Shown here: piece by piece, positions 1-64,000 of the stretch | Layout: the number at the start of each line of letters is the position of its first letter | Position numbering within the stretch: the first letter of the stretch is position 1 | Virus record (IMG/VR): IMGVR_UViG_3300045988_147517 | Span: 55,186 to 119,185 of that record | From: a virus | Strand: one strand, 5' to 3' | Length of the DNA stretch: 64,000 nucleotides | Translations under genes and position numbers: made by a program | The notes under the pieces: generated by a model | Databases searched by the model: none | What the model saw: only the letters and a program-made list of their open reading frames with translations | Told to the model about the DNA's origin: nothing

Positions 1-507
1 TTTAGAAACATAAGCTTTTACTTTGAATAATTTTGATTCTCTTATGCTATATGCATCGACAGTTTCCATTGGCGAATTGGAAAAGTGAAACCCTTGCAGA
101 CATAAAATTGGAAAATCCACGCTGTATTCTTTTCCAATTTCATATTTTAATCCTTTTGAAACCATATTAAATGGAACGCGTTTATATCCTTCTACCCAAA
201 TTTTCTCCTCTTCGTCATAGAGTTCCTTCATTGTATTATAAGCAACCCCATCTTTGTTTTGAATATCAAATTCACCTACTTTCAAAAGCGAAAGTCCACC
301 ACGAATTTCATAATAAAACAACCCATCATTGAAATCATAAATACTATTACGCAGTGGGCTACTATCTAATTCCTTTTTCAAATTTTCAATTTTCCTTTCT
401 CTTTCTGACATCGGCTCTTCCTTATTCATTTCATCATTAATATCTTCAATTTCTTCATTTGATGATGCCACTTTACCATTCGTATTACCTTTATTAAACC
501 AAAACAT
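1..507 (-). CDS. hypothetical protein, N-terminal part only (gene runs off left edge)
   Basis: Hand translation from ATG at 507 is open to position 1 (MFWFNKGNTNGKV...GFHFSNSPMETVDAY...); AGGAGG RBS is rc of 515-520. Confidence 0.6.
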   Translation of the reverse strand, partial: MFWFNKGNTNGKVASSNEEIEDINDEMNKEEPMSERERKIENLKKELDSSPLRNSIYDFNDGLFYYEIRGGLSLLKVGEFDIQNKDGVAYNTMKELYDEEEKIWVEGYKRVPFNMVSKGLKYEIGKEYSVDFPILCLQGFHFSNSPMETVDAYSIRESKLFKVKAYVSK

Positions 508-519
508 TATATTTCCTCC

Positions 520-699
520 TTATACCCAAATGCAAACTACAACAGAAATAAAAAAACAAATCATACATACTATTAAAGCACCCATAAAAAGTCCGGCTAT
601 TTTTCTGCTATTCCTACTAGGAAAATCACTAAAAATACATACTAAAATTGCAAATAGTAGCCCCAATATTATAAATGTTACTACAAATTTTTGCGCCAT
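520..699 (-). CDS. small membrane protein (59 aa)
   Basis: ATG at 699 after AAAGAGG RBS; hydrophobic MAQKFVVTFIILGLLFAILVC...; below the ORF-track size cutoff. Confidence 0.5.
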   Translation of the reverse strand: MAQKFVVTFIILGLLFAILVCIFSDFPSRNSRKIAGLFMGALIVCMICFFISVVVCIWV

Positions 700-844
700 A
701 TTATACCTCTTTCTTTTTAAAACCCCTAGTAGTCAATCGGCCAAAATTAGTTTTATTATTATTTAAATTTAAACTGTAAAATAAACACCTACTAGGGGCA
801 TAGCGGCCTTCGAGAGATTGTAATCGCTCCCTCACCATATCTAT

Positions 845-873
845 ATTATACAACAAAAGCGCCAATATGTCAA
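845..873 (-). promoter_or_regulatory. sigma-A type promoter
   Basis: -35 TTGACA is rc of 868-873; 17-nt spacer; extended -10 TGTATAAT is rc of 845-852. Confidence 0.7.
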
Positions 874-898
874 TAGATTTCTGGCGCTTTTTAAAATT

Positions 899-1162
899 TT
901 ATTCGTGAAACAGAAAATAATAGGATTTTTCAATGGGGTATGCGTTAATAATTTTAATCTTTGGATTTGTCAATAATTCTAAATCTTCATTATAAGCATT
1001 TGCATAATATACAATTTTATAAGCTAAAGCCTTCTCTGTACTAATAATATACTCAGGTACCTCCATATCATCATTTTTAATTACCACACAAAACCCGCAA
1101 TATAATCCTTCCGTATCATCTTTTGTTTCAAACATCATTTTTAATAATTCAGTCTTTTTCAT
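899..1162 (-). CDS. hypothetical protein
   Basis: 87-aa ORF, start overlaps the stop of the upstream gene. Confidence 0.6.
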   Translation of the reverse strand: MKKTELLKMMFETKDDTEGLYCGFCVVIKNDDMEVPEYIISTEKALAYKIVYYANAYNEDLELLTNPKIKIINAYPIEKSYYFLFHE

Positions 1163-1743
1163 CGTTTTAAAATTTTTACTCCTACTAATTCTTCAATTAA
1201 ATCTCGATAGCGCGATTCGGCTTCGAGCAATCGTGCATCACCATAATTAATCACGTCTTGCAACCCTTCGTTTCTTTTTCGGAGCGCCACAATCAAATCC
1301 TCGTATTCGCGAATTTTTGATTTATTTTCATCCATTTCATCACGAAACTTCTTTACTTCACTTTCATTTTCGTTTTTTAATTCAGTGATTTCATTATCTA
1401 AAGCATTAAGCTTATCTATTCTAGTTCTAATAAACAAACTATTTAACTCTGCATCTTGCTCCGTTTCTTCTTTTACTGCTTCAATTTTATAAAGTGTAAT
1501 GGCAATTTCTTCTTTGCGGTCTGTTAATAGAACCCATGGATTTGAAAAGAAAATATGGACAAAATTTCCATCTTCTTTAGTTTTTCCCTCATAAATTTTA
1601 GTGCCATATTCATACATTTTGTTAACACGTTCACTAATTTTATCTTCATTTTGGGCAATGTAGGTATTAATAGATAGTTTCTCATCCCTTCCCATGATAC
1701 GTTCTGCGTATCTTTCTTGGCAATGTTTGCTAACTTTTAACAT
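1159..1743 (-). CDS. hypothetical protein with coiled-coil C-terminal half
   Basis: 194-aa ORF; E/K/L-rich heptad-like C-terminal half. Confidence 0.65.
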   Translation of the reverse strand: MLKVSKHCQERYAERIMGRDEKLSINTYIAQNEDKISERVNKMYEYGTKIYEGKTKEDGNFVHIFFSNPWVLLTDRKEEIAITLYKIEAVKEETEQDAELNSLFIRTRIDKLNALDNEITELKNENESEVKKFRDEMDENKSKIREYEDLIVALRKRNEGLQDVINYGDARLLEAESRYRDLIEELVGVKILKR

Positions 1744-2000
1744 GAACTACTCCTATCTTCGTCTTTATTCATAGCAGTGACTTTTGGCTGAGTGTTCGGG
1801 TCGATTCTAAAAGGATTCAGATGTCTAGGCGCTGTTACAAATGGATAGTTTTCTCTAAAATTTTTACAACTTATATTTATTTCAAATGAATCGCTATGTT
1901 GAATGCCGTCTACTTTATCTTGTAGCGCGTATGCTTCTTCAATATTCTTACATACGTCATGATGATTACATAAGTCGCATTTTTCTCTCATATTACTCAT
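1737..2000 (-). CDS. hypothetical Cys/His-rich protein
   Basis: 87-aa ORF; CDLCNHHDVC near the N-terminus; GGAGG-type RBS upstream. Confidence 0.6.
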   Translation of the reverse strand: MSNMREKCDLCNHHDVCKNIEEAYALQDKVDGIQHSDSFEINISCKNFRENYPFVTAPRHLNPFRIDPNTQPKVTAMNKDEDRSSSC

Positions 2001-2025
2001 TTAGTTTTCCTCCTTTTTTATTTTG

Positions 2026-2412
2026 TTAATTTTTTAATAATTGGTCAACAATTTTTCTACATTCATTTTGAACGTACTCAAGAGAGCATACTTGACCTTC
2101 ATATCCAATATCTAAAATAAGCCTTTTAGGATAATACATTTTTGCCAATTCAATATCATTCCCATCCTCAAAATGTACGCAATCAAACCCGAACCACCAT
2201 AAATCGGATTTGATAGGATGCGCACTATCTTTACCACCATCCGAATAGGTGAGTCCACCGTGACATTCTATCTTTAAATCATCATAGAACTTTCCATAAT
2301 ACTGACTTTCTGATGTTACCCCAACATAACCACACCGATATCCTCCCGGTGTAAAGGTAACAACACAGCGTAGACCTTTATAGATAAAATCACTTTCTAT
2401 CTTTAACTGCAT
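2026..2412 (-). CDS. conserved-looking hypothetical protein
   Basis: 128-aa ORF with RCGYVGV, HGGLTY and WWFGFDCVH motifs; family not identified. Confidence 0.65.
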   Translation of the reverse strand: MQLKIESDFIYKGLRCVVTFTPGGYRCGYVGVTSESQYYGKFYDDLKIECHGGLTYSDGGKDSAHPIKSDLWWFGFDCVHFEDGNDIELAKMYYPKRLILDIGYEGQVCSLEYVQNECRKIVDQLLKN

Positions 2413-2591
2413 TCTTCAACCTCCAACTCTTCTTCAAAAACGTCTTCTCTATATTCTATAATTTCCATCATTCGTTCTTCAAGCCACTCTAATTCTTCTA
2501 CGTTTTTACATTTATCAAATAAGTCATCAACAAATAATTCAAAACCAAAACTATCTAAACCTAATCTTCCACTCTCATCTCTTCCCAGCAT
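2403..2591 (-). CDS. small acidic hypothetical protein
   Basis: 62-aa ORF, AGGAGG RBS just upstream of ATG 2591. Confidence 0.55.
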   Translation of the reverse strand: MLGRDESGRLGLDSFGFELFVDDLFDKCKNVEELEWLEERMMEIIEYREDVFEEELEVEECS

Positions 2592-2767
2592 CTTTCAACC
2601 TCCTGATAAAGTTCTCCTAAATTTTCTGGTACCTCTTCTGCATTATTTAAAGACTCCTCATACCATTCCCAATTATCCACGCCGCCATATTTTAAAGATA
2701 ATAACTCAGCTTCTCTCTCAAGCAATAACCGCAATTCTTTTTCTACAATAATATATTCTTTACTCAT
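2561..2767 (-). CDS. small acidic hypothetical protein
   Basis: 68-aa ORF in an operon-like tight array. Confidence 0.5.
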   Translation of the reverse strand: MSKEYIIVEKELRLLLEREAELLSLKYGGVDNWEWYEESLNNAEEVPENLGELYQEVERCWEEMRVED

Positions 2768-3010
2768 TTAAACCTCCCTAAAATATTTTTGCATTGCTTC
2801 TTCTGGTATTTCTAACCAGTCCCCCGGGTCACCGTTTTGCTCAAGGTGTACGTAATTATCAGGTCGTTTCTCATGCGTTTCCACCCAGATTGTGCCCAAC
2901 TTGACGGGAGGAATTTCGCTATCACTAAACACAAGTCCTTTTATGCATTCATATTTTTCATTCTTCTTCATTTCACTACCGCACAAACCTATGTATGTAT
3001 AGCTCTTCAT
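2768..3010 (-). CDS. hypothetical protein
   Basis: 80-aa ORF, GGAG RBS. Confidence 0.55.
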   Translation of the reverse strand: MKSYTYIGLCGSEMKKNEKYECIKGLVFSDSEIPPVKLGTIWVETHEKRPDNYVHLEQNGDPGDWLEIPEEAMQKYFREV

Positions 3011-3203
3011 CTAATATCTCCTGTACTTCATCTTTCACCTGTTGAGCTTCAAGCGTTGAATTTCCATTAAACACTTCTTCAAACACCATTGAGAGTAGGC
3101 AATCTAGTTCGTTAAGCTCTTTGCAAGAATTAACCAAGTCAGACACCACAACTTTTAATTTTTTTCCATTATAAAACATCTCATCATTTACATACTTTAA
3201 CAT
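2976..3203 (-). CDS. hypothetical protein
   Basis: ORF-track ORF 2976..3227 trimmed to ATG 3203, which follows AGGAGG (rc of 3211-3216). Confidence 0.5.
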   Translation of the reverse strand: MLKYVNDEMFYNGKKLKVVVSDLVNSCKELNELDCLLSMVFEEVFNGNSTLEAQQVKDEVQEILDEELYIHRFVR

Positions 3204-3568
3204 TCTTTTACCTCCTGGTTCCAACAATCATAACAAGTATAGCCCAGTCTCATACATTCCACAGATTTATCATCTTCGCCATATACATCTACAATACATG
3301 CAGTAGGATAAAGCCCACTCCCATCATCTTCTAATCTAGCATTCGGGAACTTCTCTAAAAATACATTCATGTAGGTCTTTGGTGGATGTTCTCTGTCCCA
3401 CTTTTCAACAACAGAAACAGCCTCTCGAGGATAATCCTGTTCAAAACTTGCACAATAGATATGTCTTTTATTATTATGTGATTCAAACGGGCACTCAGAA
3501 CAAGATGACGCTTTGCAACATTGTGTCATTCTTCTCTTTATTTTTAAATATTCAACTGCGTTCATCAT
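3197..3568 (-). CDS. hypothetical Cys-rich protein
   Basis: 123-aa ORF with multiple Cys clusters (CCKASSCSECP, CYDC). Confidence 0.6.
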   Translation of the reverse strand: MMNAVEYLKIKRRMTQCCKASSCSECPFESHNNKRHIYCASFEQDYPREAVSVVEKWDREHPPKTYMNVFLEKFPNARLEDDGSGLYPTACIVDVYGEDDKSVECMRLGYTCYDCWNQEVKEC

Positions 3569-3963
3569 TCAGTTACCCCAATCAAATTAAGAAGGTCGTC
3601 AATGTCAATTTCGACGTTATTATAGTCAGTTGGATGACGATGTGATGATTTCATAGTAATATTTTCCGCGTCTAACGTTTCATCTAAAATATCAATCAAA
3701 GAATTTTCTTCATTCTCAAACAATTTATCCTTTAAAAGACCAAATAATTCTTGGTATGGCATTTCTTTTACATCATTTTCTGCTTCAATATATCCAGAGT
3801 AGCTTCCAATTTTCACCACTACCAATACAGCATCTGATAATGGGTGTAAATACCACTGCTCCCAGTAATAACCATCATCGTATCCAAAAAACAAGGCTTT
3901 TTTATTTTGTTTATGTACCTTTAAAAGCGCATCTCTTAATTCATCTGGTGTGTCAATGTTCAC
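3565..3963 (-). CDS. hypothetical protein
   Basis: 132-aa ORF, start/stop overlaps with neighbours. Confidence 0.6.
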   Translation of the reverse strand: MNIDTPDELRDALLKVHKQNKKALFFGYDDGYYWEQWYLHPLSDAVLVVVKIGSYSGYIEAENDVKEMPYQELFGLLKDKLFENEENSLIDILDETLDAENITMKSSHRHPTDYNNVEIDIDDLLNLIGVTE

Positions 3964-4370
3964 TCCCTTACCCCCTTCTTAATTTCCTCGAATTTCGCCA
4001 ACATTTCGGGCACTGCCGCCACCGCCTCCTCTTCGGTCGGGAAACAGTTACCCATGTTGAGCATGGCAAGAGAGGCTTCTTCGTCTTTATAGAAGTGGCA
4101 CCATGTCACGCGTCCATTAAGAGAGACGGTATAATATTTACCATCATCTTTCGGCTTCCAAGGGCGTTTCTGAATTGTGTATTCTCCGGTTAATAAATAC
4201 CATAGTTGACTATACGCCATGTCATCATCGTCATAATCAATAATTGAGTCATTCGTAAATCTATAAGGACTATAAGCGACAATACTTCCATTTTTATCCA
4301 TAACATCAAATTTCTCCCCAATCTCTACGCCTAACATTTTTGCCACTTCTTGCATGTAGTTTTTATTCAT
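3960..4370 (-). CDS. hypothetical protein
   Basis: 136-aa ORF. Confidence 0.6.
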   Translation of the reverse strand: MNKNYMQEVAKMLGVEIGEKFDVMDKNGSIVAYSPYRFTNDSIIDYDDDDMAYSQLWYLLTGEYTIQKRPWKPKDDGKYYTVSLNGRVTWCHFYKDEEASLAMLNMGNCFPTEEEAVAAVPEMLAKFEEIKKGVRE

Positions 4371-4686
4371 CTAATCTTTGGCAATGAAACTCCCTACTTC
4401 TATAAGTAGGAGAGGAATTGCCTTCTCCTTTCTTCCTGTAAATAACTCATTCTAGCTTTTAATAATTTTAATTTTTTACAACTTATACCCGTTAGTCTAG
4501 TCAACAAGGGCTTTTCAAGCCCCCACTTCAACAAGACCTATCTTGTAAGTAGTGGGTTATTGACTTTAAATCTCCTTTACCTTTCTTATTTTAACTGGTT
4601 TTCTTTTCTTGGGTCTACGCCTTTCTTTCAAATCTTTTTCAGCTAGGCGCTCTTCTTCTTGTTCCATAATATAATTAAAGTATTCT

Positions 4687-5220
4687 TCACTCGTTATCGG
4701 TAGATTCTTTTTCTTGTAACTCATCGTTCTTCCTAAAAATAATTAGCTTTACATGTTCGCTATCATCAAAAACTTCATGTAATATCTTACTTACAATTTT
4801 CCAATCTCCTCCACCACATCCGCAACCTAGCTTATATGGTACTCCAATTGTCCAAATATCATCTTTTTTTGAAAAAGTAAGGGCCTCACAATGTTCTCTT
4901 AACAATATTAGTGCCTCTTTAAGCGCCCTATAATCTGTCAACCTTTCACCATTTGGGGCATGATGAAACTGGGCGAATAAATTAGCAACCAAGTCTTTTC
5001 TGCCCCCATACCGTTCCACTTCGACTATCTGAACAACGCCCATCATTGATTCAGATAGACCATATTCTTTGCAGAATTTATTATATTGCTTCAATAAATC
5101 TTTGTAAATATACCTTAAATCTCTCGAAAGTCCGGCGTGCATTTTCCCTTGACAATTTACCTGATGGGCGATAATATCAACTTTAGATTTAATTAAATCT
5201 CCATCTTTCATTTCTACCAT
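4687..5220 (-). CDS. macrodomain protein (ADP-ribose binding or hydrolase)
   Basis: DIIAHQVNCQGKMHAGLS and GVPYKLGCGCGGGDW match the two signature loops of macrodomains, from memory. Confidence 0.7.
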   Translation of the reverse strand: MVEMKDGDLIKSKVDIIAHQVNCQGKMHAGLSRDLRYIYKDLLKQYNKFCKEYGLSESMMGVVQIVEVERYGGRKDLVANLFAQFHHAPNGERLTDYRALKEALILLREHCEALTFSKKDDIWTIGVPYKLGCGCGGGDWKIVSKILHEVFDDSEHVKLIIFRKNDELQEKESTDNE

Positions 5221-5221
5221 T

Positions 5222-5449
5222 TTAATCCCTCATAAGCCTTTTAATATCTCTTACATTCAAACTCAATACTATATTCACATTATCAGGCGGATTCATATTA
5301 TTTACAAACCGCTTCAAACACCCAGTCGAACAAAAATAATGGCCGTGCGACCGCACCCCGTTATTGGAGATTTCTTGAATCGTCAACTGAATCATATTAC
5401 AGGTACAACCCGCTTCTCCACTACAAAACTCACACTTCATAATATTCAC
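5222..5449 (-). CDS. small Cys-rich (zinc-ribbon-like) protein
   Basis: 75-aa ORF; CEFCSGEAGCTC ... CSTGC; TAAGGAG RBS. Confidence 0.55.
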   Translation of the reverse strand: MNIMKCEFCSGEAGCTCNMIQLTIQEISNNGVRSHGHYFCSTGCLKRFVNNMNPPDNVNIVLSLNVRDIKRLMRD

Positions 5450-5452
5450 TCC

Positions 5453-5548
5453 TTAGTTAATTAAAATACCGCCAACATATTCAATATATTCGTATGCCGC
5501 CTTTGGCGATTCCACAACATCATTTTTGCCAATCGTTTCCCAATTTAG
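5453..5548 (-). pseudogene. orphan duplicated 3' fragment of gene 5641..6063
   Basis: Minus-strand translation LNWETIGKNDVVESPKAAYEYIEYVGGILIN* parallels the C-terminus SWDAIAKDDVIESPEKAYEYIETVGGILIN* of the neighbouring gene; no start codon, upstream in-frame stop. Confidence 0.55.
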
Positions 5549-5640
5549 GTGTACTAATGTACTTCTCACTCGATAGCATAGCTAAGCATAAATGAGCTAA
5601 CCCCGTCCTAACAGCGGTTATTGTTGGTGCTATATAATTA

Positions 5641-6063
5641 TTAATTGATTAATATGCCGCCAACAGTTTCAATATACTCATAGGCTTTTTCAGGCGATTC
5701 TATAACATCATCTTTAGCAATCGCATCCCAAGAATATTTACCCGCATATCGGGTAAAAGCCTTTTGAAAATCAACACCTTTTTTATTTTTATACAATACA
5801 ATTTCATCCCACATTCTTTGACTACTCACCACAATATTATCATGCGCCATGTTTACTATTGTATTCGGCCCCATAACTCTATACCCTTTAACGTCATGCG
5901 GGATTGTCCCAATGCCATGGCAATAATGACAAACACTTTGTAAAAGGGGGTATCCCGCTTTTAAACCACGAGCATACCCCTTACCACCACATTTCGGGCA
6001 ACATACTTCATCTACGCGAAACGTTCCTTCTTTAATATAATATACTTCGTCTCCTAGTTCCAA
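5641..6063 (-). CDS. protein with DnaJ-type CxxCxGxG zinc-finger repeats
   Basis: CPKCGGKG and CHYCHGIG motifs in a 140-aa ORF. Confidence 0.6.
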   Translation of the reverse strand: MELGDEVYYIKEGTFRVDEVCCPKCGGKGYARGLKAGYPLLQSVCHYCHGIGTIPHDVKGYRVMGPNTIVNMAHDNIVVSSQRMWDEIVLYKNKKGVDFQKAFTRYAGKYSWDAIAKDDVIESPEKAYEYIETVGGILIN

Positions 6064-6090
6064 AACTACAAAACCCTCCTTTAAAATTTA

Positions 6091-6165
6091 TGGTGCGGGG
6101 ACTGGGAATCGAACCCAGTTTTCAGGCGTATAAGACCCGCGCACTAACCGATGTACTATCCCCGT
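6091..6165 (-). tRNA. tRNA-Ile (anticodon UAU), CCA encoded
   Basis: Hand-folded cloverleaf: U8, A14, GG in the D loop, anticodon loop CUUAUAC, T arm CTGGG-TTCGATT-CCCAG, 3' ACCA. Position 1:72 is an A-C mismatch. Confidence 0.75.
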
Positions 6166-6198
6166 ATAAAAGGGAAATACATCCCTTTTTATAAACAT

Positions 6199-6227
6199 AT
6201 TATAACATACTGTTGGCGCTTTGTCAA
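6199..6227 (-). promoter_or_regulatory. sigma-A type promoter upstream of the tRNA
   Basis: -35 TTGACA is rc of 6222-6227; 17-nt spacer; -10 TATAAT is rc of 6199-6204. Confidence 0.6.
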
Positions 6228-6862
6228 TCAGTTTCGCCCGGAATAATATACTCAAACAGTTCTTCACAGTCAGCGCACATAACAGAAATATTTGCTTTTC
6301 CTCTTACAACCGCGCCACATGTTGGACATTGGTAATATGGTCTAGGTTTTCTAGGTTTCTTTGGCTCTTCACCTTCACTTGCGGCTAAATCTGACAATTG
6401 CCTGTTAATATTAAAAACGTCGCTGATATTAAGCGTATCAATAAATTCTATAAATTCGTCTGATGGCGCTGTCTCTGAATAACCAATTCCATCAACCTTA
6501 TTAATAATCAAATCTCTCTTTTCAGCTTTTGCTTTAAACCGCTTATTATGATAGCGGTTACCTCGGGAAGTATCTTTAATATCATTCTCCCAGCAATAAA
6601 TATGCACCATCTCATGCGCCAGTGTAGAAATGATATCATATTTATCAAGGTTTAAATACTCGGCTGTAATGTTTAACTCATAGTATCTTTTCCCACTAAT
6701 ATCAATCCACCGATTTTTTGAAGCCCACCCATAAGCATCTCCACTTACTACTTTCTTACTTTGAATTGTAATAATTACTAGCGGCAATTCACCATCATAA
6801 TATTTTTCGTTTAGAGCGTTATATACTCTTTCTAACTCATTATAAATTTCTGCCAAATTCAT
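6224..6862 (-). CDS. SprT-like zinc metalloprotease with C-terminal zinc ribbon
   Basis: LAHEMVHIY (HExxH) and CPTCG...CADCE. Confidence 0.65.
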   Translation of the reverse strand: MNLAEIYNELERVYNALNEKYYDGELPLVIITIQSKKVVSGDAYGWASKNRWIDISGKRYYELNITAEYLNLDKYDIISTLAHEMVHIYCWENDIKDTSRGNRYHNKRFKAKAEKRDLIINKVDGIGYSETAPSDEFIEFIDTLNISDVFNINRQLSDLAASEGEEPKKPRKPRPYYQCPTCGAVVRGKANISVMCADCEELFEYIIPGETD

Positions 6863-6863
6863 T

Positions 6864-8129
6864 TCATTCGCCTTTCATATCATCAAAATTCCAAGCACCA
6901 TAGGCCGGAGTGGATTCAAAAATACCTTCTGGATACTTTTCACCATCTGCAAGTGGAACAATTTTATCAATATATATTTCATTAAATAAAATTCCTGTTT
7001 TATTTAACGCACTAAATGGAGATATATTCATATCGGCTCGTTTATTAACATGCATAAATACAAAAGCCCTGTCTTTGTTACAAGAATATGTTGAATGTGG
7101 CGCGCCAATGATAGAACTCCCATATATGTTATTATAATATTCTCCCTCTTTATATTCAAATGAATTATCATAAAATGATACGTATTTATCCCCATCAATC
7201 TTCACATATTTCACAAATCTTAATGGGAAATTACAAGGTACTTGTTTTTCAATAGCATTGAGTCTTTTTATCATTATATCCCTTTTCGCGCTATCATTAA
7301 AAAAATAAGAACTGTAAAAATTATCGTCGAATAGGACAAACCTTTCCATTATATTGTCATTTTCTACTGTCCAATATATCTGTTTTCCCAAACAATATGA
7401 GACCAATAAATTATAGTTAATACAATATTTTGTGAAAAAATTTATACAATTAGATTGTCCTTGTTTTTCTTCAAATAATTCCATTGCCCTATTAATATCG
7501 AATGGCTCATCCCGAATTTCTTCAAAAATATCTTCCGATTCTTCACCATACATTCCGCCTATTTGCTCAGATAAGGCATCATAACTTTCGATATTTACAT
7601 TTTTCATAGACAATCCTATTTTATATAACGTTGATGTGGGAATACTATATCCTCTCTGCCTGTATTTTTCCATACGTTTTAAAGATGTAAGCGGATAAGG
7701 TGTCTTTACATTATAATTTAGGCATCGTTTAAGATTATCTGCAATAAAATTATCATCTACGATAAATTTATCTTCATCAAAATCATATAGCCCCATATTA
7801 ATAGTAAAATCAAAACTTTCAAAAATACTTTGTGGAGTAGGATACGCCTTTAAAGTAACCACTTGCACCATCTTATTGCCTCCACAATAATCTTTAAAAC
7901 TGATAGCCCTTTTAGAACACACTCTAAAATTCCCACTAGCCCATGATGACCTTAAAAAAGACTCCATATCTTTTTCTGTTTTAAAATATACATCATAGTC
8001 ATTAATCTCGTTTCCAGTATAAACAGAAGTAATAGCGCCACCAGCAATCATTGCATGGTTCAGTTTTAATAAATCATATAAATCGTCACTCATTTCATCA
8101 AATAGAACTTCTTTTTTATCTTTACTCAT
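6864..8129 (-). CDS. hypothetical protein with a Pol-beta-like nucleotidyltransferase signature
   Basis: IAGGAITSVYTGNEINDYDVYF fits hG[GS]-x9-13-DhDh. Start moved to ATG 8129 (GGAGGAA RBS) from track start 8201. Confidence 0.45.
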   Translation of the reverse strand: MSKDKKEVLFDEMSDDLYDLLKLNHAMIAGGAITSVYTGNEINDYDVYFKTEKDMESFLRSSWASGNFRVCSKRAISFKDYCGGNKMVQVVTLKAYPTPQSIFESFDFTINMGLYDFDEDKFIVDDNFIADNLKRCLNYNVKTPYPLTSLKRMEKYRQRGYSIPTSTLYKIGLSMKNVNIESYDALSEQIGGMYGEESEDIFEEIRDEPFDINRAMELFEEKQGQSNCINFFTKYCINYNLLVSYCLGKQIYWTVENDNIMERFVLFDDNFYSSYFFNDSAKRDIMIKRLNAIEKQVPCNFPLRFVKYVKIDGDKYVSFYDNSFEYKEGEYYNNIYGSSIIGAPHSTYSCNKDRAFVFMHVNKRADMNISPFSALNKTGILFNEIYIDKIVPLADGEKYPEGIFESTPAYGAWNFDDMKGE

Positions 8130-9093
8130 CTGCGAGTTCCTCCTCGTCCCCTTCGCACCAAAGGATACTACTTGTAATTTCATCTTGGTAATTTTTATCA
8201 ACCATCTGTACGTAGCGCATCGTCATTTCAACGCTTTGATGCCCTAACATCGTTTGAATATTTTTCACATTCGTACCATGAACAGATTGTAAAGTGGCGG
8301 CAGTACTTCTTAATTTGTGGGGTGTGATATCTTTGGTGATTCCAGCGCGTTCACATACCCGCTTTAATTCTTTTGAAACATTTCTACCATCTACTTTGCC
8401 ACCAGATGTCGATGTAAAAAGATAATTATTATTCCCAGACATGCGTTCTGTTGGAACAATTCTTTCGCCATCTCGATATACGGGGTAACCAAACCTATCA
8501 AGCACTACTTCACCATTTTGTTTAACAATTTCTTTTCTACCGATATAATCATTAATATATCTCTTACATACCCAGTTAATTGGGATATAGCGAAGTTCAT
8601 TACGTTTTGCTTTGCGAATATTAATGCGGCTCTTTTCAAAGTCCACATCTTCTAATTTTAAATCAGTCACTTCGCTAATACGCATTCCTGTATTAATCAT
8701 CAGGTAAAATATTGCCTTTTGGCGCTTTGTTCTACAATTCTTAATAAGTAGTTTTGCTTCACTTTCAGTTAAATAAGTCATTGGTTTAGGTTGAGTTTTA
8801 CGAGAACTAACATGAATATCATGGTCAATATAACCCTCACCATATAAAAAATGAATAAATTTTAACACTGGCGCGGTGTAAGTATTAATTGTGCTATCCG
8901 TAAGTCCATCCTCATCAAGCATAATCCTATATTCTTGAATGTCCTTTTTCTTCAGTGTCTCAATCTGAGTAAAATTCTTAATCCCCATACGGTCGAAAAA
9001 TTTGTTTAAATTTTTTTCATATTCAAAAAGAGTCTTATCAGCGGCACCATCAGCTTTTAAATCCTGAAGAAACAACTTGACTTCTAACATCAT
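8122..9093 (-). CDS. tyrosine recombinase / integrase (XerC/D-like)
   Basis: GMRISEV (Arg), HKLRSTAAT (HxxR), LGHQSVEMTMRYV (His...Tyr). Confidence 0.85.
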   Translation of the reverse strand: MMLEVKLFLQDLKADGAADKTLFEYEKNLNKFFDRMGIKNFTQIETLKKKDIQEYRIMLDEDGLTDSTINTYTAPVLKFIHFLYGEGYIDHDIHVSSRKTQPKPMTYLTESEAKLLIKNCRTKRQKAIFYLMINTGMRISEVTDLKLEDVDFEKSRINIRKAKRNELRYIPINWVCKRYINDYIGRKEIVKQNGEVVLDRFGYPVYRDGERIVPTERMSGNNNYLFTSTSGGKVDGRNVSKELKRVCERAGITKDITPHKLRSTAATLQSVHGTNVKNIQTMLGHQSVEMTMRYVQMVDKNYQDEITSSILWCEGDEEELADE

Positions 9094-9126
9094 TTCTAAT
9101 TACCTCTTTCTTTGTTTTATAGCTAT

Positions 9127-9155
9127 ATTGTACCATCTAATTAGACTCTTGTCAA
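9127..9155 (-). promoter_or_regulatory. sigma-A type promoter for the recombinase operon
   Basis: -35 TTGACA is rc of 9150-9155; 17-nt spacer; -10 TACAAT is rc of 9127-9132. Confidence 0.55.
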
Positions 9156-9183
9156 TACATTTTTAATTTTTTGTGTAAAATTG

Positions 9184-9750
9184 TTAAAACTTTTTAATTT
9201 GCTGTAAGAGATTTTCGGCTTTTTTAGCCGCTTTTTCTTTTTGTTGCATAGAATGTCCTAATTCTCGTGTTAAAAACTTAATAAAACCATCCAGTTCGTT
9301 CTTTTCTTCTAATGCTTGAGTACGTTTTGCTTTTAAGAGCGCCACAGTCTTACCTTTTTCTTCGTCATACTTATCGTTTTTCTTTAATTTGGTAATACCC
9401 TTAGTGCCATCTTCTAGAATACAAACAGTAGTATTCCCTGAATAAATAAATTTTTCAATACCATCATCGTTAACATGCTCAACTTTATGATGGTTCCTAA
9501 AAAGCGAAAGCGCATCTTCTTTGTCAATGACTAAAGCGCCAAAACCTAACTCACATCTTGGAATCAACTTAACAGATTCGCTATCTACCGACTTAAGCTC
9601 AAACGTACACTTATCTAAAACAAATTCCATCTTCTGGCGCTCGTCTTCCGTGTAATCTAAATCACCCATATCTACAATATAATCTACAAGATGTTTAACA
9701 TCATTCGGCATATATACCGCGCCAATAACCAAATCTTTCTCTTTTAACAT
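9184..9750 (-). CDS. hypothetical protein
   Basis: 188-aa ORF; GGAGG RBS. Confidence 0.65.
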   Translation of the reverse strand: MLKEKDLVIGAVYMPNDVKHLVDYIVDMGDLDYTEDERQKMEFVLDKCTFELKSVDSESVKLIPRCELGFGALVIDKEDALSLFRNHHKVEHVNDDGIEKFIYSGNTTVCILEDGTKGITKLKKNDKYDEEKGKTVALLKAKRTQALEEKNELDGFIKFLTRELGHSMQQKEKAAKKAENLLQQIKKF

Positions 9751-9771
9751 AATATTCCTCCTCTTATGTTT

Positions 9772-10899
9772 TTAATTATAACGTTTGTAAATCAATTTTT
9801 TATTTTTTGCATACTTTTTCAAAAACTCTACTTCATTCTCATTTGGCTCTCTATTATAATATCCTCTCACTTGATTTAAAGTGCCATCACGAATCTCAAT
9901 AGTGACTAGCGGCTTTTCTGGGTTAGCTTTTTCTCTTAGGAAAACAATGCTCGTTTTACCGTCAATAACATCATCAATATAAGAAGATACACAGTGCACT
10001 AATTGAGAACCTTCTTCTTTAATTTCATCTGTACTTTCTGGATATTTTACCATATACGCGCCATAACTATACTCAAGATTTTTATCAATACGCTGTTCGA
10101 ATAATTCTTCTTTATACTTTTTCTTATAGTTATTATAGGAAATGGTAGTAATGTCATGAACTGATTTTAAAAATTTTGGGTATTTTTCAAATTTCTTTCC
10201 TTCTGGAAGAATTGTCGTTTTCATTTTTAAATAATCAGAAAGCATAACAACTGCATCCATAAACATAATGTTTTCATAGCGCGGTAGATACCAGAACAGA
10301 TAGTCAATTAGACTTTTGTATTCATAATTATATTTCCTTACCATATTTGAAAATGAACAGAAAATATTTTTTGTATACCCACCAAGTACAAATACACTTA
10401 CAAGGTGAAAATCATTTTCATCTTTCCCATATTTACTGTCTATGTAGCGCAATACATTGAAACATAACGATTCATCATACTCTACAATATCTTCAAATGG
10501 AGTAAGTAAATGTATATCATGTTTTGATAGTATTTTTAAAATATCTTTTGGGTAATAAGATGTTGGATTATGGATATGTATATCTACATCAATATTTAAT
10601 AGAAAATAATTTTCAAGATTAGAATGCCTACGCAGTCTTTCTAAAAATGTACCCATATTACTGCACTCATTATAATATGTGCTTATTTTATTTATGAGTT
10701 TTGCATAAGCTATATTGTCATCTTTTAGTTCTTCTAATACATTTTCAATGGGGATATTTGTAAAATATTTATTTAATGATTTTACAGGATTCCACTTTTT
10801 ATTATAGTAGCGCCAACATTCCCCCGTTGATAAATCAAACTGTGCTAACTTACCATCAATTTCAAACTTTAGAAATTTACCTTCCTTTTTACATTTCAA
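9772..10899 (-). CDS. PcfJ-like protein
   Basis: C-terminal EGSQLVHCVSSYIDDVIDGKTSIVFLR...TIEIRDGTLNQVRGYYN resembles the PcfJ domain; TTG start 9 nt after AGGAGA. Confidence 0.6.
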   Translation of the reverse strand: MKCKKEGKFLKFEIDGKLAQFDLSTGECWRYYNKKWNPVKSLNKYFTNIPIENVLEELKDDNIAYAKLINKISTYYNECSNMGTFLERLRRHSNLENYFLLNIDVDIHIHNPTSYYPKDILKILSKHDIHLLTPFEDIVEYDESLCFNVLRYIDSKYGKDENDFHLVSVFVLGGYTKNIFCSFSNMVRKYNYEYKSLIDYLFWYLPRYENIMFMDAVVMLSDYLKMKTTILPEGKKFEKYPKFLKSVHDITTISYNNYKKKYKEELFEQRIDKNLEYSYGAYMVKYPESTDEIKEEGSQLVHCVSSYIDDVIDGKTSIVFLREKANPEKPLVTIEIRDGTLNQVRGYYNREPNENEVEFLKKYAKNKKLIYKRYN

Positions 10900-10954
10900 T
10901 ACCTCATTTCTCCTTTCTATTCCCCACTTTCCAACTATATATTATAGATTGACG

Positions 10955-11029
10955 GGGACTTTCCAACTTTTTAAAAGCTACTTTGAAATTCATTTTTAAA
11001 TTTCTACGCTACGTTTAAATTCATTCAGG
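10955..11029. repeat. shared upstream element (ACTTTCCAAC ... AAAAGCTACTTTGAAATTCATT) with AAATTCATT boxes
   Basis: Near-duplicate of 19636-19780; both lie just upstream of minus-strand gene starts (10899 and 19603). Confidence 0.6.
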
Positions 11030-11202
11030 CCATCAATTCTTTTACTTGTTCTTTAGGAAACCAATTTTCTTTTTATTTTTCTACTTTTAAAATCATTTTT
11101 TTTATAACGTAATCATTTTTTACTTTATTACGTTATAAATTATCTACTGGCGCGTAGCGACAGGTAGATAAGAATTGATAGTGAAGAGAATAAACACAGC
11201 TT

Positions 11203-11231
11203 ATTATAATACAATTTCAGCAAGATGTCAA
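11203..11231 (-). promoter_or_regulatory. sigma-A type promoter
   Basis: -35 TTGACA is rc of 11226-11231; 17-nt spacer; -10 TATAAT is rc of 11203-11208. Confidence 0.5.
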
Positions 11232-11753
11232 TACCTTTTTAAAATATATTAAATTATCAAAGACCAATTAAGTTTTCATTAAGATAACAATTTTGTTTAT
11301 TAGCGCGGCATAGTAATATTAAATAAGAATTTCACCAGTTAAGCCTCCATTCACTATCTAAAATTTCTATTATTGGCGCTATATAAATTTACTAAAATTA
11401 TCTTACGCAGTTTTTATTATTTGTGTATTATAAATATGTCAAAATCCATAAGCTTTTTAATTTTATCATCTTTTATCTATATGTATATTGTTCCCAGTTT
11501 AAATGTATTTTTATCTTGTATTAATTTTTTATCATCGCTTACTTCATTTTGTTTCCATATAAATATTGCCAATTGTTACCTTGCCAATCAATCATATGGC
11601 GCTAGATTTTTCAATCTATCCTTTTCATATTTACAATATTATTATACTACAAAAAATAATATTTGTCAACAGAAAATTTAAAATATTTTATTTTTTTTAT
11701 TTTAATTAAATTGAATTATAAAATGTTTGTTTTTTTTAATTTAAATATTATAT

Positions 11754-11877
11754 CCCCCGGAAATTTTGATTCGCATTTTACCTTTTTGGATTTTTCTACA
11801 ATTATCCCGGGAATTTTTATTTCACATTTTACCCCATTTTGTATATTGCCCCGGGAAATTAGGTATATGTTTTACCC
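11754..11877. repeat. three direct copies of a ~30-nt CCCGGGAAA...CATTTTACCC repeat
   Basis: Copies at 11754-11782, 11806-11835 and 11849-11877; two more at 20494-20567. Confidence 0.8.
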
Positions 11878-11900
11878 TTTTTCCTTATTTATGCCTAAAT

Positions 11901-11930
11901 TTTAAAGTTTTTATTATAAACTTTGTTAAA
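11901..11930. repeat. inverted-repeat element TTTAAAGTTT-N-AAACTTTGTTA (copy 1 of 3)
   Basis: Same element at 20591-20620 and 25481-25510; the arms are reverse complements of each other. Confidence 0.7.
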
Positions 11931-12202
11931 CAATTCTAACATTTTATAGATTATAATTATATTCTATGGCAATATATTTTTTAAAATAAAATTTTATCTG
12001 ATATTTTTTCATTTATAATTATTCAGTTTTCAAAGACCGCTCTTATTTCTTTTGTATCTATATTATAGCATACTTAAAGGGGTAGCGATAGTCCCCATCG
12101 AAAATTTTTTGTCAAGCATTTTTTTTATAAAAATAGATTTATTAAGAATATATTAAGATTAATATGGCGATTTAAGGCGATTATTTTTTACGAGCCTATA
12201 GA

Positions 12203-12260
12203 TATATCCTATTATCAAACAAAGTCTCTATATGGTTAAAATTAAACGATTACATATATA
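12203..12260. repeat. conserved noncoding element X (TATATCC...TATGGTCAAA.T.AAACGATTACA), copy 1 of 3
   Basis: Aligns by eye over ~55 nt with 20924-20980 and 24355-24405. Confidence 0.75.
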
Positions 12261-12268
12261 AATACAGA

Positions 12269-12293
12269 TAAAAAAAAGAGCGGTAAACCGCTC
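12269..12293 (-). terminator. rho-independent terminator
   Basis: Stem GAGCGG/CCGCTC (12278-12283 / 12288-12293) followed by a T-run on the minus strand. Confidence 0.7.
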
Positions 12294-12513
12294 AATCATA
12301 TATTACTGGGTGACTATCTATAATTTCTTGTCGATATTTTACAGTGGGGCTGTTATCATACCCCCACACAAAAGCATAAAATACACCACAAAATAATATA
12401 ATTATTAGTAGTCCACAAAACAACTTTTTTAGAATTTCTTTCAGTGTATTTTCTGTAAAGAATTCATATACACTTAAAACAATTTTACCGATGGCTCTTT
12501 TTAATTTCTTCAT
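12292..12513 (-). CDS. small membrane protein
   Basis: 73-aa ORF with one hydrophobic helix; own promoter and terminator. Confidence 0.65.
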   Translation of the reverse strand: MKKLKRAIGKIVLSVYEFFTENTLKEILKKLFCGLLIIILFCGVFYAFVWGYDNSPTVKYRQEIIDSHPVIYD

Positions 12514-12542
12514 GTTTATACCTCATTTCTTATGATATATAT

Positions 12543-12571
12543 ATTATACATTATATACAATATCATGTCAA
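12543..12571 (-). promoter_or_regulatory. sigma-A type promoter (cassette)
   Basis: -35 TTGACA is rc of 12566-12571; 17-nt spacer; TGTATAAT is rc of 12543-12550. Confidence 0.75.
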
Positions 12572-12708
12572 GTGATTTTGTACAAAAATGAAAAATTATT
12601 TAAAGAAATCCAAAATAAAACCCTAGTTTTTATTACCCAAAACTGCATGGAAATTTTGTACAAAATAAAATCCTCATATTTCCTTTTATAGGCGTTTTAA
12701 AAAATTTT

Positions 12709-12756
12709 AGGTATAAATATACCTTTGAAATTTTAACCTGAAATCAATCGTTTACA
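12709..12756. repeat. conserved noncoding element Y (GGTATAAATATACCTTTGAAA...AATCGTTTACA), copy 1 of 3
   Basis: Related copies at 21119-21167 and 24146-24203; contains the palindrome GGTATAAATATACC. Confidence 0.7.
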
Positions 12757-12865
12757 TCGGTATATATATAAAAACGTTTACAATTCATTGCAGGAGTGGC
12801 GGCTAACAGGTATTAGCTGAAATTCTCTTGCCCACTTGACGCTTTCTTTATTTGATTATAGTTAA

Positions 12866-12894
12866 ATTATACACTATTTTATAAATCTTGTCAA
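12866..12894 (-). promoter_or_regulatory. sigma-A type promoter with no ORF downstream (orphan)
   Basis: -35 TTGACA is rc of 12889-12894; 17-nt spacer; TGTATAAT is rc of 12866-12873. The next ~290 nt (12572-12865) has no ORF. Confidence 0.7.
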
Positions 12895-12940
12895 GCATTT
12901 CTTAAATATTTTTTTTATTTTGTTAACGTTTACATTTTTC

Positions 12941-12969
12941 ATAAAATAAAAAGGCGGATAACCCGCCTT
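12941..12969 (-). terminator. rho-independent terminator
   Basis: Stem AAGGCGG/CCGCCTT (12951-12957 / 12963-12969) plus T-run on the minus strand. Confidence 0.7.
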
Positions 12970-13330
12970 AAAATGGTTTTAAATATTGATTGTAATTTTC
13001 CCTTATAAATAGACATGCTTTTTTAAGATAAAACTGAACAGCGCCATCTTCGATATCATGCTTGCTTAAGTATACATCATTATCTTCCGTTTTGTTTCCA
13101 GCAAATAAATATTCATTTTCAAAATAAATATATAATTTATAATTGATATACTCCCAGTCTTGTTCTATATTCATTAAATCTTCCTGAATATCATAGAAAC
13201 AACTTATTATATTATCAAGATTATAAAGTATAAGCTCTTCATCTTTTTTATGTTTTTCTTTTAATTTACTTGCTAAAAATTCAATTGTCTTGTTTACTAA
13301 ATTAATTAAAAATTCCTTTTCTGTTTTCAT
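12968..13330 (-). CDS. hypothetical protein
   Basis: 120-aa ORF; single-gene cassette. Confidence 0.65.
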   Translation of the reverse strand: MKTEKEFLINLVNKTIEFLASKLKEKHKKDEELILYNLDNIISCFYDIQEDLMNIEQDWEYINYKLYIYFENEYLFAGNKTEDNDVYLSKHDIEDGAVQFYLKKACLFIRENYNQYLKPF

Positions 13331-13365
13331 AATCTTACCTCTTTCTTATTTCTTATTGTAATTAT

Positions 13366-13394
13366 ATTATACACATTTTGAATACATTTGTCAA
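13366..13394 (-). promoter_or_regulatory. sigma-A type promoter (cassette)
   Basis: -35 TTGACA is rc of 13389-13394; 17-nt spacer; TGTATAAT is rc of 13366-13373. Confidence 0.75.
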
Positions 13395-13414
13395 GTATTA
13401 TTAAACGTTTTCAT

Positions 13415-13450
13415 AAAAAAAATAAAAAAAAGGATAATTCGTTTATCCTT
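13415..13450 (-). terminator. rho-independent terminator
   Basis: Stem AAGGATAA/TTATCCTT (13430-13437 / 13443-13450) plus a long T-run on the minus strand. Confidence 0.65.
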
Positions 13451-13709
13451 TTAAACAAATTACCCTATAAATTCTTTTTCCATGGGCATCATCTTTAATA
13501 ACAAATATGTTTAGTCCCCTCTTAACATTTTCAATTTGTTTCAAATTTTCTTTATCCTTTAAAAAATCAATAATATCGCTGTCTGTTAGGTCACAATAAT
13601 GCATTTTAATAAAGTTATAGTTTAAATTTTTATTATTAAATACACCTATGTATGCCACACACTTAAATATAATTAGTTTTATCAAATAATTATCATATTT
13701 AATATTCAT
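13443..13709 (-). CDS. hypothetical protein
   Basis: 88-aa ORF. Confidence 0.6.
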   Translation of the reverse strand: MNIKYDNYLIKLIIFKCVAYIGVFNNKNLNYNFIKMHYCDLTDSDIIDFLKDKENLKQIENVKRGLNIFVIKDDAHGKRIYRVICLKG

Positions 13710-13811
13710 TTTTTCTGTTTCTTATTTCCTCTTTAATCGATTTAATTAATAAATACCCTAAAGTTAAAAGAATTATATTAGCATTAAAAAATATTATAAA
13801 TATTTCTACCA

Positions 13812-14204
13812 TTAGTCAATATCTCCATCTTCCATGGAAGATGTTCTAGAAATATAATAAATCTTTTTATCTTCGTCATGGATTTCAACATTTACATTTT
13901 CTAAGGTTGCCGCGCCAATGATATGTTCAAAATAATCATCATAAAAATTTATGTATATTCCATCTTTATATAGCTGTCCAATTTTTTGCGCAATCATTTC
14001 TGCTCTTAATTTTGAATATGTTCTCATAAATTTGTTGTAATTATCTAACTCTGAGATAATCTCTCTTTCTCTTCCTGAATCTTCAACTACAATATACTTT
14101 AAATAATATTTCTTTTTATATTTAACCGCACCAATACAATAAACAAGAATGGTATTTTCACTTTTTCTAATTTTATTTAATTCTTTTCTACTATAAACTT
14201 TCAT
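13812..14204 (-). CDS. hypothetical protein, last large gene of the ARH operon
   Basis: ATG 14204 overlaps the ARH stop (TAATG); the track offers a GTG start at 14216. Confidence 0.6.
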   Translation of the reverse strand: MKVYSRKELNKIRKSENTILVYCIGAVKYKKKYYLKYIVVEDSGREREIISELDNYNKFMRTYSKLRAEMIAQKIGQLYKDGIYINFYDDYFEHIIGAATLENVNVEIHDEDKKIYYISRTSSMEDGDID

Positions 14205-15052
14205 TATCCTAAACACCTTTTAATAATATCCTTACCTCTCAATTTATTAATCCATTCGATGGGAATATTTTCATATCCATAAATTAACCCGGCCAAACCA
14301 CCAGCCAAAGCGGCAATAGTATCGGTATCGCCACCTAAATTAACAGCCGTTAGCACACAATCTTTATAATTGTTAGTGTTTACCACACACCAAAGCGCCG
14401 CTTCTAATGTATGAACTACAAATGGAGTTGATTTAATATCGTCTTTTGAAATTTCTTTTAATTTGTTTAATCTGTCATAAGGCTCATCAAAATTATCTCC
14501 ATCTAACGTGGCTATCTCTATACCATCATTTAACAAACTGACTACATAACTATATATTTGACACGCCTTAATTGAAAGATTATGAGCATGTGTCAGACTG
14601 GCCAGTGTTTCAATTTGTTTATAACTTTTATAATAAGGCGATAATGCTAGAGGTAAAATACGCATTAAAGCGCCATTACCATTAGCCGTAAATCTATTAT
14701 CCCCACAACTGCTATAGTGGGAACCATTTTTATATCGCTCAATGGCTCTAGAGGTTATCCCTCCTACATCAAATTTGTACCCATCTACTGTAAAAGCGCC
14801 ATCATCATACCATTTTACAAAATTATTCATAATATCATCATAATCGATTTTTCGCCGTCTTTTCATAGATTCACACGTCGCTAGAATCAAACTGGTATCA
14901 TCTGACCATGTTCCCGCTGGTTGATTGTGAGTGCCATATCCTATCATGTCGTTGCACTCTGGCGCTATCATAGATTCGTATGGGACACCCAAAGCGTCCC
15001 CTATTGCGAAACCATAAATCGCATTTTTTAAATTACTCATAACATTCCCCAT
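14204..15052 (-). CDS. ADP-ribosylglycohydrolase (ARH/DraG family)
   Basis: FAIGDALGVPYE, WSDDTSL and GGDTDTIAALAGGLAG motifs; alternative start at 15040. Confidence 0.85.
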   Translation of the reverse strand: MGNVMSNLKNAIYGFAIGDALGVPYESMIAPECNDMIGYGTHNQPAGTWSDDTSLILATCESMKRRRKIDYDDIMNNFVKWYDDGAFTVDGYKFDVGGITSRAIERYKNGSHYSSCGDNRFTANGNGALMRILPLALSPYYKSYKQIETLASLTHAHNLSIKACQIYSYVVSLLNDGIEIATLDGDNFDEPYDRLNKLKEISKDDIKSTPFVVHTLEAALWCVVNTNNYKDCVLTAVNLGGDTDTIAALAGGLAGLIYGYENIPIEWINKLRGKDIIKRCLG

Positions 15053-15212
15053 CTATATACATTAATTCTTCCATTAATTCATCACACATAATTGACCAAA
15101 GCAAAGCATTGTCTATATCTTCTCTTAGAATAGCCTCTCTTTCCGCTTCTCTTGCATAATCTAAATGATATAATATACTTTCATAATAACTAGAATTCAT
15201 AAAATCAAACAT
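15033..15212 (-). CDS. small hypothetical protein
   Basis: Start moved to ATG 15212 (AGAGGTG RBS; TAAAATG junction with the upstream stop). Confidence 0.5.
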   Translation of the reverse strand: MFDFMNSSYYESILYHLDYAREAEREAILREDIDNALLWSIMCDELMEELMYIDGECYE

Positions 15213-15213
15213 T

Positions 15214-15588
15214 TTACACCTCTTTAATATTTTCAACTTTATTTTCTTCTATTTTCTGCACAAACAACGAGCCGTCTTTTCTCATGATGATTTCTTCGTC
15301 CCAATTATCACTCATTTTATTCTGTTCGCTAAGATGTTCTTTAAAATATTCCACGCAAGCATCATAAGATTCAAGTAAAGCATATTCTGCTAAGTGGTTT
15401 CCGTTTAGTATTAAAAATTTAGTGGGCTCTACACCATTAATGCGAACAAGAGCAGTAGTGTCACTTCCATAATCTGAGATTGAACAATTGTTATAACTTA
15501 CATAACAACCCTTTTCAGTCAATGCGAAAGTATCATTCGGTGAAAAAATAGGCACTCCATTGTAAAATTCCATTTGTCCAGTTAACAT
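15214..15588 (-). CDS. hypothetical protein
   Basis: 124-aa ORF. Confidence 0.6.
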   Translation of the reverse strand: MLTGQMEFYNGVPIFSPNDTFALTEKGCYVSYNNCSISDYGSDTTALVRINGVEPTKFLILNGNHLAEYALLESYDACVEYFKEHLSEQNKMSDNWDEEIIMRKDGSLFVQKIEENKVENIKEV

Positions 15589-15609
15589 CTTCCTAACCTC
15601 ATTTCATTT

Positions 15610-15897
15610 TTAGACATTTTCGATACAATAATAGTAACGTTCAATTTCAATATAACCATATTCTTCAAGTGTTTCACAAAAATTTAAATACCGCCATCTT
15701 TTATAATCGTCATAATCATAAAAACCATTTGCGCCATATTCATCAATGTAATCGTGATATTCTTCTACTAAACAATAGCTCTCATTGCAATAGTCAAGAA
15801 TGTCTCCATAGAAGTTTTCTTTACTTAATTCAATTTTTTCTAACGTTTCTTTATCCTGCCGATAACACTTTAATTCTTGTGATTTTTTCATTTTCAT
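15610..15897 (-). CDS. hypothetical acidic Tyr-rich protein
   Basis: 95-aa ORF directly behind the conserved leader and GAGG RBS. Confidence 0.6.
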   Translation of the reverse strand: MKMKKSQELKCYRQDKETLEKIELSKENFYGDILDYCNESYCLVEEYHDYIDEYGANGFYDYDDYKRWRYLNFCETLEEYGYIEIERYYYCIENV

Positions 15898-15926
15898 AAC
15901 CTCATTTCATTTCTTATTATGGTTAT

Positions 15927-15955
15927 ATTATACACCATATATATTTACTTGTCAA
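15927..15955 (-). promoter_or_regulatory. sigma-A type promoter of the ARH operon
   Basis: -35 TTGACA is rc of 15950-15955; 17-nt spacer; TGTATAAT is rc of 15927-15934. Confidence 0.75.
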
Positions 15956-15965
15956 GCGTTTTTTT

Positions 15966-16244
15966 TTAATCTTTTAACAATTTTATATAATCTTTAATGG
16001 TTTTTAGCTGAATAAATAAGTAAAATGGTGTAGAGGAGGGCTTATTTCTTCTAATACTCTTTAAAAATTCATATCCTACACCTGTAATTTCAGATAATTC
16101 CATCAAAGTATAATATTCAAAAACAGCACTAAAATATTCTTTTGCATTTTTTTTATTTTCTTCCCATTCTTTCTTCAATGCAGATATCTTTTCAATATCC
16201 GCAATCATTTCACCCATAACAATTTCCTTGTCTAAATTATTCAT
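15966..16244 (-). CDS. hypothetical protein
   Basis: Start moved to ATG 16244, 8 nt after GGAGG (rc of 16253-16257). Confidence 0.55.
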   Translation of the reverse strand: MNNLDKEIVMGEMIADIEKISALKKEWEENKKNAKEYFSAVFEYYTLMELSEITGVGYEFLKSIRRNKPSSTPFYLFIQLKTIKDYIKLLKD

Positions 16245-16740
16245 TCCACGAACCTCCAATAAATTTATCAATCAATGTATATATTTCCATTCCAAAAACT
16301 TCTTTTATACTATCAGGAAGCTCCATTCCTGAGTTAATACAGTCTAAAAAATCGCTATTATCAGACAAATAGATTTCTAACAACTTTAGGTCTATGTTAT
16401 CTTCACGTACAGCGAATGAGATATCTATTCCAATTTCCTCCTCAATTTTTTCTGGAATTGAAACCCATTCATCATAAAATGGTTTGGTTTTGGCGCTTTC
16501 AAATTCCTTATTTAAATTTATGTCTGAGATATTTTTATCAAATTCTGATATGAATTTCTCGCATTCTTTAACAGTTTTTGCCTTACCAATGATAGCGCCA
16601 TTAGCACATAATATGATATTGTAATCTTTTTTATTTTTATAATATCCATATACCGTAGAATTATAAATGGTTTTCCAGCCATCAATTACCGCTAAATATA
16701 GAGGTTTTTGGATTACTAGTTTTTCTCTTGTTCTTCTCAT
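16237..16740 (-). CDS. hypothetical protein
   Basis: 167-aa ORF. Confidence 0.6.
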   Translation of the reverse strand: MRRTREKLVIQKPLYLAVIDGWKTIYNSTVYGYYKNKKDYNIILCANGAIIGKAKTVKECEKFISEFDKNISDINLNKEFESAKTKPFYDEWVSIPEKIEEEIGIDISFAVREDNIDLKLLEIYLSDNSDFLDCINSGMELPDSIKEVFGMEIYTLIDKFIGGSWNE

Positions 16741-16742
16741 AT

Positions 16743-17237
16743 CTAAACCTCTTTAATCATAATAGTTTCGGCAGTAGCATAGAATTCGTTGTTATTTGTT
16801 TTATCTTTGCACAGATATACAGTTTCTTTAATTACATCATTGATTAATCTGTCATATTCAATACCTAAAATAACAATTTCATTACCTGTATTACAATCAA
16901 ATAAAGTAGTTTTTAAATCCCTACCATCATAATAATGTCCACAATTTTCACAAAAATCTTCATCAACATCTACGCCAATCTCAGACAATTCTCCACAATA
17001 TTTACATTTTATGGGATAAAATTCAGGATTGCTTTCATACTCTTCAATTATAAAATTAGAATAGTATTCAAGCTGATTTTCTTTAAAATCTTTGATATGA
17101 TTCCATAATTCTAAATCATTATTAGTATCTTTAACGACATCTTCCTTTAAATCATTAATAATGTAATCAATAATATTAATTAATTCTTCGCTATCGGCAC
17201 ACATATCCCCTCTCATAATCATTCTAATACTTTCCAT
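16743..17237 (-). CDS. zinc-ribbon protein; probably the distal part of a frameshifted gene
   Basis: CKYCGE...CENCGH. The frame stays open 33 codons upstream of ATG 17237 (to 17336), with no start codon and no RBS in that stretch. Confidence 0.55.
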   Translation of the reverse strand: MESIRMIMRGDMCADSEELINIIDYIINDLKEDVVKDTNNDLELWNHIKDFKENQLEYYSNFIIEEYESNPEFYPIKCKYCGELSEIGVDVDEDFCENCGHYYDGRDLKTTLFDCNTGNEIVILGIEYDRLINDVIKETVYLCKDKTNNNEFYATAETIMIKEV

Positions 17238-17319
17238 ATCAAAGCGATTGACTTCATTGAGATAGCTAGAAGCATTTCCCCAGTTAGAACAAAAATAATC
17301 GTAAATATTATCTAATGTA

Positions 17320-17670
17320 TCACAAAAACTTTTTTTCTATATTAAAATTAGAATTATTCATACGGAATGAACTTGTTCTACCCATATATTTAACACATTC
17401 ATGAAATTCTTTGCCAAATTGTTCTTCACACCATTCGTTAAGGCAATAAAAGTTATCTTCACAAAATACATCGAAATTATCTTTTAGAATATCATCTGTT
17501 AATATTTCTTTAATATTTTCAGGTATGTTTAAATCACTTTTATTACAAAAGGCACAATCATATAATTTTAAATTTGTATATTTATGAAATGCTTCGTTGC
17601 TTAAATATTTTTCCAATGAATCTAATATTTCATTTGCTTTTTGAATTTTTTCACTAATTTTCATCTTCAT
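17320..17670 (-). CDS. hypothetical protein; probably the proximal part of a frameshifted gene
   Basis: 116-aa ORF ending 3 codons after an A7 tract (GAA AAA AAG TTT TTG TGA). Confidence 0.6.
   Translation of the reverse strand: MKMKISEKIQKANEILDSLEKYLSNEAFHKYTNLKLYDCAFCNKSDLNIPENIKEILTDDILKDNFDVFCEDNFYCLNEWCEEQFGKEFHECVKYMGRTSSFRMNNSNFNIEKKFL
17330..17336 (-). other. A7 homopolymer / A_AAA_AAG slippery heptamer at the junction of two ORFs
   Basis: T7 on the plus strand at 17330-17336. Loss of one A (or a +1/-2 shift) fuses 17320..17670 to 16743..17237. Confidence 0.6.
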
Positions 17671-17699
17671 AACCTCGTTTCATTTGTTATTATGTGTAT

Positions 17700-17728
17700 A
17701 TTATACACCATGTACTTTTGCTTGTCAA
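17700..17728 (-). promoter_or_regulatory. sigma-A type promoter (cassette)
   Basis: -35 TTGACA is rc of 17723-17728; 17-nt spacer; TGTATAAT is rc of 17700-17707. Confidence 0.75.
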
Positions 17729-17750
17729 GTATTTTTTTTTATTTTTTTTT

Positions 17751-17960
17751 TTAATCAATAATTGCGCCCCAGTTAATATGATGAGGGTTCACATAATATT
17801 CTTTATGATAAAATAATACATGGCTTTCTGCATGAGTTCCGCCATAAGTGATAATCTTTTGATTATTTAATGTGAATTTTGCCCCCAAACAAAAACTTAA
17901 GGTCAAACTCAATCCAAACAATAAACCGAACGCTACCTTTTTAATTTTCTTTGTTTTCAT
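17751..17960 (-). CDS. small secreted or membrane protein
   Basis: MKTKKIKKVAFGLLFGLSLTLSFCLG signal-like N-terminus. Start placed at ATG 17960; the track start 17978 lies in the conserved leader. Confidence 0.6.
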   Translation of the reverse strand: MKTKKIKKVAFGLLFGLSLTLSFCLGAKFTLNNQKIITYGGTHAESHVLFYHKEYYVNPHHINWGAIID

Positions 17961-17994
17961 TTTATTACCCCGTTTCATTTCTTACTATGGTTAT

Positions 17995-18023
17995 ATTATA
18001 CACGTTTTGAAATATTATGTCAA
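17995..18023 (-). promoter_or_regulatory. sigma-A type promoter (cassette)
   Basis: -35 TTGACA is rc of 18018-18023; 17-nt spacer; TGTATAAT is rc of 17995-18002. Confidence 0.75.
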
Positions 18024-18043
18024 GACTTTTTTTAAAAAAAATA

Positions 18044-18071
18044 AATAAAAAAAACAGGGGATAAACCCCTG
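18044..18071 (-). terminator. rho-independent terminator
   Basis: Stem CAGGGG/CCCCTG (18055-18060 / 18066-18071) plus T-run on the minus strand. Confidence 0.7.
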
Positions 18072-18079
18072 TTAAGTTT

Positions 18080-18862
18080 CTAAAAGAAATTTTCTTTGAA
18101 GTATTTAAAAGCATTAAATATTGCTTCACTGTCCGCCCCAACAAAATCGGGTGACATTTCAGCAGAATCTTCGTCGATATCAACGGCTTTATTAATATCA
18201 GTAGTATTACCATTAGTAGAATCTACTAATTTATTAATTTTAATCATATATGGCTCATCATTTTCTAAGTCTGAACATGAATTATATAGCTCATCTAAAG
18301 AATCAAAAGTTCCAATCTCTGTATCAAAAGACAAGTGACTTTCAAACCACTCATTATAGGAATTCCACAAGAAATCATTCACATATGTTTCTAATTCGTC
18401 AAACCTATTTATATTATTAGTGTAAATCCACAAACTATCAATTCTATCTTTGATAACATTAATATAATTAACTGGAATATATTCCTCTTCTCTATTAATC
18501 ATTTCCTCGATTGCATTTAATACGATATTTTTCAAAATAGTGTCAACATTACTATGTAACATTTCTAAATTATAAATGCACCATGCATGTTGTATCAATT
18601 TAGAAATACTACCGTCAGAACTATCGAAATTTTCTAAAGCTTCTTCCATATAATCTGTATTATCCAAACATTCAACATTTTTATATATGTCTGAATAATA
18701 AATGCCAACTTGACCGTCTGCCCATTCCATTATAGCGTCACCTACATAACTACTATCCCAAATGCTATAGTTGTTTGCAAAATCTTCACATAACTCTAAA
18801 TCGTCTTGTGTTTTTAATAAATTTTCTACTTTATACAATTCTCTTTCTAATTCTAATAACAT
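18080..18862 (-). CDS. highly acidic 260-aa protein (possible DNA mimic)
   Basis: Very D/E-rich throughout with few K/R; two tandem strong promoters upstream and its own terminator. Confidence 0.65.
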   Translation of the reverse strand: MLLELERELYKVENLLKTQDDLELCEDFANNYSIWDSSYVGDAIMEWADGQVGIYYSDIYKNVECLDNTDYMEEALENFDSSDGSISKLIQHAWCIYNLEMLHSNVDTILKNIVLNAIEEMINREEEYIPVNYINVIKDRIDSLWIYTNNINRFDELETYVNDFLWNSYNEWFESHLSFDTEIGTFDSLDELYNSCSDLENDEPYMIKINKLVDSTNGNTTDINKAVDIDEDSAEMSPDFVGADSEAIFNAFKYFKENFF

Positions 18863-18896
18863 TTTTTCTTACCTCGTTTCTTTATTTTATGTTTAC

Positions 18897-18925
18897 ATTA
18901 TACACTATATAATCTGTCTTGTCAA
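18897..18925 (-). promoter_or_regulatory. sigma-A type promoter (proximal of a tandem pair)
   Basis: -35 TTGACA is rc of 18920-18925; 17-nt spacer; TGTATAAT is rc of 18897-18904. Confidence 0.75.
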
Positions 18926-18985
18926 GTACTTTTTTATTTTTTTTCGTTTTTTTTATTTTGACCCCCGTTTCTTTAACTTGATTAC

Positions 18986-19014
18986 ATTATACACTAATAG
19001 CGCCAATATGTCAA
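18986..19014 (-). promoter_or_regulatory. sigma-A type promoter (distal of a tandem pair)
   Basis: -35 TTGACA is rc of 19009-19014; 17-nt spacer; TGTATAAT is rc of 18986-18993. Confidence 0.7.
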
Positions 19015-19033
19015 TGGTTTTTTAAAAATATAA

Positions 19034-19066
19034 ATAAAAAAAATAGAGTAGCGTAAACCACTCTAT
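19034..19066 (-). terminator. rho-independent terminator
   Basis: Stem ATAGAGT/ACTCTAT (19043-19049 / 19060-19066) plus T-run on the minus strand. Confidence 0.6.
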
Positions 19067-19269
19067 TCTTCGTTCATATCGTTGAAAAAATCTGCTATTA
19101 CTTTAGCCGCCCATCTAGGCCGCCGCCTCAATACCCTGAAACAAGATTTATAATCATCTTCCTTGACTAGGTCAATCATGCGGCAGGACGAGCAATCGTT
19201 CAGGCTACAAAATAACGAGAAGTCTTGTAACGTGATGTTACCTCGGCTGTACTTTTTCTTTAGTTTCAT
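19063..19269 (-). CDS. small Cys- and Arg-rich hypothetical protein
   Basis: 68-aa ORF. Confidence 0.5.
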   Translation of the reverse strand: MKLKKKYSRGNITLQDFSLFCSLNDCSSCRMIDLVKEDDYKSCFRVLRRRPRWAAKVIADFFNDMNEE

Positions 19270-19603
19270 TTTCGTTCAACTCCGGCTCAGTTTCATTTAA
19301 CTCCGCATCTTCCAAAGATTTAATCATACTTAAATCAAACTTTAATAAGTGCCAAAAATCATATAATTCCCCATTTAATTTAATAATCCCGGTAGGTCTT
19401 CCTTTAGAATTCTTTTTTATTTCTGTTACTTTTGCTTTCAATCCCCCAAAGTCAAACATCTGCCTTGTAAATACTTCTTTCTTACATGGAATCTCCCCAT
19501 ATTCGTCAAACCCGTACTTTTCGGCAAGTTCCTGAACTGTCCTCACCCGTACATCGTCATTCAATTCTACACTTAAAACATTACCCTCTTTATCAACTAC
19601 CAT
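19238..19603 (-). CDS. hypothetical protein
   Basis: 121-aa ORF, GGAGG RBS. Confidence 0.6.
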   Translation of the reverse strand: MVVDKEGNVLSVELNDDVRVRTVQELAEKYGFDEYGEIPCKKEVFTRQMFDFGGLKAKVTEIKKNSKGRPTGIIKLNGELYDFWHLLKFDLSMIKSLEDAELNETEPELNENETKEKVQPR

Positions 19604-19635
19604 TTAAATTTTCCTCCATTCATTTTTAATTTTGA

Positions 19636-19780
19636 GTGGGTACTTTCCAACTCATTCTTAAATAATAAGGTGGGGTTTCCACCTTTTAAAAGCTACTTTA
19701 AAATTCATTCTTAAAATTAAAAAATTATTTTCAAATTCATTTTACTTTTTATAAAACTATTTTTAAATTCATTCTTTTTA
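19636..19780. repeat. shared upstream element with three AAATTCATT boxes
   Basis: GGGTACTTTCCAAC, TTTTAAAAGCTACTTTAAAATTCATTC, CAAATTCATTT and TAAATTCATTC; paralogous to 10955-11029. Confidence 0.6.
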
Positions 19781-20062
19781 AAGTTTGAAAATTTTGATAC
19801 TTTTTAAATCAACATTTAAAAACAAACCAATAACTTTATATATTAACGAAAGCACAATTTTACCTAAACATACAATAATAAAATTCAATGTACAATTGCC
19901 TATAATATTTAAATAAATATTGAAATCTTGTTCTGGCGCAACTCCTAATAATATTATTATCAAAATCGTCACCATAGCATATAAAAATGCCGCAATCCAT
20001 AAAATTGATTGGCCAATATAAAATATTATATACAATTTGTCAATTAGTGACATATTTTTCAT
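19778..20062 (-). CDS. integral membrane protein (about 3 TM)
   Basis: 94-aa hydrophobic ORF. Confidence 0.6.
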   Translation of the reverse strand: MKNMSLIDKLYIIFYIGQSILWIAAFLYAMVTILIIILLGVAPEQDFNIYLNIIGNCTLNFIIVCLGKIVLSLIYKVIGLFLNVDLKSIKIFKL

Positions 20063-20088
20063 CTTTATTTCCCTTCCAAATTTCCTCC

Positions 20089-20394
20089 TTATTTTTTCTT
20101 CATTGATTTTAAAAATTTATTGAAACTCTCTTCGTTCCAACCTTGCGCTACATTAAATATTGCATTCTCTGGGGCGGCTTCTGCTTTTGTAAAGTATTCA
20201 TCGATTATCATATTTGTATCATCTTTGACAGTTTTAATACAGACATATCGATTTCCAAAATCGCCCTTGTTATTTCTCTTGTCCAGTAAAAAAGATGTTT
20301 CAACTACCATTTTTCTATTGGCGCTTATATATTCTTCCCGATATGGGAAAACCATATTTGTTCTTTTTGTTTTTGGTTTTATTTTTTCATTCAT
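20089..20394 (-). CDS. hypothetical protein
   Basis: 101-aa ORF, GGAGG RBS. Confidence 0.6.
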   Translation of the reverse strand: MNEKIKPKTKRTNMVFPYREEYISANRKMVVETSFLLDKRNNKGDFGNRYVCIKTVKDDTNMIIDEYFTKAEAAPENAIFNVAQGWNEESFNKFLKSMKKK

Positions 20395-20493
20395 TTAAAC
20401 CTCCTTTTAATTATTATAAAGTAAATTAAAAAATAAGTCAAGAAAAAATTTTATAAATTGAAAATCAAAAAAATTTTCCAAAAATTTCATATA

Positions 20494-20567
20494 CCCCCGG
20501 GAAATTTTGATTCGCATTTTACCCCCTGCGCCCATACCCCCGGGAAAATTGCATATGCATTTTACCC
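20494..20567. repeat. two further copies of the CCCGGGAAA...CATTTTACCC repeat
   Basis: Copies at 20494-20526 and 20537-20567; the first is almost identical to 11754-11782. Confidence 0.8.
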
Positions 20568-20590
20568 TTTTTGGATTTTTGCATTCAGAT

Positions 20591-20620
20591 TTCAAAGTTT
20601 TTTGTTTTAAACTTTGTTAA
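20591..20620. repeat. inverted-repeat element CAAAGTTT-N9-AAACTTTG (copy 2 of 3)
   Basis: Perfect 8-nt arms; same position relative to the CCCGGG repeats as copy 1. Confidence 0.7.
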
Positions 20621-20923
20621 CTTAATCTAACATTGTTCACCTTACTTTATCGCTTAAACTTATTATATGTTAGATTTGACTAACAATTGTAAGTTTTCAT
20701 GAAAAATTTACAATAACTCAGGCTTATTATTTAATTGCCAAAGACCAACTTTTAAAAGTTTAAGATATTTCAGGGTTGTTATGACCTATTATTATTTTAG
20801 CATGGATTTTTCGTGTTAGTCAAGTAAAACAAAGGGTAAAATTTTGTCATTAAGAATTATTTAAGTGTTAGCGTTTACATTGGAATGCCGATTTAAGTGG
20901 TTTTATTTTTATCGCCCATGGTA

Positions 20924-20980
20924 TATATCCTTTTACAAATAAATCCGCTCTATGGTCAAAATCAAACGATTACATATATA
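20924..20980. repeat. conserved noncoding element X, copy 2 of 3
   Basis: TATATCCTTTTACAAATAAATCCGCTCTATGGTCAAAATCAAACGATTACATATATA. Confidence 0.75.
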
Positions 20981-21118
20981 TTATTATACCTTATTCCCGT
21001 TGGTTTGTGGTTCCATGGAAACCTAAAATCGTTTATAATCTCCATGGAGATTCAGAAATTTTTATATCTTTGAGTTAGAACATACTTAATTGCGTTTTTA
21101 AGAGACTTTTTTAAAAAT

Positions 21119-21167
21119 AGGTATAAGTATAAGGGTAGAAAATAAAACGCCAATTCAATCGTTTACA
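21119..21167. repeat. conserved noncoding element Y, copy 2 of 3
   Basis: AGGTATAAGTATAAGG...CAATTCAATCGTTTACA. Confidence 0.6.
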
Positions 21168-21184
21168 ATGGATTTAAAAGACAA

Positions 21185-21206
21185 ATAAAAAAGGGCTTTC
21201 GCCCTT
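21185..21206 (-). terminator. rho-independent terminator
   Basis: Stem AAGGGC/GCCCTT (21191-21196 / 21201-21206) plus T-run on the minus strand. Confidence 0.65.
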
Positions 21207-21251
21207 AATATATAATCTTATCATATTTTGCAATCTTGTTCCCTGGGACGC

Positions 21252-21746
21252 TTAAGAAATTTTTTTAAGCTCTGTTTTTTCTTTTACCGTTTCAGCGCCA
21301 TAATAAGATTTTATTTCTTCGTATGATAAATATTTTCTTGTTTTCTTCGTGTAGCTGTTTCCATTGTAATACCATTTCTTTTTGCCTTTTGCCCAGTTAA
21401 AGCCCAGAGACTTTAAAATTTCTTTGATTGAATAAGTTTCACCTCCATAAACCCATATCCACGAGCCGACAATATCAATATTAACATTATATCTTATAAT
21501 ACTGTCAATAATATTTTTGAATTTGTTGGAACTTTCCCCCGTTTCTTTTGTATACGTTTCGCCGTTCTTTGTTTTAAATATAGCGCCAAAGACCTTAAAT
21601 AGTAATTCGTACTCGTTTCCCATGGCTTTAAACTGTTCAGGGTCTCCGCCCCTGTCTGGATGCAGTTCAAACGCCAATCGCCTGTACTGTTTCTTCAAAT
21701 CCTCGCCTGACTCAATTTTATCAATATTAAAAAATTTATATTGCAT
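21252..21746 (-). CDS. J-domain (DnaJ N-terminal domain) protein
   Basis: YRRLAFELHPDRGGDPEQF with the HPD tripeptide. Start moved to ATG 21746 behind AAGGAGG (rc of 21751-21757). Confidence 0.75.
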   Translation of the reverse strand: MQYKFFNIDKIESGEDLKKQYRRLAFELHPDRGGDPEQFKAMGNEYELLFKVFGAIFKTKNGETYTKETGESSNKFKNIIDSIIRYNVNIDIVGSWIWVYGGETYSIKEILKSLGFNWAKGKKKWYYNGNSYTKKTRKYLSYEEIKSYYGAETVKEKTELKKIS

Positions 21747-21816
21747 ATGTCCTCCTTTTTGATAAATATTATTCACGGTAGCGGCCTATTTAAAAGCCGC
21801 TACAATTAATAATATT

Positions 21817-22071
21817 TTACCATGTTACAACTACTAAATTATTGTTGTATTCGAAATAGTTATAATCTATCAATAATTCTTCTCCCAGGGATTCCCAGTC
21901 AACATAAGGCCTTACACATTCTGGAACATCTTTTTCAATTTTTTCCATGGCATAATCTTCAACACTGTCGTAAATTTCTACAGAATTGCAATTTATTAAT
22001 TCTACAGCTTCCTCTTCATCGATAACCAATTCTTCCATTAATTCCTTGATTAAGCTTTCATCGTATAACAT
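21817..22071 (-). CDS. small acidic protein, possibly ArdA-C-terminal-like
   Basis: 84 aa, very acidic. The VRPYVDWESLGEELLIDYNYFEY tail is reminiscent of ArdA-type antirestriction proteins; this is weak and from memory. Confidence 0.5.
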   Translation of the reverse strand: MLYDESLIKELMEELVIDEEEAVELINCNSVEIYDSVEDYAMEKIEKDVPECVRPYVDWESLGEELLIDYNYFEYNNNLVVVTW

Positions 22072-22200
22072 TTTTTTATTCTCCTTTATAATTTATTTAA
22101 TTTATTTGTAATAATAATTATTTTTTTTAATCTTAAAAAATTAACCAACTTAGCGCAATAAACGCGCCAACAACCAAACCACCTTTAATAATATCTATCA

Positions 22201-22467
22201 TCATCTTTCTACCCCATACCATTTTATGATTTCGTTTTTCGTCCCAGACTTGAAGCCGTTCTGTTGCAAAAACTCCTTAATATGCCTTAACGTTGTGGCG
22301 CTGTACGTTCCGTAAATAATCGGTTTCCCGTCTTTAATCTCCGCCACAATCGTATTATAAGACTGCAATCTTACATTTCCATGCCACTCTTGTACTTTTG
22401 CTTTCTGATAAAAGCTTTTCGCCCTATCGTAAATTGGTTCTAATTCATAACTTTTCAGTCCTAGCAT
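22201..22467 (-). CDS. hypothetical protein
   Basis: 88-aa ORF. Confidence 0.6.
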   Translation of the reverse strand: MLGLKSYELEPIYDRAKSFYQKAKVQEWHGNVRLQSYNTIVAEIKDGKPIIYGTYSATTLRHIKEFLQQNGFKSGTKNEIIKWYGVER

Positions 22468-22468
22468 T

Positions 22469-23014
22469 TTAGTATATATCCTCCATTTTTACATAAATAT
22501 CAATTTCGCCATACTCAAAACAAACAGAATACCAAATATAGTTAAAGTATTGTCCGGATAAACCGTTATTTTTACAATCCGGATAATCAAATTTTTCCAA
22601 AAATTCCTCAAACTCGTCAAGGCTCATTCTTGCGCCATTATATTCATCTAGAACCTCTTCTTCTGTTAATGTTTCAAAATTGTAAAAACCCTCGTCACAT
22701 TCCATACATTGCCAATTATAACCATCTATTTCACTTTTAACAAGTTCCTGCCCACAATTTTTACAAAATCTCTTTTCTTGTTCGCTCATTTTCAATTCAC
22801 CTCTTTTAATAAGTATTTCCTCTAAAGCTTTCTTGTAACCTTTGTAACTATCGGTTTCAGTTCCATTCGTTAGCTCGAGCATTCTTTTTAATTCTGCCTC
22901 ACAGAATCTAACGCCAAAGTTTTCACAATCACTGATACAATGGTCATGACCGTGTTTTTCCCAATATCTCTGTTTTTCCTCTTTACTCATTTTTGCTGAC
23001 CATCTTTTATTCAT
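22469..23014 (-). CDS. hypothetical zinc-ribbon protein
   Basis: 181-aa ORF; CKNCGQ...CMECD. Confidence 0.6.
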   Translation of the reverse strand: MNKRWSAKMSKEEKQRYWEKHGHDHCISDCENFGVRFCEAELKRMLELTNGTETDSYKGYKKALEEILIKRGELKMSEQEKRFCKNCGQELVKSEIDGYNWQCMECDEGFYNFETLTEEEVLDEYNGARMSLDEFEEFLEKFDYPDCKNNGLSGQYFNYIWYSVCFEYGEIDIYVKMEDIY

Positions 23015-23057
23015 TTTGTGTTCCTCACTTTCTTAACCATATTCAATTCATGCCTTA

Positions 23058-23086
23058 ATTATACACGCCTTTTTTATAGCTGTCAA
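23058..23086 (-). promoter_or_regulatory. sigma-A type promoter
   Basis: -35 TTGACA is rc of 23081-23086; 17-nt spacer; TGTATAAT is rc of 23058-23065. Confidence 0.75.
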
Positions 23087-23094
23087 CCTTTTTA

Positions 23095-23637
23095 TTAAAA
23101 ATTTAAGGATTCAAACAAGCCTAACTTTGTTTTCCGTGCAATTAATAATTTCCCTCTTCTTTCCACAAGCGGGAAAACCATTTTTAAAAATGCAATATAG
23201 TCTTGCGTTTTTGCGTTTCGCTGGTATCCCTTACAAGTTAACTTCCCTTTTCCGCTTCTGTCTCCCTCATAAACGTTCAGGAAGAGCGTCCCATGGACGT
23301 TCAAGTTGTTATATATATCCTCTAATATATCTATAATAACATCGTTTTCCGCTATTACATTTAGCACATTAGCGCACAAACAAACATTCACGCCGCCCAT
23401 TTGCTCAACATTCCTGAACGTTTTTAAATTACTTTCTCTGCTTCTGTTGTATTTATCATATGGCAGGACGGTAATATTTTTGCTTTTATAATATTCTATT
23501 CCAGTGTTATATTTTCCAGCGCCATAGTCTAGAATCGTGCTGTTTTCCGTTATGTATTTTTCCACTATCTTATAAAGTGCTGGAACCTTGTTTTTATTTA
23601 TAGACGTTTCCGCACTACTATATTTTTGCTTATCCAT
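23095..23637 (-). CDS. class I SAM-dependent methyltransferase
   Basis: Motif I ILDYGAGKYN; 180 aa; substrate unknown. Confidence 0.65.
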   Translation of the reverse strand: MDKQKYSSAETSINKNKVPALYKIVEKYITENSTILDYGAGKYNTGIEYYKSKNITVLPYDKYNRSRESNLKTFRNVEQMGGVNVCLCANVLNVIAENDVIIDILEDIYNNLNVHGTLFLNVYEGDRSGKGKLTCKGYQRNAKTQDYIAFLKMVFPLVERRGKLLIARKTKLGLFESLNF

Positions 23638-23647
23638 TTTCTACCTC

Positions 23648-23767
23648 CTATAATAAGTTAATTAATGCCGCTAACGGGCTTAACTCCGGCATTAAAACCG
23701 CCAAACCCAAAGACAGAACCAAAGTACCAATACTAAGATAAAATTCTTTAATTTTGTTATATTTCAT
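23648..23767 (-). CDS. possible 39-aa membrane peptide
   Basis: ATG 23767 after GGGAGGA; hydrophobic LSIGTLVLSLGLAVLM. Confidence 0.3.
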   Translation of the reverse strand: MKYNKIKEFYLSIGTLVLSLGLAVLMPELSPLAALINLL

Positions 23768-23771
23768 TTTT

Positions 23772-24008
23772 TTAATCCTCCCAGGGATGTTTTTGCCCAA
23801 TTTCGAAACGTGCGCCAAAGTTAAAATATGTTTTATTTTTACTACACTCATAATTGTAAAAAGCATTCTCAGGGGCTTTGCGCTCTATCAGCTTTCTACA
23901 TTCTCTTTCTGTATAAAGTTCACCGCCTACCAAAAACGTATAATATTTTCCCTTTTTGTTAAGAACCATTATACCGTCATATGCTTCTTTTACTTTTTTA
24001 TACTTCAC
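23772..24008 (-). CDS. hypothetical protein
   Basis: 78-aa ORF behind promoter 24047-24075. Confidence 0.6.
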   Translation of the reverse strand: MKYKKVKEAYDGIMVLNKKGKYYTFLVGGELYTERECRKLIERKAPENAFYNYECSKNKTYFNFGARFEIGQKHPWED

Positions 24009-24046
24009 TTTGTTACCTCGCTTTCAATATTTTCAATTGTGCTTAA

Positions 24047-24075
24047 ATTATGCACGTTTCTAATTGCGCTGTCAA
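24047..24075 (-). promoter_or_regulatory. sigma-A type promoter
   Basis: -35 TTGACA is rc of 24070-24075; 17-nt spacer; TGCATAAT is rc of 24047-24054. Confidence 0.65.
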
Positions 24076-24145
24076 GTAAAATTTTTGCTGTTTAAGAAAT
24101 GTTTTTTTTAGCTCCTTGTATACAAGCGATTATTTTTAAATTGCC

Positions 24146-24203
24146 CTTATATTTATACCTTTAGAAAAAAAGTCCGCTCTAAACGTCAATAAATCGTTTA
24201 CAT
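24146..24203. repeat. conserved noncoding element Y, copy 3 of 3
   Basis: CTTATATTTATACCTTTAGAAA...CAATAAATCGTTTACA. Confidence 0.6.
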
Positions 24204-24354
24204 GAGCCATATGAAAACGCAAATTTTGCGCCCTGACCACTAAAGTTTATTCAGGCTCTCATTATTTAATTTTATAATACGCCTACCGCTTTATGCGCTA
24301 CCACTCTAATTGTTTCGCCATATTCACTTTATTCATTCGTTTTAACAGGTATCC

Positions 24355-24405
24355 TATATCCTTTTCTAAATAAAGTCGCTATATGGTCAAATTTAAACGA
24401 TTACA
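24355..24405. repeat. conserved noncoding element X, copy 3 of 3
   Basis: TATATCCTTTTCTAAATAAAGTCGCTATATGGTCAAATTTAAACGATTACA. Confidence 0.75.
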
Positions 24406-24553
24406 CGCCTATTTATAAAGCGCCATGGCTACAATCTATTCTTATTGAGTTTACTTCAGCGCCATAACCATAATCAGTAAGTGTTCAATTATATTTACTT
24501 GATTCGTTTGCCCTGATTTATTGTACATCATCTAACATTGTTCATAATACCCG

Positions 24554-24751
24554 CCTTTGTTATATCGCTCTAACAATATTCAGTTTGCCTATCTTTGTAA
24601 GTTTGCGCTACCTCTGTTATAGTATCCTTACTTTGTTTATCCCCATGTTCTAAGTTAGTCCCATCTTAATAATTTAGCCCTATATAATTTTATTCAGCTA
24701 TTCTATTTTTGTTTGCGCTTCGCTTACTTTGTTCGTCTCGTCTAACTTTGT
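24554..24751. repeat. array of degenerate ~20-30-nt units each containing CTTTGTT or a close variant
   Basis: CTTTGTT at 24554, 24630, 24726 and 24745; variants CTTTGTA at 24592, CTCTGTT at 24611 and TTTTGTT near 24706; no ORF. Confidence 0.55.
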
Positions 24752-25128
24752 TTAAATCAATTTACAATTTGGTTTTGTTTTAAATTAAAATTAATTTTAT
24801 TTTAATTTTAATAAGGTTGCGCCAAAGACGAGCCTATTCTAGTTTTAAAATGCGCTTTCTATTTAACTTATTATTAGATTGCGCTTTAAATTGTAATCGT
24901 TTGATTTTCGCTTTATAGCTGTTTTATTTTTATTCAGGATATATTATACCTCTGTATTTATAAGCGCCATAACACCCATCTAAATAGTTTATAATAATAT
25001 TTCGCCTATCTAAATTATATTAAAATTATTAATTATATTGTTTTGCTCTATGTTTGTTCTTTGTTCATTGTATTATTGCAAACAAGTGTTCTTGCTCTGC
25101 TTTGTTTGTTTGCTTAATGTATGTTATG

Positions 25129-25220
25129 TATATATGTTTAATGTGTTTATCTATGTATAATGTACTAACATGTATGTATGTGTGTGCTACGTGTGTTATA
25201 TATATATGTTTAATGTGTTT
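25129..25220. repeat. 20-nt perfect direct repeat in a TG-rich low-complexity tract
   Basis: TATATATGTTTAATGTGTTT at 25129-25148 and 25201-25220. Confidence 0.7.
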
Positions 25221-25480
25221 GTTCTCTTGTTATGTATTGTTCTTGTGTGTGTTTAATGAACTGTCAATGTCCATGGACGTGTAAAGCATGTGCTTAAGAG
25301 GATAGATAACATGTTAATGGGTTGTTGTGGTGTGTGTAAAATATTTTTTTTTATTATGGAAAGTATTTTTTTATTTTTAGATTGGTTTAGGTTGATATGG
25401 AAATACTTAAAAAGTTGCTTTCTTTTTACCCTTAAGCAATTTTAACCGTGGTTAATATTAAATTTTTAATTTGTTCAAAT

Positions 25481-25510
25481 TTTAAAGTTTTAAAAAACTA
25501 ACTTTGTTAT
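25481..25510. repeat. inverted-repeat element (copy 3 of 3)
   Basis: TTTAAAGTTTTAAAAAACTAACTTTGTTAT. Confidence 0.6.
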
Positions 25511-25984
25511 CCTGAACTAACAAGTACCTACTAACTATATTTAGTGGGTATCTTTTCAAAACAATAGGTGATATTTTAAGTGTAAAGGATTACACTATCA
25601 CCCCTACTTCTCAACTTTGGTTTTGAAAATTTTCAGAAATCGTTACCATGCACTTTCATTCCAGACCCATATACAAATTTCTACAATTTTTTAACAACCT
25701 TCAACAAAAAAAATAAATTTTAAACACATTACATTAAATTTAAAAAATCTCCTCTAGCGCCATATCACTATATTTAGTTTTTGATAAAAGATGATTTTCT
25801 TAAATTTATCCTCTAATTGACAATTTTGATGAAGATTTGTACACAGACACTTAGCGCAAATTCATCTCCTAAAATTATTAGTAAATAGCCGCATTTTATA
25901 ATCTAAAAAAATATTATCATTTTCTTAAATTATTGTATAAGTTTTTATTATTATTGCATTAAAGTTTTAAATAATCTAGGATTA

Positions 25985-26430
25985 TCATCTTCTGTAGATA
26001 TTTGAAGGAATCTTAAAGACGGCTCTCAGTCTAGCCAGAAAAGCATAGGTGTAGTTACCAAGGACTTTATGATTATGGCGCGGTACGTATAGGGGCAATC
26101 AGGTTTCACTTACTGAGTTCTACCAAGGTCATGAGTGGTGCGTTGTTAAAGTTCGGTAAGTCAAAGAGATTAACTGCAAGGCGTTCATTTTAAGACAAAT
26201 TAAAGGGGCTTTTCACCAAAGTGGAAAGTACCTTTAATTTAATAGGCTTAAAATGATAAGCACCAAAGATAAAAAATTGTCCGTTTGGCTTAGCGGGCTT
26301 TGACCTTGTAGCACCATAGAGGAATGTATTTCCAAAGCCCCTATTTTTTACACACAGATGTGTGCTCCACCCCGCATATGTGCTAGCTTTTAAGGGGTGG
26401 CTCTATAATATATATATTATATAGAGAGAG
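25985..26430. ncRNA. candidate structured RNA or structured DNA region (unclassified)
   Basis: No ORF of 60 aa or more in any frame. Visibly higher GC than the flanks. Nested hairpin 26200-26237; 8-bp stem 26295-26302/26333-26340; hairpin 26351-26364; 7-bp stem 26367-26373/26394-26400; palindrome 26401-26426. Confidence 0.3.
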
Positions 26431-26546
26431 CATTAAAAAAGAGATGATTTAAGCGTTCTACGTAGAGATGTGAAAAAAAAAGATTCTAAAATACACTTTC
26501 TTCGAAACCGTATTTTCTCGTTTCATTTTTACACAAATTTGGCAAG

Positions 26547-26627
26547 TTATCCACAGGGATGTTGATAAGTCTAAAGTTATCCACAGAAGTTATCCACAGG
26601 CTGTTGATAACTAGGCACTTATCCACA
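26547..26627 (+). promoter_or_regulatory. DnaA-box cluster (candidate replication origin)
   Basis: Perfect TTATCCACA at 26547, 26577, 26590 and 26619, all in the same orientation. Inverted one-mismatch boxes TGTTGATAA at 26560 and 26602. Confidence 0.75.
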
Positions 26628-26637
26628 GGTAGCGCAA

Positions 26638-26661
26638 TAAAAAAAAAGGCGTTAAGCCTTT
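26638..26661 (-). terminator. rho-independent terminator of the helicase-like gene
   Basis: Stem AAAGGC/GCCTTT (26645-26650 / 26656-26661) plus a 9-nt T-run on the minus strand. Confidence 0.65.
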
Positions 26662-28001
26662 TTTCGAGATTTATTAAAGTAGCGGGATTTTTGGTAGGGC
26701 ACGTAGGCGATTTCTTCATCGTTGAGCCATTGAGTGAAAAGCGTTCGCATACGCAGGGATGGAATGTAGAGGTAAATTTCTTCATTATTTCTTATGGCGC
26801 TTCTCCATACCCATTGAACCATATCAGCCAGCGCGAATTTATCTTGGTCGACGGCAATATTTCTAATTGAAAAAAGTTGTTTAATAAAAGGGTTCATGTA
26901 GCGGTTTACCATGTAGGCGCAATGTGTGCGGTTTCCATATTCGTTTGTCGCTTTAGCATTGAGTGGAACAAAAGCCCTTCTACTAATGCGCGCTGGCTTC
27001 ACTTGCTTATTAAAAGATTTAAAGGTGGTATACATTCGTTGTTTTGGTGGCGCGCTTCTCAGAAAATTAAAGATACATCGGCTTACATCCTCAAGTTCCT
27101 CTGGATGTGAGGCATACCAATTATTACTAAGCGTACTGGAGAACTCCTGATTATTATTTGCTACATAAGGTCGACCAATTTCATTAAGGCTATCACTCTG
27201 GCAAATGTGGATAAGCGGTTTTACATTTTTCTTCCATTCTCTCTCATAGTCTTGGTTAATGGTTGGAACAAAACAATATTGTCCATTTTGGCGCTCTGTG
27301 TGATAATATTCATATGTTATATCATAGAAGCGATAATAGTATGCCTGCATTTGATGTTCAAACATGTAGGTAAGGATAAAAACGTCATTAAAAATATCCT
27401 CTTCGAAAACCTGTACGGGGAACGACCAAAATAAGGCACTATCATTAATATAGTAGAGCAGTCCATTATCGGCCAAATGTTTCATGTGTTGGTAGCGTGA
27501 TAAATCAGCCCATTCTTCTTTTGACCAATTCACTTGAAAATCTGGGTCGATAGATACATATCCTTTGCGAATAAAAGATGCCATATCCTTTATTGTATGA
27601 AGTTGCCTTTCTCTTTCGGTGAAGTTGGATTCGGAATACTTACATAAGTCATATTCATTAATAACGTTTATGACCTCGTCTAGAAATAAGATATAATTCC
27701 CACCTCTTAAGATATCGAGCAACTCTTTGTCTACATAAGAAAAGAGCGCATGTGTACAGACGATATTTTCTCCTTTTGCAAGTAGCGCTTTTAGGTGCCT
27801 TCCCTTGGTTCCAAATTCTTCCTCAGATGGTTGAACAAAATTCTTTGATTCACATTCTTTTATAACCCTATCACATTCGGTTAGGAATGGTGTTACAAAC
27901 ATAATATTGGTATCATTCCCTAACATATTAATATGATGAATGGCGGCACTTGTTTTGCCGCTACCCATCGGAGAGTCAACAACTTTAATTCTTCTTTTCA
28001 T
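26652..28001 (-). CDS. P-loop NTPase, SF2-helicase-like (candidate replication initiator or helicase)
   Basis: Walker A SPMGSGKTS, Walker B LFLDEV, motif-VI-like VWRSAIRN. Confidence 0.6.
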   Translation of the reverse strand: MKRRIKVVDSPMGSGKTSAAIHHINMLGNDTNIMFVTPFLTECDRVIKECESKNFVQPSEEEFGTKGRHLKALLAKGENIVCTHALFSYVDKELLDILRGGNYILFLDEVINVINEYDLCKYSESNFTERERQLHTIKDMASFIRKGYVSIDPDFQVNWSKEEWADLSRYQHMKHLADNGLLYYINDSALFWSFPVQVFEEDIFNDVFILTYMFEHQMQAYYYRFYDITYEYYHTERQNGQYCFVPTINQDYEREWKKNVKPLIHICQSDSLNEIGRPYVANNNQEFSSTLSNNWYASHPEELEDVSRCIFNFLRSAPPKQRMYTTFKSFNKQVKPARISRRAFVPLNAKATNEYGNRTHCAYMVNRYMNPFIKQLFSIRNIAVDQDKFALADMVQWVWRSAIRNNEEIYLYIPSLRMRTLFTQWLNDEEIAYVPYQKSRYFNKSRKKA

Positions 28002-28035
28002 ATAATTCTCCTTATCTTATATAAAGTCCAATTAC

Positions 28036-28064
28036 ATCTTATCATACCACTGACGCTTTGTCAA
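28036..28064 (-). promoter_or_regulatory. weaker sigma-A type promoter for the helicase-like gene
   Basis: -35 TTGACA is rc of 28059-28064; 17-nt spacer; -10 TAAGAT. Confidence 0.45.
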
Positions 28065-28086
28065 GTTTAATTTCTTGCAATGGGGC

Positions 28087-28115
28087 TTGACATTTAATTA
28101 AATCTGTGCTATAAT
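28087..28115 (+). promoter_or_regulatory. sigma-A type promoter opening the rightward arm (divergent from 28036-28064)
   Basis: TTGACA at 28087-28092; 17-nt spacer; TGcTATAAT ending at 28115. Confidence 0.75.
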
Positions 28116-28148
28116 AGAGCCAGAGCAAAATAATACAGGAGGATGTTA

Positions 28149-28322
28149 ATGAAATGTGATAATTGTTATTGGAATATATATTGCTCGCAGGCAGAAATGG
28201 ATTTAAATATTAATGGTAATTACTGTTATCATTTTGATGATATAGATAGCGGCGGTGAATATGTTCCGACTAGGGATGATTTTTATGACGAGTTTTACAA
28301 ATACGTAGAGGAATATAACTAA
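28149..28322 (+). CDS. small Cys-containing acidic protein (57 aa)
   Basis: AGGAGG at 28137-28142, ATG at 28149; hand-translated MKCDNCYWNIYCSQ...; below the track cutoff. Confidence 0.5.
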   Translation: MKCDNCYWNIYCSQAEMDLNINGNYCYHFDDIDSGGEYVPTRDDFYDEFYKYVEEYN

Positions 28323-28490
28323 ATGGATAATGAATCTTATAACTTAGACGAATTGTTAGAAGAAATTGCAGATGATGCAAACAAGCTATTTGATGAATGT
28401 TGTGATGAATGGGACAAGGCGTCAATGCGTAGAAAGATTATTGACATTATATGGAAAGTGTATGATGGCGAATTTAAGGAGCTAGACTAG
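28323..28490 (+). CDS. small acidic protein (55 aa)
   Basis: ATG abuts the previous stop (TAAATG); hand-translated MDNESYNLDELLEEIADD... Confidence 0.45.
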   Translation: MDNESYNLDELLEEIADDANKLFDECCDEWDKASMRRKIIDIIWKVYDGEFKELD

Positions 28491-28506
28491 AAATGAGAGG
28501 TTAAAA

Positions 28507-28743
28507 ATGTTTTTTGGTATTGGAAGTTTACCCTTTTGGCTATGCGGCCTACCTATTTTAGTTGGATTGTTTTTTATAGCATGTGCTAACCCAGAAAAAT
28601 ATATTTATCCACATGTTATAAAACACGAAGAGAGAAAGCGCAATTCATCGCCTTCACCTTATAATTCGGGAGAGGGAATTATGATTGTATGTGTTTTAGC
28701 TTGTGCTTTTATTTTAATCTATATATTGAAGTTATGGTGGTAG
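28507..28743 (+). CDS. small membrane protein
   Basis: 78-aa ORF with two hydrophobic segments; GAGAGG RBS. Confidence 0.55.
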   Translation: MFFGIGSLPFWLCGLPILVGLFFIACANPEKYIYPHVIKHEERKRNSSPSPYNSGEGIMIVCVLACAFILIYILKLWW

Positions 28744-28744
28744 A

Positions 28745-30691
28745 ATGAAGAATCGACAATTTTATATAGTAAAACTAAATAGTTCTGATTTAAAGTATTT
28801 CAAATATACTTTAGAGGGGGATTTTGATATTTTTAAAAAGCGCGACCAGATAGCCGCGGTGGCAGATAGTCAGACATTAAGGTTGATTAGAGAACTTACA
28901 AATAAAGATGTAGACTTGGAAGAGATTGAGAAGTTATACAAAAAAAGAGATTGGCTCAAAAAACAGGAGAGCACACAGGCCGCTTCAAATGAAATTGCTT
29001 TTTTGCAACGTAAGATTAATAACGCTATGTTTATTCCAGAATATGTCACAGTCACCATGAGTGGAAATAAACAATATGAGTATTTGTTCGAAAAAGGATT
29101 TGAGCTTATTATAGATGGTAGGCGCATTCATTATAAGCGATTGTCATGTTCGGCAGGGCAGGCTCGTGTTTCTACTGTTGTATTCTGTGATAGTAATATT
29201 ATTGATGAATTGGAGCGTCGATTAAACAACGGACGTGATATGAACTTTAAGATAGCGCCATCTAAATTCAATGCATACTTTGGATTATATACTTCCGCAA
29301 CTAAAGTAGTTAGCGAGCCTAACTTTTGTGTTGTGCCAGACTATGAAAATAATTTGGATGTAGAGGTAAATTATGTAACTGAAACGGATTATGATTCGGA
29401 CGATTTAATTGATACGCGAACCGTCAACTTAGGGTTTAACCGAACTGATGGGATGGGGCTAATAAATTATGAACGCGCCTCTAAATGGGCAGAAGAGTTA
29501 GGGCTAGATTATGTTCCGGCCCAATTTTGCATACGACAATCATTTATTAAGGGAATGTTGTGCACCTTTCCCATTCAAGAGTTTTGTGAGCTTGTTAATT
29601 ATGGTAATTATATCACAAAAGATATTTATGGCGCTGAAATAGATTTGAGGGACTATGATGTTATTTTAACGGAGAGCCAATTTAAATTGTGGGGTGCTTA
29701 TCCAAATCTTGATTATTACAAAGAATGTTGCCATAAAAATAATCTTAAATGGGGTGTAGCTATTTATACCCCTAAGCATGATAAAGATATTATCAAGATG
29801 AACTATCAATTTCTACAAACATTAGATTTATCAGACGAAGATATTGAAAATTTATGCTCAATGTTTGTTAATTGGATTCAGGGTGTAACTTGTGACAACT
29901 TAGGATACACGCTCCTCTATTTAATTGGAGAGGGTAAAACTGAAGAAGAAGTTCGGGCCTACATGCGTAGCCCGGATAACTATTGGATTAAATCTTTAAT
30001 TATGGAGCCGGAGTTAATTAAAGATAGGTATATCAAACAGAAGATATATCGCCTAATTAAAAAGCGCATTCAAGACGGTTGCCTAGGAGAGATTATTTTA
30101 AATGGCAACTTTCAGGTACTCGTAAGCGACCCATTTGGATTTATGCAACATGTATGCGGGTTAGAGCCAACTGGGTTACTTGGCGCTGATGAGTATTACT
30201 CTAACTATTGGAATGAGCGGGATGTAAAAGTGGTGGATGGTATGCGTTCCCCCTTGACATATCGCTCCGAACATGTTAAAATGAAGTTAGTGAGAAACAG
30301 CCGTATAGATTATTGGTATCGTTATATGTATACGGGCGTTGTTCTTAATTACCATGGACACGATGTAATGTGTTTTGGTGGCGCGGATTTTGATTATGAT
30401 ATTTTAGCCACTACTGATTGTCCAGAGGTGGTTAATGGTATATATCCAAATGAGTTACCTGTCTATTATGAGCCACCCAAACCAGCGAAGATAGTGCCTA
30501 CAAAAGAGGATTTGTTTAAATCAGACACATTCAGTTTTGGTTCTATCATTGGTAGCATTACAAATAAAGGTTCTAGCGGATATGCATTACTTTCCGACAT
30601 TGAATATATGTATGGGAAGAATAGTATAGAGTATGTTACTACGCTAAATAGATTAAAAATGTCTTGCAAGTTACAGAGCGCGCAAATTGAT
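28745..30691 (+). CDS. YonO/RdRP-like single-subunit RNA polymerase, exon 1
   Basis: VVDGMRSPLTYRSEH ... FGGADFDYDIL resembles the RnPxxHpgD ... GGDxDGD catalytic-barrel signature of QDE-1/RDR/YonO-type polymerases. The exon ends ...SAQID at a U, followed by an in-frame TAA at the start of the intron. Confidence 0.65.
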
Positions 30692-30965
30692 TAATGTTGG
30701 TCACTTCATAGGGAAACCTATGTCGAAACGTGGTGAACACTCAGAGAGTGGGTATACATATATTGTATGCTATCGGGGAAAGCTAAAGCCATAAGGTATG
30801 CCAATCCCGAGCCGAACACCTATTGGAGGTGGAGGTGTAACGACTATCCGCAAGGAGTAGCGCCATAGCGATATGGTGGCGAAGTGCCACGCCCCTAACG
30901 TAAAGCCGAGGGTGAAGATATAGTCTAGTCCCCTAACAAATATCGGGAAACCGAGGGTATGAACG
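30692..30965 (+). mobile_element. group I intron (274 nt, no ORF)
   Basis: Contains the canonical core GAAGATATAGTC and AACGACTATCCG; ends in G. Splicing joins ...SAQID to KAKIGREVKG... in frame. Confidence 0.75.
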
Positions 30966-31799
30966 AAAGCGAAAATAGGAAGAGAAGTAAAAGGAATTCC
31001 TAAAATATGGGTCAAACGCCAGAAAATAGAAGATGACGACGATGAACAAACGATTAAATATAAGGAGCGGATGAATTATTTATGTCTAGACAGGCATCCT
31101 TATTTTTTTATATATCGTTATGCTGATACCAGAAAGAAATATCGCAAGCACATTGACACTTATCAACATTGGTGCAAGACTTCATTTAGATTGTCTCTAG
31201 AGGAATTATTTAAGGTAGAAAATAAGACACAGCAACAAAAGGATTTTTTAGCTGGATATTTCCGTTATATGCCTGTTATTGATAGCAATAGTACGATGAA
31301 TCGTATTTGCCATTATATTGAAGGGTTGAATATGAATGTACGTAGCCACCTTAAAGTAAAAGAAGGGCACGACATGCATAAATTATTTATGCCTGATAAT
31401 ATTGAATGGAATGAAGAGCGCTACAATAATGTGGTAGAAGCCTATAAGCGTTATTGCAAGGAGTGCACAAAAATGAATTCTCTTGGCGCTTCTAATTTTG
31501 ATTTTGAGACAACGAAGGATTATGATTTTTACGCTTCTATGTTTATAGGAATGTTGTATTCCTATGTCAATGAGGTATGCAGTAATGTGTACGAAGCCAT
31601 TACATATTTGGCGCATTATATGTATGTGGAAAAAGATAGCGCCAATAAGGAAATGCTATGGCAAACATATGGGTATGAAATATATAGTATGATTAAGGAA
31701 AGAAATAGCGGTTACATTATGTTTCCACTAGAAGATGAAGATGGTGATATAGAGTATTTAAATAAAAGGTATTCTATGCAGGAGGTTTGTATTGATTGA
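30966..31799 (+). CDS. YonO/RdRP-like RNA polymerase, exon 2
   Basis: The frame is open from 30963. The junction restores QID-KAKIG, similar to the (A/S)xDxxKxG motif downstream of DxDGD in RdRP-type enzymes. Confidence 0.6.
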   Translation, partial: KAKIGREVKGIPKIWVKRQKIEDDDDEQTIKYKERMNYLCLDRHPYFFIYRYADTRKKYRKHIDTYQHWCKTSFRLSLEELFKVENKTQQQKDFLAGYFRYMPVIDSNSTMNRICHYIEGLNMNVRSHLKVKEGHDMHKLFMPDNIEWNEERYNNVVEAYKRYCKECTKMNSLGASNFDFETTKDYDFYASMFIGMLYSYVNEVCSNVYEAITYLAHYMYVEKDSANKEMLWQTYGYEIYSMIKERNSGYIMFPLEDEDGDIEYLNKRYSMQEVCID

Positions 31800-32610
31800 T
31801 AAATTTACATATAAAGAGACAGATTATGTGAACGCTTTATTACAAAATGGTTTTATGACACAATATGAGAACTATGAGATGTCTTTGTTGTGTAAATTTT
31901 GGAAAGAGACTGGCGTGACAAAAAAAGAGGCGCGCCAGAATCTTATTTATTTTTGTGAATTATATTCAGATAGTTATGATGAAATGCTATATCATGCACG
32001 CTTAGATAGAATTGTCAATGGAGTATATCGAAAAGAGAATAAGCTAATTCAAATAGATTATGTTCCTATATATAAACATGAATTTGAATACATTCAAAGT
32101 TGTGACCTTCCTCATCCTTATCAAAGATTGCTCTTTGCTTTCTTGGTATTAAAGAAAATCCATTCTGAAATATGGGTTATAAATGGCGGGGAGCGTAAGC
32201 TAAGTGGCCTGATTAATGGTGATAAAAAACAATTTAAAATAGTTAGCGAGATGGCGCATTTAAAAGGTGGAAAAAAGGAAGATATCTTTTATATGATATA
32301 CGATTTGGCTCAACAGGGAATGGTTACATCATTGGCGCTTGCTCAGGTTTATTTGAATTTTATAGACGAATTAAAAGAAAACGAATCAGAGGAGATTGTT
32401 CGCGTGTCAGATTTTGAGCATGTTTGGATGTATTATGATTATTTGAGTGGGTATAATCGGGCTGGAAGGGTCGTAATTTGTCAAGAATGTAATAGCCCCT
32501 ATCACGCAAAGAGTAACCGACAAAAGTATTGTAATGAATGTGCCGTTGAAAAACAGAGAGAAAGAGATTTGGAATACAGAAGAAGGGTTAGAAGTTCTAG
32601 TGAATACTAG
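31792..32610 (+). CDS. hypothetical protein with C-terminal zinc ribbon
   Basis: 272-aa ORF (TTG start after GGAGG); CQECNSPYHAKSNRQKYCNECA. Confidence 0.6.
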   Translation: MIDKFTYKETDYVNALLQNGFMTQYENYEMSLLCKFWKETGVTKKEARQNLIYFCELYSDSYDEMLYHARLDRIVNGVYRKENKLIQIDYVPIYKHEFEYIQSCDLPHPYQRLLFAFLVLKKIHSEIWVINGGERKLSGLINGDKKQFKIVSEMAHLKGGKKEDIFYMIYDLAQQGMVTSLALAQVYLNFIDELKENESEEIVRVSDFEHVWMYYDYLSGYNRAGRVVICQECNSPYHAKSNRQKYCNECAVEKQRERDLEYRRRVRSSSEY

Positions 32611-32749
32611 TGTTGTCGATGTTTAGAGATTTTCAAAAACCCTAGTAAAAACTAGCATTTTCTAATGGTAGTAAAAAAAAGGAGATAATAGTAGAGAATA
32701 CTAAAGTTTTTTCTTCTTAATATTTTTTCTTAAATATTTCTTAATACTG

Positions 32750-32778
32750 TTGACATCAGTGTTAAGACATGCTATAAT
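32750..32778 (+). promoter_or_regulatory. sigma-A type promoter upstream of the tRNA pair
   Basis: TTGACA at 32750-32755; 17-nt spacer; TGcTATAAT ending at 32778. Confidence 0.75.
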
Positions 32779-32946
32779 ATATGTATAGTGAATGAGAGAT
32801 AACGATACACCGCTACGGTGGTGATTGTATAGAGCTTGGTGTTAAGCTCATGACAGCAACTTAATTTTAAAACAGTCAAAACTTTGGTATGTGAGTTTAT
32901 TAAATAGAATGCCTGCATTTCGTTTAAATTTTAGAGCATACCATAT

Positions 32947-33022
32947 TGGGGTATAGCCAAGTCGGTAAGGCACCAGACTTTGACTCTGGGATGCGTAGGT
33001 TCGAGTCCTTCTGCCCCAGCCA
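32947..33022 (+). tRNA. tRNA-Gln (anticodon UUG), CCA encoded
   Basis: Acceptor TGGGGTA/TGCCCCA, anticodon arm CCAGA-CTTTGAC-TCTGG, T loop TTCGAGT, 3' GCCA. Confidence 0.8.
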
Positions 33023-33196
33023 ATAATTTGATAATATTTATATGCCCAGACAGCAAAATTAAAGTTTTTATTAAGCCAAAAAAAACATAAATTGGGCGTA
33101 GTTTTAATTTTTAACCTCATTTCTTTGTGCGCTTACAGCAAACATTTTTGGATATTACTTTTAATAATACACCCAAAAAGCGCCCAGTCTTATTTT

Positions 33197-33270
33197 GCCA
33201 CTATAGCATAACGGTAGTGCGAATGATTTGTAATCATTTTATCGGGGTTCGACTCCTCGTAGTGGCTCCA
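33197..33270 (+). tRNA. tRNA-Thr (anticodon UGU), CCA encoded
   Basis: Acceptor GCCACTA/TAGTGGC, anticodon arm AATGA-TTTGTAA-TCATT, T loop TTCGACT, 3' TCCA. Confidence 0.8.
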
Positions 33271-33470
33271 TTTTATAATCAAACCAACCGTTGTTAGGAC
33301 GGGGATAGCTCGTTGACACTTAACCATAAGGTTATTGAGCGAGAAGTACGTTAGTATGCCTAAATATAAAAAAGTTTTTGGCATGTCTCCGATTGGGCGC
33401 GAACAGCAAAGTATTGATTTTTTAGAGAAAAAATTAAAGCGCTCAGAGAATTATTGAAAGAGGTACACAC

Positions 33471-35006
33471 ATGTTTATTGAAAATTTACGAAATACTTTA
33501 AATGATGAAAAACAACTGACAGAGAATGGCGCTTTAGGGTATAAGACCAGCGGGCATAAGCTTGTTGATTTAAACTTTAGAGCTTCTACACTTCGGTATG
33601 AAGAAGATGAAAAAATCAAAAGTGCGTTTCTAGACGCTTTTGCACAAGAGCCAGAAATGGCAGTTAAGTGGTTATTCTTTGCGAGAGATATTCGTGAGGG
33701 TATGGGAGAACGTAGAGTGTTTAGAGTTATCATTCAACACCTGTGTAATTCTTATCCCGACCAAATGTGTGAAATTTTGGAATACATTCCAGAGTATGGG
33801 AGATGGGACGATTTAATTTATATCATTAAGAGAAGAGTTCCTGATAAAATTTTCAACAAGGTAGTTGGTATCATTGTAAATCAATTACGTGAAGATATGG
33901 AAAATGCATTAAATGGCAAAAACATTTCGCTTCTTGCTAAATGGATGCCAAGTGAAAAGTCCCATAATAAAGAAGCGCGCAATGTAGCCTACAAGGCTAT
34001 GAGTTTTCTTGGATTAACTCCTAGGAATTATCGTAAGATGATTTCTGGATTAAGGAAAACTCTTGATGTGGTAGAGCGTAAAATGAGTGCAAATGAATGG
34101 TCGTTTATTAATTATTCATCCGTTCCTTCAAATGCGAATTTGAAATACAGGAATGCATTCAATAGACATGACCATGAAAGATATAATGACTTCTTAACGA
34201 AAGTATTGACAAAAGAAGCTAAAATGAATTCTTCAACATTGTATCCTCATGAAATTGTTAAAAAATATAGAAGTGACGATATGTGGGAGGTTAGTTATTT
34301 CCCCGAATTTGAACCTGATTTAGAGGCATTGTGGAAATCCTTACCACGAGACAACTCTCTTAAGGATACAATTGTTGTTAGTGATGGCAGTGGCAGTATG
34401 TATACTACTGCGTATGGCGTTCAACCAATTGATGTTGCACAAGCACTTGCTATTTATTTTTCAGAAACCTGTCAGGGAGAATTTAAGGATAAATATATCA
34501 CGTTCAGCCAAACACCACAGTTAGTAGATTTTGGTAAGGCAGAGAATTTATTAGATAAGTTAAAAATTATTGATAAATATAACGAGGTTGCTAATACAGA
34601 TATCGAAGCTGTGTTTGACTTAATCCTAAAAGTCGCTACAGATGCTCATATGGCGCAGGAGGAAATTCCTAAGAATATCCTAATCATTAGCGATATGGAG
34701 TTTGATAGCGCTACATCTGCTCCGTTTTTTAGTGATGAACCATCAAGAGTGAATAAAACGTTATTTGATAGTATCTCTGAAAAATATCATAATGCTGGAT
34801 ATGAAATGCCAAAATTAATTTTCTGGAATGTGTTATCGAGAACCAATACCATTCCATTAAAGGAAAATGATTTGGGGGTGGCGCTATTAAGCGGATATTC
34901 TCCGGTTATTGCAGATATGATTATGTCGGGTAGGTTAGACCCATATAGCATTTTAATTGAAAAATTAAATAGCGAAAGATATAAAGATATTAAATTTAAA
35001 TTATAA
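33471..35006 (+). CDS. DUF2828-like / von Willebrand A (vWA) domain protein
   Basis: N-terminal TENGALGYKTSG...FFARDIREGMGERRVF; MIDAS-type VVSDGSGSM in the C-terminal half. Confidence 0.6.
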   Translation: MFIENLRNTLNDEKQLTENGALGYKTSGHKLVDLNFRASTLRYEEDEKIKSAFLDAFAQEPEMAVKWLFFARDIREGMGERRVFRVIIQHLCNSYPDQMCEILEYIPEYGRWDDLIYIIKRRVPDKIFNKVVGIIVNQLREDMENALNGKNISLLAKWMPSEKSHNKEARNVAYKAMSFLGLTPRNYRKMISGLRKTLDVVERKMSANEWSFINYSSVPSNANLKYRNAFNRHDHERYNDFLTKVLTKEAKMNSSTLYPHEIVKKYRSDDMWEVSYFPEFEPDLEALWKSLPRDNSLKDTIVVSDGSGSMYTTAYGVQPIDVAQALAIYFSETCQGEFKDKYITFSQTPQLVDFGKAENLLDKLKIIDKYNEVANTDIEAVFDLILKVATDAHMAQEEIPKNILIISDMEFDSATSAPFFSDEPSRVNKTLFDSISEKYHNAGYEMPKLIFWNVLSRTNTIPLKENDLGVALLSGYSPVIADMIMSGRLDPYSILIEKLNSERYKDIKFKL

Positions 35007-35027
35007 TAATTAAAACAAACTTACACT

Positions 35028-35050
35028 AGCCCGCTTGGCGGGCTTTTATT
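35028..35050 (+). terminator. rho-independent terminator
   Basis: Stem AGCCCGC/GCGGGCT (35028-35034 / 35038-35044) plus TTTT. Confidence 0.75.
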
Positions 35051-35090
35051 ATACGAAAAATTATAGGAATTATAGAAGGAGTGTAAAGTT

Positions 35091-35372
35091 ATGACAAGAA
35101 ATGAACTGTATAGGAAAGTTAGTAAGGCAACAGGAGTCAAGCAAGACGACGTAAAGGAAATAGGCAACGCTATTTTTGACTTGATTAAGACAACTGTTTG
35201 CACAGGTGAAAAAGTTTCAATTTCGAAATTTGGAACTTTTAATCCAAAGGTATATAAACCACATACATTTTTTAATCCTCTAACTCAGGAATATAGCAAT
35301 ATCTCGGCCCGCGCTGTTCCTAAGTTCTATCCATCACAAGACTTTAGAGAAGGTTGCAAGTCCGATGGCTAA
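35091..35372 (+). CDS. HU/IHF-family DNA-binding protein
   Basis: MTRNELYRKVSKATGV...KFGTFNPKVYKPHTFFNPLT...ARAVPKF is the typical HU fold pattern. Confidence 0.8.
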   Translation: MTRNELYRKVSKATGVKQDDVKEIGNAIFDLIKTTVCTGEKVSISKFGTFNPKVYKPHTFFNPLTQEYSNISARAVPKFYPSQDFREGCKSDG

Positions 35373-35577
35373 GTATGGAATCACAAAAAGTGTTGGCCTA
35401 AAGATTGTAGGTATGCTTGATATTCGAATGGAAGAAGAGCGAGTATATGTAGAAATTGAAGGGCAGACACATTCACTGGCGCTTTTATTAGAAGAATATG
35501 ACGGGCAGGACGTAACAATTACTACTGGTATGGATGTAATGCCAGAAGGATTGGTGCCAGAAGAGGATGAGGAATGA
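35365..35577 (+). CDS. small hypothetical protein
   Basis: 70-aa ORF overlapping both neighbours. Confidence 0.5.
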   Translation: MAKYGITKSVGLKIVGMLDIRMEEERVYVEIEGQTHSLALLLEEYDGQDVTITTGMDVMPEGLVPEEDEE

Positions 35578-36794
35578 ACTTAGAGAGATTGAAAGACGAG
35601 ACTAATTATGAATATCATAAGCGCTTAGTTTATGGAAAACTAGTCGACAAAACATTAGATGCGGACTATACAGAAATAGCGCCATATCTATATGGTAGGG
35701 AATATGCCCCTGATGTAGCAAGGCGTATGATGTATGGTAGCAGGGCAACTTTAGATATATTAGAATCTGAGGTTGAAAGTTTATTAGATACAGATGAAGA
35801 CGATTACATATCGTCTATCGAATATAAAAAAGTAGAATTACAAAAAGAGCGTATTAAGCTACAGACAGAAAAACAAGAATATAATAAGTGGGTACGCGAA
35901 GATGCCCGAGAAGAACAATTTTTAGAAAAAATTATAGAAGCAATGAAAGAATGTAGCCCCCCCCGCAAGGCTAATGTATTAGTTAGCGAGGGTAATTTAG
36001 CGCATCATAAAGAAGGTGTGCTATGTTTTGCTGATTGCCATTATGGAAAAGAGTTTGTTATTTATGGGCTTGAGGGCGAAATCCTCAATCAATATAGCCC
36101 AGAAACATTTTTCTTAAGAATGGATATGCTTTTGACAGAAACTATCAAAAGAGGACACGAAAATAATCTGAACAAAATCAAAGTATTATTTTTGGGTGAC
36201 GCTCTTGATGGTTTCCTTAGACACTCACAACTTAAAACGTTAAGGGAGGGTGTTGTTGATAGCGCAATTAGCTATGGTCGTTACATGTCAGATTGGTTAT
36301 ACAAACTATCACAAGAATTTTTTGTAGAATATTATCAAGTATGTGGTAATCATGGAGAATTACGTCTCTTAGATGGTCGTAAAGAAGAACATCTTGACGA
36401 TAATATAGAAAAGATTACTCTTGAAATTATACGTGCTTATAATATTAATAATCAAAATTTAAAGATAGTAGAGAACAAATCGGGTAATATATATACAAAC
36501 ATTTGCGGATATAATGTTTTAGGTATCCATGGAGAGTTCAAAGACTCTAAAAATGCTATGAGAGATTATATTGCCGCATATGATAAGGATATTGATTATT
36601 TGATTTGCGGTCATAAACATCATTCTTCTTTAGTAAATTGTGGATATCGAAAGTATGTTATCGGCATAGGAAGTATCGTTGGGATAGACGATTATAGTAT
36701 GAAGATACTAAAGACATCCGAAGCAAGTGCGAACTTTTTAATATTTGAAGAAGGAAAAGGAAAGACAATTGACTACTCTATTATCTTGAATTAA
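35574..36794 (+). CDS. calcineurin-like metallophosphoesterase
   Basis: FLGDALDG, GNHGE, GIHGE and GHKHH motifs. Confidence 0.7.
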   Translation: MNLERLKDETNYEYHKRLVYGKLVDKTLDADYTEIAPYLYGREYAPDVARRMMYGSRATLDILESEVESLLDTDEDDYISSIEYKKVELQKERIKLQTEKQEYNKWVREDAREEQFLEKIIEAMKECSPPRKANVLVSEGNLAHHKEGVLCFADCHYGKEFVIYGLEGEILNQYSPETFFLRMDMLLTETIKRGHENNLNKIKVLFLGDALDGFLRHSQLKTLREGVVDSAISYGRYMSDWLYKLSQEFFVEYYQVCGNHGELRLLDGRKEEHLDDNIEKITLEIIRAYNINNQNLKIVENKSGNIYTNICGYNVLGIHGEFKDSKNAMRDYIAAYDKDIDYLICGHKHHSSLVNCGYRKYVIGIGSIVGIDDYSMKILKTSEASANFLIFEEGKGKTIDYSIILN

Positions 36795-36815
36795 TATTTC
36801 AAAAAGGAGAAAATA

Positions 36816-37565
36816 ATGAGAGATGAAAAGGGTAGGGCTTTTAGCCTAAAAGAATCCGAAAAACAATACGCCACACAACGTCTTGGTGGTGGCATGATTA
36901 GTGACGAGCAAATTATAAGTGTTTCTGCAAGTAAAATTACAGGTGGAGATGTCCCCGGTGCGGGTACATTAGAAAATGCACTCACTATTAGAGAGAGTGG
37001 AAAAGATGATATTGTGTTTGATGGCGCTCAACCAGAAACAATTACAATACCCATTGTTGAACAGTCGTTAAGCAATTCATCTTTGAATGCCATTTCAAAT
37101 AAGGCAGTAACACTTGCATTGGCTGACAAAGCGCCAAATAGTGGTAGTGCACCTAATTTAACTGTAGGTGTTGCAAATAAAACAAAGTCACCGCTTACAT
37201 TTACTGGCGCGTCAACGGGCACATTTGATGGTTCGGCGGCACTTTCTATTAATATTCCAGAAGCGCCAACAGTTCCAACTAAAACAAGTGAGCTTACAAA
37301 TGACAGTGGATTTTTAACATCAGTTCCGGCTGAGTATGTTACGGACACTGAATTGACAGCAAAAGGCTACCAGACATCTTCTGATGTTTCTGGCGCTATT
37401 ACAACAGCATTAACCCCTTATTTAAAGAGTGCGGATGCTGATACTACTTACGTTAAAACAGCAGATTTAACAAACGCAATTAATACGGCTGTACAGGCGG
37501 CACTGGCTAATTATTACACAAAAGCAGAAGCAGATGACCGTTTTGCTCCGAAAGCAACTTCCTAA
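36816..37565 (+). CDS. fibre-like structural protein
   Basis: Ala/Thr/Ser-rich with the SELTNDSGFLT motif common in phage fibre proteins. Confidence 0.5.
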   Translation: MRDEKGRAFSLKESEKQYATQRLGGGMISDEQIISVSASKITGGDVPGAGTLENALTIRESGKDDIVFDGAQPETITIPIVEQSLSNSSLNAISNKAVTLALADKAPNSGSAPNLTVGVANKTKSPLTFTGASTGTFDGSAALSINIPEAPTVPTKTSELTNDSGFLTSVPAEYVTDTELTAKGYQTSSDVSGAITTALTPYLKSADADTTYVKTADLTNAINTAVQAALANYYTKAEADDRFAPKATS

Positions 37566-37578
37566 GGAGGAAATTTAG

Positions 37579-38088
37579 ATGGCTAAAAGAAATGTCTTTT
37601 TAAAACCAAACGATGTATTTTCATTGAGTAAAATGGAAACACTTAATGTTATTACTATTAAACCATTAGAGTTTATGTCTACTACTATTGGCACGTCGCT
37701 GGCTGGTATTCAAGTTCTGCTACAGGGCAAGCCATTTGAAATGGTACCGTTCGCGTCTATTGATAGCGCGGATAATATCGGTAAATTTACAGTCGACACA
37801 AATAATCAGCTTTTGCTGTTTGTTGATAATACACAGATTCAAACTGAACAGCAGGCAAGAGATTATGTGTGGGGCATTGTTGTCATTTACGAAATGAAAG
37901 AATTAAAAGTGGCAGATAATATCCCAACGTATGTTTGCGAGTCTTTTGATAGCAACGGCTATCAGGTGAGTGAAACACTTGCATCACCGTTGCCAGAGGT
38001 TATGAATAAGATTAAGTGCTTGGATAACATACTAGATATTAACGAAACTGGTTATTATTATCATATTTTAACACGAAATATGAATTAA
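37579..38088 (+). CDS. hypothetical protein
   Basis: 169-aa ORF, GGAGG RBS. Confidence 0.6.
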   Translation: MAKRNVFLKPNDVFSLSKMETLNVITIKPLEFMSTTIGTSLAGIQVLLQGKPFEMVPFASIDSADNIGKFTVDTNNQLLLFVDNTQIQTEQQARDYVWGIVVIYEMKELKVADNIPTYVCESFDSNGYQVSETLASPLPEVMNKIKCLDNILDINETGYYYHILTRNMN

Positions 38089-38099
38089 GTAAAGATGTT

Positions 38100-38122
38100 G
38101 CCCCAATTATATTGGGGCTTTT
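38100..38122 (+). terminator. rho-independent terminator
   Basis: Stem GCCCCA/TGGGGC (38100-38105 / 38113-38118) plus TTTT. Confidence 0.65.
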
Positions 38123-38137
38123 ACAATGAGGTGAATA

Positions 38138-39142
38138 ATGGGAAGAAGCGTAATAAAAGCGCCAGAAGAAATGTTCACCTGTATCGAATGTAATGAGAAA
38201 AAGCGAAAAGCTGATTTCTATAAATCATATCATCCAGATAGCAAGGACGGGATAATTCCTTATTGTAAAGAATGCTCTCGTAAAAAATGTTCGGATGAAA
38301 AAGGTAGAGTAGTTAAAGAGAAGTTAATGAACTTCCTTAAGGATGAAAATGTTAATAAGCCATTTATAGAAGAAGTGTGGAATATTAGTGTTTCTGATAA
38401 AAGAGAAACGCTTGGCATATATATGCGTAACCTAGCTTTAACAAAGTACAGAGATATGGGTTGGAGTGACGGAGAAACAAATGCGTACACTGGCGGTTTA
38501 ACAATAGATGATTTAGATGGAAGTTATCATAGTACGGATTTTGAAGTAACACCAGAAATTATGAAAATGTTTGGTGAAGGGTATTCAGAAATGGAATATA
38601 AAGTCATGTATGATAAATATGATAAACTAAGTCCGTTTTATGCAATGCCTACTCCATTCCATCGGGAAGCTTTAATGAATTACGTTAGGGCAAAAGCAAA
38701 AGAGGAAGTTGCTATTACCCAGAATAGAATGACTGATGCTAAGTTTTGGGGCGATATTGCTCGTCAAGCGGCAAAGGATGCTAACATAAATCCTAGCCAG
38801 CTAAGAGAGCAGGATACAAAAGATGGTTTAAATAGCTTTTCTAAGATATATGAAGAAGTGGAACGTGCTGTTGACATCGTTCCAATATTACCAAAATTCA
38901 AACACCGCCCAGCGGATTCAGCAGATTTTATTATTTATACCGAGGCTCTTTATGTAAGAGATTTATTAGGAATGCCGCCATGTTCTTATGAGGATGTTTA
39001 TTCGTTCTATGATAGAGCGGTAAATTCTTATCTGGAACGATATGGTGATAAATATGGTATTTTTACAGATGACCCAACTATGGAAAATAGGCCAAGAATA
39101 CGAGCATTTCTAGATGAATGTAAGGATATCGTAGATGGCTAG
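38138..39142 (+). CDS. zinc-finger protein, possible small terminase subunit (by position only)
   Basis: CIECNEKK...CKECSRKK; overlaps the start of the large terminase gene. Confidence 0.35.
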   Translation: MGRSVIKAPEEMFTCIECNEKKRKADFYKSYHPDSKDGIIPYCKECSRKKCSDEKGRVVKEKLMNFLKDENVNKPFIEEVWNISVSDKRETLGIYMRNLALTKYRDMGWSDGETNAYTGGLTIDDLDGSYHSTDFEVTPEIMKMFGEGYSEMEYKVMYDKYDKLSPFYAMPTPFHREALMNYVRAKAKEEVAITQNRMTDAKFWGDIARQAAKDANINPSQLREQDTKDGLNSFSKIYEEVERAVDIVPILPKFKHRPADSADFIIYTEALYVRDLLGMPPCSYEDVYSFYDRAVNSYLERYGDKYGIFTDDPTMENRPRIRAFLDECKDIVDG

Positions 39143-42100
39143 TTATAACAATTTTAGTCAAGCTGTTCAGCGGGAACACCAAAGGCGCGCTGGTCTGTTA
39201 GGTGAAGTTAACACAGTAAAATTTAAAAGTGATGGTATGCAGGATTCTTTTGATAGAAATTTAGATAAATGGATTTATTTTTCGTCATGGAGTCGCTGGT
39301 ACCCAGATTTGTTTTTAGATTTAATTCACCCTAGTGACGGTGGTATTGTATTAGATTTAGACCAAAGAGTATTCCTAAGAAGCATATTAAGATTTGTGAG
39401 TGTATACGGAGTGTACCCCCGTGCATATGGAAAATGCGAAAGCTTGAATAGTTATTTGTATACCGACAAAGGAATGTTACAGCTCTCAGATTTTATTGAT
39501 AGCAAATATGAATATCATGCATCTGATTTCGACACAGTCAATAAATATGGTGAAATGGAGCATACCTACTTGGCCACATATAATGGGTATAAACCAACAC
39601 TTAAGATTAAGACGAAGTATGGGTATGATAATGAATGCACAGATAATCACAGGCTTATGGTTATGGAAGAAGATGGGAATCTCGCTTGGAAATATGCTAG
39701 AGATATTAGAGTTGGAGATTATATATGTGTAAATCGTCATAATAATATATGGGGAAATTTAACAGATATATCTTATGCTACAAATAATCTTTGTGAAAAT
39801 ATTTCTAAGTTATGTAATAAATATAACTTTATCACTGAGAATACACCAGATTTTTCTTATTTAATAGGGTTATTAGTTGGGGATGGCAACACAACACTTA
39901 AATCACAAATTACCTTAACATCGGCTGATAGTGAAATTTCAGATTTCTTTATTAAGTATGTTAAAGATAATTTTTCTTATGATGTTCAAAAATATGGAAA
40001 GTATGAATATAAAATCTATTCGACTTATTTAAGAAAATGTCTATATAATTTGGGCATAAAATATGATACGTCTCATACAAAGGAGATTCCGAGATTTATC
40101 CGACAATCACCAAAAGAATGCTGTAGAGGTTTTTTACAGGGGTTATTTGACACTGATGGTGGTGTAGAGCAAAAAATTGTTTCATATGCTACTACTAGCG
40201 AAGAACTTAGTAGGCAAGTACAATTAATGTTATTGAATTTTGGAATTATTTCTAAAAGAGTATTTTGTGACAGAGGTGAGTTTAATCATTGGCGCATTTA
40301 TATAATGGGAGAGAATGTTAATATTTTCTATAGCAATATCGGATTTAGGTTAAGTAGGAAGCAGGAACAACTTAGGTCGATATTAAAACCTGTTAATGAA
40401 ATAAATACGAACACAAATTATATACCATACCAGAAAGACAATGTAAATGACTTCTTTGAATATATTAAGAAAAAAGGAGAGCATAATTCTCAAATATTTG
40501 ATAAATTTTATCATGTAAGAAAAGGAAATAATGAACTAACATATAACAAAGCTACCATTTTATTGGATGAATTCCACTCTTTTAAAGATTGCGGAGACGC
40601 TCCACAATTATTTGGTATAATAGAAAGAGATTATTTTTATACTCCTGTTGTTGGAATTGAAAATTCTGTTGCGGAAACAGGGGATATAAATATGCCGGAC
40701 ACTAATTCATGGATATGTAATGGAGTTGTATCTCATAATACCTTTATAGAAGTTTTATCCTTATTCTTAATATGTATGTTTTATCCGAATATCGAAGTAG
40801 CTATGACCGCACAAACTCAAGCGAATGCGGCTAAGATGCTAAAAGATAAGTATAATGAAATCATACGATATTGGCCTATATTAAAAGATGAAATAAGTGG
40901 ACGGCCAAGTTTCAACAAAGATACTGCCGAGATAAGGTTTGTCAATGGCTCTATTATGAATGTATTGGCGAATAACCAAAACAGTAAAGGGCAGAGACGT
41001 AAAAGAATTAATATTGAAGAGTCTGCGCTACTTGACAACGTAGTGTTCGACGATGCTTTAAAGCCAATTGTTGACTTCCCACGATATACTGTTGGTAAAT
41101 TGGCCATGGTTAATCCAGAAGAAATCAGCCAGAGAATTGATTTCTTCACGACAGCGGGTTTTCGTGGTTCAGATGAACACAACCGAAGCATTAATATGGT
41201 GGAAGGTATGGCAAATAATTCTGGCGAGTTTGTTACTGGCGCTGATTGGAAGTTGGCCGCATGGTATGGCCGTGGTACAACCGTTGAGCAAATGGCTCAG
41301 AGAAGAAAATCTAGCTCCTCCATATCTTTTGCTCAGAACTATGAAAGTAGATGGGTTGGTGCTTCTGAGAATCAGTTAGTTGACATCAACAGATTGTTAT
41401 CGTGTAGAAACTTATCATTACCAGAATTTGAACGGGAAGATGATAACGATGAGTATGTATTTGGCATTGACGTTGCTCGTTCTCAAAAAGATGACAATAA
41501 TAGAAGTTCAGTATCCATATTAAAGATTATTAGACATTCTAACAATTCGGTAAAAGAGATAAGACTGGTTAATCTTATTATTATTCCAAATGCTTACACA
41601 TTTACAGCACAAGCCATAGAGATAAAGAGGCTCTATAATGTCTTTAGGCCAAAAATGTGCGTTATAGATGTTAACGGTTTGGGCGTTGGGCTTAAAGATG
41701 AACTTCTAAAAACCCAGATAGACCCGGGCACAGGTGAGAGTTTGGTTGCATGGGATACAATCAATACTGGTGATGAATCTGAGGTTGTTGGCGCTGAGCA
41801 ATGTTTATATGGATTATATCCTCAGCAGGCTCAAAGCAAAATTACAGTTACATTTATGGATATTGTAAGTAGTGGCAAGTTACGTTTGTTAGAACTTAAA
41901 GATGATTCTTCTTTAGATTTATTCTCTAAGGATGATGTTTTGGCGTATGCGCCATTCAAACAAACTGATGAACTGGTTAATGAGATTATTAACCTTAAGG
42001 TAAAATATAATAATAACGGTTCTCTTGGGATTGAACGTGTTGTTAATAATATTGATAAGGATAGATATACATCCTTAGCATATGGTGTATGGTGGATTAT

Positions 42101-42221
42101 GGAATTTGATAATCAAGCTAATAGCGAAGATGGCACGATGTCACAATTCTTTAAGAAAGTTAATAGGAATGCTATAACTGGTGGTTCGCCTACACGTTTA
42201 ATAAAAAAAATATTTCGCTAA
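39135..42221 (+). CDS. terL: terminase large subunit precursor (contains an intein)
   Basis: Walker A YPRAYGK/T is split by the intein. Downstream ATPase region and RNaseH-like nuclease (VFGIDVARS). Confidence 0.8.
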   Translation: MASYNNFSQAVQREHQRRAGLLGEVNTVKFKSDGMQDSFDRNLDKWIYFSSWSRWYPDLFLDLIHPSDGGIVLDLDQRVFLRSILRFVSVYGVYPRAYGKCESLNSYLYTDKGMLQLSDFIDSKYEYHASDFDTVNKYGEMEHTYLATYNGYKPTLKIKTKYGYDNECTDNHRLMVMEEDGNLAWKYARDIRVGDYICVNRHNNIWGNLTDISYATNNLCENISKLCNKYNFITENTPDFSYLIGLLVGDGNTTLKSQITLTSADSEISDFFIKYVKDNFSYDVQKYGKYEYKIYSTYLRKCLYNLGIKYDTSHTKEIPRFIRQSPKECCRGFLQGLFDTDGGVEQKIVSYATTSEELSRQVQLMLLNFGIISKRVFCDRGEFNHWRIYIMGENVNIFYSNIGFRLSRKQEQLRSILKPVNEINTNTNYIPYQKDNVNDFFEYIKKKGEHNSQIFDKFYHVRKGNNELTYNKATILLDEFHSFKDCGDAPQLFGIIERDYFYTPVVGIENSVAETGDINMPDTNSWICNGVVSHNTFIEVLSLFLICMFYPNIEVAMTAQTQANAAKMLKDKYNEIIRYWPILKDEISGRPSFNKDTAEIRFVNGSIMNVLANNQNSKGQRRKRINIEESALLDNVVFDDALKPIVDFPRYTVGKLAMVNPEEISQRIDFFTTAGFRGSDEHNRSINMVEGMANNSGEFVTGADWKLAAWYGRGTTVEQMAQRRKSSSSISFAQNYESRWVGASENQLVDINRLLSCRNLSLPEFEREDDNDEYVFGIDVARSQKDDNNRSSVSILKIIRHSNNSVKEIRLVNLIIIPNAYTFTAQAIEIKRLYNVFRPKMCVIDVNGLGVGLKDELLKTQIDPGTGESLVAWDTINTGDESEVVGAEQCLYGLYPQQAQSKITVTFMDIVSSGKLRLLELKDDSSLDLFSKDDVLAYAPFKQTDELVNEIINLKVKYNNNGSLGIERVVNNIDKDRYTSLAYGVWWIMEFDNQANSEDGTMSQFFKKVNRNAITGGSPTRLIKKIFR
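39435..40739 (+). mobile_element. intein with LAGLIDADG homing-endonuclease domain (435 aa)
   Basis: Starts with Cys (CESLNSYLYTDKG); block B TDNHRLMV; LIGLLVGDGN and LQGLFDTDGG; ends VVSHN followed by Thr +1. Confidence 0.8.
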
Positions 42222-42245
42222 TTATAGAATTTGGGAGGTAGAAGA

Positions 42246-43919
42246 GTGGGAAACAAAGAAAAAAAGAAGAAGCTCATACAGGATAAGCCCGCTACTCCTG
42301 AACAGATGGAGTATATTAACAATACTCTTAAAGGTTTAGGAATGGGCGATTCCATAGAAGAGTTTGCTTCTAGGTTTGTTTCAGATAGTTATAGAGCAAA
42401 TTTTGCTACTACTCTATCAAAACAACTCCAAGCTACTCAGGCGATTGCCGATGGCTATGCCAAAGACGGGACTTTTCAACCTCAACTGTCAGAACAACTT
42501 TATCAACAATTAAATATTAATCCTCTTGTTGCAACATCAGAACAGATTGACAGATGGCTTCAAGAGCCACAGTATTTTGATAATGAACTAAGAGGGTTAT
42601 CACAATATTTAAACTATTCTGTTGGTCAATATCATCGGTCTTTATGGTACTTTAATACTATAAAGTCATTTAACTATGTGTTAAATCCAACAGACATTGA
42701 TAACGTGGATAATGTATCCAACCAAGACTATTTACATGCCTATGAAATTTGCTTAAAAACTCTTAGGAATATGAATATCAAATATCAATTCCCAAAGATT
42801 GATTTGCAAGTAATGGTAGATGGCGTTGGTTTCTATTGGATTGCAGAAACGGATGATACAATTTCATTTTTGCAACTGCCATCTGAGTGGTGTTATATTG
42901 TAGCGCCATGGACATATGGATTCCAGTTTGCATTTGACCTTACATATTTTGATAGATATGTAGGGTTGGAAATTGCCATTCCAGAACTTTATGAGGCATA
43001 TAATCATTTCGTTCGAATGCGAACAAGTACAAATCTTTCACCAGAAAAGATTCAGTATTTACAATATTATCCGGTTCCAGTTGAAAAGAGTTGGGTATTT
43101 ACTTTTGACCCGGTTCATCCAGATAAGGTTCCACCGCTTAGTTCTTCTATGGGTGCGGCCTTAGATGTTATTTCATACAAACAACTTTTGAAGGATATGT
43201 TGGCGCTTGATTTATTCAAGGTTATTGCGCTAAAGATTCCATTAAAAAAAGATGGAAACAACATGGTGCTATCTTATAATGAAGCAAGAGAAATAACTCA
43301 GGTTATTCAAGATTCATTACCTGAAAACATTATCGCATATTCTTCCCCATTTGATTCTGAAAGCATTTCAGTTAATCAGACGGATAGATTTTCAGATATT
43401 GTTGGCATTTCTAATAATACATTTTATAGTAATGTCGGTGTTTCTGATGGTAATTTTGGCTCTAATCAAATTAGACAGGGGACTGCGCTACAGTTTGCGT
43501 CCACAGTTGATTTTGCTTATGCTAGTACGCATATGTATTCTCAGTTTTCTAATTGTGTTAATTGGATTTTATCACAAAAGACGAGAAAATACAAGTTCAA
43601 TGTTTCCTTTTTTGGAAATAAATTGAACGACCAAGCGGAAACGAAGTCATATGCAGATTTGGTTAGAACTGCAAATATGCCTGTAATGAAGTTGTTTGCA
43701 TACGCTGGGTTTGAACCATTTGAGGTAATTTCCACATTGCGACTTGAATCTGAATTAGGAATCAAGGATTTGATGGAACCACTTACGAGTGCATTCCAGA
43801 AGTCAGCAAAGGATAGCGGAAAACCTAACGGAAGACCAAAACAAGATGTTGTCTCTGACGAAGGGCAGAAGAGCAGGGATTACGGACCGATTTCCCCGTA
43901 TGGTATAAGGGATGAGTAA
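42246..43919 (+). CDS. portal protein (by position and size)
   Basis: About 557 aa immediately after terL. GTG 42246 lies 7 nt after GGGAGGT; the track uses TTG 42231. Confidence 0.55.
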   Translation: MGNKEKKKKLIQDKPATPEQMEYINNTLKGLGMGDSIEEFASRFVSDSYRANFATTLSKQLQATQAIADGYAKDGTFQPQLSEQLYQQLNINPLVATSEQIDRWLQEPQYFDNELRGLSQYLNYSVGQYHRSLWYFNTIKSFNYVLNPTDIDNVDNVSNQDYLHAYEICLKTLRNMNIKYQFPKIDLQVMVDGVGFYWIAETDDTISFLQLPSEWCYIVAPWTYGFQFAFDLTYFDRYVGLEIAIPELYEAYNHFVRMRTSTNLSPEKIQYLQYYPVPVEKSWVFTFDPVHPDKVPPLSSSMGAALDVISYKQLLKDMLALDLFKVIALKIPLKKDGNNMVLSYNEAREITQVIQDSLPENIIAYSSPFDSESISVNQTDRFSDIVGISNNTFYSNVGVSDGNFGSNQIRQGTALQFASTVDFAYASTHMYSQFSNCVNWILSQKTRKYKFNVSFFGNKLNDQAETKSYADLVRTANMPVMKLFAYAGFEPFEVISTLRLESELGIKDLMEPLTSAFQKSAKDSGKPNGRPKQDVVSDEGQKSRDYGPISPYGIRDE

Positions 43920-44851
43920 TGGGTGTTTTAAAGGATTTAACCGGAAAACGGTTTGGAAGACTAGTTGTTATTGAGCGCGCTGAGACAAAAATTTCTCCGA
44001 GTGGAAACCACAGGACACAGTGGTTATGTCAATGTGATTGTGGAAATAAAAAGATAATTCCCGGGAGCACATTGGTTCATGGTGGTACGCAGTCGTGTGG
44101 GTGTTATCGTAAAGATGTAATTCGTAAGAAGCGTGGAAAAGGCCATAAAGGCTTTTGTGAGGAGCTTGAGAAAATATATCCCAACGAATTCAATGTATTA
44201 GAACAATATCAAAATGTTGATACCCCCATAATGGTAGAGCATAAAATATGTGGATATCGTCGCAAAGCAAGGCCTCAGGATTTGTTAGATGGCACTGGTT
44301 ATTGCCCGAAATGTTCTAAGAGAGTTCATAAGGATACAAAATATTTCAAACAAGAAGTGTATGATTTAGTTGAAGATGATTACACTGTGTTAGGTGAATA
44401 TACTGGTGCGAATGATAAAATATTAATGCGCCACAATAAATGTGGTAATGAATATGAAGTTACGCCAGATAAATTTTTACGAGGACGTAGGTGTCCTAAA
44501 TGTAAACATTCTATTGGTGAAGATAAAATCGAAAAGATATTGAAAGATAATAATATATCTTATATACCTCAACATAGATTTGCCGATTGTGTATACAAAC
44601 AACCTCTTATCTTTGACTTTTATCTTCCTGACTTAAATATATGTATTGAGTTTGATGGAGAACAGCATTATAGGGCTGTTGACCGTTTTGGAGGAGAAAA
44701 AGGTCTTAGGCGAACACAGCTAAGAGATTCTATAAAAGATAATTATTGTAGGGACAGCGGCATTAAAATGGTACGCATTCCATATAATTATATGAATATT
44801 ATAGAAGATGTTTTAGTTGAAGAGGACATTATTGAAAGGAAGTGTTTTTAA
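43919..44851 (+). CDS. free-standing endonuclease-like protein (zinc ribbons plus a Vsr/PD-(D/E)xK-like C-terminal domain)
   Basis: LTGKRFGRLVVIERAE N-terminus, several CxxC pairs, and C-terminal PLIFDFYLPDLNICIEFDGEQHY...RD..K. Confidence 0.5.
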   Translation: MGVLKDLTGKRFGRLVVIERAETKISPSGNHRTQWLCQCDCGNKKIIPGSTLVHGGTQSCGCYRKDVIRKKRGKGHKGFCEELEKIYPNEFNVLEQYQNVDTPIMVEHKICGYRRKARPQDLLDGTGYCPKCSKRVHKDTKYFKQEVYDLVEDDYTVLGEYTGANDKILMRHNKCGNEYEVTPDKFLRGRRCPKCKHSIGEDKIEKILKDNNISYIPQHRFADCVYKQPLIFDFYLPDLNICIEFDGEQHYRAVDRFGGEKGLRRTQLRDSIKDNYCRDSGIKMVRIPYNYMNIIEDVLVEEDIIERKCF

Positions 44852-44932
44852 ATGCAGTATTTTAATCCGATTAGAAAGATGTTGATGGAATTAAAAGAAA
44901 GTTTAGAAAAATAAATAAGGAGGTAGAATAAG

Positions 44933-45934
44933 ATGGCTAGTATGTTTTTAGCAATTGGACATGGGGTGTCGAGCGATGGCTCTTGGGATAGTGGAACCGC
45001 GTGGAATGGATACACTGAAGCTGAATTAATGAAGCCTATTGTTGGCGCGGCTATTCCAATATTAGAACAGTACGGTGTAGACGTTCATACGGATTACCCA
45101 GAAAATGACATGAATATCAATGCTTGTGTTGCTTATGCAAATAAAAATGGCCTTGATTTATATGTAAGTTGCCATTGTGATTATGACCAAGCACCAAGCG
45201 GTACATTGCCGATTGTTTATCCGGGCGCAAGTGCATCATACAACTTAGCAAATGCAATTAATGCATCTGTTATGCTTAGAATGGGCATTGGTACTCGTGG
45301 TATTTTACAGCGGGATGATTGGGAAGTAAGCGGTACCAATATGCCAGCTTGCATTTTTGAAACTGGTTGTATTAGCAAGGATATTGATATTCTTACAAAC
45401 TCTACTGCCTATGGTCAAGCAATTGCCTATGGTATTTTAGATTATTTAGGGATTTCTTATAGCGGCGGAGATGCTCCGGCTCCTACTCCTACGCCGACTC
45501 CAACACCTTCTCCAACTAATCCATACGGTTTCACTTCTATTTATAGTAGTGATTATTACTTGTCTTATGGTGACGGCCCTGATGAAAATATCAGTCAGTT
45601 CCAGCGCGATTGTAATATTTGTGGATATCAAGGAGAAAACGGCCCGCTTTCAGTGGATGGCTATTATGGCTCTGAATGTGAATATGCGTGTGAATGCATT
45701 CAAAGATTTCATAACCTAGATGTAGATGGTGATTTTGGAAAAAATTCAGACATTGCATTAATGAATGAAGTTGCACAGATTCAAGAAGCGCTACGCAATC
45801 ATGGCTATGACATTAGTGTTGATGGCGCGGCTGGTGATGCTACATTTAATGCTCTGCGTGATTTTCAGAGTAAAAATGAGTTAGAAGTTGATGGCATTTG
45901 TGGAGATAATACCAGAGCAAAACTAGGTATTTAA
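44933..45934 (+). CDS. endolysin: N-acetylmuramoyl-L-alanine amidase plus PG-binding repeats
   Basis: Amidase_3-like N-terminus (GHGVSSDG...SCHCDY), PT linker APAPTPTPTPTPSPT, two VDGxxG peptidoglycan-binding repeats. Confidence 0.75.
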   Translation: MASMFLAIGHGVSSDGSWDSGTAWNGYTEAELMKPIVGAAIPILEQYGVDVHTDYPENDMNINACVAYANKNGLDLYVSCHCDYDQAPSGTLPIVYPGASASYNLANAINASVMLRMGIGTRGILQRDDWEVSGTNMPACIFETGCISKDIDILTNSTAYGQAIAYGILDYLGISYSGGDAPAPTPTPTPTPSPTNPYGFTSIYSSDYYLSYGDGPDENISQFQRDCNICGYQGENGPLSVDGYYGSECEYACECIQRFHNLDVDGDFGKNSDIALMNEVAQIQEALRNHGYDISVDGAAGDATFNALRDFQSKNELEVDGICGDNTRAKLGI

Positions 45935-45944
45935 GGAGAAGCAA

Positions 45945-46490
45945 ATGGATTACAGGAAATTTTTGAATGAGCCTACTTATAAATATTTAGGGGAATTGTA
46001 TACACATGAAGTGAGAAATTCATATATGTATCAATATATTTCTTCTTATTTATCAAATATTGGGCTTGATAATCTTTCACTTTTCTTCAAATATCGTGCA
46101 AGAGAAGAAATGCACCATTCAGAAATGGTGAGAGATTTTTGCGATAATTTAAATATTATGCTACAAATGAATGGTGTAATTAAACCATTTGAACAAGAAT
46201 TGCATGGTGTTGCAGATTTTGCTAGAATGGCATATGAAGTAGAAATGGAAACAAACGAATTATGGGAACGTTTCTATGATATGTGTCATGCTGATGGAAA
46301 CAGCAGGATATTTATTGTCCTTGCTGATGAATTCCTAAGTGAACAAGTTGAAGAAAGCACTTGGGCAAATCAGTTAATGGACTATGCAGATAATCAAGGA
46401 GAGGACAAATCTGCTTGGCAACGTTTTGATAATGGATTTGACCCAGAATCATATGGCGTTGGTATTAGTGGAGATGACGATGATGATTAA
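45945..46490 (+). CDS. ferritin-like (di-iron four-helix bundle) protein
   Basis: E...Y, REEMHHSEMV (ExxH), AYEVEMETNE and SEQVEES spaced as in ferritin/Dps-like proteins. Confidence 0.55.
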   Translation: MDYRKFLNEPTYKYLGELYTHEVRNSYMYQYISSYLSNIGLDNLSLFFKYRAREEMHHSEMVRDFCDNLNIMLQMNGVIKPFEQELHGVADFARMAYEVEMETNELWERFYDMCHADGNSRIFIVLADEFLSEQVEESTWANQLMDYADNQGEDKSAWQRFDNGFDPESYGVGISGDDDDD

Positions 46491-46702
46491 TGAAAATCTA
46501 TGATGTAGAAAAAACCCCAGCTAAGTTATATTACTGCGGTTCCCCTCCACTCAAAGATTTCATTGAGAATAATGGTATTATCCATGTAAATAGTTATATC
46601 AACAAGAGAACAGAAAGAACAATTTGGATTTTTATAATGACAGACGAATTGTCTAACCTGTTGACTATTTGGAGTAATAATAGAGATAAGAAAGGGGTTT
46701 AG
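46490..46702 (+). CDS. small hypothetical protein
   Basis: 70-aa ORF, ATG overlaps the upstream stop. Confidence 0.5.
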   Translation: MKIYDVEKTPAKLYYCGSPPLKDFIENNGIIHVNSYINKRTERTIWIFIMTDELSNLLTIWSNNRDKKGV

Positions 46703-46705
46703 TAA

Positions 46706-48325
46706 ATGGAGAATGAAAAGATGAGGCTAGATTTTTCGCTAGATACTATTGAAATTCTCAAACAAGACCCCGATTGCATGATGGTGCGGTTAGCATTACT
46801 ACATGAGGGTGTCAATAGAAATAACTGTGATATTTCTCATGAAGCAGTATTGAAGTCAATTCCAACCATATTTAACAAACCAATTGTATACCGATTAAAT
46901 AATAAATATTTTCCATTGGATTCTACAGATGTATTGGAGCATTCGAGAGAAGAAGATACCACGATGATGCAAGCTGGTATCATTCCAGAATCGGCTCCAA
47001 TGGAATTTGTTGAAAGAAATGGTAAAGTATACCTTGAAACAGTGGGAGTAATTCATAAGATTTATAATCCTACTTTAACCGATATCTTGCATCGACGCAA
47101 TGGAAATATGAAAGTTTCTATAGAAATTAAAGTTCCTGCGGGTGAGAGAGATATTAATGGCATTTTAAAAGTTGACGAGTTCATATTCTTGTCAGTATGC
47201 TTACTTTCGGAAGAAACTATAGAAGGTATCGAGGGGAGTAATTTGATTGTTACTAAGTTCTCAAGTGAAGAATATAATAAAAAATATATGGAATTAATGC
47301 ATGGTGGGGAAAGTTCACTGCTCAATACAATTAAAGCGAATGCTAATAACGCCGCCAACTATATGATAGAAGGAAGTGAAAAAGCAATCGTGGAAAATTT
47401 TGCAAAAGATTATGGTACTGGCTCTGCTTTAAAGGTGGATAAATCTAAAGATGCTATGTCTGATAAGGCATGGGGGAGTGTGGATAAAACCACACTTCGA
47501 AATAGAATCTTAGAAGCTTCTAATTATAAGAGTTTAGTAAACGATGTGTACTTAGTGGTTGAAAGTGGATGGGAAGAAGCGCCATCTAGCAAACTTAAGT
47601 ACCCGGTAATGTGTATTGAGGGCGATAAGCTCGTGTACAATCGTGGAGGTTTAGCTAGTGCGTTAGGCTATGCAAAGGCCGAAAACAATAGTGAAGCTAC
47701 ACGAAAGGCCGAAAGCCTATATAGAAAATTAGACTTAGGGGAGGATACAAAAAAAATGGCAGAAGAATTAAAGAATAAGATTGATAAGGGCAATAGAAAC
47801 ATCGAAGATATCAGAGATGATGCAGATGCTCAAGAAGATGATGTAAAAGAAAAAATTAGAAAAAATCGTATTGAACCAGACGACAAAGGTCGTGAAGGGT
47901 TAGAAGACGATGTTGACGCTGATAAAGATTATTGGAAAAAGAAAGCCAATGCTTTAGAAGTTGAAAAATGCGCGCTGGAAGAAAAGGTTCGCAAGTATGA
48001 ACGCGAAAAAGAAGTTGATGAAATGAAACATGCTTTAGAAAAATGCGCTCATATTTTTACTGACGAAGAAAAGATGGCTCTAGAAAAAGAAATGGCAAAA
48101 TGCTCTAAGGAAGAATTTGAACTGAAATTAGGGAATGCCGCTATTGATTTTGCCGCTAAGATGGCTAAAGAAGATGAAGAAAAGAAAATGGCAGAAGACA
48201 AGAAAGAATTTACTCTTGGATTTAGCTATGGTCTTCCGTTAGAACCATTCTCAGCACCTAGACAGGCAGGTAGTTCACCTAAATCTTTAGATGAATTATT
48301 TAATAGCTATGAATTAAGAAAATAA
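46706..48325 (+). CDS. putative prohead protease / scaffolding fusion protein
   Basis: Position upstream of the capsid gene; long E/K-rich coiled-coil C-terminal half. The protease assignment is weak. Confidence 0.4.
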   Translation: MENEKMRLDFSLDTIEILKQDPDCMMVRLALLHEGVNRNNCDISHEAVLKSIPTIFNKPIVYRLNNKYFPLDSTDVLEHSREEDTTMMQAGIIPESAPMEFVERNGKVYLETVGVIHKIYNPTLTDILHRRNGNMKVSIEIKVPAGERDINGILKVDEFIFLSVCLLSEETIEGIEGSNLIVTKFSSEEYNKKYMELMHGGESSLLNTIKANANNAANYMIEGSEKAIVENFAKDYGTGSALKVDKSKDAMSDKAWGSVDKTTLRNRILEASNYKSLVNDVYLVVESGWEEAPSSKLKYPVMCIEGDKLVYNRGGLASALGYAKAENNSEATRKAESLYRKLDLGEDTKKMAEELKNKIDKGNRNIEDIRDDADAQEDDVKEKIRKNRIEPDDKGREGLEDDVDADKDYWKKKANALEVEKCALEEKVRKYEREKEVDEMKHALEKCAHIFTDEEKMALEKEMAKCSKEEFELKLGNAAIDFAAKMAKEDEEKKMAEDKKEFTLGFSYGLPLEPFSAPRQAGSSPKSLDELFNSYELRK

Positions 48326-48339
48326 TAAGGAGAGTTAAA

Positions 48340-48909
48340 ATGGCGAACGAACAAAGATTATGTTACACAATGACTAAAGTTCCTGACCACTATGTAAGCG
48401 TAGTACGCGTTCCAGAAGGAATGGTTATGTACCCGGGTCAGATGGTTTCAGCAGAAGTTATTGATACTGGAATTGATGGTAATTTTCAGGTAAGAGTTCC
48501 TTCTGCTCCAACAGCAGATAATATTAAGACCGATATTATGGGTATCGTAGTCAATGGTGGATTTGAAAACTTACCGGATGGTAGACGTCCAGATGGTCAA
48601 CCAGATTTCACTAAATATAACTTTATTGCTGGCGAAGTTGCCACAATTATTTGGTTACTTCCAAAGGTTATGGTATACATTTCTGACGATTGCGTTGTTT
48701 CTGGTGGTTTAACTGGTGATGATAGCGATGTTGGCAAATTTATTACACCTACTGCTACTAACATGACACCAACAGGTACCGAAACTAAACCAGCCGCTGG
48801 CGCTGTAAAATCTTATTGCAAGATTTTCCAGAAGAAAGCAACACGTTCTGGTGGAATGTTTGGCGCTGGTTTTATCAGTGGTAACGTCTGTGAAGTTGTA
48901 AACCAATAA
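48340..48909 (+). CDS. head-module protein (decoration or accessory)
   Basis: 189-aa ORF between the scaffold-like and capsid genes. Confidence 0.4.
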   Translation: MANEQRLCYTMTKVPDHYVSVVRVPEGMVMYPGQMVSAEVIDTGIDGNFQVRVPSAPTADNIKTDIMGIVVNGGFENLPDGRRPDGQPDFTKYNFIAGEVATIIWLLPKVMVYISDDCVVSGGLTGDDSDVGKFITPTATNMTPTGTETKPAAGAVKSYCKIFQKKATRSGGMFGAGFISGNVCEVVNQ

Positions 48910-48927
48910 TAGAAGGAGGATATATTA

Positions 48928-50067
48928 ATGGGAAAAGAATTACAAGTAATCCAGCGCTTCTCACAGGAAGACAATAGCGCTTCTATTATTGTGAGAGAGT
49001 TAGAAGCATTAACAATGGCCGCTATGTATCGGGACAATCCAAATAGTGGTTTAGTTTCTAAATTTTCTATGACTCCACAGGAGTATGGAGATAAGAACTA
49101 TAAAGTTATTAAATCTATTTTACATTTCTGTGCAGAAAAATCCGGTATGAGGATGCCGACCGATTCTACAGGAATGGCAATGTGTTTTGGCAATAAAATG
49201 TTTGAAACATTGTTCAACTCTATTATTGTAGAAACACTGAGTGGTATTATGGTAAAAACTCAGCCATCTCAGATTATGGCTATGGCAGACATTCATAATG
49301 TCGCTGTAGGTGATACCTATACCTATGATATTGAAACAAAAGCTCTTCCAGTAATGCAACGTACATCTTACAATACTAACGTTACTTTATTGGATACAAA
49401 TGTAAGACAAAGTGTAACCATCGTTCCTAAACCGTGGACTGCTGGTGTAACTATGGACTACATTCGTATTTTGGCTAATGACTATGACATGGGTAAGGAA
49501 ATTGCTAGAATTAACATGTCCATGTTAGTTGCTCAGTATAAGTTGATTGTAGGAATCATTTTTGACTCTACTCCAATCAACAACACTCCGTTCTACAATG
49601 CTACTTGGAGTCCTGAAAAGTATGTTAAATTAGCACAGTACTTACAGGTATTCAACGGCACTCCGGGTGTTAAGGCTTATGGTACTTTACCAGCATTTAA
49701 CGCTCTGTCTATGCTTGCAACTAAAGGTTATGGTTTCGTAAGCCAAGATACTATTATCAAAGATGGTTATGTTGGTAGAATTTATGGTGTTGACTCCATC
49801 ATGATTGAACAGGCAACTTCCTATAGTAAACCGCTAACCACTGCAAATGTTGACGACCAGTTAATTGTTCCTGACGATAGAATTGTTCTGTTAAGTGATG
49901 TTGGTGACAAACCTGTTAAACTTGTTCGTGAAAACTATGTACGAGTTATTCAGGACGACCAATTGTCTACATCTCAGACAAGATTACAATACTCTTTCTT
50001 CAATAGCTTTGATGCGGGTCTGGCTACTCAGGCTAACTATGCTATTCAGGGAGTTACTGGGGCCTAA
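48928..50067 (+). CDS. major capsid protein (by position and size)
   Basis: 379 aa, strong GGAGGA RBS, followed by hairpins. Confidence 0.55.
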   Translation: MGKELQVIQRFSQEDNSASIIVRELEALTMAAMYRDNPNSGLVSKFSMTPQEYGDKNYKVIKSILHFCAEKSGMRMPTDSTGMAMCFGNKMFETLFNSIIVETLSGIMVKTQPSQIMAMADIHNVAVGDTYTYDIETKALPVMQRTSYNTNVTLLDTNVRQSVTIVPKPWTAGVTMDYIRILANDYDMGKEIARINMSMLVAQYKLIVGIIFDSTPINNTPFYNATWSPEKYVKLAQYLQVFNGTPGVKAYGTLPAFNALSMLATKGYGFVSQDTIIKDGYVGRIYGVDSIMIEQATSYSKPLTTANVDDQLIVPDDRIVLLSDVGDKPVKLVRENYVRVIQDDQLSTSQTRLQYSFFNSFDAGLATQANYAIQGVTGA

Positions 50068-50099
50068 TCCCCTGTTTTATGGGAGGGTTTATCCCTCCC
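50059..50099 (+). terminator. tandem hairpins after the capsid gene (terminator or attenuator)
   Basis: GGGG/CCCC (50059-50072) plus TGTTTTA, then GGGAGGG/CCCTCCC (50081-50099). Confidence 0.4.
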
Positions 50100-50126
50100 A
50101 CATTACTTATAGAAAGGAATTCTAAG

Positions 50127-50840
50127 ATGGAAGAAAAAGAAGTAAAAACAACTAAAACCACTACACGTAAGAAAACGCCTGCTAAGGTTAGTCAACAGCC
50201 TGTTGAGGAGGTTGCATTACAAGAACAACTCCAAGCGGCTGAAAAGGAAAAATCAGAAACATTAAAATTAGTTGAACAGCTTAAGGCAGAGATTGATAAT
50301 ATGAAATCTCAACAGCCACAGTATATTATTCAGAGCCAAGGTATTAATGATACACAGATTGAAATAGGGTGTCGATTATTTTGTGGCGCTGTATTAATGT
50401 CTCCTAGTGGAGAAATTGAAATTTCTTTAAAATGCGGAGAAGAAGTTGAAGTAACTATTCGTGAAATGCAAGAAATTTTTAGAAGCACTTTTGGCTATAA
50501 AAAGCTGTTTGAGAAAGGGGTGCTATATTTTGTTGACCCCGAAATGTATGACCACTTTAAGGTTAGAAACCCAATTGATTTATCAGAGGATGCATTAGTA
50601 GAACATTTATTAAATGAAGATTATACTCAAATGATTAAGTTCTTAAAAGATATCACTAATGACCGTAGAGAAGATATGATTTGTCATACAATCTGTTATA
50701 ATACTGCGCTATTATATATGGCTGGTAAATTGGACGATTGGAGTTATGCTAACCGAAATAACTTCGAAAGTTATATGAAAGTAAAAGTGGATGATGTTGC
50801 AAAGAGTATTAAATCGACCAAAAAAGTAGGTTTAGTTTAA
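50127..50840 (+). CDS. hypothetical head-module protein
   Basis: Start placed at ATG 50127, downstream of the hairpins; the track start 50079 lies inside the hairpin. Confidence 0.55.
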   Translation: MEEKEVKTTKTTTRKKTPAKVSQQPVEEVALQEQLQAAEKEKSETLKLVEQLKAEIDNMKSQQPQYIIQSQGINDTQIEIGCRLFCGAVLMSPSGEIEISLKCGEEVEVTIREMQEIFRSTFGYKKLFEKGVLYFVDPEMYDHFKVRNPIDLSEDALVEHLLNEDYTQMIKFLKDITNDRREDMICHTICYNTALLYMAGKLDDWSYANRNNFESYMKVKVDDVAKSIKSTKKVGLV

Positions 50841-50862
50841 ACACTATAGTGGGGGTGAATCA

Positions 50863-51633
50863 ATGGAAAATAGATGTATTACCCCGTCATATGAAGGATT
50901 AGAGCCAACTACTTTTGATGATGTCTATTGTCAGGCATATGTTATTAAGCAAGACAAAAGATTACAAAAATTAACTCGGTACGAGTATTATTCGTTGTGT
51001 TGGCGCTATTTGAAATTTGCAATCAGTTTATTCCAATATGACTGTTTGCATGAGCCTGAGTGTAATCCTCTGTCTAAGGTTCAAGACTACGAACCATTCT
51101 ATGAAAAAGATTATGAGTACGTAGGAGATGGCCTAGAATCGGAGTTTTATCTTCCCACCCCGCCTAAAGAAGATTATCAAATATATGTTTCTATTAAAAA
51201 TATAGACGATAAAGAATACACTGAGATTCGTACGTATACATATAATCCTGAAACTGAAACAGTGAAGTTTGCTGAACCACCAGCCAGTGATTCAAGCATT
51301 AAAATTATTTGTTTTTCAGTTGGTTCTTTTAAGAGCCATTTGGACGATAGAGAGATTGCTATCCTAGCGGAGGGTATGACTGTTCCATTTTTGGAAGAAC
51401 AGCAAAACAATAGGCAGTTACTAAATCAGGTAGTTTATGGCGGGAGTGTGAAAATGCACTCACAGGCAGAACATTTAAAAATAGTTAGTCAAGTTGGGAT
51501 GAATCAATATAATATTGTTGATAATTTAATCAAGGAATATAGTTATAAAAGTAATCGAGAATGTTATTCTGGATTATCTGGTAGGTATACTGTTCCAAAT
51601 ATATATGGATGCTCAAGGAGAAGATATAGATGA
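50863..51633 (+). CDS. hypothetical structural-module protein
   Basis: 256-aa ORF. Confidence 0.6.
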   Translation: MENRCITPSYEGLEPTTFDDVYCQAYVIKQDKRLQKLTRYEYYSLCWRYLKFAISLFQYDCLHEPECNPLSKVQDYEPFYEKDYEYVGDGLESEFYLPTPPKEDYQIYVSIKNIDDKEYTEIRTYTYNPETETVKFAEPPASDSSIKIICFSVGSFKSHLDDREIAILAEGMTVPFLEEQQNNRQLLNQVVYGGSVKMHSQAEHLKIVSQVGMNQYNIVDNLIKEYSYKSNRECYSGLSGRYTVPNIYGCSRRRYR

Positions 51634-52628
51634 TTTTACCAGTAAAAGAGTCTGGTGTCAACTGCTTTGACCGATTGAGTTATATTCATAGTTTAGGAAC
51701 TGATAATATTTTATCAGATAAGATAGAAGAAACGTTTACTGAGAACCCCGACTATGTTCCCGTTTATCGTAATTTTGACTATACAAAAACTTTTGATGTT
51801 TGGTGTTATAATGGTACAGCACCAGATAAAATTGTTCCATATAAAAAATTCTTAAGTTATCCATATCCAGATGTTGAATTTAGAATAGGAGATTACATTT
51901 CTTTTGATTATAGGCATGATGGCACGTTAAGTCATTTTTTAATTGAAAGTTGTGATTATCAAAAAAAATATGATATCAATGGTAGAATGTGGTTAGTTAA
52001 TCAAGAATTGAAATGGGTAGACGATGACAAAAACCTTCATGTTTACCAAGCAGTATTTGAAGATGCACTTACGTATGTGAACTTTCGCTATGGTTCGCAA
52101 GGGCTTGTTGAACCAAATGGTTCTATTGTAATCTTGGTTACTCAAGACGAAAATACCAGAGAACTTTACATTAATCAGCGCTTTTTATTTTCAGGCATTC
52201 CATATATGATTAAGCAGATATTAAAATCTGTGGATAGCAGATTTATGGAAATTTATATGTTCCAAGTTCCACTTAATCAATATGATGATGTAGAAAATAA
52301 TATAGCTTATAATGGTGAACAATTGCGTCCAACAGAGGAGAGCGTAATCGTTGTTTCCCCTGATGATGCAGAAGTTACATTTGGTGAGGTTATGGAGTTT
52401 GAAGCTTATACTTATCTAGATGGAGTTAGGCAAGATAACCCTTTTACTTTTACTGCAAGTGGAGTGCCAGAAAAAAATTATGCATTTAAAGTTATTGGCT
52501 CTAATACTTTTAGTGTTGAGTGTTTAAAACCAACAAGACAAAATGCCCTAGTGGTTGTTTGTCAAGATAACGTTACTGGTGAACAAGTGACTAAAGGCTT
52601 ATGGTTGACAGAAGGTGGGTGGCTATAA
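51630..52628 (+). CDS. hypothetical structural-module protein
   Basis: 332-aa ORF, overlapping start. Confidence 0.6.
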   Translation: MILPVKESGVNCFDRLSYIHSLGTDNILSDKIEETFTENPDYVPVYRNFDYTKTFDVWCYNGTAPDKIVPYKKFLSYPYPDVEFRIGDYISFDYRHDGTLSHFLIESCDYQKKYDINGRMWLVNQELKWVDDDKNLHVYQAVFEDALTYVNFRYGSQGLVEPNGSIVILVTQDENTRELYINQRFLFSGIPYMIKQILKSVDSRFMEIYMFQVPLNQYDDVENNIAYNGEQLRPTEESVIVVSPDDAEVTFGEVMEFEAYTYLDGVRQDNPFTFTASGVPEKNYAFKVIGSNTFSVECLKPTRQNALVVVCQDNVTGEQVTKGLWLTEGGWL

Positions 52629-53203
52629 TGGAAGTTTTTAAAGAATATGACATTGGTGCCGCCGCATATAACGATTATATGGGTGTCAGGAAACTCCCAT
52701 CTGATATTATGGATTATTTATTCAATAATTGTGATGAACTATGGAAGTTATTATATTATGAAGGGAATACAGTAGGGGAGCCTCCTGTTCCTAATTCTGA
52801 AAAGAAGAAAATGATAGCGGCTGGTTCAGGTGATAATCTAGATAAATATCAAGTTTTATTTCAATTCTTTACAAGCGATTCAAGTTCTAAGGCAAATTCT
52901 CAATTGAGGTTACAGGTAATATCAGCCGAGAGTACAAATAGAACAGACGTGCTATGTCGTGTAGGCTTTCAATGTATTGTAAGCAATAAAAACATGATTG
53001 TTGGTACTGATGAATCCCCTAGAGATAATAGGGCTTTAGCTATGACACAAGCAATTATTCAATGTTTAAATGGGCAAAAATTAGAATCCACTAAAACCCC
53101 GTTAAATATTGATAAAAGTATAGATAGATATAGTGGGATTTCAAGATATGACTTCAATAATAATTTTAGTGGATATAATATTACAATGAGTTGTTATATT
53201 TAA
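52628..53203 (+). CDS. hypothetical structural-module protein
   Basis: ATG 52628 overlaps the upstream stop (TAATG) after GGTGGGTGG. Confidence 0.55.
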   Translation: MEVFKEYDIGAAAYNDYMGVRKLPSDIMDYLFNNCDELWKLLYYEGNTVGEPPVPNSEKKKMIAAGSGDNLDKYQVLFQFFTSDSSSKANSQLRLQVISAESTNRTDVLCRVGFQCIVSNKNMIVGTDESPRDNRALAMTQAIIQCLNGQKLESTKTPLNIDKSIDRYSGISRYDFNNNFSGYNITMSCYI

Positions 53204-53212
53204 GGAGAATTA

Positions 53213-54091
53213 ATGACCAATTTAGATATCTCATCATTGGCCTTCGATAAACCAATTCTCTATAAAGGTTTGAATGTTTATCCTGCTACACTTAAAGATT
53301 ATACAATGTTTAAACAATGTTCTGATATTTTAACATTAAATACTTTGGATGAAAAGGATGTTTATTTTCTAGGTTTACCATATTTGGAATACATTTATAG
53401 GAAGTCACAGAAGGATGGCGGTGGTTTAATGTCCACTATGCTTTTATGCGTAATGAGTATTGTATTTAAAATTGATACAATATCTTTTTTTGAGGATGAC
53501 ACCGAGAATGTTTTTCTCAATATTTTTAAGCAAAGTTCTTCTTATGATGAATATGTGGATGAATATAATGAGCTATATGGTAAATATATTGATTGTAAAG
53601 ACGCTGATGAAACAAGTGATGTTTCAAAAGTGTTAGAAATACGATTGATTGAACTTAGAACAAAAATGTTTGATTTGATTCAAATAAACTCAACAGAATT
53701 TGATGAATTAAGACATTTGATTTGTCAACAAAATGATATAGATGAAGAATTAATTGACCCAAGTTGGGAAAAAGAATTGCAAGAGGCGCGAATAAAAGCG
53801 GCTTCTATTAATAAAACAGGTGGTTTAGATTTTAGAGATTTATTGATAGCTGTAAGCTATGATTTAAAAAAAACACCTGATGAGTTAATGAATATGTCTA
53901 TTGCTACATTTGATAGATATGTTGAAATAATGTTAAAAAGAGAATCGTTCAACATCGGAAAGATGGCAGAAGCAAATGGTGCCAAGTTCAAAAATGGGAT
54001 AAAGCATTGGCTGTCTCATTATGAGCCAAAAGGCAAATATGATGATGTCATCACAGATAAGTCCGATAGTTTTATAGAAGAATTAGATTAA
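53213..54091 (+). CDS. hypothetical structural-module protein
   Basis: 292-aa ORF. Confidence 0.6.
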   Translation: MTNLDISSLAFDKPILYKGLNVYPATLKDYTMFKQCSDILTLNTLDEKDVYFLGLPYLEYIYRKSQKDGGGLMSTMLLCVMSIVFKIDTISFFEDDTENVFLNIFKQSSSYDEYVDEYNELYGKYIDCKDADETSDVSKVLEIRLIELRTKMFDLIQINSTEFDELRHLICQQNDIDEELIDPSWEKELQEARIKAASINKTGGLDFRDLLIAVSYDLKKTPDELMNMSIATFDRYVEIMLKRESFNIGKMAEANGAKFKNGIKHWLSHYEPKGKYDDVITDKSDSFIEELD

Positions 54092-54110
54092 TTTAAAGGA
54101 GGTCATTTAT

Positions 54111-55187
54111 ATGGCTGGAAGATATGTTGGAGAAGCGTTAGTATCTGTTGCTGATGTAAAAATGCTGGATACAAAAACCGGAGTTGAAATCGGTGAAGCT
54201 ATTGCTCTGACAAGTTCAGGTATTGAATCGACTACTCAAAATGTTGAAGTTAGTGGTGGTTTCTTAAACTCCCTGCTTTTCGATATTCGTTTTGGTAGAC
54301 GTGTAAACCTGACTCTTGAAAGTGCAACATTTAAAATGGAATACTTGGCGTTTCAAACAGGTACAGTTATCAGCAGAGCAGTACGTAATGTATATGAATT
54401 TAATGATTGTCAAACAGCGGCAACTGAAACACTTACATTAAAACATACTCCTACTGATAAAGTACACGTTGTTTATGATGATGGTAACGTAGAAGATTTA
54501 AGCGCCACTGCTAATACTATTACTATTCCTACAAAATATGTAGGAACTCAGGTAATGGCAAGTTACTACTATGGTGGTGAATTTGAAAACATCACCGTTG
54601 ATGCAACCACCGAACCTATGACTGTTACACTTTTAATGAATATTAGAAGTAGAAAACAAAATGGTACTACAGGGACTTATCAAGTTTCTATTCCATTATT
54701 TAAGTTTGATGGTAACTTTAACTTAACATTTACATCAGACGGTGTTTCTGCTATGTCTATTGCTGGTAGTTCTCTTGCTTATACTCAGGATTGTGGTAAG
54801 ATGAAATATTGCGACTGGACATATATTCCTGATGACCCAGATACTTATGTACCAGCAGAAATTATTGCTGTACCAAGCAAGTATTCACTCTCAGTTGGAC
54901 AGAAAGTTACCCCATACGTTGTTGGTGTACGTAATCCACCTTACGCAAATGTTACATTGACTGAAAATCTAACTTTTGCTACTGACCATAGTGAAATTGC
55001 AGATGTATCTACTCCGGGTGGTGTTATTACAGCGGTTGCTCCGGGCAACGCAGTTATCACTGTAACCTATACACCTCCTGTTGCAGGAGAAGACCCAAGA
55101 ATTACTACAATTGCAGTTACTGTTGCTGGCGCTTCAAGTGCTAGTGAAGTTGGCTTAGCAAAAGTAGGAGAAGCGAAAGTTAAATAA
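54111..55187 (+). CDS. major tail (tube) protein with C-terminal Ig-like (Big_2-type) domain
   Basis: Position; C-terminal ...LSVGQKVTPYVVG...ADVSTPGGVITAVAPGNAVITVTY is a typical Big_2 pattern. Confidence 0.55.
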   Translation: MAGRYVGEALVSVADVKMLDTKTGVEIGEAIALTSSGIESTTQNVEVSGGFLNSLLFDIRFGRRVNLTLESATFKMEYLAFQTGTVISRAVRNVYEFNDCQTAATETLTLKHTPTDKVHVVYDDGNVEDLSATANTITIPTKYVGTQVMASYYYGGEFENITVDATTEPMTVTLLMNIRSRKQNGTTGTYQVSIPLFKFDGNFNLTFTSDGVSAMSIAGSSLAYTQDCGKMKYCDWTYIPDDPDTYVPAEIIAVPSKYSLSVGQKVTPYVVGVRNPPYANVTLTENLTFATDHSEIADVSTPGGVITAVAPGNAVITVTYTPPVAGEDPRITTIAVTVAGASSASEVGLAKVGEAKVK

Positions 55188-55202
55188 TAAGGGGGAAGTA
55201 TT

Positions 55203-55670
55203 ATGGCTTATGTAAAAACTGATTGGCAAACAGGCGATACTATTACGGCAGATTTATTGAATCACATGGAACAGGGTATTGCTGACTATCAGGTAGGCCC
55301 TACTGGCGAACCCGGTAAAAACGGCACAGATGGTGCTCCGGGCGCTCCCGGTGAAGCCGCTACTGTTACAGTAGGAACGGTTGTCGCTGGTGAACCCGGT
55401 ACAAACCCAATTGTTACAAATAGTGGAACTACGAGCGCCGCCGTATTTAATTTTACAATTCCAAAGGGAGAACCCGGTGCCGCAGGAGCAAAAGGTGAGC
55501 AAGGCAATCCAGGTGCCAAAGGTGACCCAGGCGCGAAGGGTGAACAGGGTGTTGGTGTAAAATCTATTGCCCTAACTACTGACGAAAGTGGTAAAGTTAC
55601 CGGAGGTACTTTAACCTTAACCAATAATGACACCTCTGCCATTACGGTTTCGGTTTCACCAGCCGTTTAA
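55203..55670 (+). CDS. collagen-like repeat (fibre) protein
   Basis: Two G-X-Y runs (GPTGEPGKNGTDGAPGAPGEA; GEPGAAGAKGEQGNPGAKGDPGAKGEQG). Confidence 0.75.
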   Translation: MAYVKTDWQTGDTITADLLNHMEQGIADYQVGPTGEPGKNGTDGAPGAPGEAATVTVGTVVAGEPGTNPIVTNSGTTSAAVFNFTIPKGEPGAAGAKGEQGNPGAKGDPGAKGEQGVGVKSIALTTDESGKVTGGTLTLTNNDTSAITVSVSPAV

Positions 55671-55686
55671 TAGTAATAATTAGCTC

Positions 55687-55713
55687 AAAGGGGAGAAAAG
55701 CACACTCCCCTTT
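55687..55713 (+). terminator. hairpin terminator (weak T tract)
   Basis: AAAGGGGAG / CTCCCCTTT stem. Confidence 0.4.
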
Positions 55714-55775
55714 AAATAGTTAAAAGTTACCAATTATACGAAAACTAATTGAAGGGTATAATGTGGTGATTGAAT

Positions 55776-56078
55776 ATGTTTCAGATTGAAGGTACTATTC
55801 TCTTATCTCTATTAAGCGCCGCTATAGGTGCCGCAGGCTTCTGGTTCGCTCGTAAAAAAGACAGTGTAGAACAAGGACAGATGAGTGGGAGTTTAATGAC
55901 AGAACTCGGTTATCTTAAGTCAAGTATGGATGCGGCGAATAAAAAGTTAGACAAACAAGATGAACGGAATATTCGCATAGAAGAACGACTTAGTAGATAT
56001 GAAGAGAGCACTAAACAATCTCACAGACGTTTAGATGCGTTGGAACGTCGAGTGGAGTGCTTAGAAAAGGAGGAATAG
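55776..56078 (+). CDS. membrane protein with coiled-coil tail (holin-associated?)
   Basis: One N-terminal TM then a charged helix; ATG 55776. Confidence 0.45.
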   Translation: MFQIEGTILLSLLSAAIGAAGFWFARKKDSVEQGQMSGSLMTELGYLKSSMDAANKKLDKQDERNIRIEERLSRYEESTKQSHRRLDALERRVECLEKEE

Positions 56079-56081
56079 TTT

Positions 56082-56408
56082 ATGGACTTAAACCAATTTT
56101 TTACAATAGATATGATTGGTACAATGGCTGGAATGACCGCTTTTGTAATGTTGTTAACACAAATTACTAAATGGATTGTTTCAGGTACAGCCGTTGAAAA
56201 ATTAAACACTAAATGGTATGCATTATTTTGGTCGCTGATTGGTAATGGCGCGATACTTGTGTTCTCGCAAGATATGAATGCACAATCTATATTTAGTGCA
56301 ATAATTAATGTGTTGTTAGTGGCCGCAGCGGCTACAGGTGTATTTGATGGCGCTAGAACCATTCAAACCACAGCACAAAAGAAAACAGAAGGAGCAAGTG
56401 GGGAATAA
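56082..56408 (+). CDS. putative holin
   Basis: 108 aa, 2-3 TM segments, charged C-terminus. Confidence 0.5.
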   Translation: MDLNQFFTIDMIGTMAGMTAFVMLLTQITKWIVSGTAVEKLNTKWYALFWSLIGNGAILVFSQDMNAQSIFSAIINVLLVAAAATGVFDGARTIQTTAQKKTEGASGE

Positions 56409-56428
56409 AATTCCCCACCCTTTTATTT

Positions 56429-57055
56429 ATGAAAATTTTAGGATTAGATTTAAGTACGAAAAAGACTGGATGGGCTTTTTTTGACGGTAATAAATTAATA
56501 GATTATGGAATGATTTCATGTGACCATAAGGATGCGCGGGTAAGGACACTTTTTATTCGTGATGAGGTAAAAAAAATTATAGAAGAAAAAGCAATTGAGC
56601 GTGTTGTTTTGGAAGAATTAAAAGTTGGATTTGGACATGCAACCTCCAATTTTATTACAGTTATAAGATTGGCTGTATTACAAGGGTGTATATTGAGTGC
56701 TTGCAGTGACGAGGGGGCGGAATTCATCACATATGACCCAGCGGTATGGCGAAAATTAACACAAACAAGTTTGAAAAAAATAAAATGTAAGACATGTGGG
56801 TGGTCAGATGAATTCGTTGCAGGAGAAAGTGTGGATGTTTGTCCTCAATGTGGGGAAAAACGTAAAAGCTACATTGACTCTAAATATTGTAATACTCGAT
56901 TGGATTTAAAACAACTTGCTGTAAAAATCGTTAATGAAAGATATGGATTAAAATTAGAATTTTATCCACGAAATACGAAGAAAAATATAAGTCAAGACGA
57001 TATTGCAGAGGCTATTCTTGTTGCTCAAGCACATATAAATGAGTTAAACTTATAA
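56429..57055 (+). CDS. RuvC-like Holliday junction resolvase with an inserted zinc ribbon
   Basis: MKILGLDLSTKKTGWAFF (first catalytic Asp), LEEL, QDDIAEA; CKTCGW...CPQCG insertion. Confidence 0.6.
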   Translation: MKILGLDLSTKKTGWAFFDGNKLIDYGMISCDHKDARVRTLFIRDEVKKIIEEKAIERVVLEELKVGFGHATSNFITVIRLAVLQGCILSACSDEGAEFITYDPAVWRKLTQTSLKKIKCKTCGWSDEFVAGESVDVCPQCGEKRKSYIDSKYCNTRLDLKQLAVKIVNERYGLKLEFYPRNTKKNISQDDIAEAILVAQAHINELNL

Positions 57056-57072
57056 GAAGAGAGGTATTTATT

Positions 57073-57654
57073 ATGTTTGATAAAAAAGTTTTATTAGAAA
57101 TACCAGAGGAACGAAAAATTATTAAAAAGCGTATCGGTGGCAAAGAAATACAAATGTATGATGCTATAGAGGAAAATGAAATCATCTTAGCAGTAGGGCA
57201 AGCGCTATCTTCTTATAGCAAAGATACTTTTCAAAACGATAAAGATATGTATTTAACTCCTATTGAATTATATGCTAACTTAGATATTTTAATCACTCAG
57301 TTATGTACAAATATTGATGTTGAAGATTTTGATTTTAATTCTATGTGCAGTTTGGGTCTTCATGATTTTTTAAAAAAAAATCTAAAAGGTTATAGCATAG
57401 CAGAGAATGCGGTTAAGATTGGTGTGCAACATGTTCATACCTATAAAACATTAGAAGTGCTAGACCACGTTGCGAGTATTGATGAATTAGAAGAAAATGA
57501 AGAAAAATTAAAAATTTTACTTGAAGATGGCATACCAGAAAATGTAAGAGATTTGATTTTGGCTCAACTTGTGGATAGCCCGTCTGTTGGAAAATTTTAT
57601 GACGAATTTAATGCGGCAATGGTAGGAGAAGAAAAAGATGGACTTGACAAATGA
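57073..57654 (+). CDS. hypothetical protein (tail-chaperone position)
   Basis: 193-aa acidic ORF. Confidence 0.5.
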   Translation: MFDKKVLLEIPEERKIIKKRIGGKEIQMYDAIEENEIILAVGQALSSYSKDTFQNDKDMYLTPIELYANLDILITQLCTNIDVEDFDFNSMCSLGLHDFLKKNLKGYSIAENAVKIGVQHVHTYKTLEVLDHVASIDELEENEEKLKILLEDGIPENVRDLILAQLVDSPSVGKFYDEFNAAMVGEEKDGLDK

Positions 57655-58114
57655 CGCTCAAGTAATGGATGCTCTTTCTAGTGGGCCGTTAAAAGACGGA
57701 ATCCAAGAATTAATGGAAGAAATATCACTCGACTTATTTGATATTGTTTCTAGCCAAGCATACCATGGAAGTAGTTCATATGAAGAAACGGGTGACCTTA
57801 GAAATTCAGTAATGGTTGGAGAAGAAATTGTTACTGGTGGCGGTGGTGTCGCAGAAGGTGAAACTGGTATGAATCCTTCTAAAATTCATGCAAATTATGT
57901 TGGTGATGGCATGTTTAATCAACATATGAGTTTTAACGGAGATGGCGTTGCAGATATGATTATTCCTTGGTTTGAAGGGGATGTTGGCAACTCTAGCCCA
58001 TATTTTCATGGCGCTGTTCATATGTTAAAACAGGCATATATGAATGGCCAAAGTAAAATAAAGCCATGTCTTGCTCGTGCTTTTGCCGCCGCAGGAATGA
58101 AATTGACAGGGTGA
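57638..58114 (+). CDS. HK97 gp10-like morphogenesis protein (tentative)
   Basis: ETGDLRNSVMV resembles the TGxLRxS motif of that family; has its own AGGAG RBS. Confidence 0.4.
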   Translation: MDLTNDAQVMDALSSGPLKDGIQELMEEISLDLFDIVSSQAYHGSSSYEETGDLRNSVMVGEEIVTGGGGVAEGETGMNPSKIHANYVGDGMFNQHMSFNGDGVADMIIPWFEGDVGNSSPYFHGAVHMLKQAYMNGQSKIKPCLARAFAAAGMKLTG

Positions 58115-58118
58115 TAAT

Positions 58119-59156
58119 ATGTCAGGAAGAAAAACAGTTTATAATAATATTGTAACAAATGAAGATTGGGAAGAAGTTTGTGAACATAATAAAGATTTGG
58201 TAGAAGAATTTAACCAATATAATAAAAGTGTTGACCGTTCTCCACAAACTATCAAGCAATATAATTATCAGCTTAGGATATTTTTTATTTGGAACTTAAA
58301 GTATAACAAAAATAAACCTTTCTATAAAGTTAAAAAAAGAGATTTCATAAAATATTTTGGATGGGTAAGTGAAGAACTTGGCGCTAGTCCAAATAGGATT
58401 GCATCTTTAAGGGCAGTTTTAAGTAGCCTGTCCAATTATATTGAACGGTTTTTAGACGAAGAAGATGAATATGAAAGTTTTAGAAATGTTGTCAAAATTA
58501 TAGAAGCCCCAACAAAAATAGCGGTTAGAAAGAAAAGTGTTTTTTCTGAGGAAGAAATAAATGATTTATTGAACAATCTTGTCAAGAATGAAAAGTATCA
58601 AATTGCCTGTTGCCTTGCGTTGGCAGTTGCTAGTGGAAGTAGAAAAAGCGAACTCATTCAGTTTAAGTGTGATTGGTTTAATGAAGATAATATTGTATTA
58701 GGATGTATGTACAAAACACCTGAAACGATTAGGACAAAGGGCCGAGGAAAAATGGGGAAACCGTTAGAAAAGTACACTTTTGTTAAACAGTTTAAACCTT
58801 ATTATGATATGTGGATGATGGAGCGCCAAAAACTCGGTATAGAGAGTGAATGGCTTTTTGTACGGCTTGTAAATGGAGATTGGGTTCAGGCGATAGATGA
58901 TACGTTATCTTCATGGGCTGATACAATCAATCGTTATACAGAAAAAGATTTTTACTTTCATGCTAACCGTCATTTATGGACAACCAATCTTAAACGTGCT
59001 GGTATTCCATCAGATGTGATAAAAGAATTGCAAGGATGGGAGAGCGAAGAAATGGTCAGTGTTTATTCTGACCTAGACGTTTCTGAAACGTTAAAAAAAT
59101 ATTTTGATGAGAATGGGATAAAGAAAATAAATCAAACAAATCTGACCGACTTATAG
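58119..59156 (+). CDS. second tyrosine recombinase
   Basis: SGSRKSEL (Arg), HANRHLWTT (HxxR), LQGWESEEMVSVYSD (Trp...Tyr). Confidence 0.75.
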   Translation: MSGRKTVYNNIVTNEDWEEVCEHNKDLVEEFNQYNKSVDRSPQTIKQYNYQLRIFFIWNLKYNKNKPFYKVKKRDFIKYFGWVSEELGASPNRIASLRAVLSSLSNYIERFLDEEDEYESFRNVVKIIEAPTKIAVRKKSVFSEEEINDLLNNLVKNEKYQIACCLALAVASGSRKSELIQFKCDWFNEDNIVLGCMYKTPETIRTKGRGKMGKPLEKYTFVKQFKPYYDMWMMERQKLGIESEWLFVRLVNGDWVQAIDDTLSSWADTINRYTEKDFYFHANRHLWTTNLKRAGIPSDVIKELQGWESEEMVSVYSDLDVSETLKKYFDENGIKKINQTNLTDL

Positions 59157-59179
59157 ACCCCATTCGGAAGAGGATTTAA

Positions 59180-59938
59180 ATGGCTATAAGTAGAGAGTAT
59201 AAGGTTAAGATAAAGGCTACTGTTGACCCTAGTGAAATTTCTAAACAAATAGAGGCCTTAAGTAAAAATAGTAAAATAAAATTTGATACTGGCGGTATTG
59301 ATGCGGTTGGTAAAAGTGTTGGAAATACGAGCAAACAAGTTAAAGGATTAGGAACTCTAGTAGATGGAGTGTTTGGAAAATTTAACTTATGGTATGGAAT
59401 TGCTCAACTTTCTCACCAAATCTATAGTGCAATTGGAGACGTTGTAACCAATACGATAAAACTAGATACTGCAATGACAGGTTTAGCAAAAGTAAGCGAT
59501 ATGTCAAAACAGGATTTAACAGCGTTTGCTAAATCTGCTGGCGAAGCAGGGGTTGAAATAGGAAAAACAACAACTCAGATGATTGACGCGGCTACAGTGT
59601 TTGCACAGGCTGGATGGAGTGACCCGGGCGAATTGCAACAACTCGCCACTATGGCTGGTATGTTTACTAATATCGCAGACACTCAGACGAGTACGGCAGA
59701 ATCCGCAGAATTTTTAATTGCTACTATGAAGGCATTTAATTTGACAGCCGATGACACAGAGCATATTATTGATGCGGTTAATGAAGTATCAAATAAATAC
59801 GCAGTAAGTTCGGGTGACCTTGCATCATCTGTTGGTAGAGTTGCTTCTACACTTGCTATTTCTGGTACAACGCTAGAACAGACCTTAGGGTTAATGACCG
59901 GGGCGACAGAGATTGTCAGAAATCCGGGAAAAGTGGCT
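59180..59938 (+). CDS. tail tape measure protein, exon 1
   Basis: Typical TMP N-terminal region; ends ...RNPGKVA, followed by an in-frame TAA at the start of the intron. Confidence 0.7.
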
Positions 59939-60241
59939 TAATTTTAGGTCGGATATATGGTAACATATATTCAAAAACACTCTAATTGACGGGAAACCCC
60001 TTAGAGCTTTATCAACCAACCTATGATGGTGACATACATAGGGGCTTGACGTAATGGTTAAGGTATGGTAAAATAGATAAAGATTGGGCAATCCGCAACC
60101 AAGCATCTCAATGAGATGAAGGCTCAACGACTATCCGAGAGGAGTACATATCAAGTGATGTGGAAATGGGTGTCCCCTCACATGAGGGTGAAGATATAGT
60201 CTAGTCCCCTAACAAATATCGGGAAACCGAGGGTAGAAACG
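59939..60241 (+). mobile_element. group I intron (303 nt, no ORF), paralogue of 30692-30965
   Basis: A 52-nt block at 60184-60235 is identical to 30908-30959 (GAGGGTGAAGATATAGTCTAGTCCCCTAACAAATATCGGGAAACCGAGGGTA). It shares AACGACTATCCG, the 5' TAAT start and the 3' AACG end. Confidence 0.75.
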
Positions 60242-63200
60242 AATGGTTTAAAAACAATTTCATTGAGGTTACAAGGAATGACAGAGGCCGCTGATGGTTC
60301 GGTAGAATCAGTGGATGGCTTGTCATCAAAAATGCAAGAAGAATTTAGTCAAATTGGTGTAAGTATAACAGATGCTAACGGTCAAATTCGAAGCACTTAC
60401 GATATATTAACTGATATAGGTGCACAATGGCCAAACCTAACACAGAATCAGAAAGCATATTACGCAGAATTGGCCGCGGGCAAAAACCAAGCGAACATTT
60501 TTATTGCGTTAATGGATAATATCGGCACCGCTGTAGCCGCTACAGCAACAGCTTATGATAGCGCTGGTTCTGCCGCAGAAGAAAATGCTAAACGAATGGA
60601 CTCTATTCAAGGTCATATTGAAAAATTTCAAGCCGCATGGGAAAAGTTTACGACATCTTTTGCCGACAGTGATTTAATAAAGAATATTATTGATATGGGA
60701 ACTGCGCTAGTTGAATTTGGAACTACTGATACCGGGAAAGCCGTACTTGGCTTAACGGCTATCACTGGTGCTTTTATAAAACTTAAATCTGTGTTTTCTG
60801 GGATAAAAGCTTTGTCGTCCGGCACATCATTACTTGAATCTTTATTTGGCGCTGGTAGTGCCGTTTCAACTGCTAAGAATGCAGAAAAAGCTATTGAAGG
60901 TGTTGGCAAGACAGCAAAGAATACTATGAGAGATGCCGCTGATGCGGGAGATACACTTTTTGACGTATTTGCTAATATTAGAAGAGGTGCAGACAATTCA
61001 GGAAAAGCGGTAGAGAGTGTAGCGGGTAATACGAAGAACTTAGCAAAAGCCGCTGGTGAAACCGCAGAAGAAGTTGCTAAAGTAGGAGCAGAGTCTACAA
61101 AAGCGGCTACAAGTGGTGGAATGCTTTCGAAAGCATTAACTGCTATAGGCGGCCCTACAACTTTAGCTATTGGCGCGTCTGTTTTAGCTATTGGTGGCAT
61201 GGTTTATGCAATGGATAGGGCATCAAAGGCCGCTGGCGAACATCAAGATGCTTTGGTTGAAGATGCTCAAAATACAAAAAAAGCATACGATAATACAACA
61301 AAAGCAATTGAAACAAACGATAAAAGAATCGCTCAGTTAAAAGAAACTATTGCGGGGATTCAAGAAAAGGGAGAATTGACCCTTGTTGATGAACAAAATT
61401 TAAAAAATGCTCAACGTGAATTATCACAGTTAGAATTACAACAAGATGGTTTACGAAAAAAACAAAAGCGTCAGCAAGAAGAGAATCAAAGGGCAAATGA
61501 GAGGGCTTTAAAGGAAACTTCTAAGATTAGTGCTTTTAGTGGGCTTGGTTCTTTAACCGGAAAAGATGTGACTATTCCTCAAGAAGCTGATGAAATTATC
61601 AAAGCAATGAGTCAACTTCAAGCATCTTGGACTGAGACGGGAGAAATTGGGAAAAGAGTTAATGAGGGAACCTTTAAAAAACAACAGGAAGAACTTGAGA
61701 ATACTCGCCAACGTATGATTGAATTACGGGAAGGGTTTGAAGTTGGAAGTGAAGGATACGATTTGCTTACTTCTAAAATTTCTAACATAGATAATTATTT
61801 AGATAGAACCGCTCCTCTCATGGAAAGAAACGTAGAAGCCGCAAAGAAATATGGAAACGCTTTAGTCCAAATGGGAGATGAATCGAAATCCGTAAAAGAT
61901 ATTGCAACCAATTTAAACGACCTCACTTCTGCTCATGCGTCTGGCGTACTAAGCACTGAAAATTATATATCAGAACTTAGAAATGGAATAGACCTAATGG
62001 CTTCAACAACTGAAGTAGCGGGATACAAGATAAAAGATATCTTGAATATGTCTGACCGAGAATTTCAAAACTTATCTTCATCTGAACGTGAACAAGTTCT
62101 TGCGGCACAAACTGCGTGGACTATGTATTCAGACACCTTACAGACAACATTAGAAAATGCTCAGGTTGCATATGATTCGACTGGAGAAAGTGGCGTAGAA
62201 AGTTTCAACACTATAAATGATTCAGCTAGAGCGGCACTGGATGTTATTACTGAACAAGAGGGGTTAACAGGAAGTATCGAAGAAGGTTGGTCTGGTGGTA
62301 GCCAAGCCGCTAGAGATTACGCAAATAATTTAAGTAATGTTATTCGAGAAATGGATAGTCTTAGTGGCGCTCAAGATTTGGTGTCTGAAAGCTCAGACTT
62401 AATGCATCAAATCATGTCCGATAATATCAATGGAATGAGTACCGAAGTATGGGAAGGAACAGAAGCAGGAAAACAAGCTTTGGCGGATTTTAGTGCTGGC
62501 GCACAGACTAGTTTACAAGAATTACAAGATAGTAATGATACTGCTTGGCAAACATTTAAATCTACTATTGAAGAAAGCACAAGTGGTGCATACGATGCTC
62601 TTATTGACGAAAATGGAAGGCTACGTGATGACATTCAACTAACAGGCGACCAATCTGTAGATGTTTTTAGTGCTTTACAAAGTTTGCTAGAGAGCAATGT
62701 TCCCGGAGCCGCTGAGTTTGCGGCGGGTGCTTTGGCTACAATTGGTCAGACCGCTACAGATAATACTGCTCATCAAGATGCTTTGAATAATTCTATTCAG
62801 TCAACTGGTAGTATGTCAGAGTCTGCGGCAAGTGTCTCTACTGGTGCATGGGGTGGAACAGCCGCCGCTGTTGATAATACTAAAAACAAAACTGGATTAT
62901 TGGGCGGTGCATTTAGTACGGCTGGTTCACAAGGTAGTAGTGCTGGTACTAATATTGCTGGAAAATTTGGAGAAGCTTCTGGTCAAATTGATGGCGCAAA
63001 AGGTAGTACAGACCAACTATCTGGTTCTATGCAAGGTGTTGGTTCTAGTGCTGATGGCGCAAAAGGTAGCGTTGGTGGATTATCTGATGCTATTAATGCC
63101 GTTCCAAGATTTGTTGAAGTCGTCTTTAATGTTGTACAAAATGTAACAAAAAGTATAAAAGAAGTTTTCTCTGGTCAAAAAGCAACTGGCGATGACTATA

Positions 63201-64000
63201 TCGACGAAACAGGTGCTTACCTTGTCGGAGAAAACGGGCCAGAGTTAGTAACGCTACCTCGTGGAGCGGGCGTAGCAAATGCTAGAGAAACTCATAATTT
63301 TAGAAATATGTTACGAAATGGTCGTGGTGGTTCCGGTGGTATGGTTTCAATAGGCTCAGGAGCCTCGGATGAGTTGGAAAAAACTGCCAAGAATCTATTA
63401 AAAGCTACCAGAACTCTTAATGCTAATGTACTTTCCCTTGGGGTTAATAAGCAGGCCACACCATCTGTTGCAAGTTCTTCTACTGGAGGAGTACAAGCTC
63501 GTGCCGCTTCATACGATGACCCTCATAAGAAGAATTTCGATGCCGCTTATGATGAGCTTAAGTATCTTCAAGACATGGATAGAATCAGCGAAGCGGATTA
63601 CCTTAATCGTCTTGAAAATCTTAACAATTCCTACTTTGGCGGCAGGATGGAATACCTTGAAGAATATCGTAAGTATGAAGTTGAAGTATATAAAGGTCGT
63701 AAGAAACTTCAAGAGCAGGCAGAACGCGATAGGGAAAAGGCTGAAAAAGACCGGATACAATCCGTCAAAGACAACTTCAAGAAAGAAGAAGATGCTCTTG
63801 AATACATGAGGGATAAAGACCTTATCACAGAAGAAGAGTACTATCGTCAACTAGCCGCGCTAAACGATAAATATTACAAAGGTAAAACAGAGTTCTTAGA
63901 CGAATATCAAAAATATGAGATTAAGGTATATGAATATCTTAAGAAAAAAGAAGAAGAACGTCTAAAAGAACTTAAAGAGCAAACAGAAAAACAATATGAA
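60242..64000 (+). CDS. tail tape measure protein, exon 2 (runs off right edge)
   Basis: Frame spot-checked open at many points from 60242 to 64000. Begins NGLKTISLRLQGM, the typical TMP core motif. Confidence 0.7.

Follow-up and report, generated by a model that had tools for sequence, protein, structure and literature searches.

How a phage gene that is interrupted by an in-frame stop could give rise to a complete RNA polymerase, and what such an enzyme would transcribe, are the questions raised by positions 28745-31799 of the window, the 64,000-nt stretch of viral DNA analysed here. On the plus strand, an ORF of 649 aa (28745..30694) ended at a TAA at 30692-30694, and excision of the 274 nt at 30692-30965 fused it in frame to a second ORF. 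Exon 1 (28745..30691, +) comprised codons 1-649, ended with KLQSAQID and covered the N-terminal domain, both double-psi beta-barrels and the start of a helical region. Exon 2 (30966..31799, +) started with KAKIGREVKGIP, translated in frame as KAKIGREVKG and onwards, supplied codons 650-926 plus the stop and encoded the C-terminal helical domain, giving a product of 926 aa. Very probably, the locus comes from an SPbeta-like phage, or a prophage of this type, in a low-GC Firmicute, and the gene, which codes for a two-barrel polymerase of the YonO family (QDE-1/RDR fold), is split by a group I intron that contains no ORF.

The initial annotation, made from the DNA alone, had predicted that removal of 274 nt would restore SAQID-KAKIG within a 926-aa protein. 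This was borne out by three intron-less alleles (BUCT082, L007 and L008), which were continuous at the junction. The uninterrupted 924-aa homologue of Bacillus phage BUCT082 reads KLQSAQIDKAKIGREVKGIP across it, showing the junction to be exact, and the DNA of L007 reads CAAATTGAT|AAAGCGAAG. Exon 2 was homologous to residues 647-924 of the BUCT082 protein and to residues 626-794 of YonO, and K650, K652, G654, V657, K658, P661 and W664 were invariant in 73 homologues. The closest relatives (81% identity) derive from human-gut metagenomes. A megablast search of a phage-genome collection matched only a 50-nt segment of the intron, at an unannotated spot in Staphylococcus phages, and found no near-identical phage in that collection. 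A pattern scan of genome contigs, biased against intron-bearing alleles in that one of its two patterns spans the splice site, returned only relatives of at most 52% identity.

Family and fold of the spliced product

No smaller relatives of cellular RNA polymerases are known than the YonO-type enzymes, of which SPbeta YonO alone has been studied biochemically (PMC5467207). The spliced protein matched the Pfam family RdRP (PF05183) over residues 128-584 with 32.7 bits against a cut-off of 23.8 (E 4.3e-8), and PHROG 8308 covered residues 2-922 in a single stretch (E 7e-151). BLASTP aligned residues 122-607 to SPbeta YonO (E 6e-29), and hhalign extended this to query residues 109-903 over 659 columns (probability 99.6%, E 6e-25). 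Searches against PDB sequences gave no match with the single protein (phmmer) and just a marginal match to RDR2 with the family profile (E 0.15), so a comparison of folds was needed. The AF2 model of the spliced protein had a pLDDT of 89.1 and a pTM of 0.85. With this predicted model, Foldseek returned RDR2 (1.6e-17), QDE-1 (1e-13 to 5e-11) and crAss gp66 (8e-4) from the PDB, and phage 'RdRP' proteins (8e-44) as well as 0305phi8-36 gp99 from BFVD. The predicted structure contained the two double-psi beta-barrels of the QDE-1/RDR fold in one chain. Membership of the YonO/RdRP two-barrel polymerase family, as first proposed, was therefore confirmed; the profile and Foldseek comparisons with YonO, QDE-1 and crAss gp66 that had been named as a check all pointed the same way.

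Homology to YonO extends over YonO residues 122-794 at only ~26% identity. The two proteins have in common the R-x-P and D-x-D-x-D motifs, the DG.G / R....KG barrel motif and the xIDxAK motif. The last of these matches the suggestion that SAQID-KAKIG resembles the motif following the catalytic loop in this superfamily. The differences lie in the length (926 aa here, 839 aa in YonO), in the metal loop (DFDYD here, DNDGD in YonO) and in a zinc ribbon that is fused to the end of YonO (797-835) but is encoded here by a separate 272-aa ORF. Much closer are uninterrupted homologues of 920-945 aa from BUCT082 (UAW07825.1) and from prophages of Bacillus, Paenibacillus, Metabacillus, Heyndrickxia and Lachnospiraceae, which share 45-81% identity over the full length, the loop type G[AS]D[FVWY]D[YFLM]D, the SAQIDKAKIG motif, a downstream zinc-ribbon ORF and an HU gene. 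They lack the intron, and their annotations read 'hypothetical protein' or 'RNA-dependent RNA polymerase'.

Among solved structures the best matches were QDE-1 and RDR2 (PDB 2J7N, 7W82 and 7ROZ), with ~900 aligned columns and TM scores of 0.4-0.5. They likewise carry both barrels in one chain, and barrel 1 is similar at the sequence level; however, identity is only 11-15%, their loop is the canonical DxDGD, and they are eukaryotic enzymes that act in RNA silencing. The gp66 of crAss-like phage phi14:2 (PDB 6VR4) is likewise a phage RNA polymerase with two barrels in a single chain, and a residue other than glycine occupies its loop position 4 (DFDID). Its structural match was much weaker (E 8e-4, TM 0.24), and it differs in having 2180 residues, in being packaged in the virion to transcribe early genes, and in carrying Ile or Val at this position rather than an aromatic residue or Met. 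Clustering of the whole family at 50% identity gave 1081 clusters, 333 with E <= 1e-30. The protein's place in this large family of prophage enzymes is well supported, but as a member it is fairly ordinary, and its locus belongs to a large sister clade of YonO, a placement that refines the annotation and does not overturn current understanding.

Catalytic residues and the metal-binding loop

Two-barrel polymerases share a set of invariant residues (PMC2919709): the beta-prime-like barrel has an Arg, a Pro and a trio of Asp, and the beta-like barrel has an Asp plus two basic positions. The complete set was present as R501, P503, D548, D550, D552, D235, R264 and K269, each invariant in 73 homologues. 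The beta-like barrel motif NRTDGMG...CIRQSFIKGM (aa 232-271, 29438..29557, +) contains D235, R264 and K269, and G236 and G270 were also invariant. It aligned to 'fsDGiGkis..fqiRyggyKG' of RDR2 (profile) and to 'HTDGCG..VRLPWVKG' of YonO; in both of these, as here, the first basic residue is Arg. Both exon 1 motifs on which the initial annotation had built were found. The first, VVDGMRSPLTYRSEH (aa 496-510, 30230..30274, +), is the R-x-P motif of the beta-prime-like barrel with R501 and P503; it aligned with LRSPHLFREH of YonO by BLASTP, and M500, E509 and H510 were invariant as well. The second, FGGADFDYDIL (aa 544-554, nt 30374-30406), holds the metal-binding loop D548-F-D550-Y-D552 (30386..30400, +), assigned by homology to the YonO loop DNDGD, with which BLASTP aligned it column for column. 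Based on homology and the structural model, the 926-aa product would unite the beta-like barrel (D235, R264, K269) with the beta-prime-like barrel (R501, P503, D548/D550/D552), and the united barrels would coordinate the catalytic Mg ions and join NTPs into RNA along a DNA template.

The loop deviates from canonical DxDGD at position 4. The replacement of Gly by Tyr, as first described, stands in the alignment of DFDYD with DNDGD, but it is not peculiar to this gene: residue 551 was Y, F, L or M in the 120 closest homologues, and position 4 within the ~920-aa clade was Y, F, M, L or V, with G in L032. Judged from these sequences, a non-glycine residue (Y/F/M/L), with an occasional G, is a trait of the whole ~920-aa clade, and the Tyr here is a normal feature of it. 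In more distant family members G predominates (75 of 120 with coverage).

Such a bulky residue might signify a polymerase that is impaired or only conditionally active, needing an activating step or a partner, or a protein whose role is to bind nucleic acid and not to catalyse. That Gly is kept at position 4 in YonO, Perkons, PMBT24, TR-TP1, 0305phi8-36, c-st and MT835481 speaks for this, and the crAss precedent cuts both ways. DFDID, cited at the outset as a parallel, is a real one (10.1101/2020.03.07.982082); in gp66 the non-glycine residue is tied to an active-site conformation that is unable to bind Mg (10.1101/2020.03.07.982082), so the activity of DFDYD should not be taken for granted. 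However, gp66 does act as an RNA polymerase with its DFDID loop (10.1101/2020.03.07.982082). In addition, none of the three Asp or of the other catalytic residues varies among hundreds of clade members, an argument that catalysis has been kept, and position 4 varies freely within a single clade (Y/F/M/L/V, G in one member), as a tolerated position would. Impairment through the Tyr is therefore considered very unlikely. The locus shows that the 'invariant' glycine of the Mg loop can give way to Tyr, Phe, Met or Leu in another polymerase lineage, the second after that of the crAss-like phages.

Gene neighbourhood, the coupled zinc-ribbon gene and the template

A sigma-A-type promoter-like site (28087..28115, +) was located in the divergent intergenic region between a minus-strand gene (26652-28001) and the plus-strand genes. 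It is a consensus match only, reading TTGACA-17-TATAAT with an extended TG (12/12 consensus positions). Behind it lies a rightward operon of three small ORFs, the polymerase gene and ORF272, which the host sigma-A RNA polymerase would transcribe from this site. The initial annotation had pointed to an HU gene 3 kb downstream, as with yonN and yonO in SPbeta. This gene, a counterpart of yonN encoding an HU-family DNA-binding protein (35091..35372, +; Pfam Bac_DNA_binding, E 8.5e-22), was found 3.3 kb downstream of the polymerase stop codon, and the synteny reached further, to a yonK-like gene (35365-35577) and then a yonJ-like gene (35574-36794). The order HU-yonK-yonJ matches SPbeta, BUCT082 and L007. 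With a divergent yonV-like gene and small ORFs upstream, and with every gene to the right on the plus strand, the polymerase gene shares with yonO both its neighbours and its position at the head of the late, structural gene cluster. ORF272, two tRNA genes and a gene for a DUF2828/DUF7788 protein, located between the polymerase and HU genes, have no SPbeta counterpart.

ORF272 (31792..32610, +) was delineated by ORF calling, hhalign and synteny. Its start overlaps the polymerase stop by 8 nt, the two genes being translationally coupled, and its 272-aa product is helical in the N-terminal part and carries, at the C-terminal end, a zinc ribbon (CxxC-x15-CxxC) with a basic tail. The ribbon matched the YonO C-terminus at 797-835 (hhalign probability 87%, E 4e-6), and the whole ORF was orthologous to the ORF downstream of the BUCT082 polymerase gene (E 6e-32). 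A downstream ORF of 209-344 aa was present in all 37 loci checked, with the ribbon in 28. In one homologue, P0145, the counterpart is fused to the polymerase (E 7e-17). ORF272 matched no Pfam family, and Foldseek gave nothing significant, the best hits being winged-helix regulators at E 0.3-1, a level that leaves a sigma-like or winged-helix identity unsupported. Since there was no significant structural match, the role of ORF272 is deduced solely from linkage and fusion.

Because this coupled partner gene is conserved, and is fused in one homologue, the enzyme may not be strictly single-subunit. The description 'single-subunit' thus holds in that both barrels lie in one chain, and is doubtful as regards the complete enzyme. 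The polymerase probably works with the ORF272 product, whose ribbon would correspond to the fused C-terminal tail of YonO. More tentatively, the ~920-aa clade could represent a two-component phage transcription machine, in which a catalytic chain lacking the loop glycine, elsewhere nearly universal, is served by a dissociable zinc-ribbon partner of 210-340 aa that supplies DNA or promoter recognition; in SPbeta YonO just the ribbon of such a partner may remain, fused to the polymerase. The conserved, sometimes fused, partner gene is a candidate specificity factor and, if this idea is true, ORF272 would be a concrete handle on how YonO-type polymerases find their promoters.

YonO is a strictly DNA-dependent RNA polymerase that is needed for transcription of the SPbeta late genes (PMC5467207). 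By analogy with YonO, the polymerase would transcribe the downstream plus-strand block of late and structural genes. A search for late promoters in the window found none, and a conserved TTTATTATAC..ATTATAGGAATTATAG segment upstream of HU occurred only once in the window and was absent from the SPbeta locus.

An enzyme that copies RNA, for example antisense or small RNAs, instead of transcribing late genes from DNA would account for the title 'RdRP' of the best Pfam family, for the annotation of related phage proteins as 'RNA-dependent RNA polymerase' and for the closest solved folds, RDR2 and QDE-1, which are eukaryotic RNA-silencing polymerases. The database names, however, are inherited from the Pfam family title. 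YonO, as the only characterised bacterial or phage member, is strictly DNA-dependent (PMC5467207), and so is crAss gp66 (10.1101/2020.03.07.982082). The position of the gene at the head of the structural block, among the neighbours of yonO, also speaks against RNA copying, which is judged very unlikely.

The group I intron and its insertion sites

The 274-nt insert (30692..30965, +) contains no ORF and was recognised from Rfam RF00028, its junctions and covariation. It opens with the in-frame TAA and closes with G30965. RF00028 matched over its full length (model positions 1-253) with 41.4 bits and E 4e-9 in a 701-nt search, which is below the gathering score of 50; correspondingly, a whole-window Rfam scan at the gathering threshold did not report the intron. 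The second intron of the window, in the tape-measure gene, passed the cut-off with 65.1 bits, and the last ~60 nt of the 274-nt intron were identical to it.

The guide sequence UGGUCA of P1 was located at 30698-30703, and the two strands of P7 at 30842-30847 (GACUAU) and 30920-30925 (AUAGUC). As read from the sequence, exon UUGAU plus intron UA form the P1 hairpin with the guide, in which T30691 is paired to intron base G9, placing a U.G pair at the splice site. Equivalent P1 helices could be drawn for the tape-measure intron and for the intron of CB473P1. When four divergent introns were aligned with MAFFT, the 5' half aligned too poorly for pairs to be counted, so the window intron was instead compared with the same-site intron of L006 alone. 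With these two sequences, which limit the statistics, RNAalifold gave 10 compensatory pairs, including pairs in P2, P2.1, P7.2 and the long-range P3 (CGUGGUG/..GCCACG against CACAGUG/..GCUGUG), and P7 was invariant between the two introns. The full-length match, the compensatory pairs and the intron-less alleles agree with the first reading of the insert, which by sequence criteria is a group I intron despite the score below the Rfam cut-off. The in-frame stops, the RNA core and a length that is not a multiple of three led to the rejection of an intein or a frameshift as the reason for the break.

Self-splicing, suggested by the sequence and the comparison with relatives, would join codon D649 to codon K650, and in unspliced RNA translation would stop at the TAA that opens the intron. 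Splicing could, more speculatively, gate the switch from early to late transcription.

Were the gene truly split, the insert would stay in the RNA, and 649 aa and ~242 aa would be made separately, either assembling or remaining non-functional as products of a decaying pseudogene. An AAGGAG 3 nt upstream of ATG 31071 in exon 2, which starts an ORF of 242 aa, would suit this, as would the Rfam score below the cut-off. GenBank also already holds intron-split yonO genes whose halves the annotators treated as separate CDSs, namely those of Goe11 (yonO_1/yonO_2) and c-st. However, the stretch 30966-31070, before that ATG, encodes KAKIGREVKGIPKIW in frame, which is invariant in 73 homologues and identical to BUCT082; conservation of these residues is unexplained if the stretch is untranslated, which counts against a split gene. 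The insert itself has a group I core, compensatory changes relative to L006, the U.G pair at the 5' junction and the terminal G, and purifying conservation is evident in both exons (81% full-length identity to P0001). Separate translation of the halves is accordingly regarded as highly improbable.

In the related loci, introns were recognised by shared core strings and exon junctions; Rfam scans by E-value did not detect those of c-st, MT835481, L006 and CB473P1 and gave only 18.9 bits for Goe11. The intron site of the window is also occupied in the yonO of the SPbeta-type phage Goe11 (TID|FAK), at exactly the same codon boundary, whereas the SPbeta reference yonO has no intron. It is occupied again in L006 and in the Enterocloster phage CB473P1 (ELD|KLKG), and PMBT24 is intron-less there. 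These same-site relatives carry a GIY-YIG ORF (Goe11), an HNH (L006) or another ORF (CB473P1), and the intron described here has no homing-endonuclease ORF.

In other respects it resembles the group I introns of Firmicute phages (RF00028; e.g. Staphylococcus Twort-like phages and SPbeta-group genes), sharing their P3-P8 core, hairpins of the P7.1/P7.2 type and insertion at a highly conserved coding motif. Its 3' segment GAAGAUAUAGUCUAGUCCCCUAA..AAAUAUCGGGAAACCGAGGGUA is 94% identical to Staphylococcus phage sequences and is common to the introns in Goe11 yonO, MT835481 and the tape-measure gene of the window. A second insertion hot spot lies within the DxDxD codons; nowhere is the DNA of the family under stronger constraint than at these codons and in the xID|K motif. 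Group I introns have repeatedly hit YonO-type genes at the codons of the catalytic loop and at xID|K, and many database entries for the family are therefore truncated half-proteins that were annotated separately.

Structure of the split polymerase gene

Exon 1 of the window polymerase lies within an open reading frame of 649 aa on the plus strand (28745..30694; TAA stop at 30692-30694), which carries on the same strand the VVDGMRSPLTYRSEH motif at 30230-30274 and FGGADFDYDIL at 30374-30406. Translation from 30966 gave an exon 2 frame beginning KAKIGREVKGIPKIW..., open until the stop at 31799, and joining 28745-30691 to 30966-31799 produced a 926-aa product. On re-reading the ORFs and translations, the motifs, coordinates, frame break and spliced product of the initial annotation were all found to be correct.

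The Rfam group I model spanned 30692-30947 full length at 41.4 bits, under the gathering score of 50. The same position is occupied in a close homologue, P0007 (83% identity), by an intron whose P6 loop contains an HNH endonuclease ORF. In a comparison of these two introns, 10 base pairs were altered on both sides with pairing kept, located in P2, P2.1, the long-range P3 and P7.2. The last base of the 5' exon is a U that can pair with intron G9 in a P1 hairpin (UUGAU+UA / UGGUCA); P7 is GACUAU/AUAGUC and the final intron base is G30965. The intron interrupts SAQID|KAKIG, a motif shared by 105 of the 120 closest homologues. That excision restores SAQID-KAKIG was corroborated by P0001 (81% identity, human-gut metagenomes), which has no intron and whose DNA, ...CAAATTGAT|AAAGCGAAG, runs through the junction. 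At the level of sequence, the junction is exact and the group I core is backed by covariation. The intron would be expected to self-splice in vivo, and introns of this group have known precedents in essential phage genes.

Since the intron starts with an in-frame TAA, unspliced RNA would give only the 649-aa fragment. Within exon 2, AAGGAG is found 3 nt before an in-frame ATG (31056-31073), which could in principle let a 242-aa C-terminal fragment be made from unspliced RNA. Separate translation of the two halves was considered highly improbable.

Family membership, fold and the metal loop

The Pfam RdRP family (PF05183) matched the polymerase at 32.7 bits, above the curated cut-off of 23.8, and PHROG 8308 covered residues 2-922 in one stretch (E 7e-151). 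Two further PHROGs were each confined to one part, N-terminal (5-550) or C-terminal (586-920), an early sign that split versions occur often. A tblastn search of phage genomes showed that Bacillus phage BUCT082 (Spbetavirus) has an unbroken 924-aa homologue (51% identity, full-length), and also recovered SPbeta YonO as well as relatives in Clostridium, Enterocloster, Thomasclavelia, Psychrobacillus and Bacillus phages. In the BLASTP alignment with YonO (residues 122-607, E 6e-29), D-N-D-G-D of YonO was the partner of D-F-D-Y-D and LRSPHLFREH that of MRSPLTYRSEH; a 73-homologue profile aligned to YonO residues 122-794 (E 6e-25).

The AlphaFold2 model was confident (pLDDT 89.1, pTM 0.85). Foldseek against the PDB matched RDR2 (1.6e-17), QDE-1 (about 1e-13 to 5e-11) and the crAss phage phi14:2 gp66 (8e-4), with bacterial beta-prime subunits next in the list and not significant; against BFVD, phage 'RdRP' proteins and 0305phi8-36 gp99 were returned. 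The barrel-1 segment aligned with RDR2 already in sequence. The hallmark residues of two-barrel polymerases (PMC2919709), here R501, P503, D548, D550, D552, D235, R264 and K269, were all present and invariant across the 73 homologues. The proposed YonO/RdRP-like identity was clearly borne out by this structural and profile similarity to RDR2, QDE-1, gp66 and YonO, and the enzyme family and fold are already known. The polymerase probably carries out DNA-dependent RNA synthesis; a truly RNA-dependent enzyme is a most unlikely reading.

In the 120 closest database proteins the metal loop followed G[AS]D[FVWYT]D[YFLM]D, so that Y, F, L or M, but in no case G, occupied position 4. Across 30 prophage loci (Bacillaceae, Paenibacillaceae, Lachnospiraceae and others) it was Y, M, F, L or V, apart from a single G in L032. 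Among the 150 best cluster representatives, reaching ~30% identity, it was mostly G (75 of the 120 with coverage), and DxDGD was present in YonO, Perkons, PMBT24, TR-TP1, 0305phi8-36, c-st and MT835481. DFDYD is therefore a clade-level variant: the Gly-to-Tyr replacement first noted does depart from the canonical loop, but it is not singular, as position 4 is tolerated and variable in one large clade. The precedent invoked for it is documented, since crAss-like phages have DFDID, with I or V in all; that loop makes a left-handed turn and its crystal conformation cannot bind Mg, and the enzyme is active (10.1101/2020.03.07.982082). With all defining residues present, there is very little likelihood that the active site is impaired. 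The non-glycine precedent itself being known, the clade-wide variant is modestly new.

The partner gene and genome surroundings

ORF272 (31792-32610, plus strand) encodes a 272-aa zinc-ribbon protein; its start overlaps the polymerase stop by 8 nt, so the two genes are translationally coupled. Its C-terminal CxxC-x15-CxxC ribbon corresponds to the final 40 residues of YonO (hhalign 87% probability, E 4e-6), and it is clearly homologous to its BUCT082 counterpart (E 6e-32). All 37 loci with the polymerase C-terminus found have an ORF of 209-344 aa that begins no more than a few bases from the polymerase stop, 28 of these ORFs having the ribbon. The gene type is kept from Bacillaceae to Lachnospiraceae prophages, and in P0145 (1173 aa) the polymerase and an ORF272-type protein are fused (E 7e-17). 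The ORF272 model was confident (pLDDT 87.5) with no significant structural neighbour, and no Pfam family matched. Judged by sequence, this is a conserved partner gene, modestly new in being a zinc-ribbon protein that is sometimes fused. The two proteins probably cooperate physically, and a role in DNA or promoter recognition may be speculated. The conserved partner puts the 'single-subunit' label in question.

All genes at 1-28001 are on the minus strand and all at 28143-64000 on the plus strand, with a predicted sigma-A-type promoter of perfect consensus at 28087-28115 (plus). Downstream of the polymerase gene come, in order, ORF272, a pair of tRNA genes, the DUF2828/DUF7788 gene, HU, a yonK-like ORF, a yonJ-like phosphoesterase and structural genes. 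This conserved order matches SPbeta, BUCT082 and metagenomic relatives, in agreement with the earlier likening of HU to the yonN/yonO arrangement. A second predicted sigma-A-type promoter of perfect consensus (32750-32778) lies upstream of tRNA-Gln(TTG) (32947-33022, plus) and tRNA-Thr(TGT) (33197-33270, plus), both between ORF272 and the DUF2828 gene; tRNA-Ile(TAT) is at 6091-6165 (minus). The 511-aa DUF2828/DUF7788 protein (33471-35006, plus), with a weak vWA match, is also encoded in the intron-less related loci L007 and L008; SPbeta and BUCT082 lack it at this point of the gene order.

By analogy with YonO, which is needed for SPbeta late genes (PMC5467207), the polymerase would transcribe the late gene block. 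The segment TTTATTATACGAAAAATTATAGGAATTATAGAAGGAG (35045-35090), which directly follows a terminator-like hairpin (35028-35044) and precedes the HU-yonK-yonJ genes, is a possible late promoter; L007 and L008 (81%-related) carry it almost unchanged, but it occurs only once in the window and the SPbeta locus lacks it.

Introns in related genes and elsewhere in the window

Enterocloster phage CB473P1 has a 1131-nt insert (L009 2027-3157), containing a 250-aa ORF, which splits the polymerase gene at ELD|KLKG, the same codon boundary as in the window; its relative PMBT24 has an uninterrupted gene. In the SPbeta-type phage vB_BsuS-Goe11 (MT601272), yonO is labelled yonO_1, hypothetical protein and yonO_2, and the break, at YonO 625|626 (TID|FAK), is at the same site as the window intron. 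The 1290-nt insert (L044 3992-5281) codes for a GIY-YIG protein and has the 3' end ...AAAUAUCGGGAAACCGAGGGUAUCAAAG of the window introns. Public records give yonO-type genes as two or three CDSs, the Goe11 and CB473P1 breaks being group I introns with a homing-endonuclease ORF; intron-split yonO genes are thus already in GenBank under other labels. Introns are not mentioned in a preprint on SPbeta-type phages including Goe11, and a full-text literature search for YonO with intron gave nothing relevant.

A second insertion site lies inside the DxD|GD codons, with group I-like inserts in Clostridium phage c-st (L002 4651-4967) and metagenomic phage MT835481 (L004 2088-3035). The catalytic loop is the end point of 25 of the 150 best cluster representatives, many of which stop directly after ...GAD, and the xID site is that of six more, figures that overstate true intron occupancy because truncated ORFs cluster by themselves. 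The two hot spots (DxDxD codons and xID|K) are nonetheless real, and recurrent intron targeting of two catalytic motifs is modestly new. Downstream of its split yonO homologue, c-st also has a match to RAGATH-18 RNA (L002 8944-9004; 64 bits, above cut-off) beside an IS element.

The window contains a second group I intron of 303 nt (59939-60241, plus; Rfam 65.1 bits, reported at 59929-60224), which splits a tape-measure or minor-tail gene after exon 1 (59180-59938). Its excision gives ...PGKVA|NGLKTISLRLQG. It likewise begins with an in-frame TAA, and its 3' ~60 nt are nearly identical to those of the polymerase intron. Directly upstream of the tape-measure gene, within the structural block, is a tyrosine recombinase gene (Phage_integrase, E 5e-18) at 58119-59156.

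Follow-up and report, generated by a model that had tools for sequence, protein, structure and literature searches.

The window analysed here, a 64,000-nt stretch of viral DNA, contains a locus that gene callers divide into two ORFs (649 aa and 242 aa). This poses the question whether the locus comprises two neighbouring genes or a single gene that is interrupted by an element removed at the RNA level. We propose that the 274 nt at 30692-30965 are, with high probability, a functional self-splicing group I intron, phage IA2-like and devoid of an endonuclease gene, which resides in the YonO-like single-subunit RNA polymerase gene of an uncultured SPbeta-like gut phage. An ORF-less group I intron had been suggested at this place by an initial annotation of the DNA. 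This main reading is supported by a full-model alignment to the Rfam family RF00028, by a canonical core that covaries, and by a conserved motif that is restored on excision.

The interrupted polymerase gene

Joining 28745-30691 to 30966-31799 (Table 1) yields a product of 926 aa, which runs without a gap across the junction. Over its whole length, this product matches phrog_8308 (E 7e-151). It scores 32.7 bits against the Pfam family RdRP (PF05183; cut-off 23.8), and tblastn relates it to yonO of SPbeta (E 1e-22), with many further phage homologues matching as well. In an AlphaFold model (pLDDT 74), the only fold matches in the PDB are RDR2 and QDE-1 (Foldseek E 7e-11 to 6e-6); pLDDT is below 50 over residues 534-569, a stretch that takes in the catalytic loop. 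Searching the PDB with the single protein sequence returned no match, and a profile search gave only a marginal stretch of RDR2, far from the junction. Judged by homology and modelled fold, the host gene product is a YonO-like single-subunit two-barrel RNA polymerase. The "polymerase" of the initial annotation holds in this qualified sense, namely as a YonO-like enzyme and not as a DNA polymerase.

Upstream of the polymerase gene and divergent from it lies a 449-aa ORF (26652-28001, minus strand) with a YonV_C domain (precomputed Pfam match of the source contig), which fits an SPbeta-like gene neighbourhood. The window also carries tRNA genes at 6094-6165 (minus strand), 32947-33019 and 33197-33267 (both plus strand), the latter two closely following the polymerase operon.

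In Bacillus phage BUCT082, the homologous protein of 924 aa is uninterrupted. It aligns with the spliced protein end-to-end and gap-free at 50% identity, and 20 identical residues span the junction (KLQSAQID followed by KAKIGREVKGIP). At the DNA level, intron-less alleles (81% aa identity) read GCGCAAATTGAT directly followed by AAAGCGAAGATTGG. At the same place, the window reads GCGCAAATTGAT, then 274 nt, then AAAGCGAAAATAGG. Against these alleles, 30692 and 30965 are exact nucleotide boundaries. The insert follows a T (30691) and ends in a G (30965), the base expected at the 3' splice site of a group I intron. Combined with the intron-less alleles, these two requirements leave 30692-30965 as the sole solution. 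The comparison with intron-less homologues that the initial annotation had recommended thus confirms the insertion site, with exact excision at both 50% and 81% aa identity.

The sequence features on which the initial annotation was built held up as well. The segment, described there as GC-rich, has a GC content of 0.485, versus 0.363 and 0.336 in the flanking exons and 0.34 in the window. Two hallmark core strings had been pointed out, and both are present above chance expectation. GAAGATATAGTC lies at 30914-30925 and occurs three times in the window when one mismatch is allowed (0.25 expected by chance), with exact copies in the polymerase intron and in a second intron (at 60190). AACGACTATCCG lies at 30839-30850 and occurs twice at up to one mismatch (0.07 expected), the other exact copy being at 60126, likewise in the second intron. 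The U-G pair thought possible between the base before the intron and a guide-like GGTCA can indeed be formed, and the terminal G is in place. The intron opens with a TAA (30692-30694) that is in frame with the 649-codon ORF at 28745-30694, so that an unspliced RNA would give only a 649-aa fragment, the truncation foreseen in the annotation. The homing endonuclease of mobile group I introns, already reported as missing, is indeed absent: all sense ORFs inside the intron are 35 aa or shorter, and the longest ORF touching it is antisense (30770-31015, 81 aa, TTG start). A scan of 30400-31300 revealed no terminator-like site, and no promoter-like site inside the intron.

The intron separates D649 from K650 within QSAQIDKAKIG (Q644-G654), an 11-residue run that is invariant in 16 homologues; the alignment spans 48-81% identity to the window's polymerase. 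In the AlphaFold model, this site falls at the end of a predicted long helix (628-652). The three aspartates of the catalytic DFDYD (D548, D550 and D552) are invariant in the same alignment. The initial annotation had placed the intron next to the catalytic region of a polymerase gene. The gene was correctly named, but DFDYD lies 97 codons upstream, and the intron interrupts a separate invariant motif, QSAQID/KAKIG. Eukaryotic RdRPs may carry a motif similar to QSAQIDKAKIG, AVDFxKTG, after DxDGD.

Secondary structure and covariance-model score

The insert can be folded into P1, P2, P3, P4, P5/P5a, P6/P6a, P7, P7.1, P7.2, P8 and P9/P9b, with two further hairpins, here called X and Y (Table 1). 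Covariation was assessed in nine related introns from other loci, from which endonuclease ORFs were cut out before alignment with MAFFT without structural input. Over seven helices (P2, P3, P4, P6, P7, P9 and P9b), 98.6% of cells pair, and double changes are seen in 22 of the 34 pairs. None of 500 shuffled controls reached the observed pairing and covariation values, and sliding the partner strand by 1-3 columns reduced pairing to 29-44% of cells. P3 retains 7/7 pairs in all nine introns through seven different helix sequences, with four pairs double-changed. All four pairs of P9b are double-changed, and P9 keeps its three pairs wherever it is present. In P7, GACUAU/AUAGUC of the window becomes GAUCAU/AUGAUC in the related locus L079, a double change in two pairs. 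The group I core, consisting of P3, P4, P6 and P7 with the P3/P7 pseudoknot, is hence present and covaries.

Table 1. Features of the polymerase gene and its intron (window coordinates, RNA letters for intron helices).
Feature	Position	Strand	Remarks
Polymerase exon 1, codons 1-649	28745..30691	+	unspliced stop is TAA 30692-30694
Catalytic DFDYD (DxDxD) codons	30386..30400	+	aa 548-552; upstream of the intron
Group I intron without ORF	30692..30965	+	274 nt, IA2-like (P7.1 and P7.2 present); RF00028 full-model match, exact excision versus intron-less alleles, covariation
P1 5' strand, last four exon bases UGAU	30688..30691	+	ends in splice-site U; pairs with GUCA 30700-30703
Internal guide GGUCA, P1 3' strand	30699..30703	+	G30700 pairs with splice-site U30691
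P2 hairpin CAUAGG GAAA CCUAUG	30707..30722	+	5/5 counted pairs double-changed (nine introns); in MFE fold
P3 5' strand CGUGGUG	30729..30735	+	pairs with 30885-30891
Hairpins X (30738-30742/30746-30750) and Y (30752-30758/30764-30770)	30738..30770	+	between P3 and P4, splitting the usual J3/4
P4 (30773-30778/30805-30810)	30773..30810	+	encloses P5 and P5a; 6/6 pairs in nine introns, four double-changed
P6 and P6a hairpin	30811..30836	+	P6 3/3 pairs in nine introns; site of the HNH ORF in relative L007
P7 5' strand GACUAU	30842..30847	+	pairs with 30920-30925; pseudoknot with P3
P7.1 (CC GCAA GG, 30848-30855) and P7.2 (GCCAUA GCGA UAUGGU, 30862-30877)	30848..30877	+	peripheral helices, in MFE fold
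P3 3' strand UGCCACG	30885..30891	+	partner of 30729-30735
P8 hairpin (putative)	30893..30912	+	read from sequence and by analogy with second intron; poorly aligned in relatives, uncounted
J8/7 and P7 3' strand (UGAAGAUAUAGUC)	30913..30925	+	most conserved core string
P9 (30930-30932/30955-30957), P9b (30943-30946/30951-30954, GAAA loop), tail to terminal G30965	30930..30965	+	
Polymerase exon 2, codons 650-926	30966..31799	+	open from first base; gap-free versus BUCT082

At the 5' splice site, P1 is made up of U-A, G-C, A-U and the wobble pair U30691.G30700. It has four exon pairs only, and it covaries with the exon at the same site: the strands are UCGAU/GUCG in L079, L099 and L101 and UUGGAU/GUCCAA in L004, and L007 has UGAU/GUCA as in the window. 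No convincing P10 helix could be drawn. In P7, G30842-C30925 with the bulged C30841 fits the usual guanosine-binding site of group I introns, which we take, from their established anatomy, to be its putative position here. The extra helices P7.1 and P7.2, located between P7 and the 3' strand of P3, place the intron in subgroup IA (IA2-like). For this label we rely on the Michel-Westhof classification rather than on a classifier. L007 shows a compensating extra pair in P7.1 and has GCCGUA/UACGGU in P7.2.

Hairpins X and Y pair in 99% of cells over ten introns, with 7 of 10 pairs double-changed, a count that leans towards the structure because it was made on a hand-cut alignment. Both were recovered independently by the single-sequence MFE fold. 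No description of this layout (P3.1/P3.2) was found in the literature searched.

The full RF00028 model (1-253) aligns to 30692-30947 with 41.4 bits under permissive thresholds (E-values of 5.2e-9 in a 901-nt search and 3.7e-7 in the window). The curated gathering score of this family is 50 bits, so that the polymerase intron formally falls outside it and a default scan misses it. At gathering scores, Rfam lists one group I intron (59929-60224, 65.1 bits) and three tRNAs in the window, and 30692-30965 is absent from this list. The initial annotation had proposed an RF00028 scan and had regarded the lack of a covariance-model hit as speaking against a group I intron. There is a match with permissive thresholds and none by default; the verdict hinges on the threshold used. 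The reduced score is plausibly caused by hairpins X and Y, since the model forces mismatched P3 pairs. A counterpoint is that two relatives with the same architecture, including X and Y, score 63 and 60 bits and thus pass the threshold. At E <=0.01, no Rfam match was obtained in c-st, MT835481, CB473P1 or BUCT082, nor at E up to 0.1 in L007 or L010, though the introns of the latter two are visible by reading the sequences; large ORFs and truncation at contig ends put such introns beyond the reach of the model.

Three further possibilities, namely an intein, a group II intron or a programmed frameshift, were discarded, as the insert is out of frame, begins with a stop codon and has a group I core.

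Related introns, splicing and rival readings

The polymerase intron belongs to a site-specific lineage, with an HNH-bearing relative at the same site. In this relative (L007), the polymerase is 83% identical to that of the window and is split at the same site by the same intron, whose P6 loop houses a 151-aa HNH_3 ORF (Pfam) in L007. Compared with the window's polymerase intron, the L007 intron core shows 82-90% identity, versus 74% for the flanking exon, which fits either horizontal movement or stronger constraint. The window copy has either lost an endonuclease gene or never gained one. As it has none, it cannot home by itself. Its transfer could come about through recombination or with the help of an endonuclease that a relative supplies.

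The spliced protein was compared by tblastn with 116 related polymerase loci, partly redundant, of which 105 are uninterrupted (~920 aa) and 11 interrupted. Bar one 4-nt frameshift (L101), the breaks occupy two places only, inside or beside DxDxD or between codons 649 and 650. The DxDxD site is broken in c-st, MT835481, L079, L080, L081, L099, L108 and L109, to which L010 is added. The 649/650 site is broken in the window's phage, Enterocloster phage CB473P1, L079, L099 and L101, to which L007 is added. L007 and L010 appear as a single HSP in tblastn because of contig ends. The genome scan was biased against copies interrupted at 649/650, since its pattern spanned the junction. All inserts read at 649/650 are group I introns of the same class, some ORF-less and some with ORFs in P5 or P6. 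At DxDxD, four inserts were checked, those of L108, c-st and L010 by reading and that of L079 by Rfam (35.8 bits).

The DxDxD motif is split (e.g. GSD/FDGD or DMD/GD) by related group I introns with or without HNH ORFs in L010 (4655-5375), L108 (4642-5029), L002 (Clostridium phage c-st, about 3151-3524), L003, L079, L080, L081, L099 and L109. In its GenBank record, the pieces of the split c-st polymerase figure as individual proteins, among them 'YonO-homolog N-ter only' and 'C-ter only'. In L101, a 4-nt frame offset at DxDxD (4644-4649) comes without an insert and may be a sequencing or assembly error or a true frameshift.

The window harbours a second ORF-less group I intron (59939-60241, plus strand, 303 nt, RF00028 65.1 bits) in its tape-measure gene, with exon 1 at 59180-59938 and exon 2 starting at 60242 and open to the window end (at least 1506 aa). 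Both introns share an identical 52-nt 3' core, an AACG 3' end and a UAAU start with an in-frame TAA. Overall they are 61% identical; the second one differs from the polymerase intron in the absence of X and Y, in a long extension of P5 and in a score that exceeds the gathering score. In the close relatives L025 and L032 (IMG/VR UViG_3300045988_118521 and _129962), the tape-measure gene contains two group I introns separated only by a 22-nt mini-exon (AATGGATTAAAAACTATAAGCT), whereas the window has just the first.

Related introns also occur at other loci. In L026 (about 3537-3820) and L031, IMG/VR contigs of ~97 kb, one splits GSDFD/ID. The exon upstream of it (...GYRIPTQGLSS...TGSDFD) may encode the beta-prime-type barrel of a further two-barrel RNA polymerase; a PHROGs search with the interrupted gene of L026 gave no match. 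Among cultured phages, the sole near-identical DNA match of the window region is in Staphylococcus phage CIFT_MFB_MRSA28 (L011, PV017447, 1559-2600), where 50 nt of the intron 3' core are matched at 94%. This core lies upstream of a terminase (GpA_ATPase) exon and after an ORF of 310 aa that bears a treble-clef zinc finger / CapR domain, and the locus looks like an unannotated terminase intron. Fragments of the polymerase intron core have matches in 291 records from phages of Staphylococcus, Enterococcus, Bacillus, Listeria and other hosts, but coverage of the whole intron reaches 46% at most in any cultured-phage record.

The splicing route that we propose takes its steps from established group I chemistry. 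The polymerase gene would be transcribed as one unit, and the intron would fold into its P3-P9 core. The exon end UGAU would pair with the guide GUCA to form P1, placing the U30691.G30700 wobble at the splice site. Free guanosine, held in P7 by G30842-C30925 beside the bulged C30841, would attack after U30691, and the freed 3'-OH of the exon would in turn attack after the terminal G30965. The exons would be ligated as GAU/AAA, with a predicted junction of GCGCAAAUUGAU followed by AAAGCGAAAAUAGG, to encode a polymerase of 926 aa in which QSAQIDKAKIG is intact. The TAA that makes up intron bases 1-3 would halt ribosomes at the exon-intron border and so keep them out of the intron. Splicing activity is something we infer from the conservation of the structure. 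Searches of JGI metagenome contigs and of IMG/VR for the exact ligated junction gave no match, and the intron 5' end had two chance matches in metagenome contigs, without an intron core.

Could the insert be something other than an intron, be it an assembly artefact, an intergenic spacer or a small insertion of a different kind that separates two genes? The two ORFs reported by gene callers would agree with this, as would the similar splits annotated as separate genes in phages c-st and CB473P1. However, one continuous protein is encoded by 105 of the 116 related loci, excising exactly 274 nt restores a continuous polymerase, and the segment both matches the covariance model and covaries. Furthermore, the window's phage is present in independent assemblies (ENA, 119 kb; Logan; IMG/VR), and the independent IMG/VR contig has the intron at 99.6% identity. 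We therefore give this explanation next to no weight. It is also improbable, in our view, that the insert is a group I intron that has decayed and lost the ability to splice, which would leave the polymerase gene as a pseudogene or expressed in two pieces. Such decay would be in keeping with an Rfam score under the gathering score and with the missing endonuclease gene, a stage at which introns are expected to decay, as well as with the position of the first ATG of exon 2 (31071, 35 codons in). Yet all core helices are intact and covary, the flanking exon codons still encode the invariant motif exactly, and the frame that splicing requires is open in exon 2 from the first base onwards. A polypeptide started at 31071 would lack KAKIG, and the low score plausibly stems from the X/Y insertion and the P3 mismatches it causes in the model, though relatives with X and Y pass the threshold.

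A different question is whether a splicing intron might mainly serve another purpose. Its role could be regulatory, with splicing setting the ratio of full-length to truncated polymerase, or defensive, with the occupied site shielding the gene from the HNH enzymes of introns in co-infecting relatives. The in-frame TAA at the start of the intron and the HNH-bearing version in L007 would suit such roles. So would the intron endonuclease gp210 of phage PhiPA3, from an RNA polymerase beta-subunit gene, which inhibits co-infecting PhiKZ in an HNH-motif-dependent manner (PMC11620839). On the other hand, the second intron of the window likewise has an early in-frame stop, as do most of the relatives read at both polymerase sites, and we consider a mainly regulatory or defensive role rather unlikely. 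Only as a tentative suggestion, and one that we doubt, do we offer a broader scenario: a single structural class of group I introns may have repeatedly colonised two invariant motifs of YonO-like polymerases (DxDxD and QSAQID/KAKIG), maybe as weapons and shields between related gut and soil phages. Endonuclease-bearing copies would then cut the gene of intron-less co-infecting relatives, much as PhiPA3 gp210 acts on PhiKZ, and ORF-less copies would persist by virtue of an uncuttable site.

Comparison with known phage introns

Read as a functional self-splicing intron, the element is an ordinary phage mobile element, and it sits in a gene family for which no earlier report was found: our literature searches returned none of introns in YonO-like polymerase genes. 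Its main value lies in annotation and in marking a critical motif. The polymerase of the window's phage should be annotated as one 926-aa protein instead of two ORFs. The same correction applies to the published genomes of Clostridium phage c-st and Enterocloster phage CB473P1, in which the gene is annotated as separate proteins. For detection, the locus illustrates that genuine phage group I introns can score under Rfam's gathering score. With regard to function, it flags QSAQIDKAKIG as a functionally critical motif in a little-studied enzyme family. Finally, the 649/650 and DxDxD sites offer natural intron-less, ORF-less and endonuclease-bearing alleles with which to study how introns home and how phages compete.

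It is a classic observation that essential phage genes carry group I introns in their conserved motifs. We compared the polymerase intron with the phage IA2 introns of T4 (td, nrdB and nrdD), Staphylococcus phage Twort (orf142), SPO1 (DNA polymerase) and SPbeta (bnrdE and bnrdF). It shares with them a P1-P9 core with P7.1 and P7.2 and the J8/7-P7 string GAAGAUAUAGUC, as well as splicing after a U paired with G, a terminal G and an early in-frame stop. As a class, both also have in common a location in a conserved motif of an essential gene and an optional endonuclease ORF in a peripheral loop. What sets the polymerase intron apart from those listed is its host gene, a YonO-like RNA polymerase.

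Hairpins X and Y between P3 and P4, which the polymerase intron has, are absent from the Rfam consensus. The layout is not unique: Enterococcus phage BC611 has it in its terminase intron. In this phage (L147, AB712291, about 6140-7130), the X/Y-type intron splits the terminase large-subunit gene, and its P5 loop holds an ORF for a SegB-like endonuclease. In the record, the N- and C-terminal pieces of the terminase are annotated separately.

With respect to the host enzyme, comparable cases are the group I introns in RNA polymerase beta-subunit genes of PhiKZ-like phages, namely the gp210 intron of PhiPA3 (PMC11620839) and gp273/274 of 201phi2-1 (PMC2919709). In common with these, a mobile intron is inserted into a conserved part of a phage two-barrel RNA polymerase gene. 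An HNH-type endonuclease is found in the PhiPA3 intron and in the relative L007, whereas the window copy lacks it. The PhiKZ-like introns interrupt beta-subunit genes of split multisubunit enzymes in Pseudomonas phages; here, in contrast, the interrupted gene encodes a single-polypeptide YonO/RdRP-like enzyme of a Firmicute-type phage.

Follow-up and report, generated by a model that had tools for sequence, protein, structure and literature searches.

The tape measure protein (TMP) gene of an uncultured phage of ~100 kb, distantly related to the siphophages of Enterocloster bolteae, is, as judged from its sequence, interrupted inside the most conserved motif of the TMP by a 303 nt element (TMP-b, positions 59939..60241 on the + strand of the window, which here means the whole 64,000 nt stretch of DNA analysed) that is predicted to be a self-splicing group I intron. 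The explanation that best accounts for the observations as a whole, to which a probability of about 0.88 is assigned, is that TMP-b is an endonuclease-less group I intron belonging to a family of paralogues that have a conserved 3' module in common and whose spread is most likely driven by homing endonucleases. The window intron is a well-supported further example of a known family of phage introns and not a new phenomenon, since the TMP introns described in Bacillus prophages (Tourasse & Kolsto 2008, PMC2504315) represent the same phenomenon. It belongs to a lineage with unusually many introns, and what is less ordinary is found mainly in the sister genome or the lineage: three introns within 55 coding nt, the swapping of domains, and a YonO-like host gene.

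Exon 1 of the TMP gene (59180..59938, + strand) appears in the list of ORFs as 253 codons ending ...EIVRNPGKVA, and exon 2 (60242..64000, + strand) is still open where the window ends. As an earlier, sequence-only reading had described, a TAA codon (59939-59941) follows directly after ...RNPGKVA and the TMP reading is picked up at 60242 (NGLKTISLRLQGM) with its phase unchanged; both can be read directly from the sequence, and joining 59938 to 60242 produces an open frame of 1505 codons that reaches the end of the window. The spliced TMP matches the Pfam family PhageMin_Tail (PF10145, TP901 core) with 90.4 bits against a cut-off of 33.2, and because the match occupies residues 121-329 it crosses the junction. 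The gene is located downstream of tail genes, and "tape measure protein" is the annotation of homologues in PMBT24, Basilisk and others. When the spliced TMP was compared with Enterocloster phages PMBT24 and CB473P1, both of which are intron-free at this position (site b), a single tblastn piece of 37% identity was obtained, in which the junction EIVRN-PGKVA|NGLKTISLRLQG of the window aligns with EIIPNQASRIA|RGLRSITLNLQG of PMBT24/CB473P1. The corresponding gene of contig L020, exon 1 of which is 79% identical, is also uninterrupted at site b and reads ...GGTAAGGTTGCA|AATGGCTTA... through it (also written ...CCGGGTAAGGTTGCA AATGGCTTAAAAACT...). Exact removal of the intron gives the unbroken conserved gene that is present as the L020 and PMBT24/CB473P1 alleles, and the predicted spliced TMP is colinear with intron-free homologues once the 303 nt are removed.

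Gene callers split the TMP into two ORFs, an annotation problem that this analysis corrects. Many TMP fragments in a large protein database stop at the same motif, and introns account for several of those that were checked. Fragments P0059-P0062, the first of which stands for 41 member sequences, were rejected as intron cases: their reading frames are frameshifted instead, ending within the conserved motif (L010 4150-4300; Logan ERR4341808_2802), perhaps through errors of assembly or because they are pseudogenes. When region 59000-62000 was compared with phage genomes by megablast, no close relative was detected and short matches to the intron core were the only result, and a search of IMG/VR with the TMP N-terminus returned only the two sister contigs. 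Immediately upstream of the TMP gene, within the tail module, is a gene of the PF00589 tyrosine recombinase/integrase family (58119-59156), which is kept at the same place in contigs L020-L023; PMBT24 is without it and has a RuvC-like gene directly before the TMP gene.

The identification of the interruption as a group I intron is upheld by Rfam model RF00028, which cmscan aligned over its full length (model positions 1-253) to 59929-60224 with a score of 65.1 bits (E 3e-14), the cut-off being 50. According to the cmscan alignment and explicit pairing, helix P1 (59934..59951, + strand) pairs UGGCU|UAA with the guide sequence UUAGGUCG in 8 bp, with a U59938.G59947 wobble at the 5' splice site, and the guide sequence of each paralogue is complementary to its own exon. 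P2 (59953..59970, + strand) is a hairpin of 7 bp with a GNRA loop (AUAUAUG-GUAA-CAUAUAU), of which compensatory variants are found among the paralogues (CAUAGG-GAAA-CCUAUG and UAUACA-GUGA-UGUAUA). The 5' strand of P3 (ACACUC, 59977..59982, + strand) has its partner GGGUGU at 60168-60173, and three paralogues have fully compensatory replacements of the helix (CGUGG/CCACG, AUACG/CGUAU and GUGUGUG/CGCACAC). The P4-P6 domain (59988..60124, + strand), which has a large P5 extension, was placed by the model alignment, and its limits, set by sequence anchors, are approximate. The 5' strand of P7 (GACUA, 60129..60133, + strand, from cmscan) has its partner UAGUC at 60197-60201, and the motif AACGACUAUCC at P7 is unchanged across all paralogues; P7 and J8/7, being invariant, are uninformative for compensatory changes; those observed are in P2 and P3, which are compensated in three or four paralogues. 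Between the P7 5' and P3 3' strands is an insert of ~35 nt (60134-60167 in the cmscan alignment), and TMP-b resembles the IA2 introns of Firmicute phages, a likeness that follows from its similarity to Herelleviridae introns. The terminal G (omega-G) at the 3' splice site, read from the sequence as G60241 (+ strand), is the only one with which the conserved motif VA|NGLKTISLRLQG and the reading frame are both recovered. Inside 59939-60241 no + strand ORF exceeds 27 codons, in keeping with the earlier statement that the intron encodes no endonuclease; an exact search of JGI metagenome contigs with the P1-P2 string of the window intron did not find it.

The sequence-only reading had also placed a second, homologous intron in a polymerase gene; the intron and the homology stand, and its host is better described as a YonO-like RNA polymerase gene of the RdRP family. 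This gene (28745..31799, + strand; exons 28745-30691 and 30966-31799) encodes a spliced product of 926 aa that matches Pfam RdRP (PF05183, E 4e-8, above cut-off) and contains the motif GGADFDYD, features of what we take to be the YonO-like two-barrel class of RNA polymerases; for this reason it is considered not to be a DNA polymerase. The homologue in PMBT24 is annotated as an RNA-dependent RNA polymerase. The intron (30692..30965, + strand) is 274 nt long without an endonuclease gene, and scores 41.4 bits with RF00028 over 30692-30947, below the cut-off of 50 (E 5e-9 locally, 3.7e-7 for the whole window). Both Bacillus phage BUCT082 (54% identity) and PMBT24 read through the junction ...SAQID|KAKIG... 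without a break, and at the same codon boundary CB473P1 has a different, endonuclease-bearing intron, an insert of ~1.1 kb in which group I core motifs accompany an HNH-like ORF. Three tRNA genes are present in the window (6094-6165 on the - strand, 32947-33019 and 33197-33267 on the + strand), the latter two just downstream of the RNA polymerase gene; adjoining them, 33471-35006 encodes a protein of 511 aa that matches DUF2828/DUF7788 and, weakly and below cut-off, vWA.

Both introns begin with TAAT (TAATG in the RNA polymerase intron) and end with AACG (GAACG), as had been observed, and a block of 52 nt in TMP-b (60184..60235, + strand) is identical to 30908-30959. The identity is exact and maximal, with no extension in either direction, and the block comprises the P8 3' strand (GAGGG), J8/7, the P7 3' strand, and the P9 region, which includes the hairpin CGG-GAAA-CCG. 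It has only two copies in the window, even when 3 mismatches are allowed, and none in 100 shuffles. Outside their last 58 nt the two introns are 40-45% identical, which agrees with the earlier remark that their 5' halves differ; for paralogues this divergent, the MAFFT alignment could not be relied on across P3-P6 of the RNA polymerase intron. A query of the 58 nt matched 226 phage records at ≥90% identity, and the sequence GATATAGTCTAGTCCCCTAA[C/T]AAATATCGGGAAACCGAGGGTA is found one base apart in polA and terL introns of Staphylococcus, Bacillus, Listeria and Brochothrix phages: over the 43 nt from GATATAGTC to GAGGGTA, a single C-vs-T difference separates the window from the polA introns of Staphylococcus phage phiSA_BS1 and Bacillus phage Grass and the terL introns of Brochothrix phage A9 and Listeria phage AG20. 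In IMG/VR, the T variant is present in nine further contigs and the C variant in only two, which come from one metagenome and are both sisters of the window. The C variant is common to the RNA polymerase, terL, TMP-b and TMP-d introns of this lineage, and beyond the family-wide baseline the two window introns have no more in common than that one base and five bases in the P8 strand. Because nearly the same sequence occurs in polA and terL introns of other phages, the block is not evidence of recent duplication; it corresponds to a near-invariant 3' catalytic module (P8'-J8/7-P7'-P9), which recombination between copies may have homogenised further. The single C/T difference is thin evidence for a recent shared ancestor of the 3' modules of the lineage.

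Over long stretches the sister genome IMGVR_UViG_3300045988_129962 and the window are ~97% identical, and their spliced TMP coding sequences agree at 96.1%, but within 55 coding nt of the TMP motif the sister has three introns where the window has one. Intron a, inserted after ...LMTGA, is 1126 nt long and contains an endonuclease ORF of 257 aa; it is followed by a mini-exon of 33 nt (TEIIRNPGKVA; 4853-4885 of L007, the 129962 sequence), by intron b (302 nt), the orthologue of the window TMP-b, by a second mini-exon of 22 nt (5188-5209 of L007), which encodes NGLKTIS and the first base of a Leu codon, and by intron d (270 nt). With all three introns removed, the sister TMP differs from that of the window by 3 amino acids in 676. 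The 60-nt bin that contains the three intron sites (spliced coding sequence 721-780; window 59900-59990) holds 14 of the 80 nucleotide differences between the two coding sequences and one of the three amino-acid differences, and other 60-nt bins mostly have 0-4 differences, the highest having 8. This cluster of mostly synonymous differences suggests co-conversion; it could alternatively be caused by adaptation of P1/P10 pairing or by escape from endonuclease cleavage.

The earlier proposal that relatives be surveyed for intron-plus and intron-minus alleles was carried through, and both were found. Site b is filled in the window, in 129962 and in 118521 but empty in L020, and the occupancy of sites a, d and terL differs between the window and the sister genome, so that presence/absence polymorphism exists among close relatives. 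The sister terL gene has an insert of ~335 nt, taken to be a group I intron, that contains the C-variant module and is located exactly at the position of window 41159|41160 (FFTTAG|FRGSDE), where the window has none. The window terL gene (39135-42221) contains an intein with a LAGLIDADG domain (Pfam Intein_splicing and LAGLIDADG_3), and the intein segment of ~1.3 kb (39435-40736) is missing from the ~97% identical sister contig. In more distant relatives the TMP gene is interrupted in this motif as well: that of L009 at site a, with P1 GCGGGU/GCUCGC; that of L012 two codons past site b, by an intron with an Rfam score of 50.5 bits and an ORF inside; that of L013 near the same place as L012 (38.5 bits); and that of CB457P1 by an insert of 1166 nt after ...GGKTQV, a fifth site. 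At E thresholds of 0.001-0.01 or below, RF00028 gave no detection in L009, CB457P1 (L003), the CB473P1 RNA polymerase gene (L019) or the sister terL gene (L025), and these introns were assigned from core motifs, P1 pairing and exact insertion relative to intron-free alleles; together with the 41.4 bits of the RNA polymerase intron, this means that part of the family rests on core motifs and precise presence/absence. Since relatives have intron-plus and intron-minus alleles, intron mobility in the lineage is, on these alignments, real. The earlier reading is confirmed in its description and partly in its interpretation: of its suggestion of recent duplication or mobility within one genome, mobility is retained, and recent duplication, which had been read from the 52 nt, is not, the module being near-invariant across phages.

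Comparison of the introns domain by domain indicates that P4-P6 has been swapped between neighbouring TMP introns. The orthologous b introns of the window and the sister are 98% identical in P1-P3, 79% in P4-P6 and 98% from P7 to the 3' end, and the orthologous a introns of the sister and L020 are 90%, 73% and 65% identical in the same domains; between non-orthologous introns, sister b and sister a are 62%, 92% and 54% identical, and window b and L020 a are 61%, 87% and 44% identical. A 21-nt hairpin, CCCCTAACGTAAAGCCGAGGG, occurs as P8 of the RNA polymerase intron (window 30892-30912) and recurs in sister intron d, where it takes the P5 position (L007 5267-5287), one hairpin in two structural contexts.

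The exchange of P4-P6 between neighbouring introns, which is directly visible, the 21-nt sequence common to P8 of the RNA polymerase intron and P5 of sister intron d, and the presence of the lineage C variant in all four copies favour the view that the paralogues are old and that their 3' modules have been homogenised repeatedly by gene conversion during replication or homing, rather than kept alike by selection alone. This is a serious possibility, although somewhat less probable than its opposite, because the block is nearly as conserved between phages for which recent recombination is not possible, and the 3' module has no demonstrable conversion tract boundary. A more elaborate modular interpretation, which is considered rather unlikely in full, would have the family consist of a constant 3' cassette combined with an exchangeable 5' guide and P4-P6, and colonise new genes by this combination, with endonuclease-less copies taken to fixation through co-conversion with an adjacent intron that bears an endonuclease or through a free-standing endonuclease acting in trans, and would make the TMP motif a landing pad with at least four sites in ~60 nt and exons as short as 22 nt. 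If it were true, the short exons could permit exon skipping: the 33-nt exon is in frame, and skipping it would delete 11 residues and give a variant TMP.

Recent intragenomic duplication or transposition, perhaps by reverse splicing, with the identical 52 nt as the relic of a young copy, was the explanation offered originally, and it fares worse. The identity is exact, the C variant in IMG/VR is confined to this lineage, where it occupies all four intron locations named above, and the presence and absence of introns among ~96-97% identical genomes points to ongoing gain or loss. However, an intron that is only 40-45% identical to its supposed source outside the last 58 nt is not a recent copy as a whole, and the same 43-47 nt are found one base apart in unrelated genes of phages of four other host genera, so that identity of the block says almost nothing about time. 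A recent duplication is therefore regarded as improbable.

Among the neighbouring a and b introns, an endonuclease ORF is found only in intron a of the sister genomes and not in TMP-b. A free-standing gene of the window (43919..44851, + strand), located between the portal and endolysin-like genes, encodes a protein of 310 aa, and its earlier description as endonuclease-like is substantiated by matches to PHROG 559 (E 7e-72) and PHROG 9084, "homing endonuclease", the same two families that are matched by the ORF of sister intron a, to which it is 31% identical (E 3e-13) over the C-terminal 150 residues. Pfam returned zinc-finger and weak nuclease matches only, and a sequence search of the PDB with this protein gave no meaningful match; a PD-(D/E)xK fold akin to Vsr or DUF559 is suspected on account of the motif IE-x-(D/N)G-E-Q-H. 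The slot between the portal and endolysin-like genes is variable, and in the sister it is occupied by a different HNH-like ORF (L025 3580-4177).

In the proposed mechanism, which takes its splicing chemistry from the ribozyme family, the transcribed RNA would fold and an external guanosine would attack after U59938 in P1; the freed exon would then attack after G60241, joining Ala253 to Asn254. Translation of unspliced RNA would halt at the in-frame TAA. Lineage-specific paralogues, each with its own guide sequence, are present in the genes for RNA polymerase and terminase, and the TMP gene has at least two further sites that they occupy (b and d). At the DNA level, the introns would most likely spread by means of homing endonucleases, either cis-neighbouring or acting in trans, for which there are two candidate sources, the endonuclease-bearing intron 33 nt upstream in the sister genomes and the free-standing homologous gene at 43919-44851. 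Co-conversion may take flanking introns along.

Collaborative or trans homing by free-standing endonucleases is known from the cyanophage psbA intron with F-CphI and from the seg and mob genes of T4. The window resembles these systems in combining an endonuclease-less intron with a free-standing gene homologous to an intron-borne endonuclease, and differs in that the tie of 43919-44851 to any intron site is purely inferential.

Alternatively, the TMP might truly be split into two separate polypeptides by the decayed remnant of a ribozyme that no longer splices: exon 1 does end in a stop codon, and an ATG (Met264, ...LRLQGM...) is located 10 codons into exon 2. This is very unlikely, as the Rfam score is above cut-off with all core helices intact, the exon can still pair with the guide sequence, U.G wobble included, and the break falls in the middle of the PF10145 core, in a motif that is unbroken in every intron-free homologue; moreover, the conservation of the orthologous sister intron, at 98% in P1-P3 and in the 3' module, fits purifying selection. 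An assembly artefact, namely a chimeric join at the repeated block, has the mere existence of a repeat in its favour and is as good as dismissed, as the earlier reading's own worry on this point is countered by the same arrangement in independent assemblies (129962 and 118521 of IMG/VR; ENA and Logan contigs L020-L023) and by the position of the block within a complete ribozyme at each site, with flanking exons that are colinear with homologues.

The opinion that TMP genes are not a usual target of introns is contradicted both by the literature and by the present survey of TMPs. Group I introns are found at three sites in TMP genes of Bacillus cereus-group prophages, mostly without an endonuclease gene; IVS1 and IVS2 share 80% identity, are conserved more strongly in the core and differ in their P1 helices, and a homologous intron is present in the terminase gene of the same prophage (PMC2504315). 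TMP-IVS1, TMP-IVS2 and TMP-IVS3 (IA1/IA2) are thus like the introns of the window lineage in having several TMP sites, a conserved core and different P1 helices. The present case differs in the phage lineage and host group, in a sister genome with three introns in 55 coding nt separated by exons of 33 nt and 22 nt, and in the direct visibility of P4-P6 exchange between neighbours.

Introns of the IA2 type in Herelleviridae (Twort/K-like Staphylococcus phages, SPO1-like and Bastillevirinae Bacillus phages, Listeria P100-like phages and Brochothrix phage A9) have the same 3' module, GATATAGTCTAGTCCCCTAAYAAATATCGGGAAACCGAGGGTA, with one base different, and are 78-82% identical to the window intron over ~120-150 nt of the P3-P7 core. 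Such phage introns belong mostly to subgroup IA2, although "IA2" in phages is heterogeneous, and phage introns are found mostly in DNA-metabolism and terminase genes, according to a 2025 survey of Bastillevirinae (NAR, PMC11878797). The Herelleviridae introns mainly interrupt myovirus genes for DNA polymerase, ribonucleotide reductase and terminase, whereas that of the window is in the TMP gene of a relative of Enterocloster siphophages, and the 5' guide region and P5 extension of TMP-b are unrelated to theirs. The sister TMP is comparable to orf142 of phage Twort, likewise a tail structural gene with several closely spaced group I introns. Landthaler and Shub, in 1999, reportedly described the three group I introns of orf142 and exon skipping among them. 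The gene, from a Staphylococcus phage, encodes the tail tube protein, and its three group I introns are listed in the same survey (PMC11878797). The window itself has one TMP intron, three being present only in the sister, and this system, unlike that of Twort, is known from sequence alone.

For phage group I introns in general, exact identity of the 3' core is not to be read as a sign of recency. The near-identical uncultured genomes compared here differ almost only in selfish elements: in whether TMP introns a and d are present, in whether terL contains an intron or an intein, and in which free-standing endonuclease they have. These differences, together with the sharing and swapping of modules among the introns, make the lineage a natural comparative system for the spread of endonuclease-less introns, and they bear on an old question, left unexplained for the B. 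cereus-group copies (PMC2504315), of how group I introns that lack an endonuclease reach new sites.
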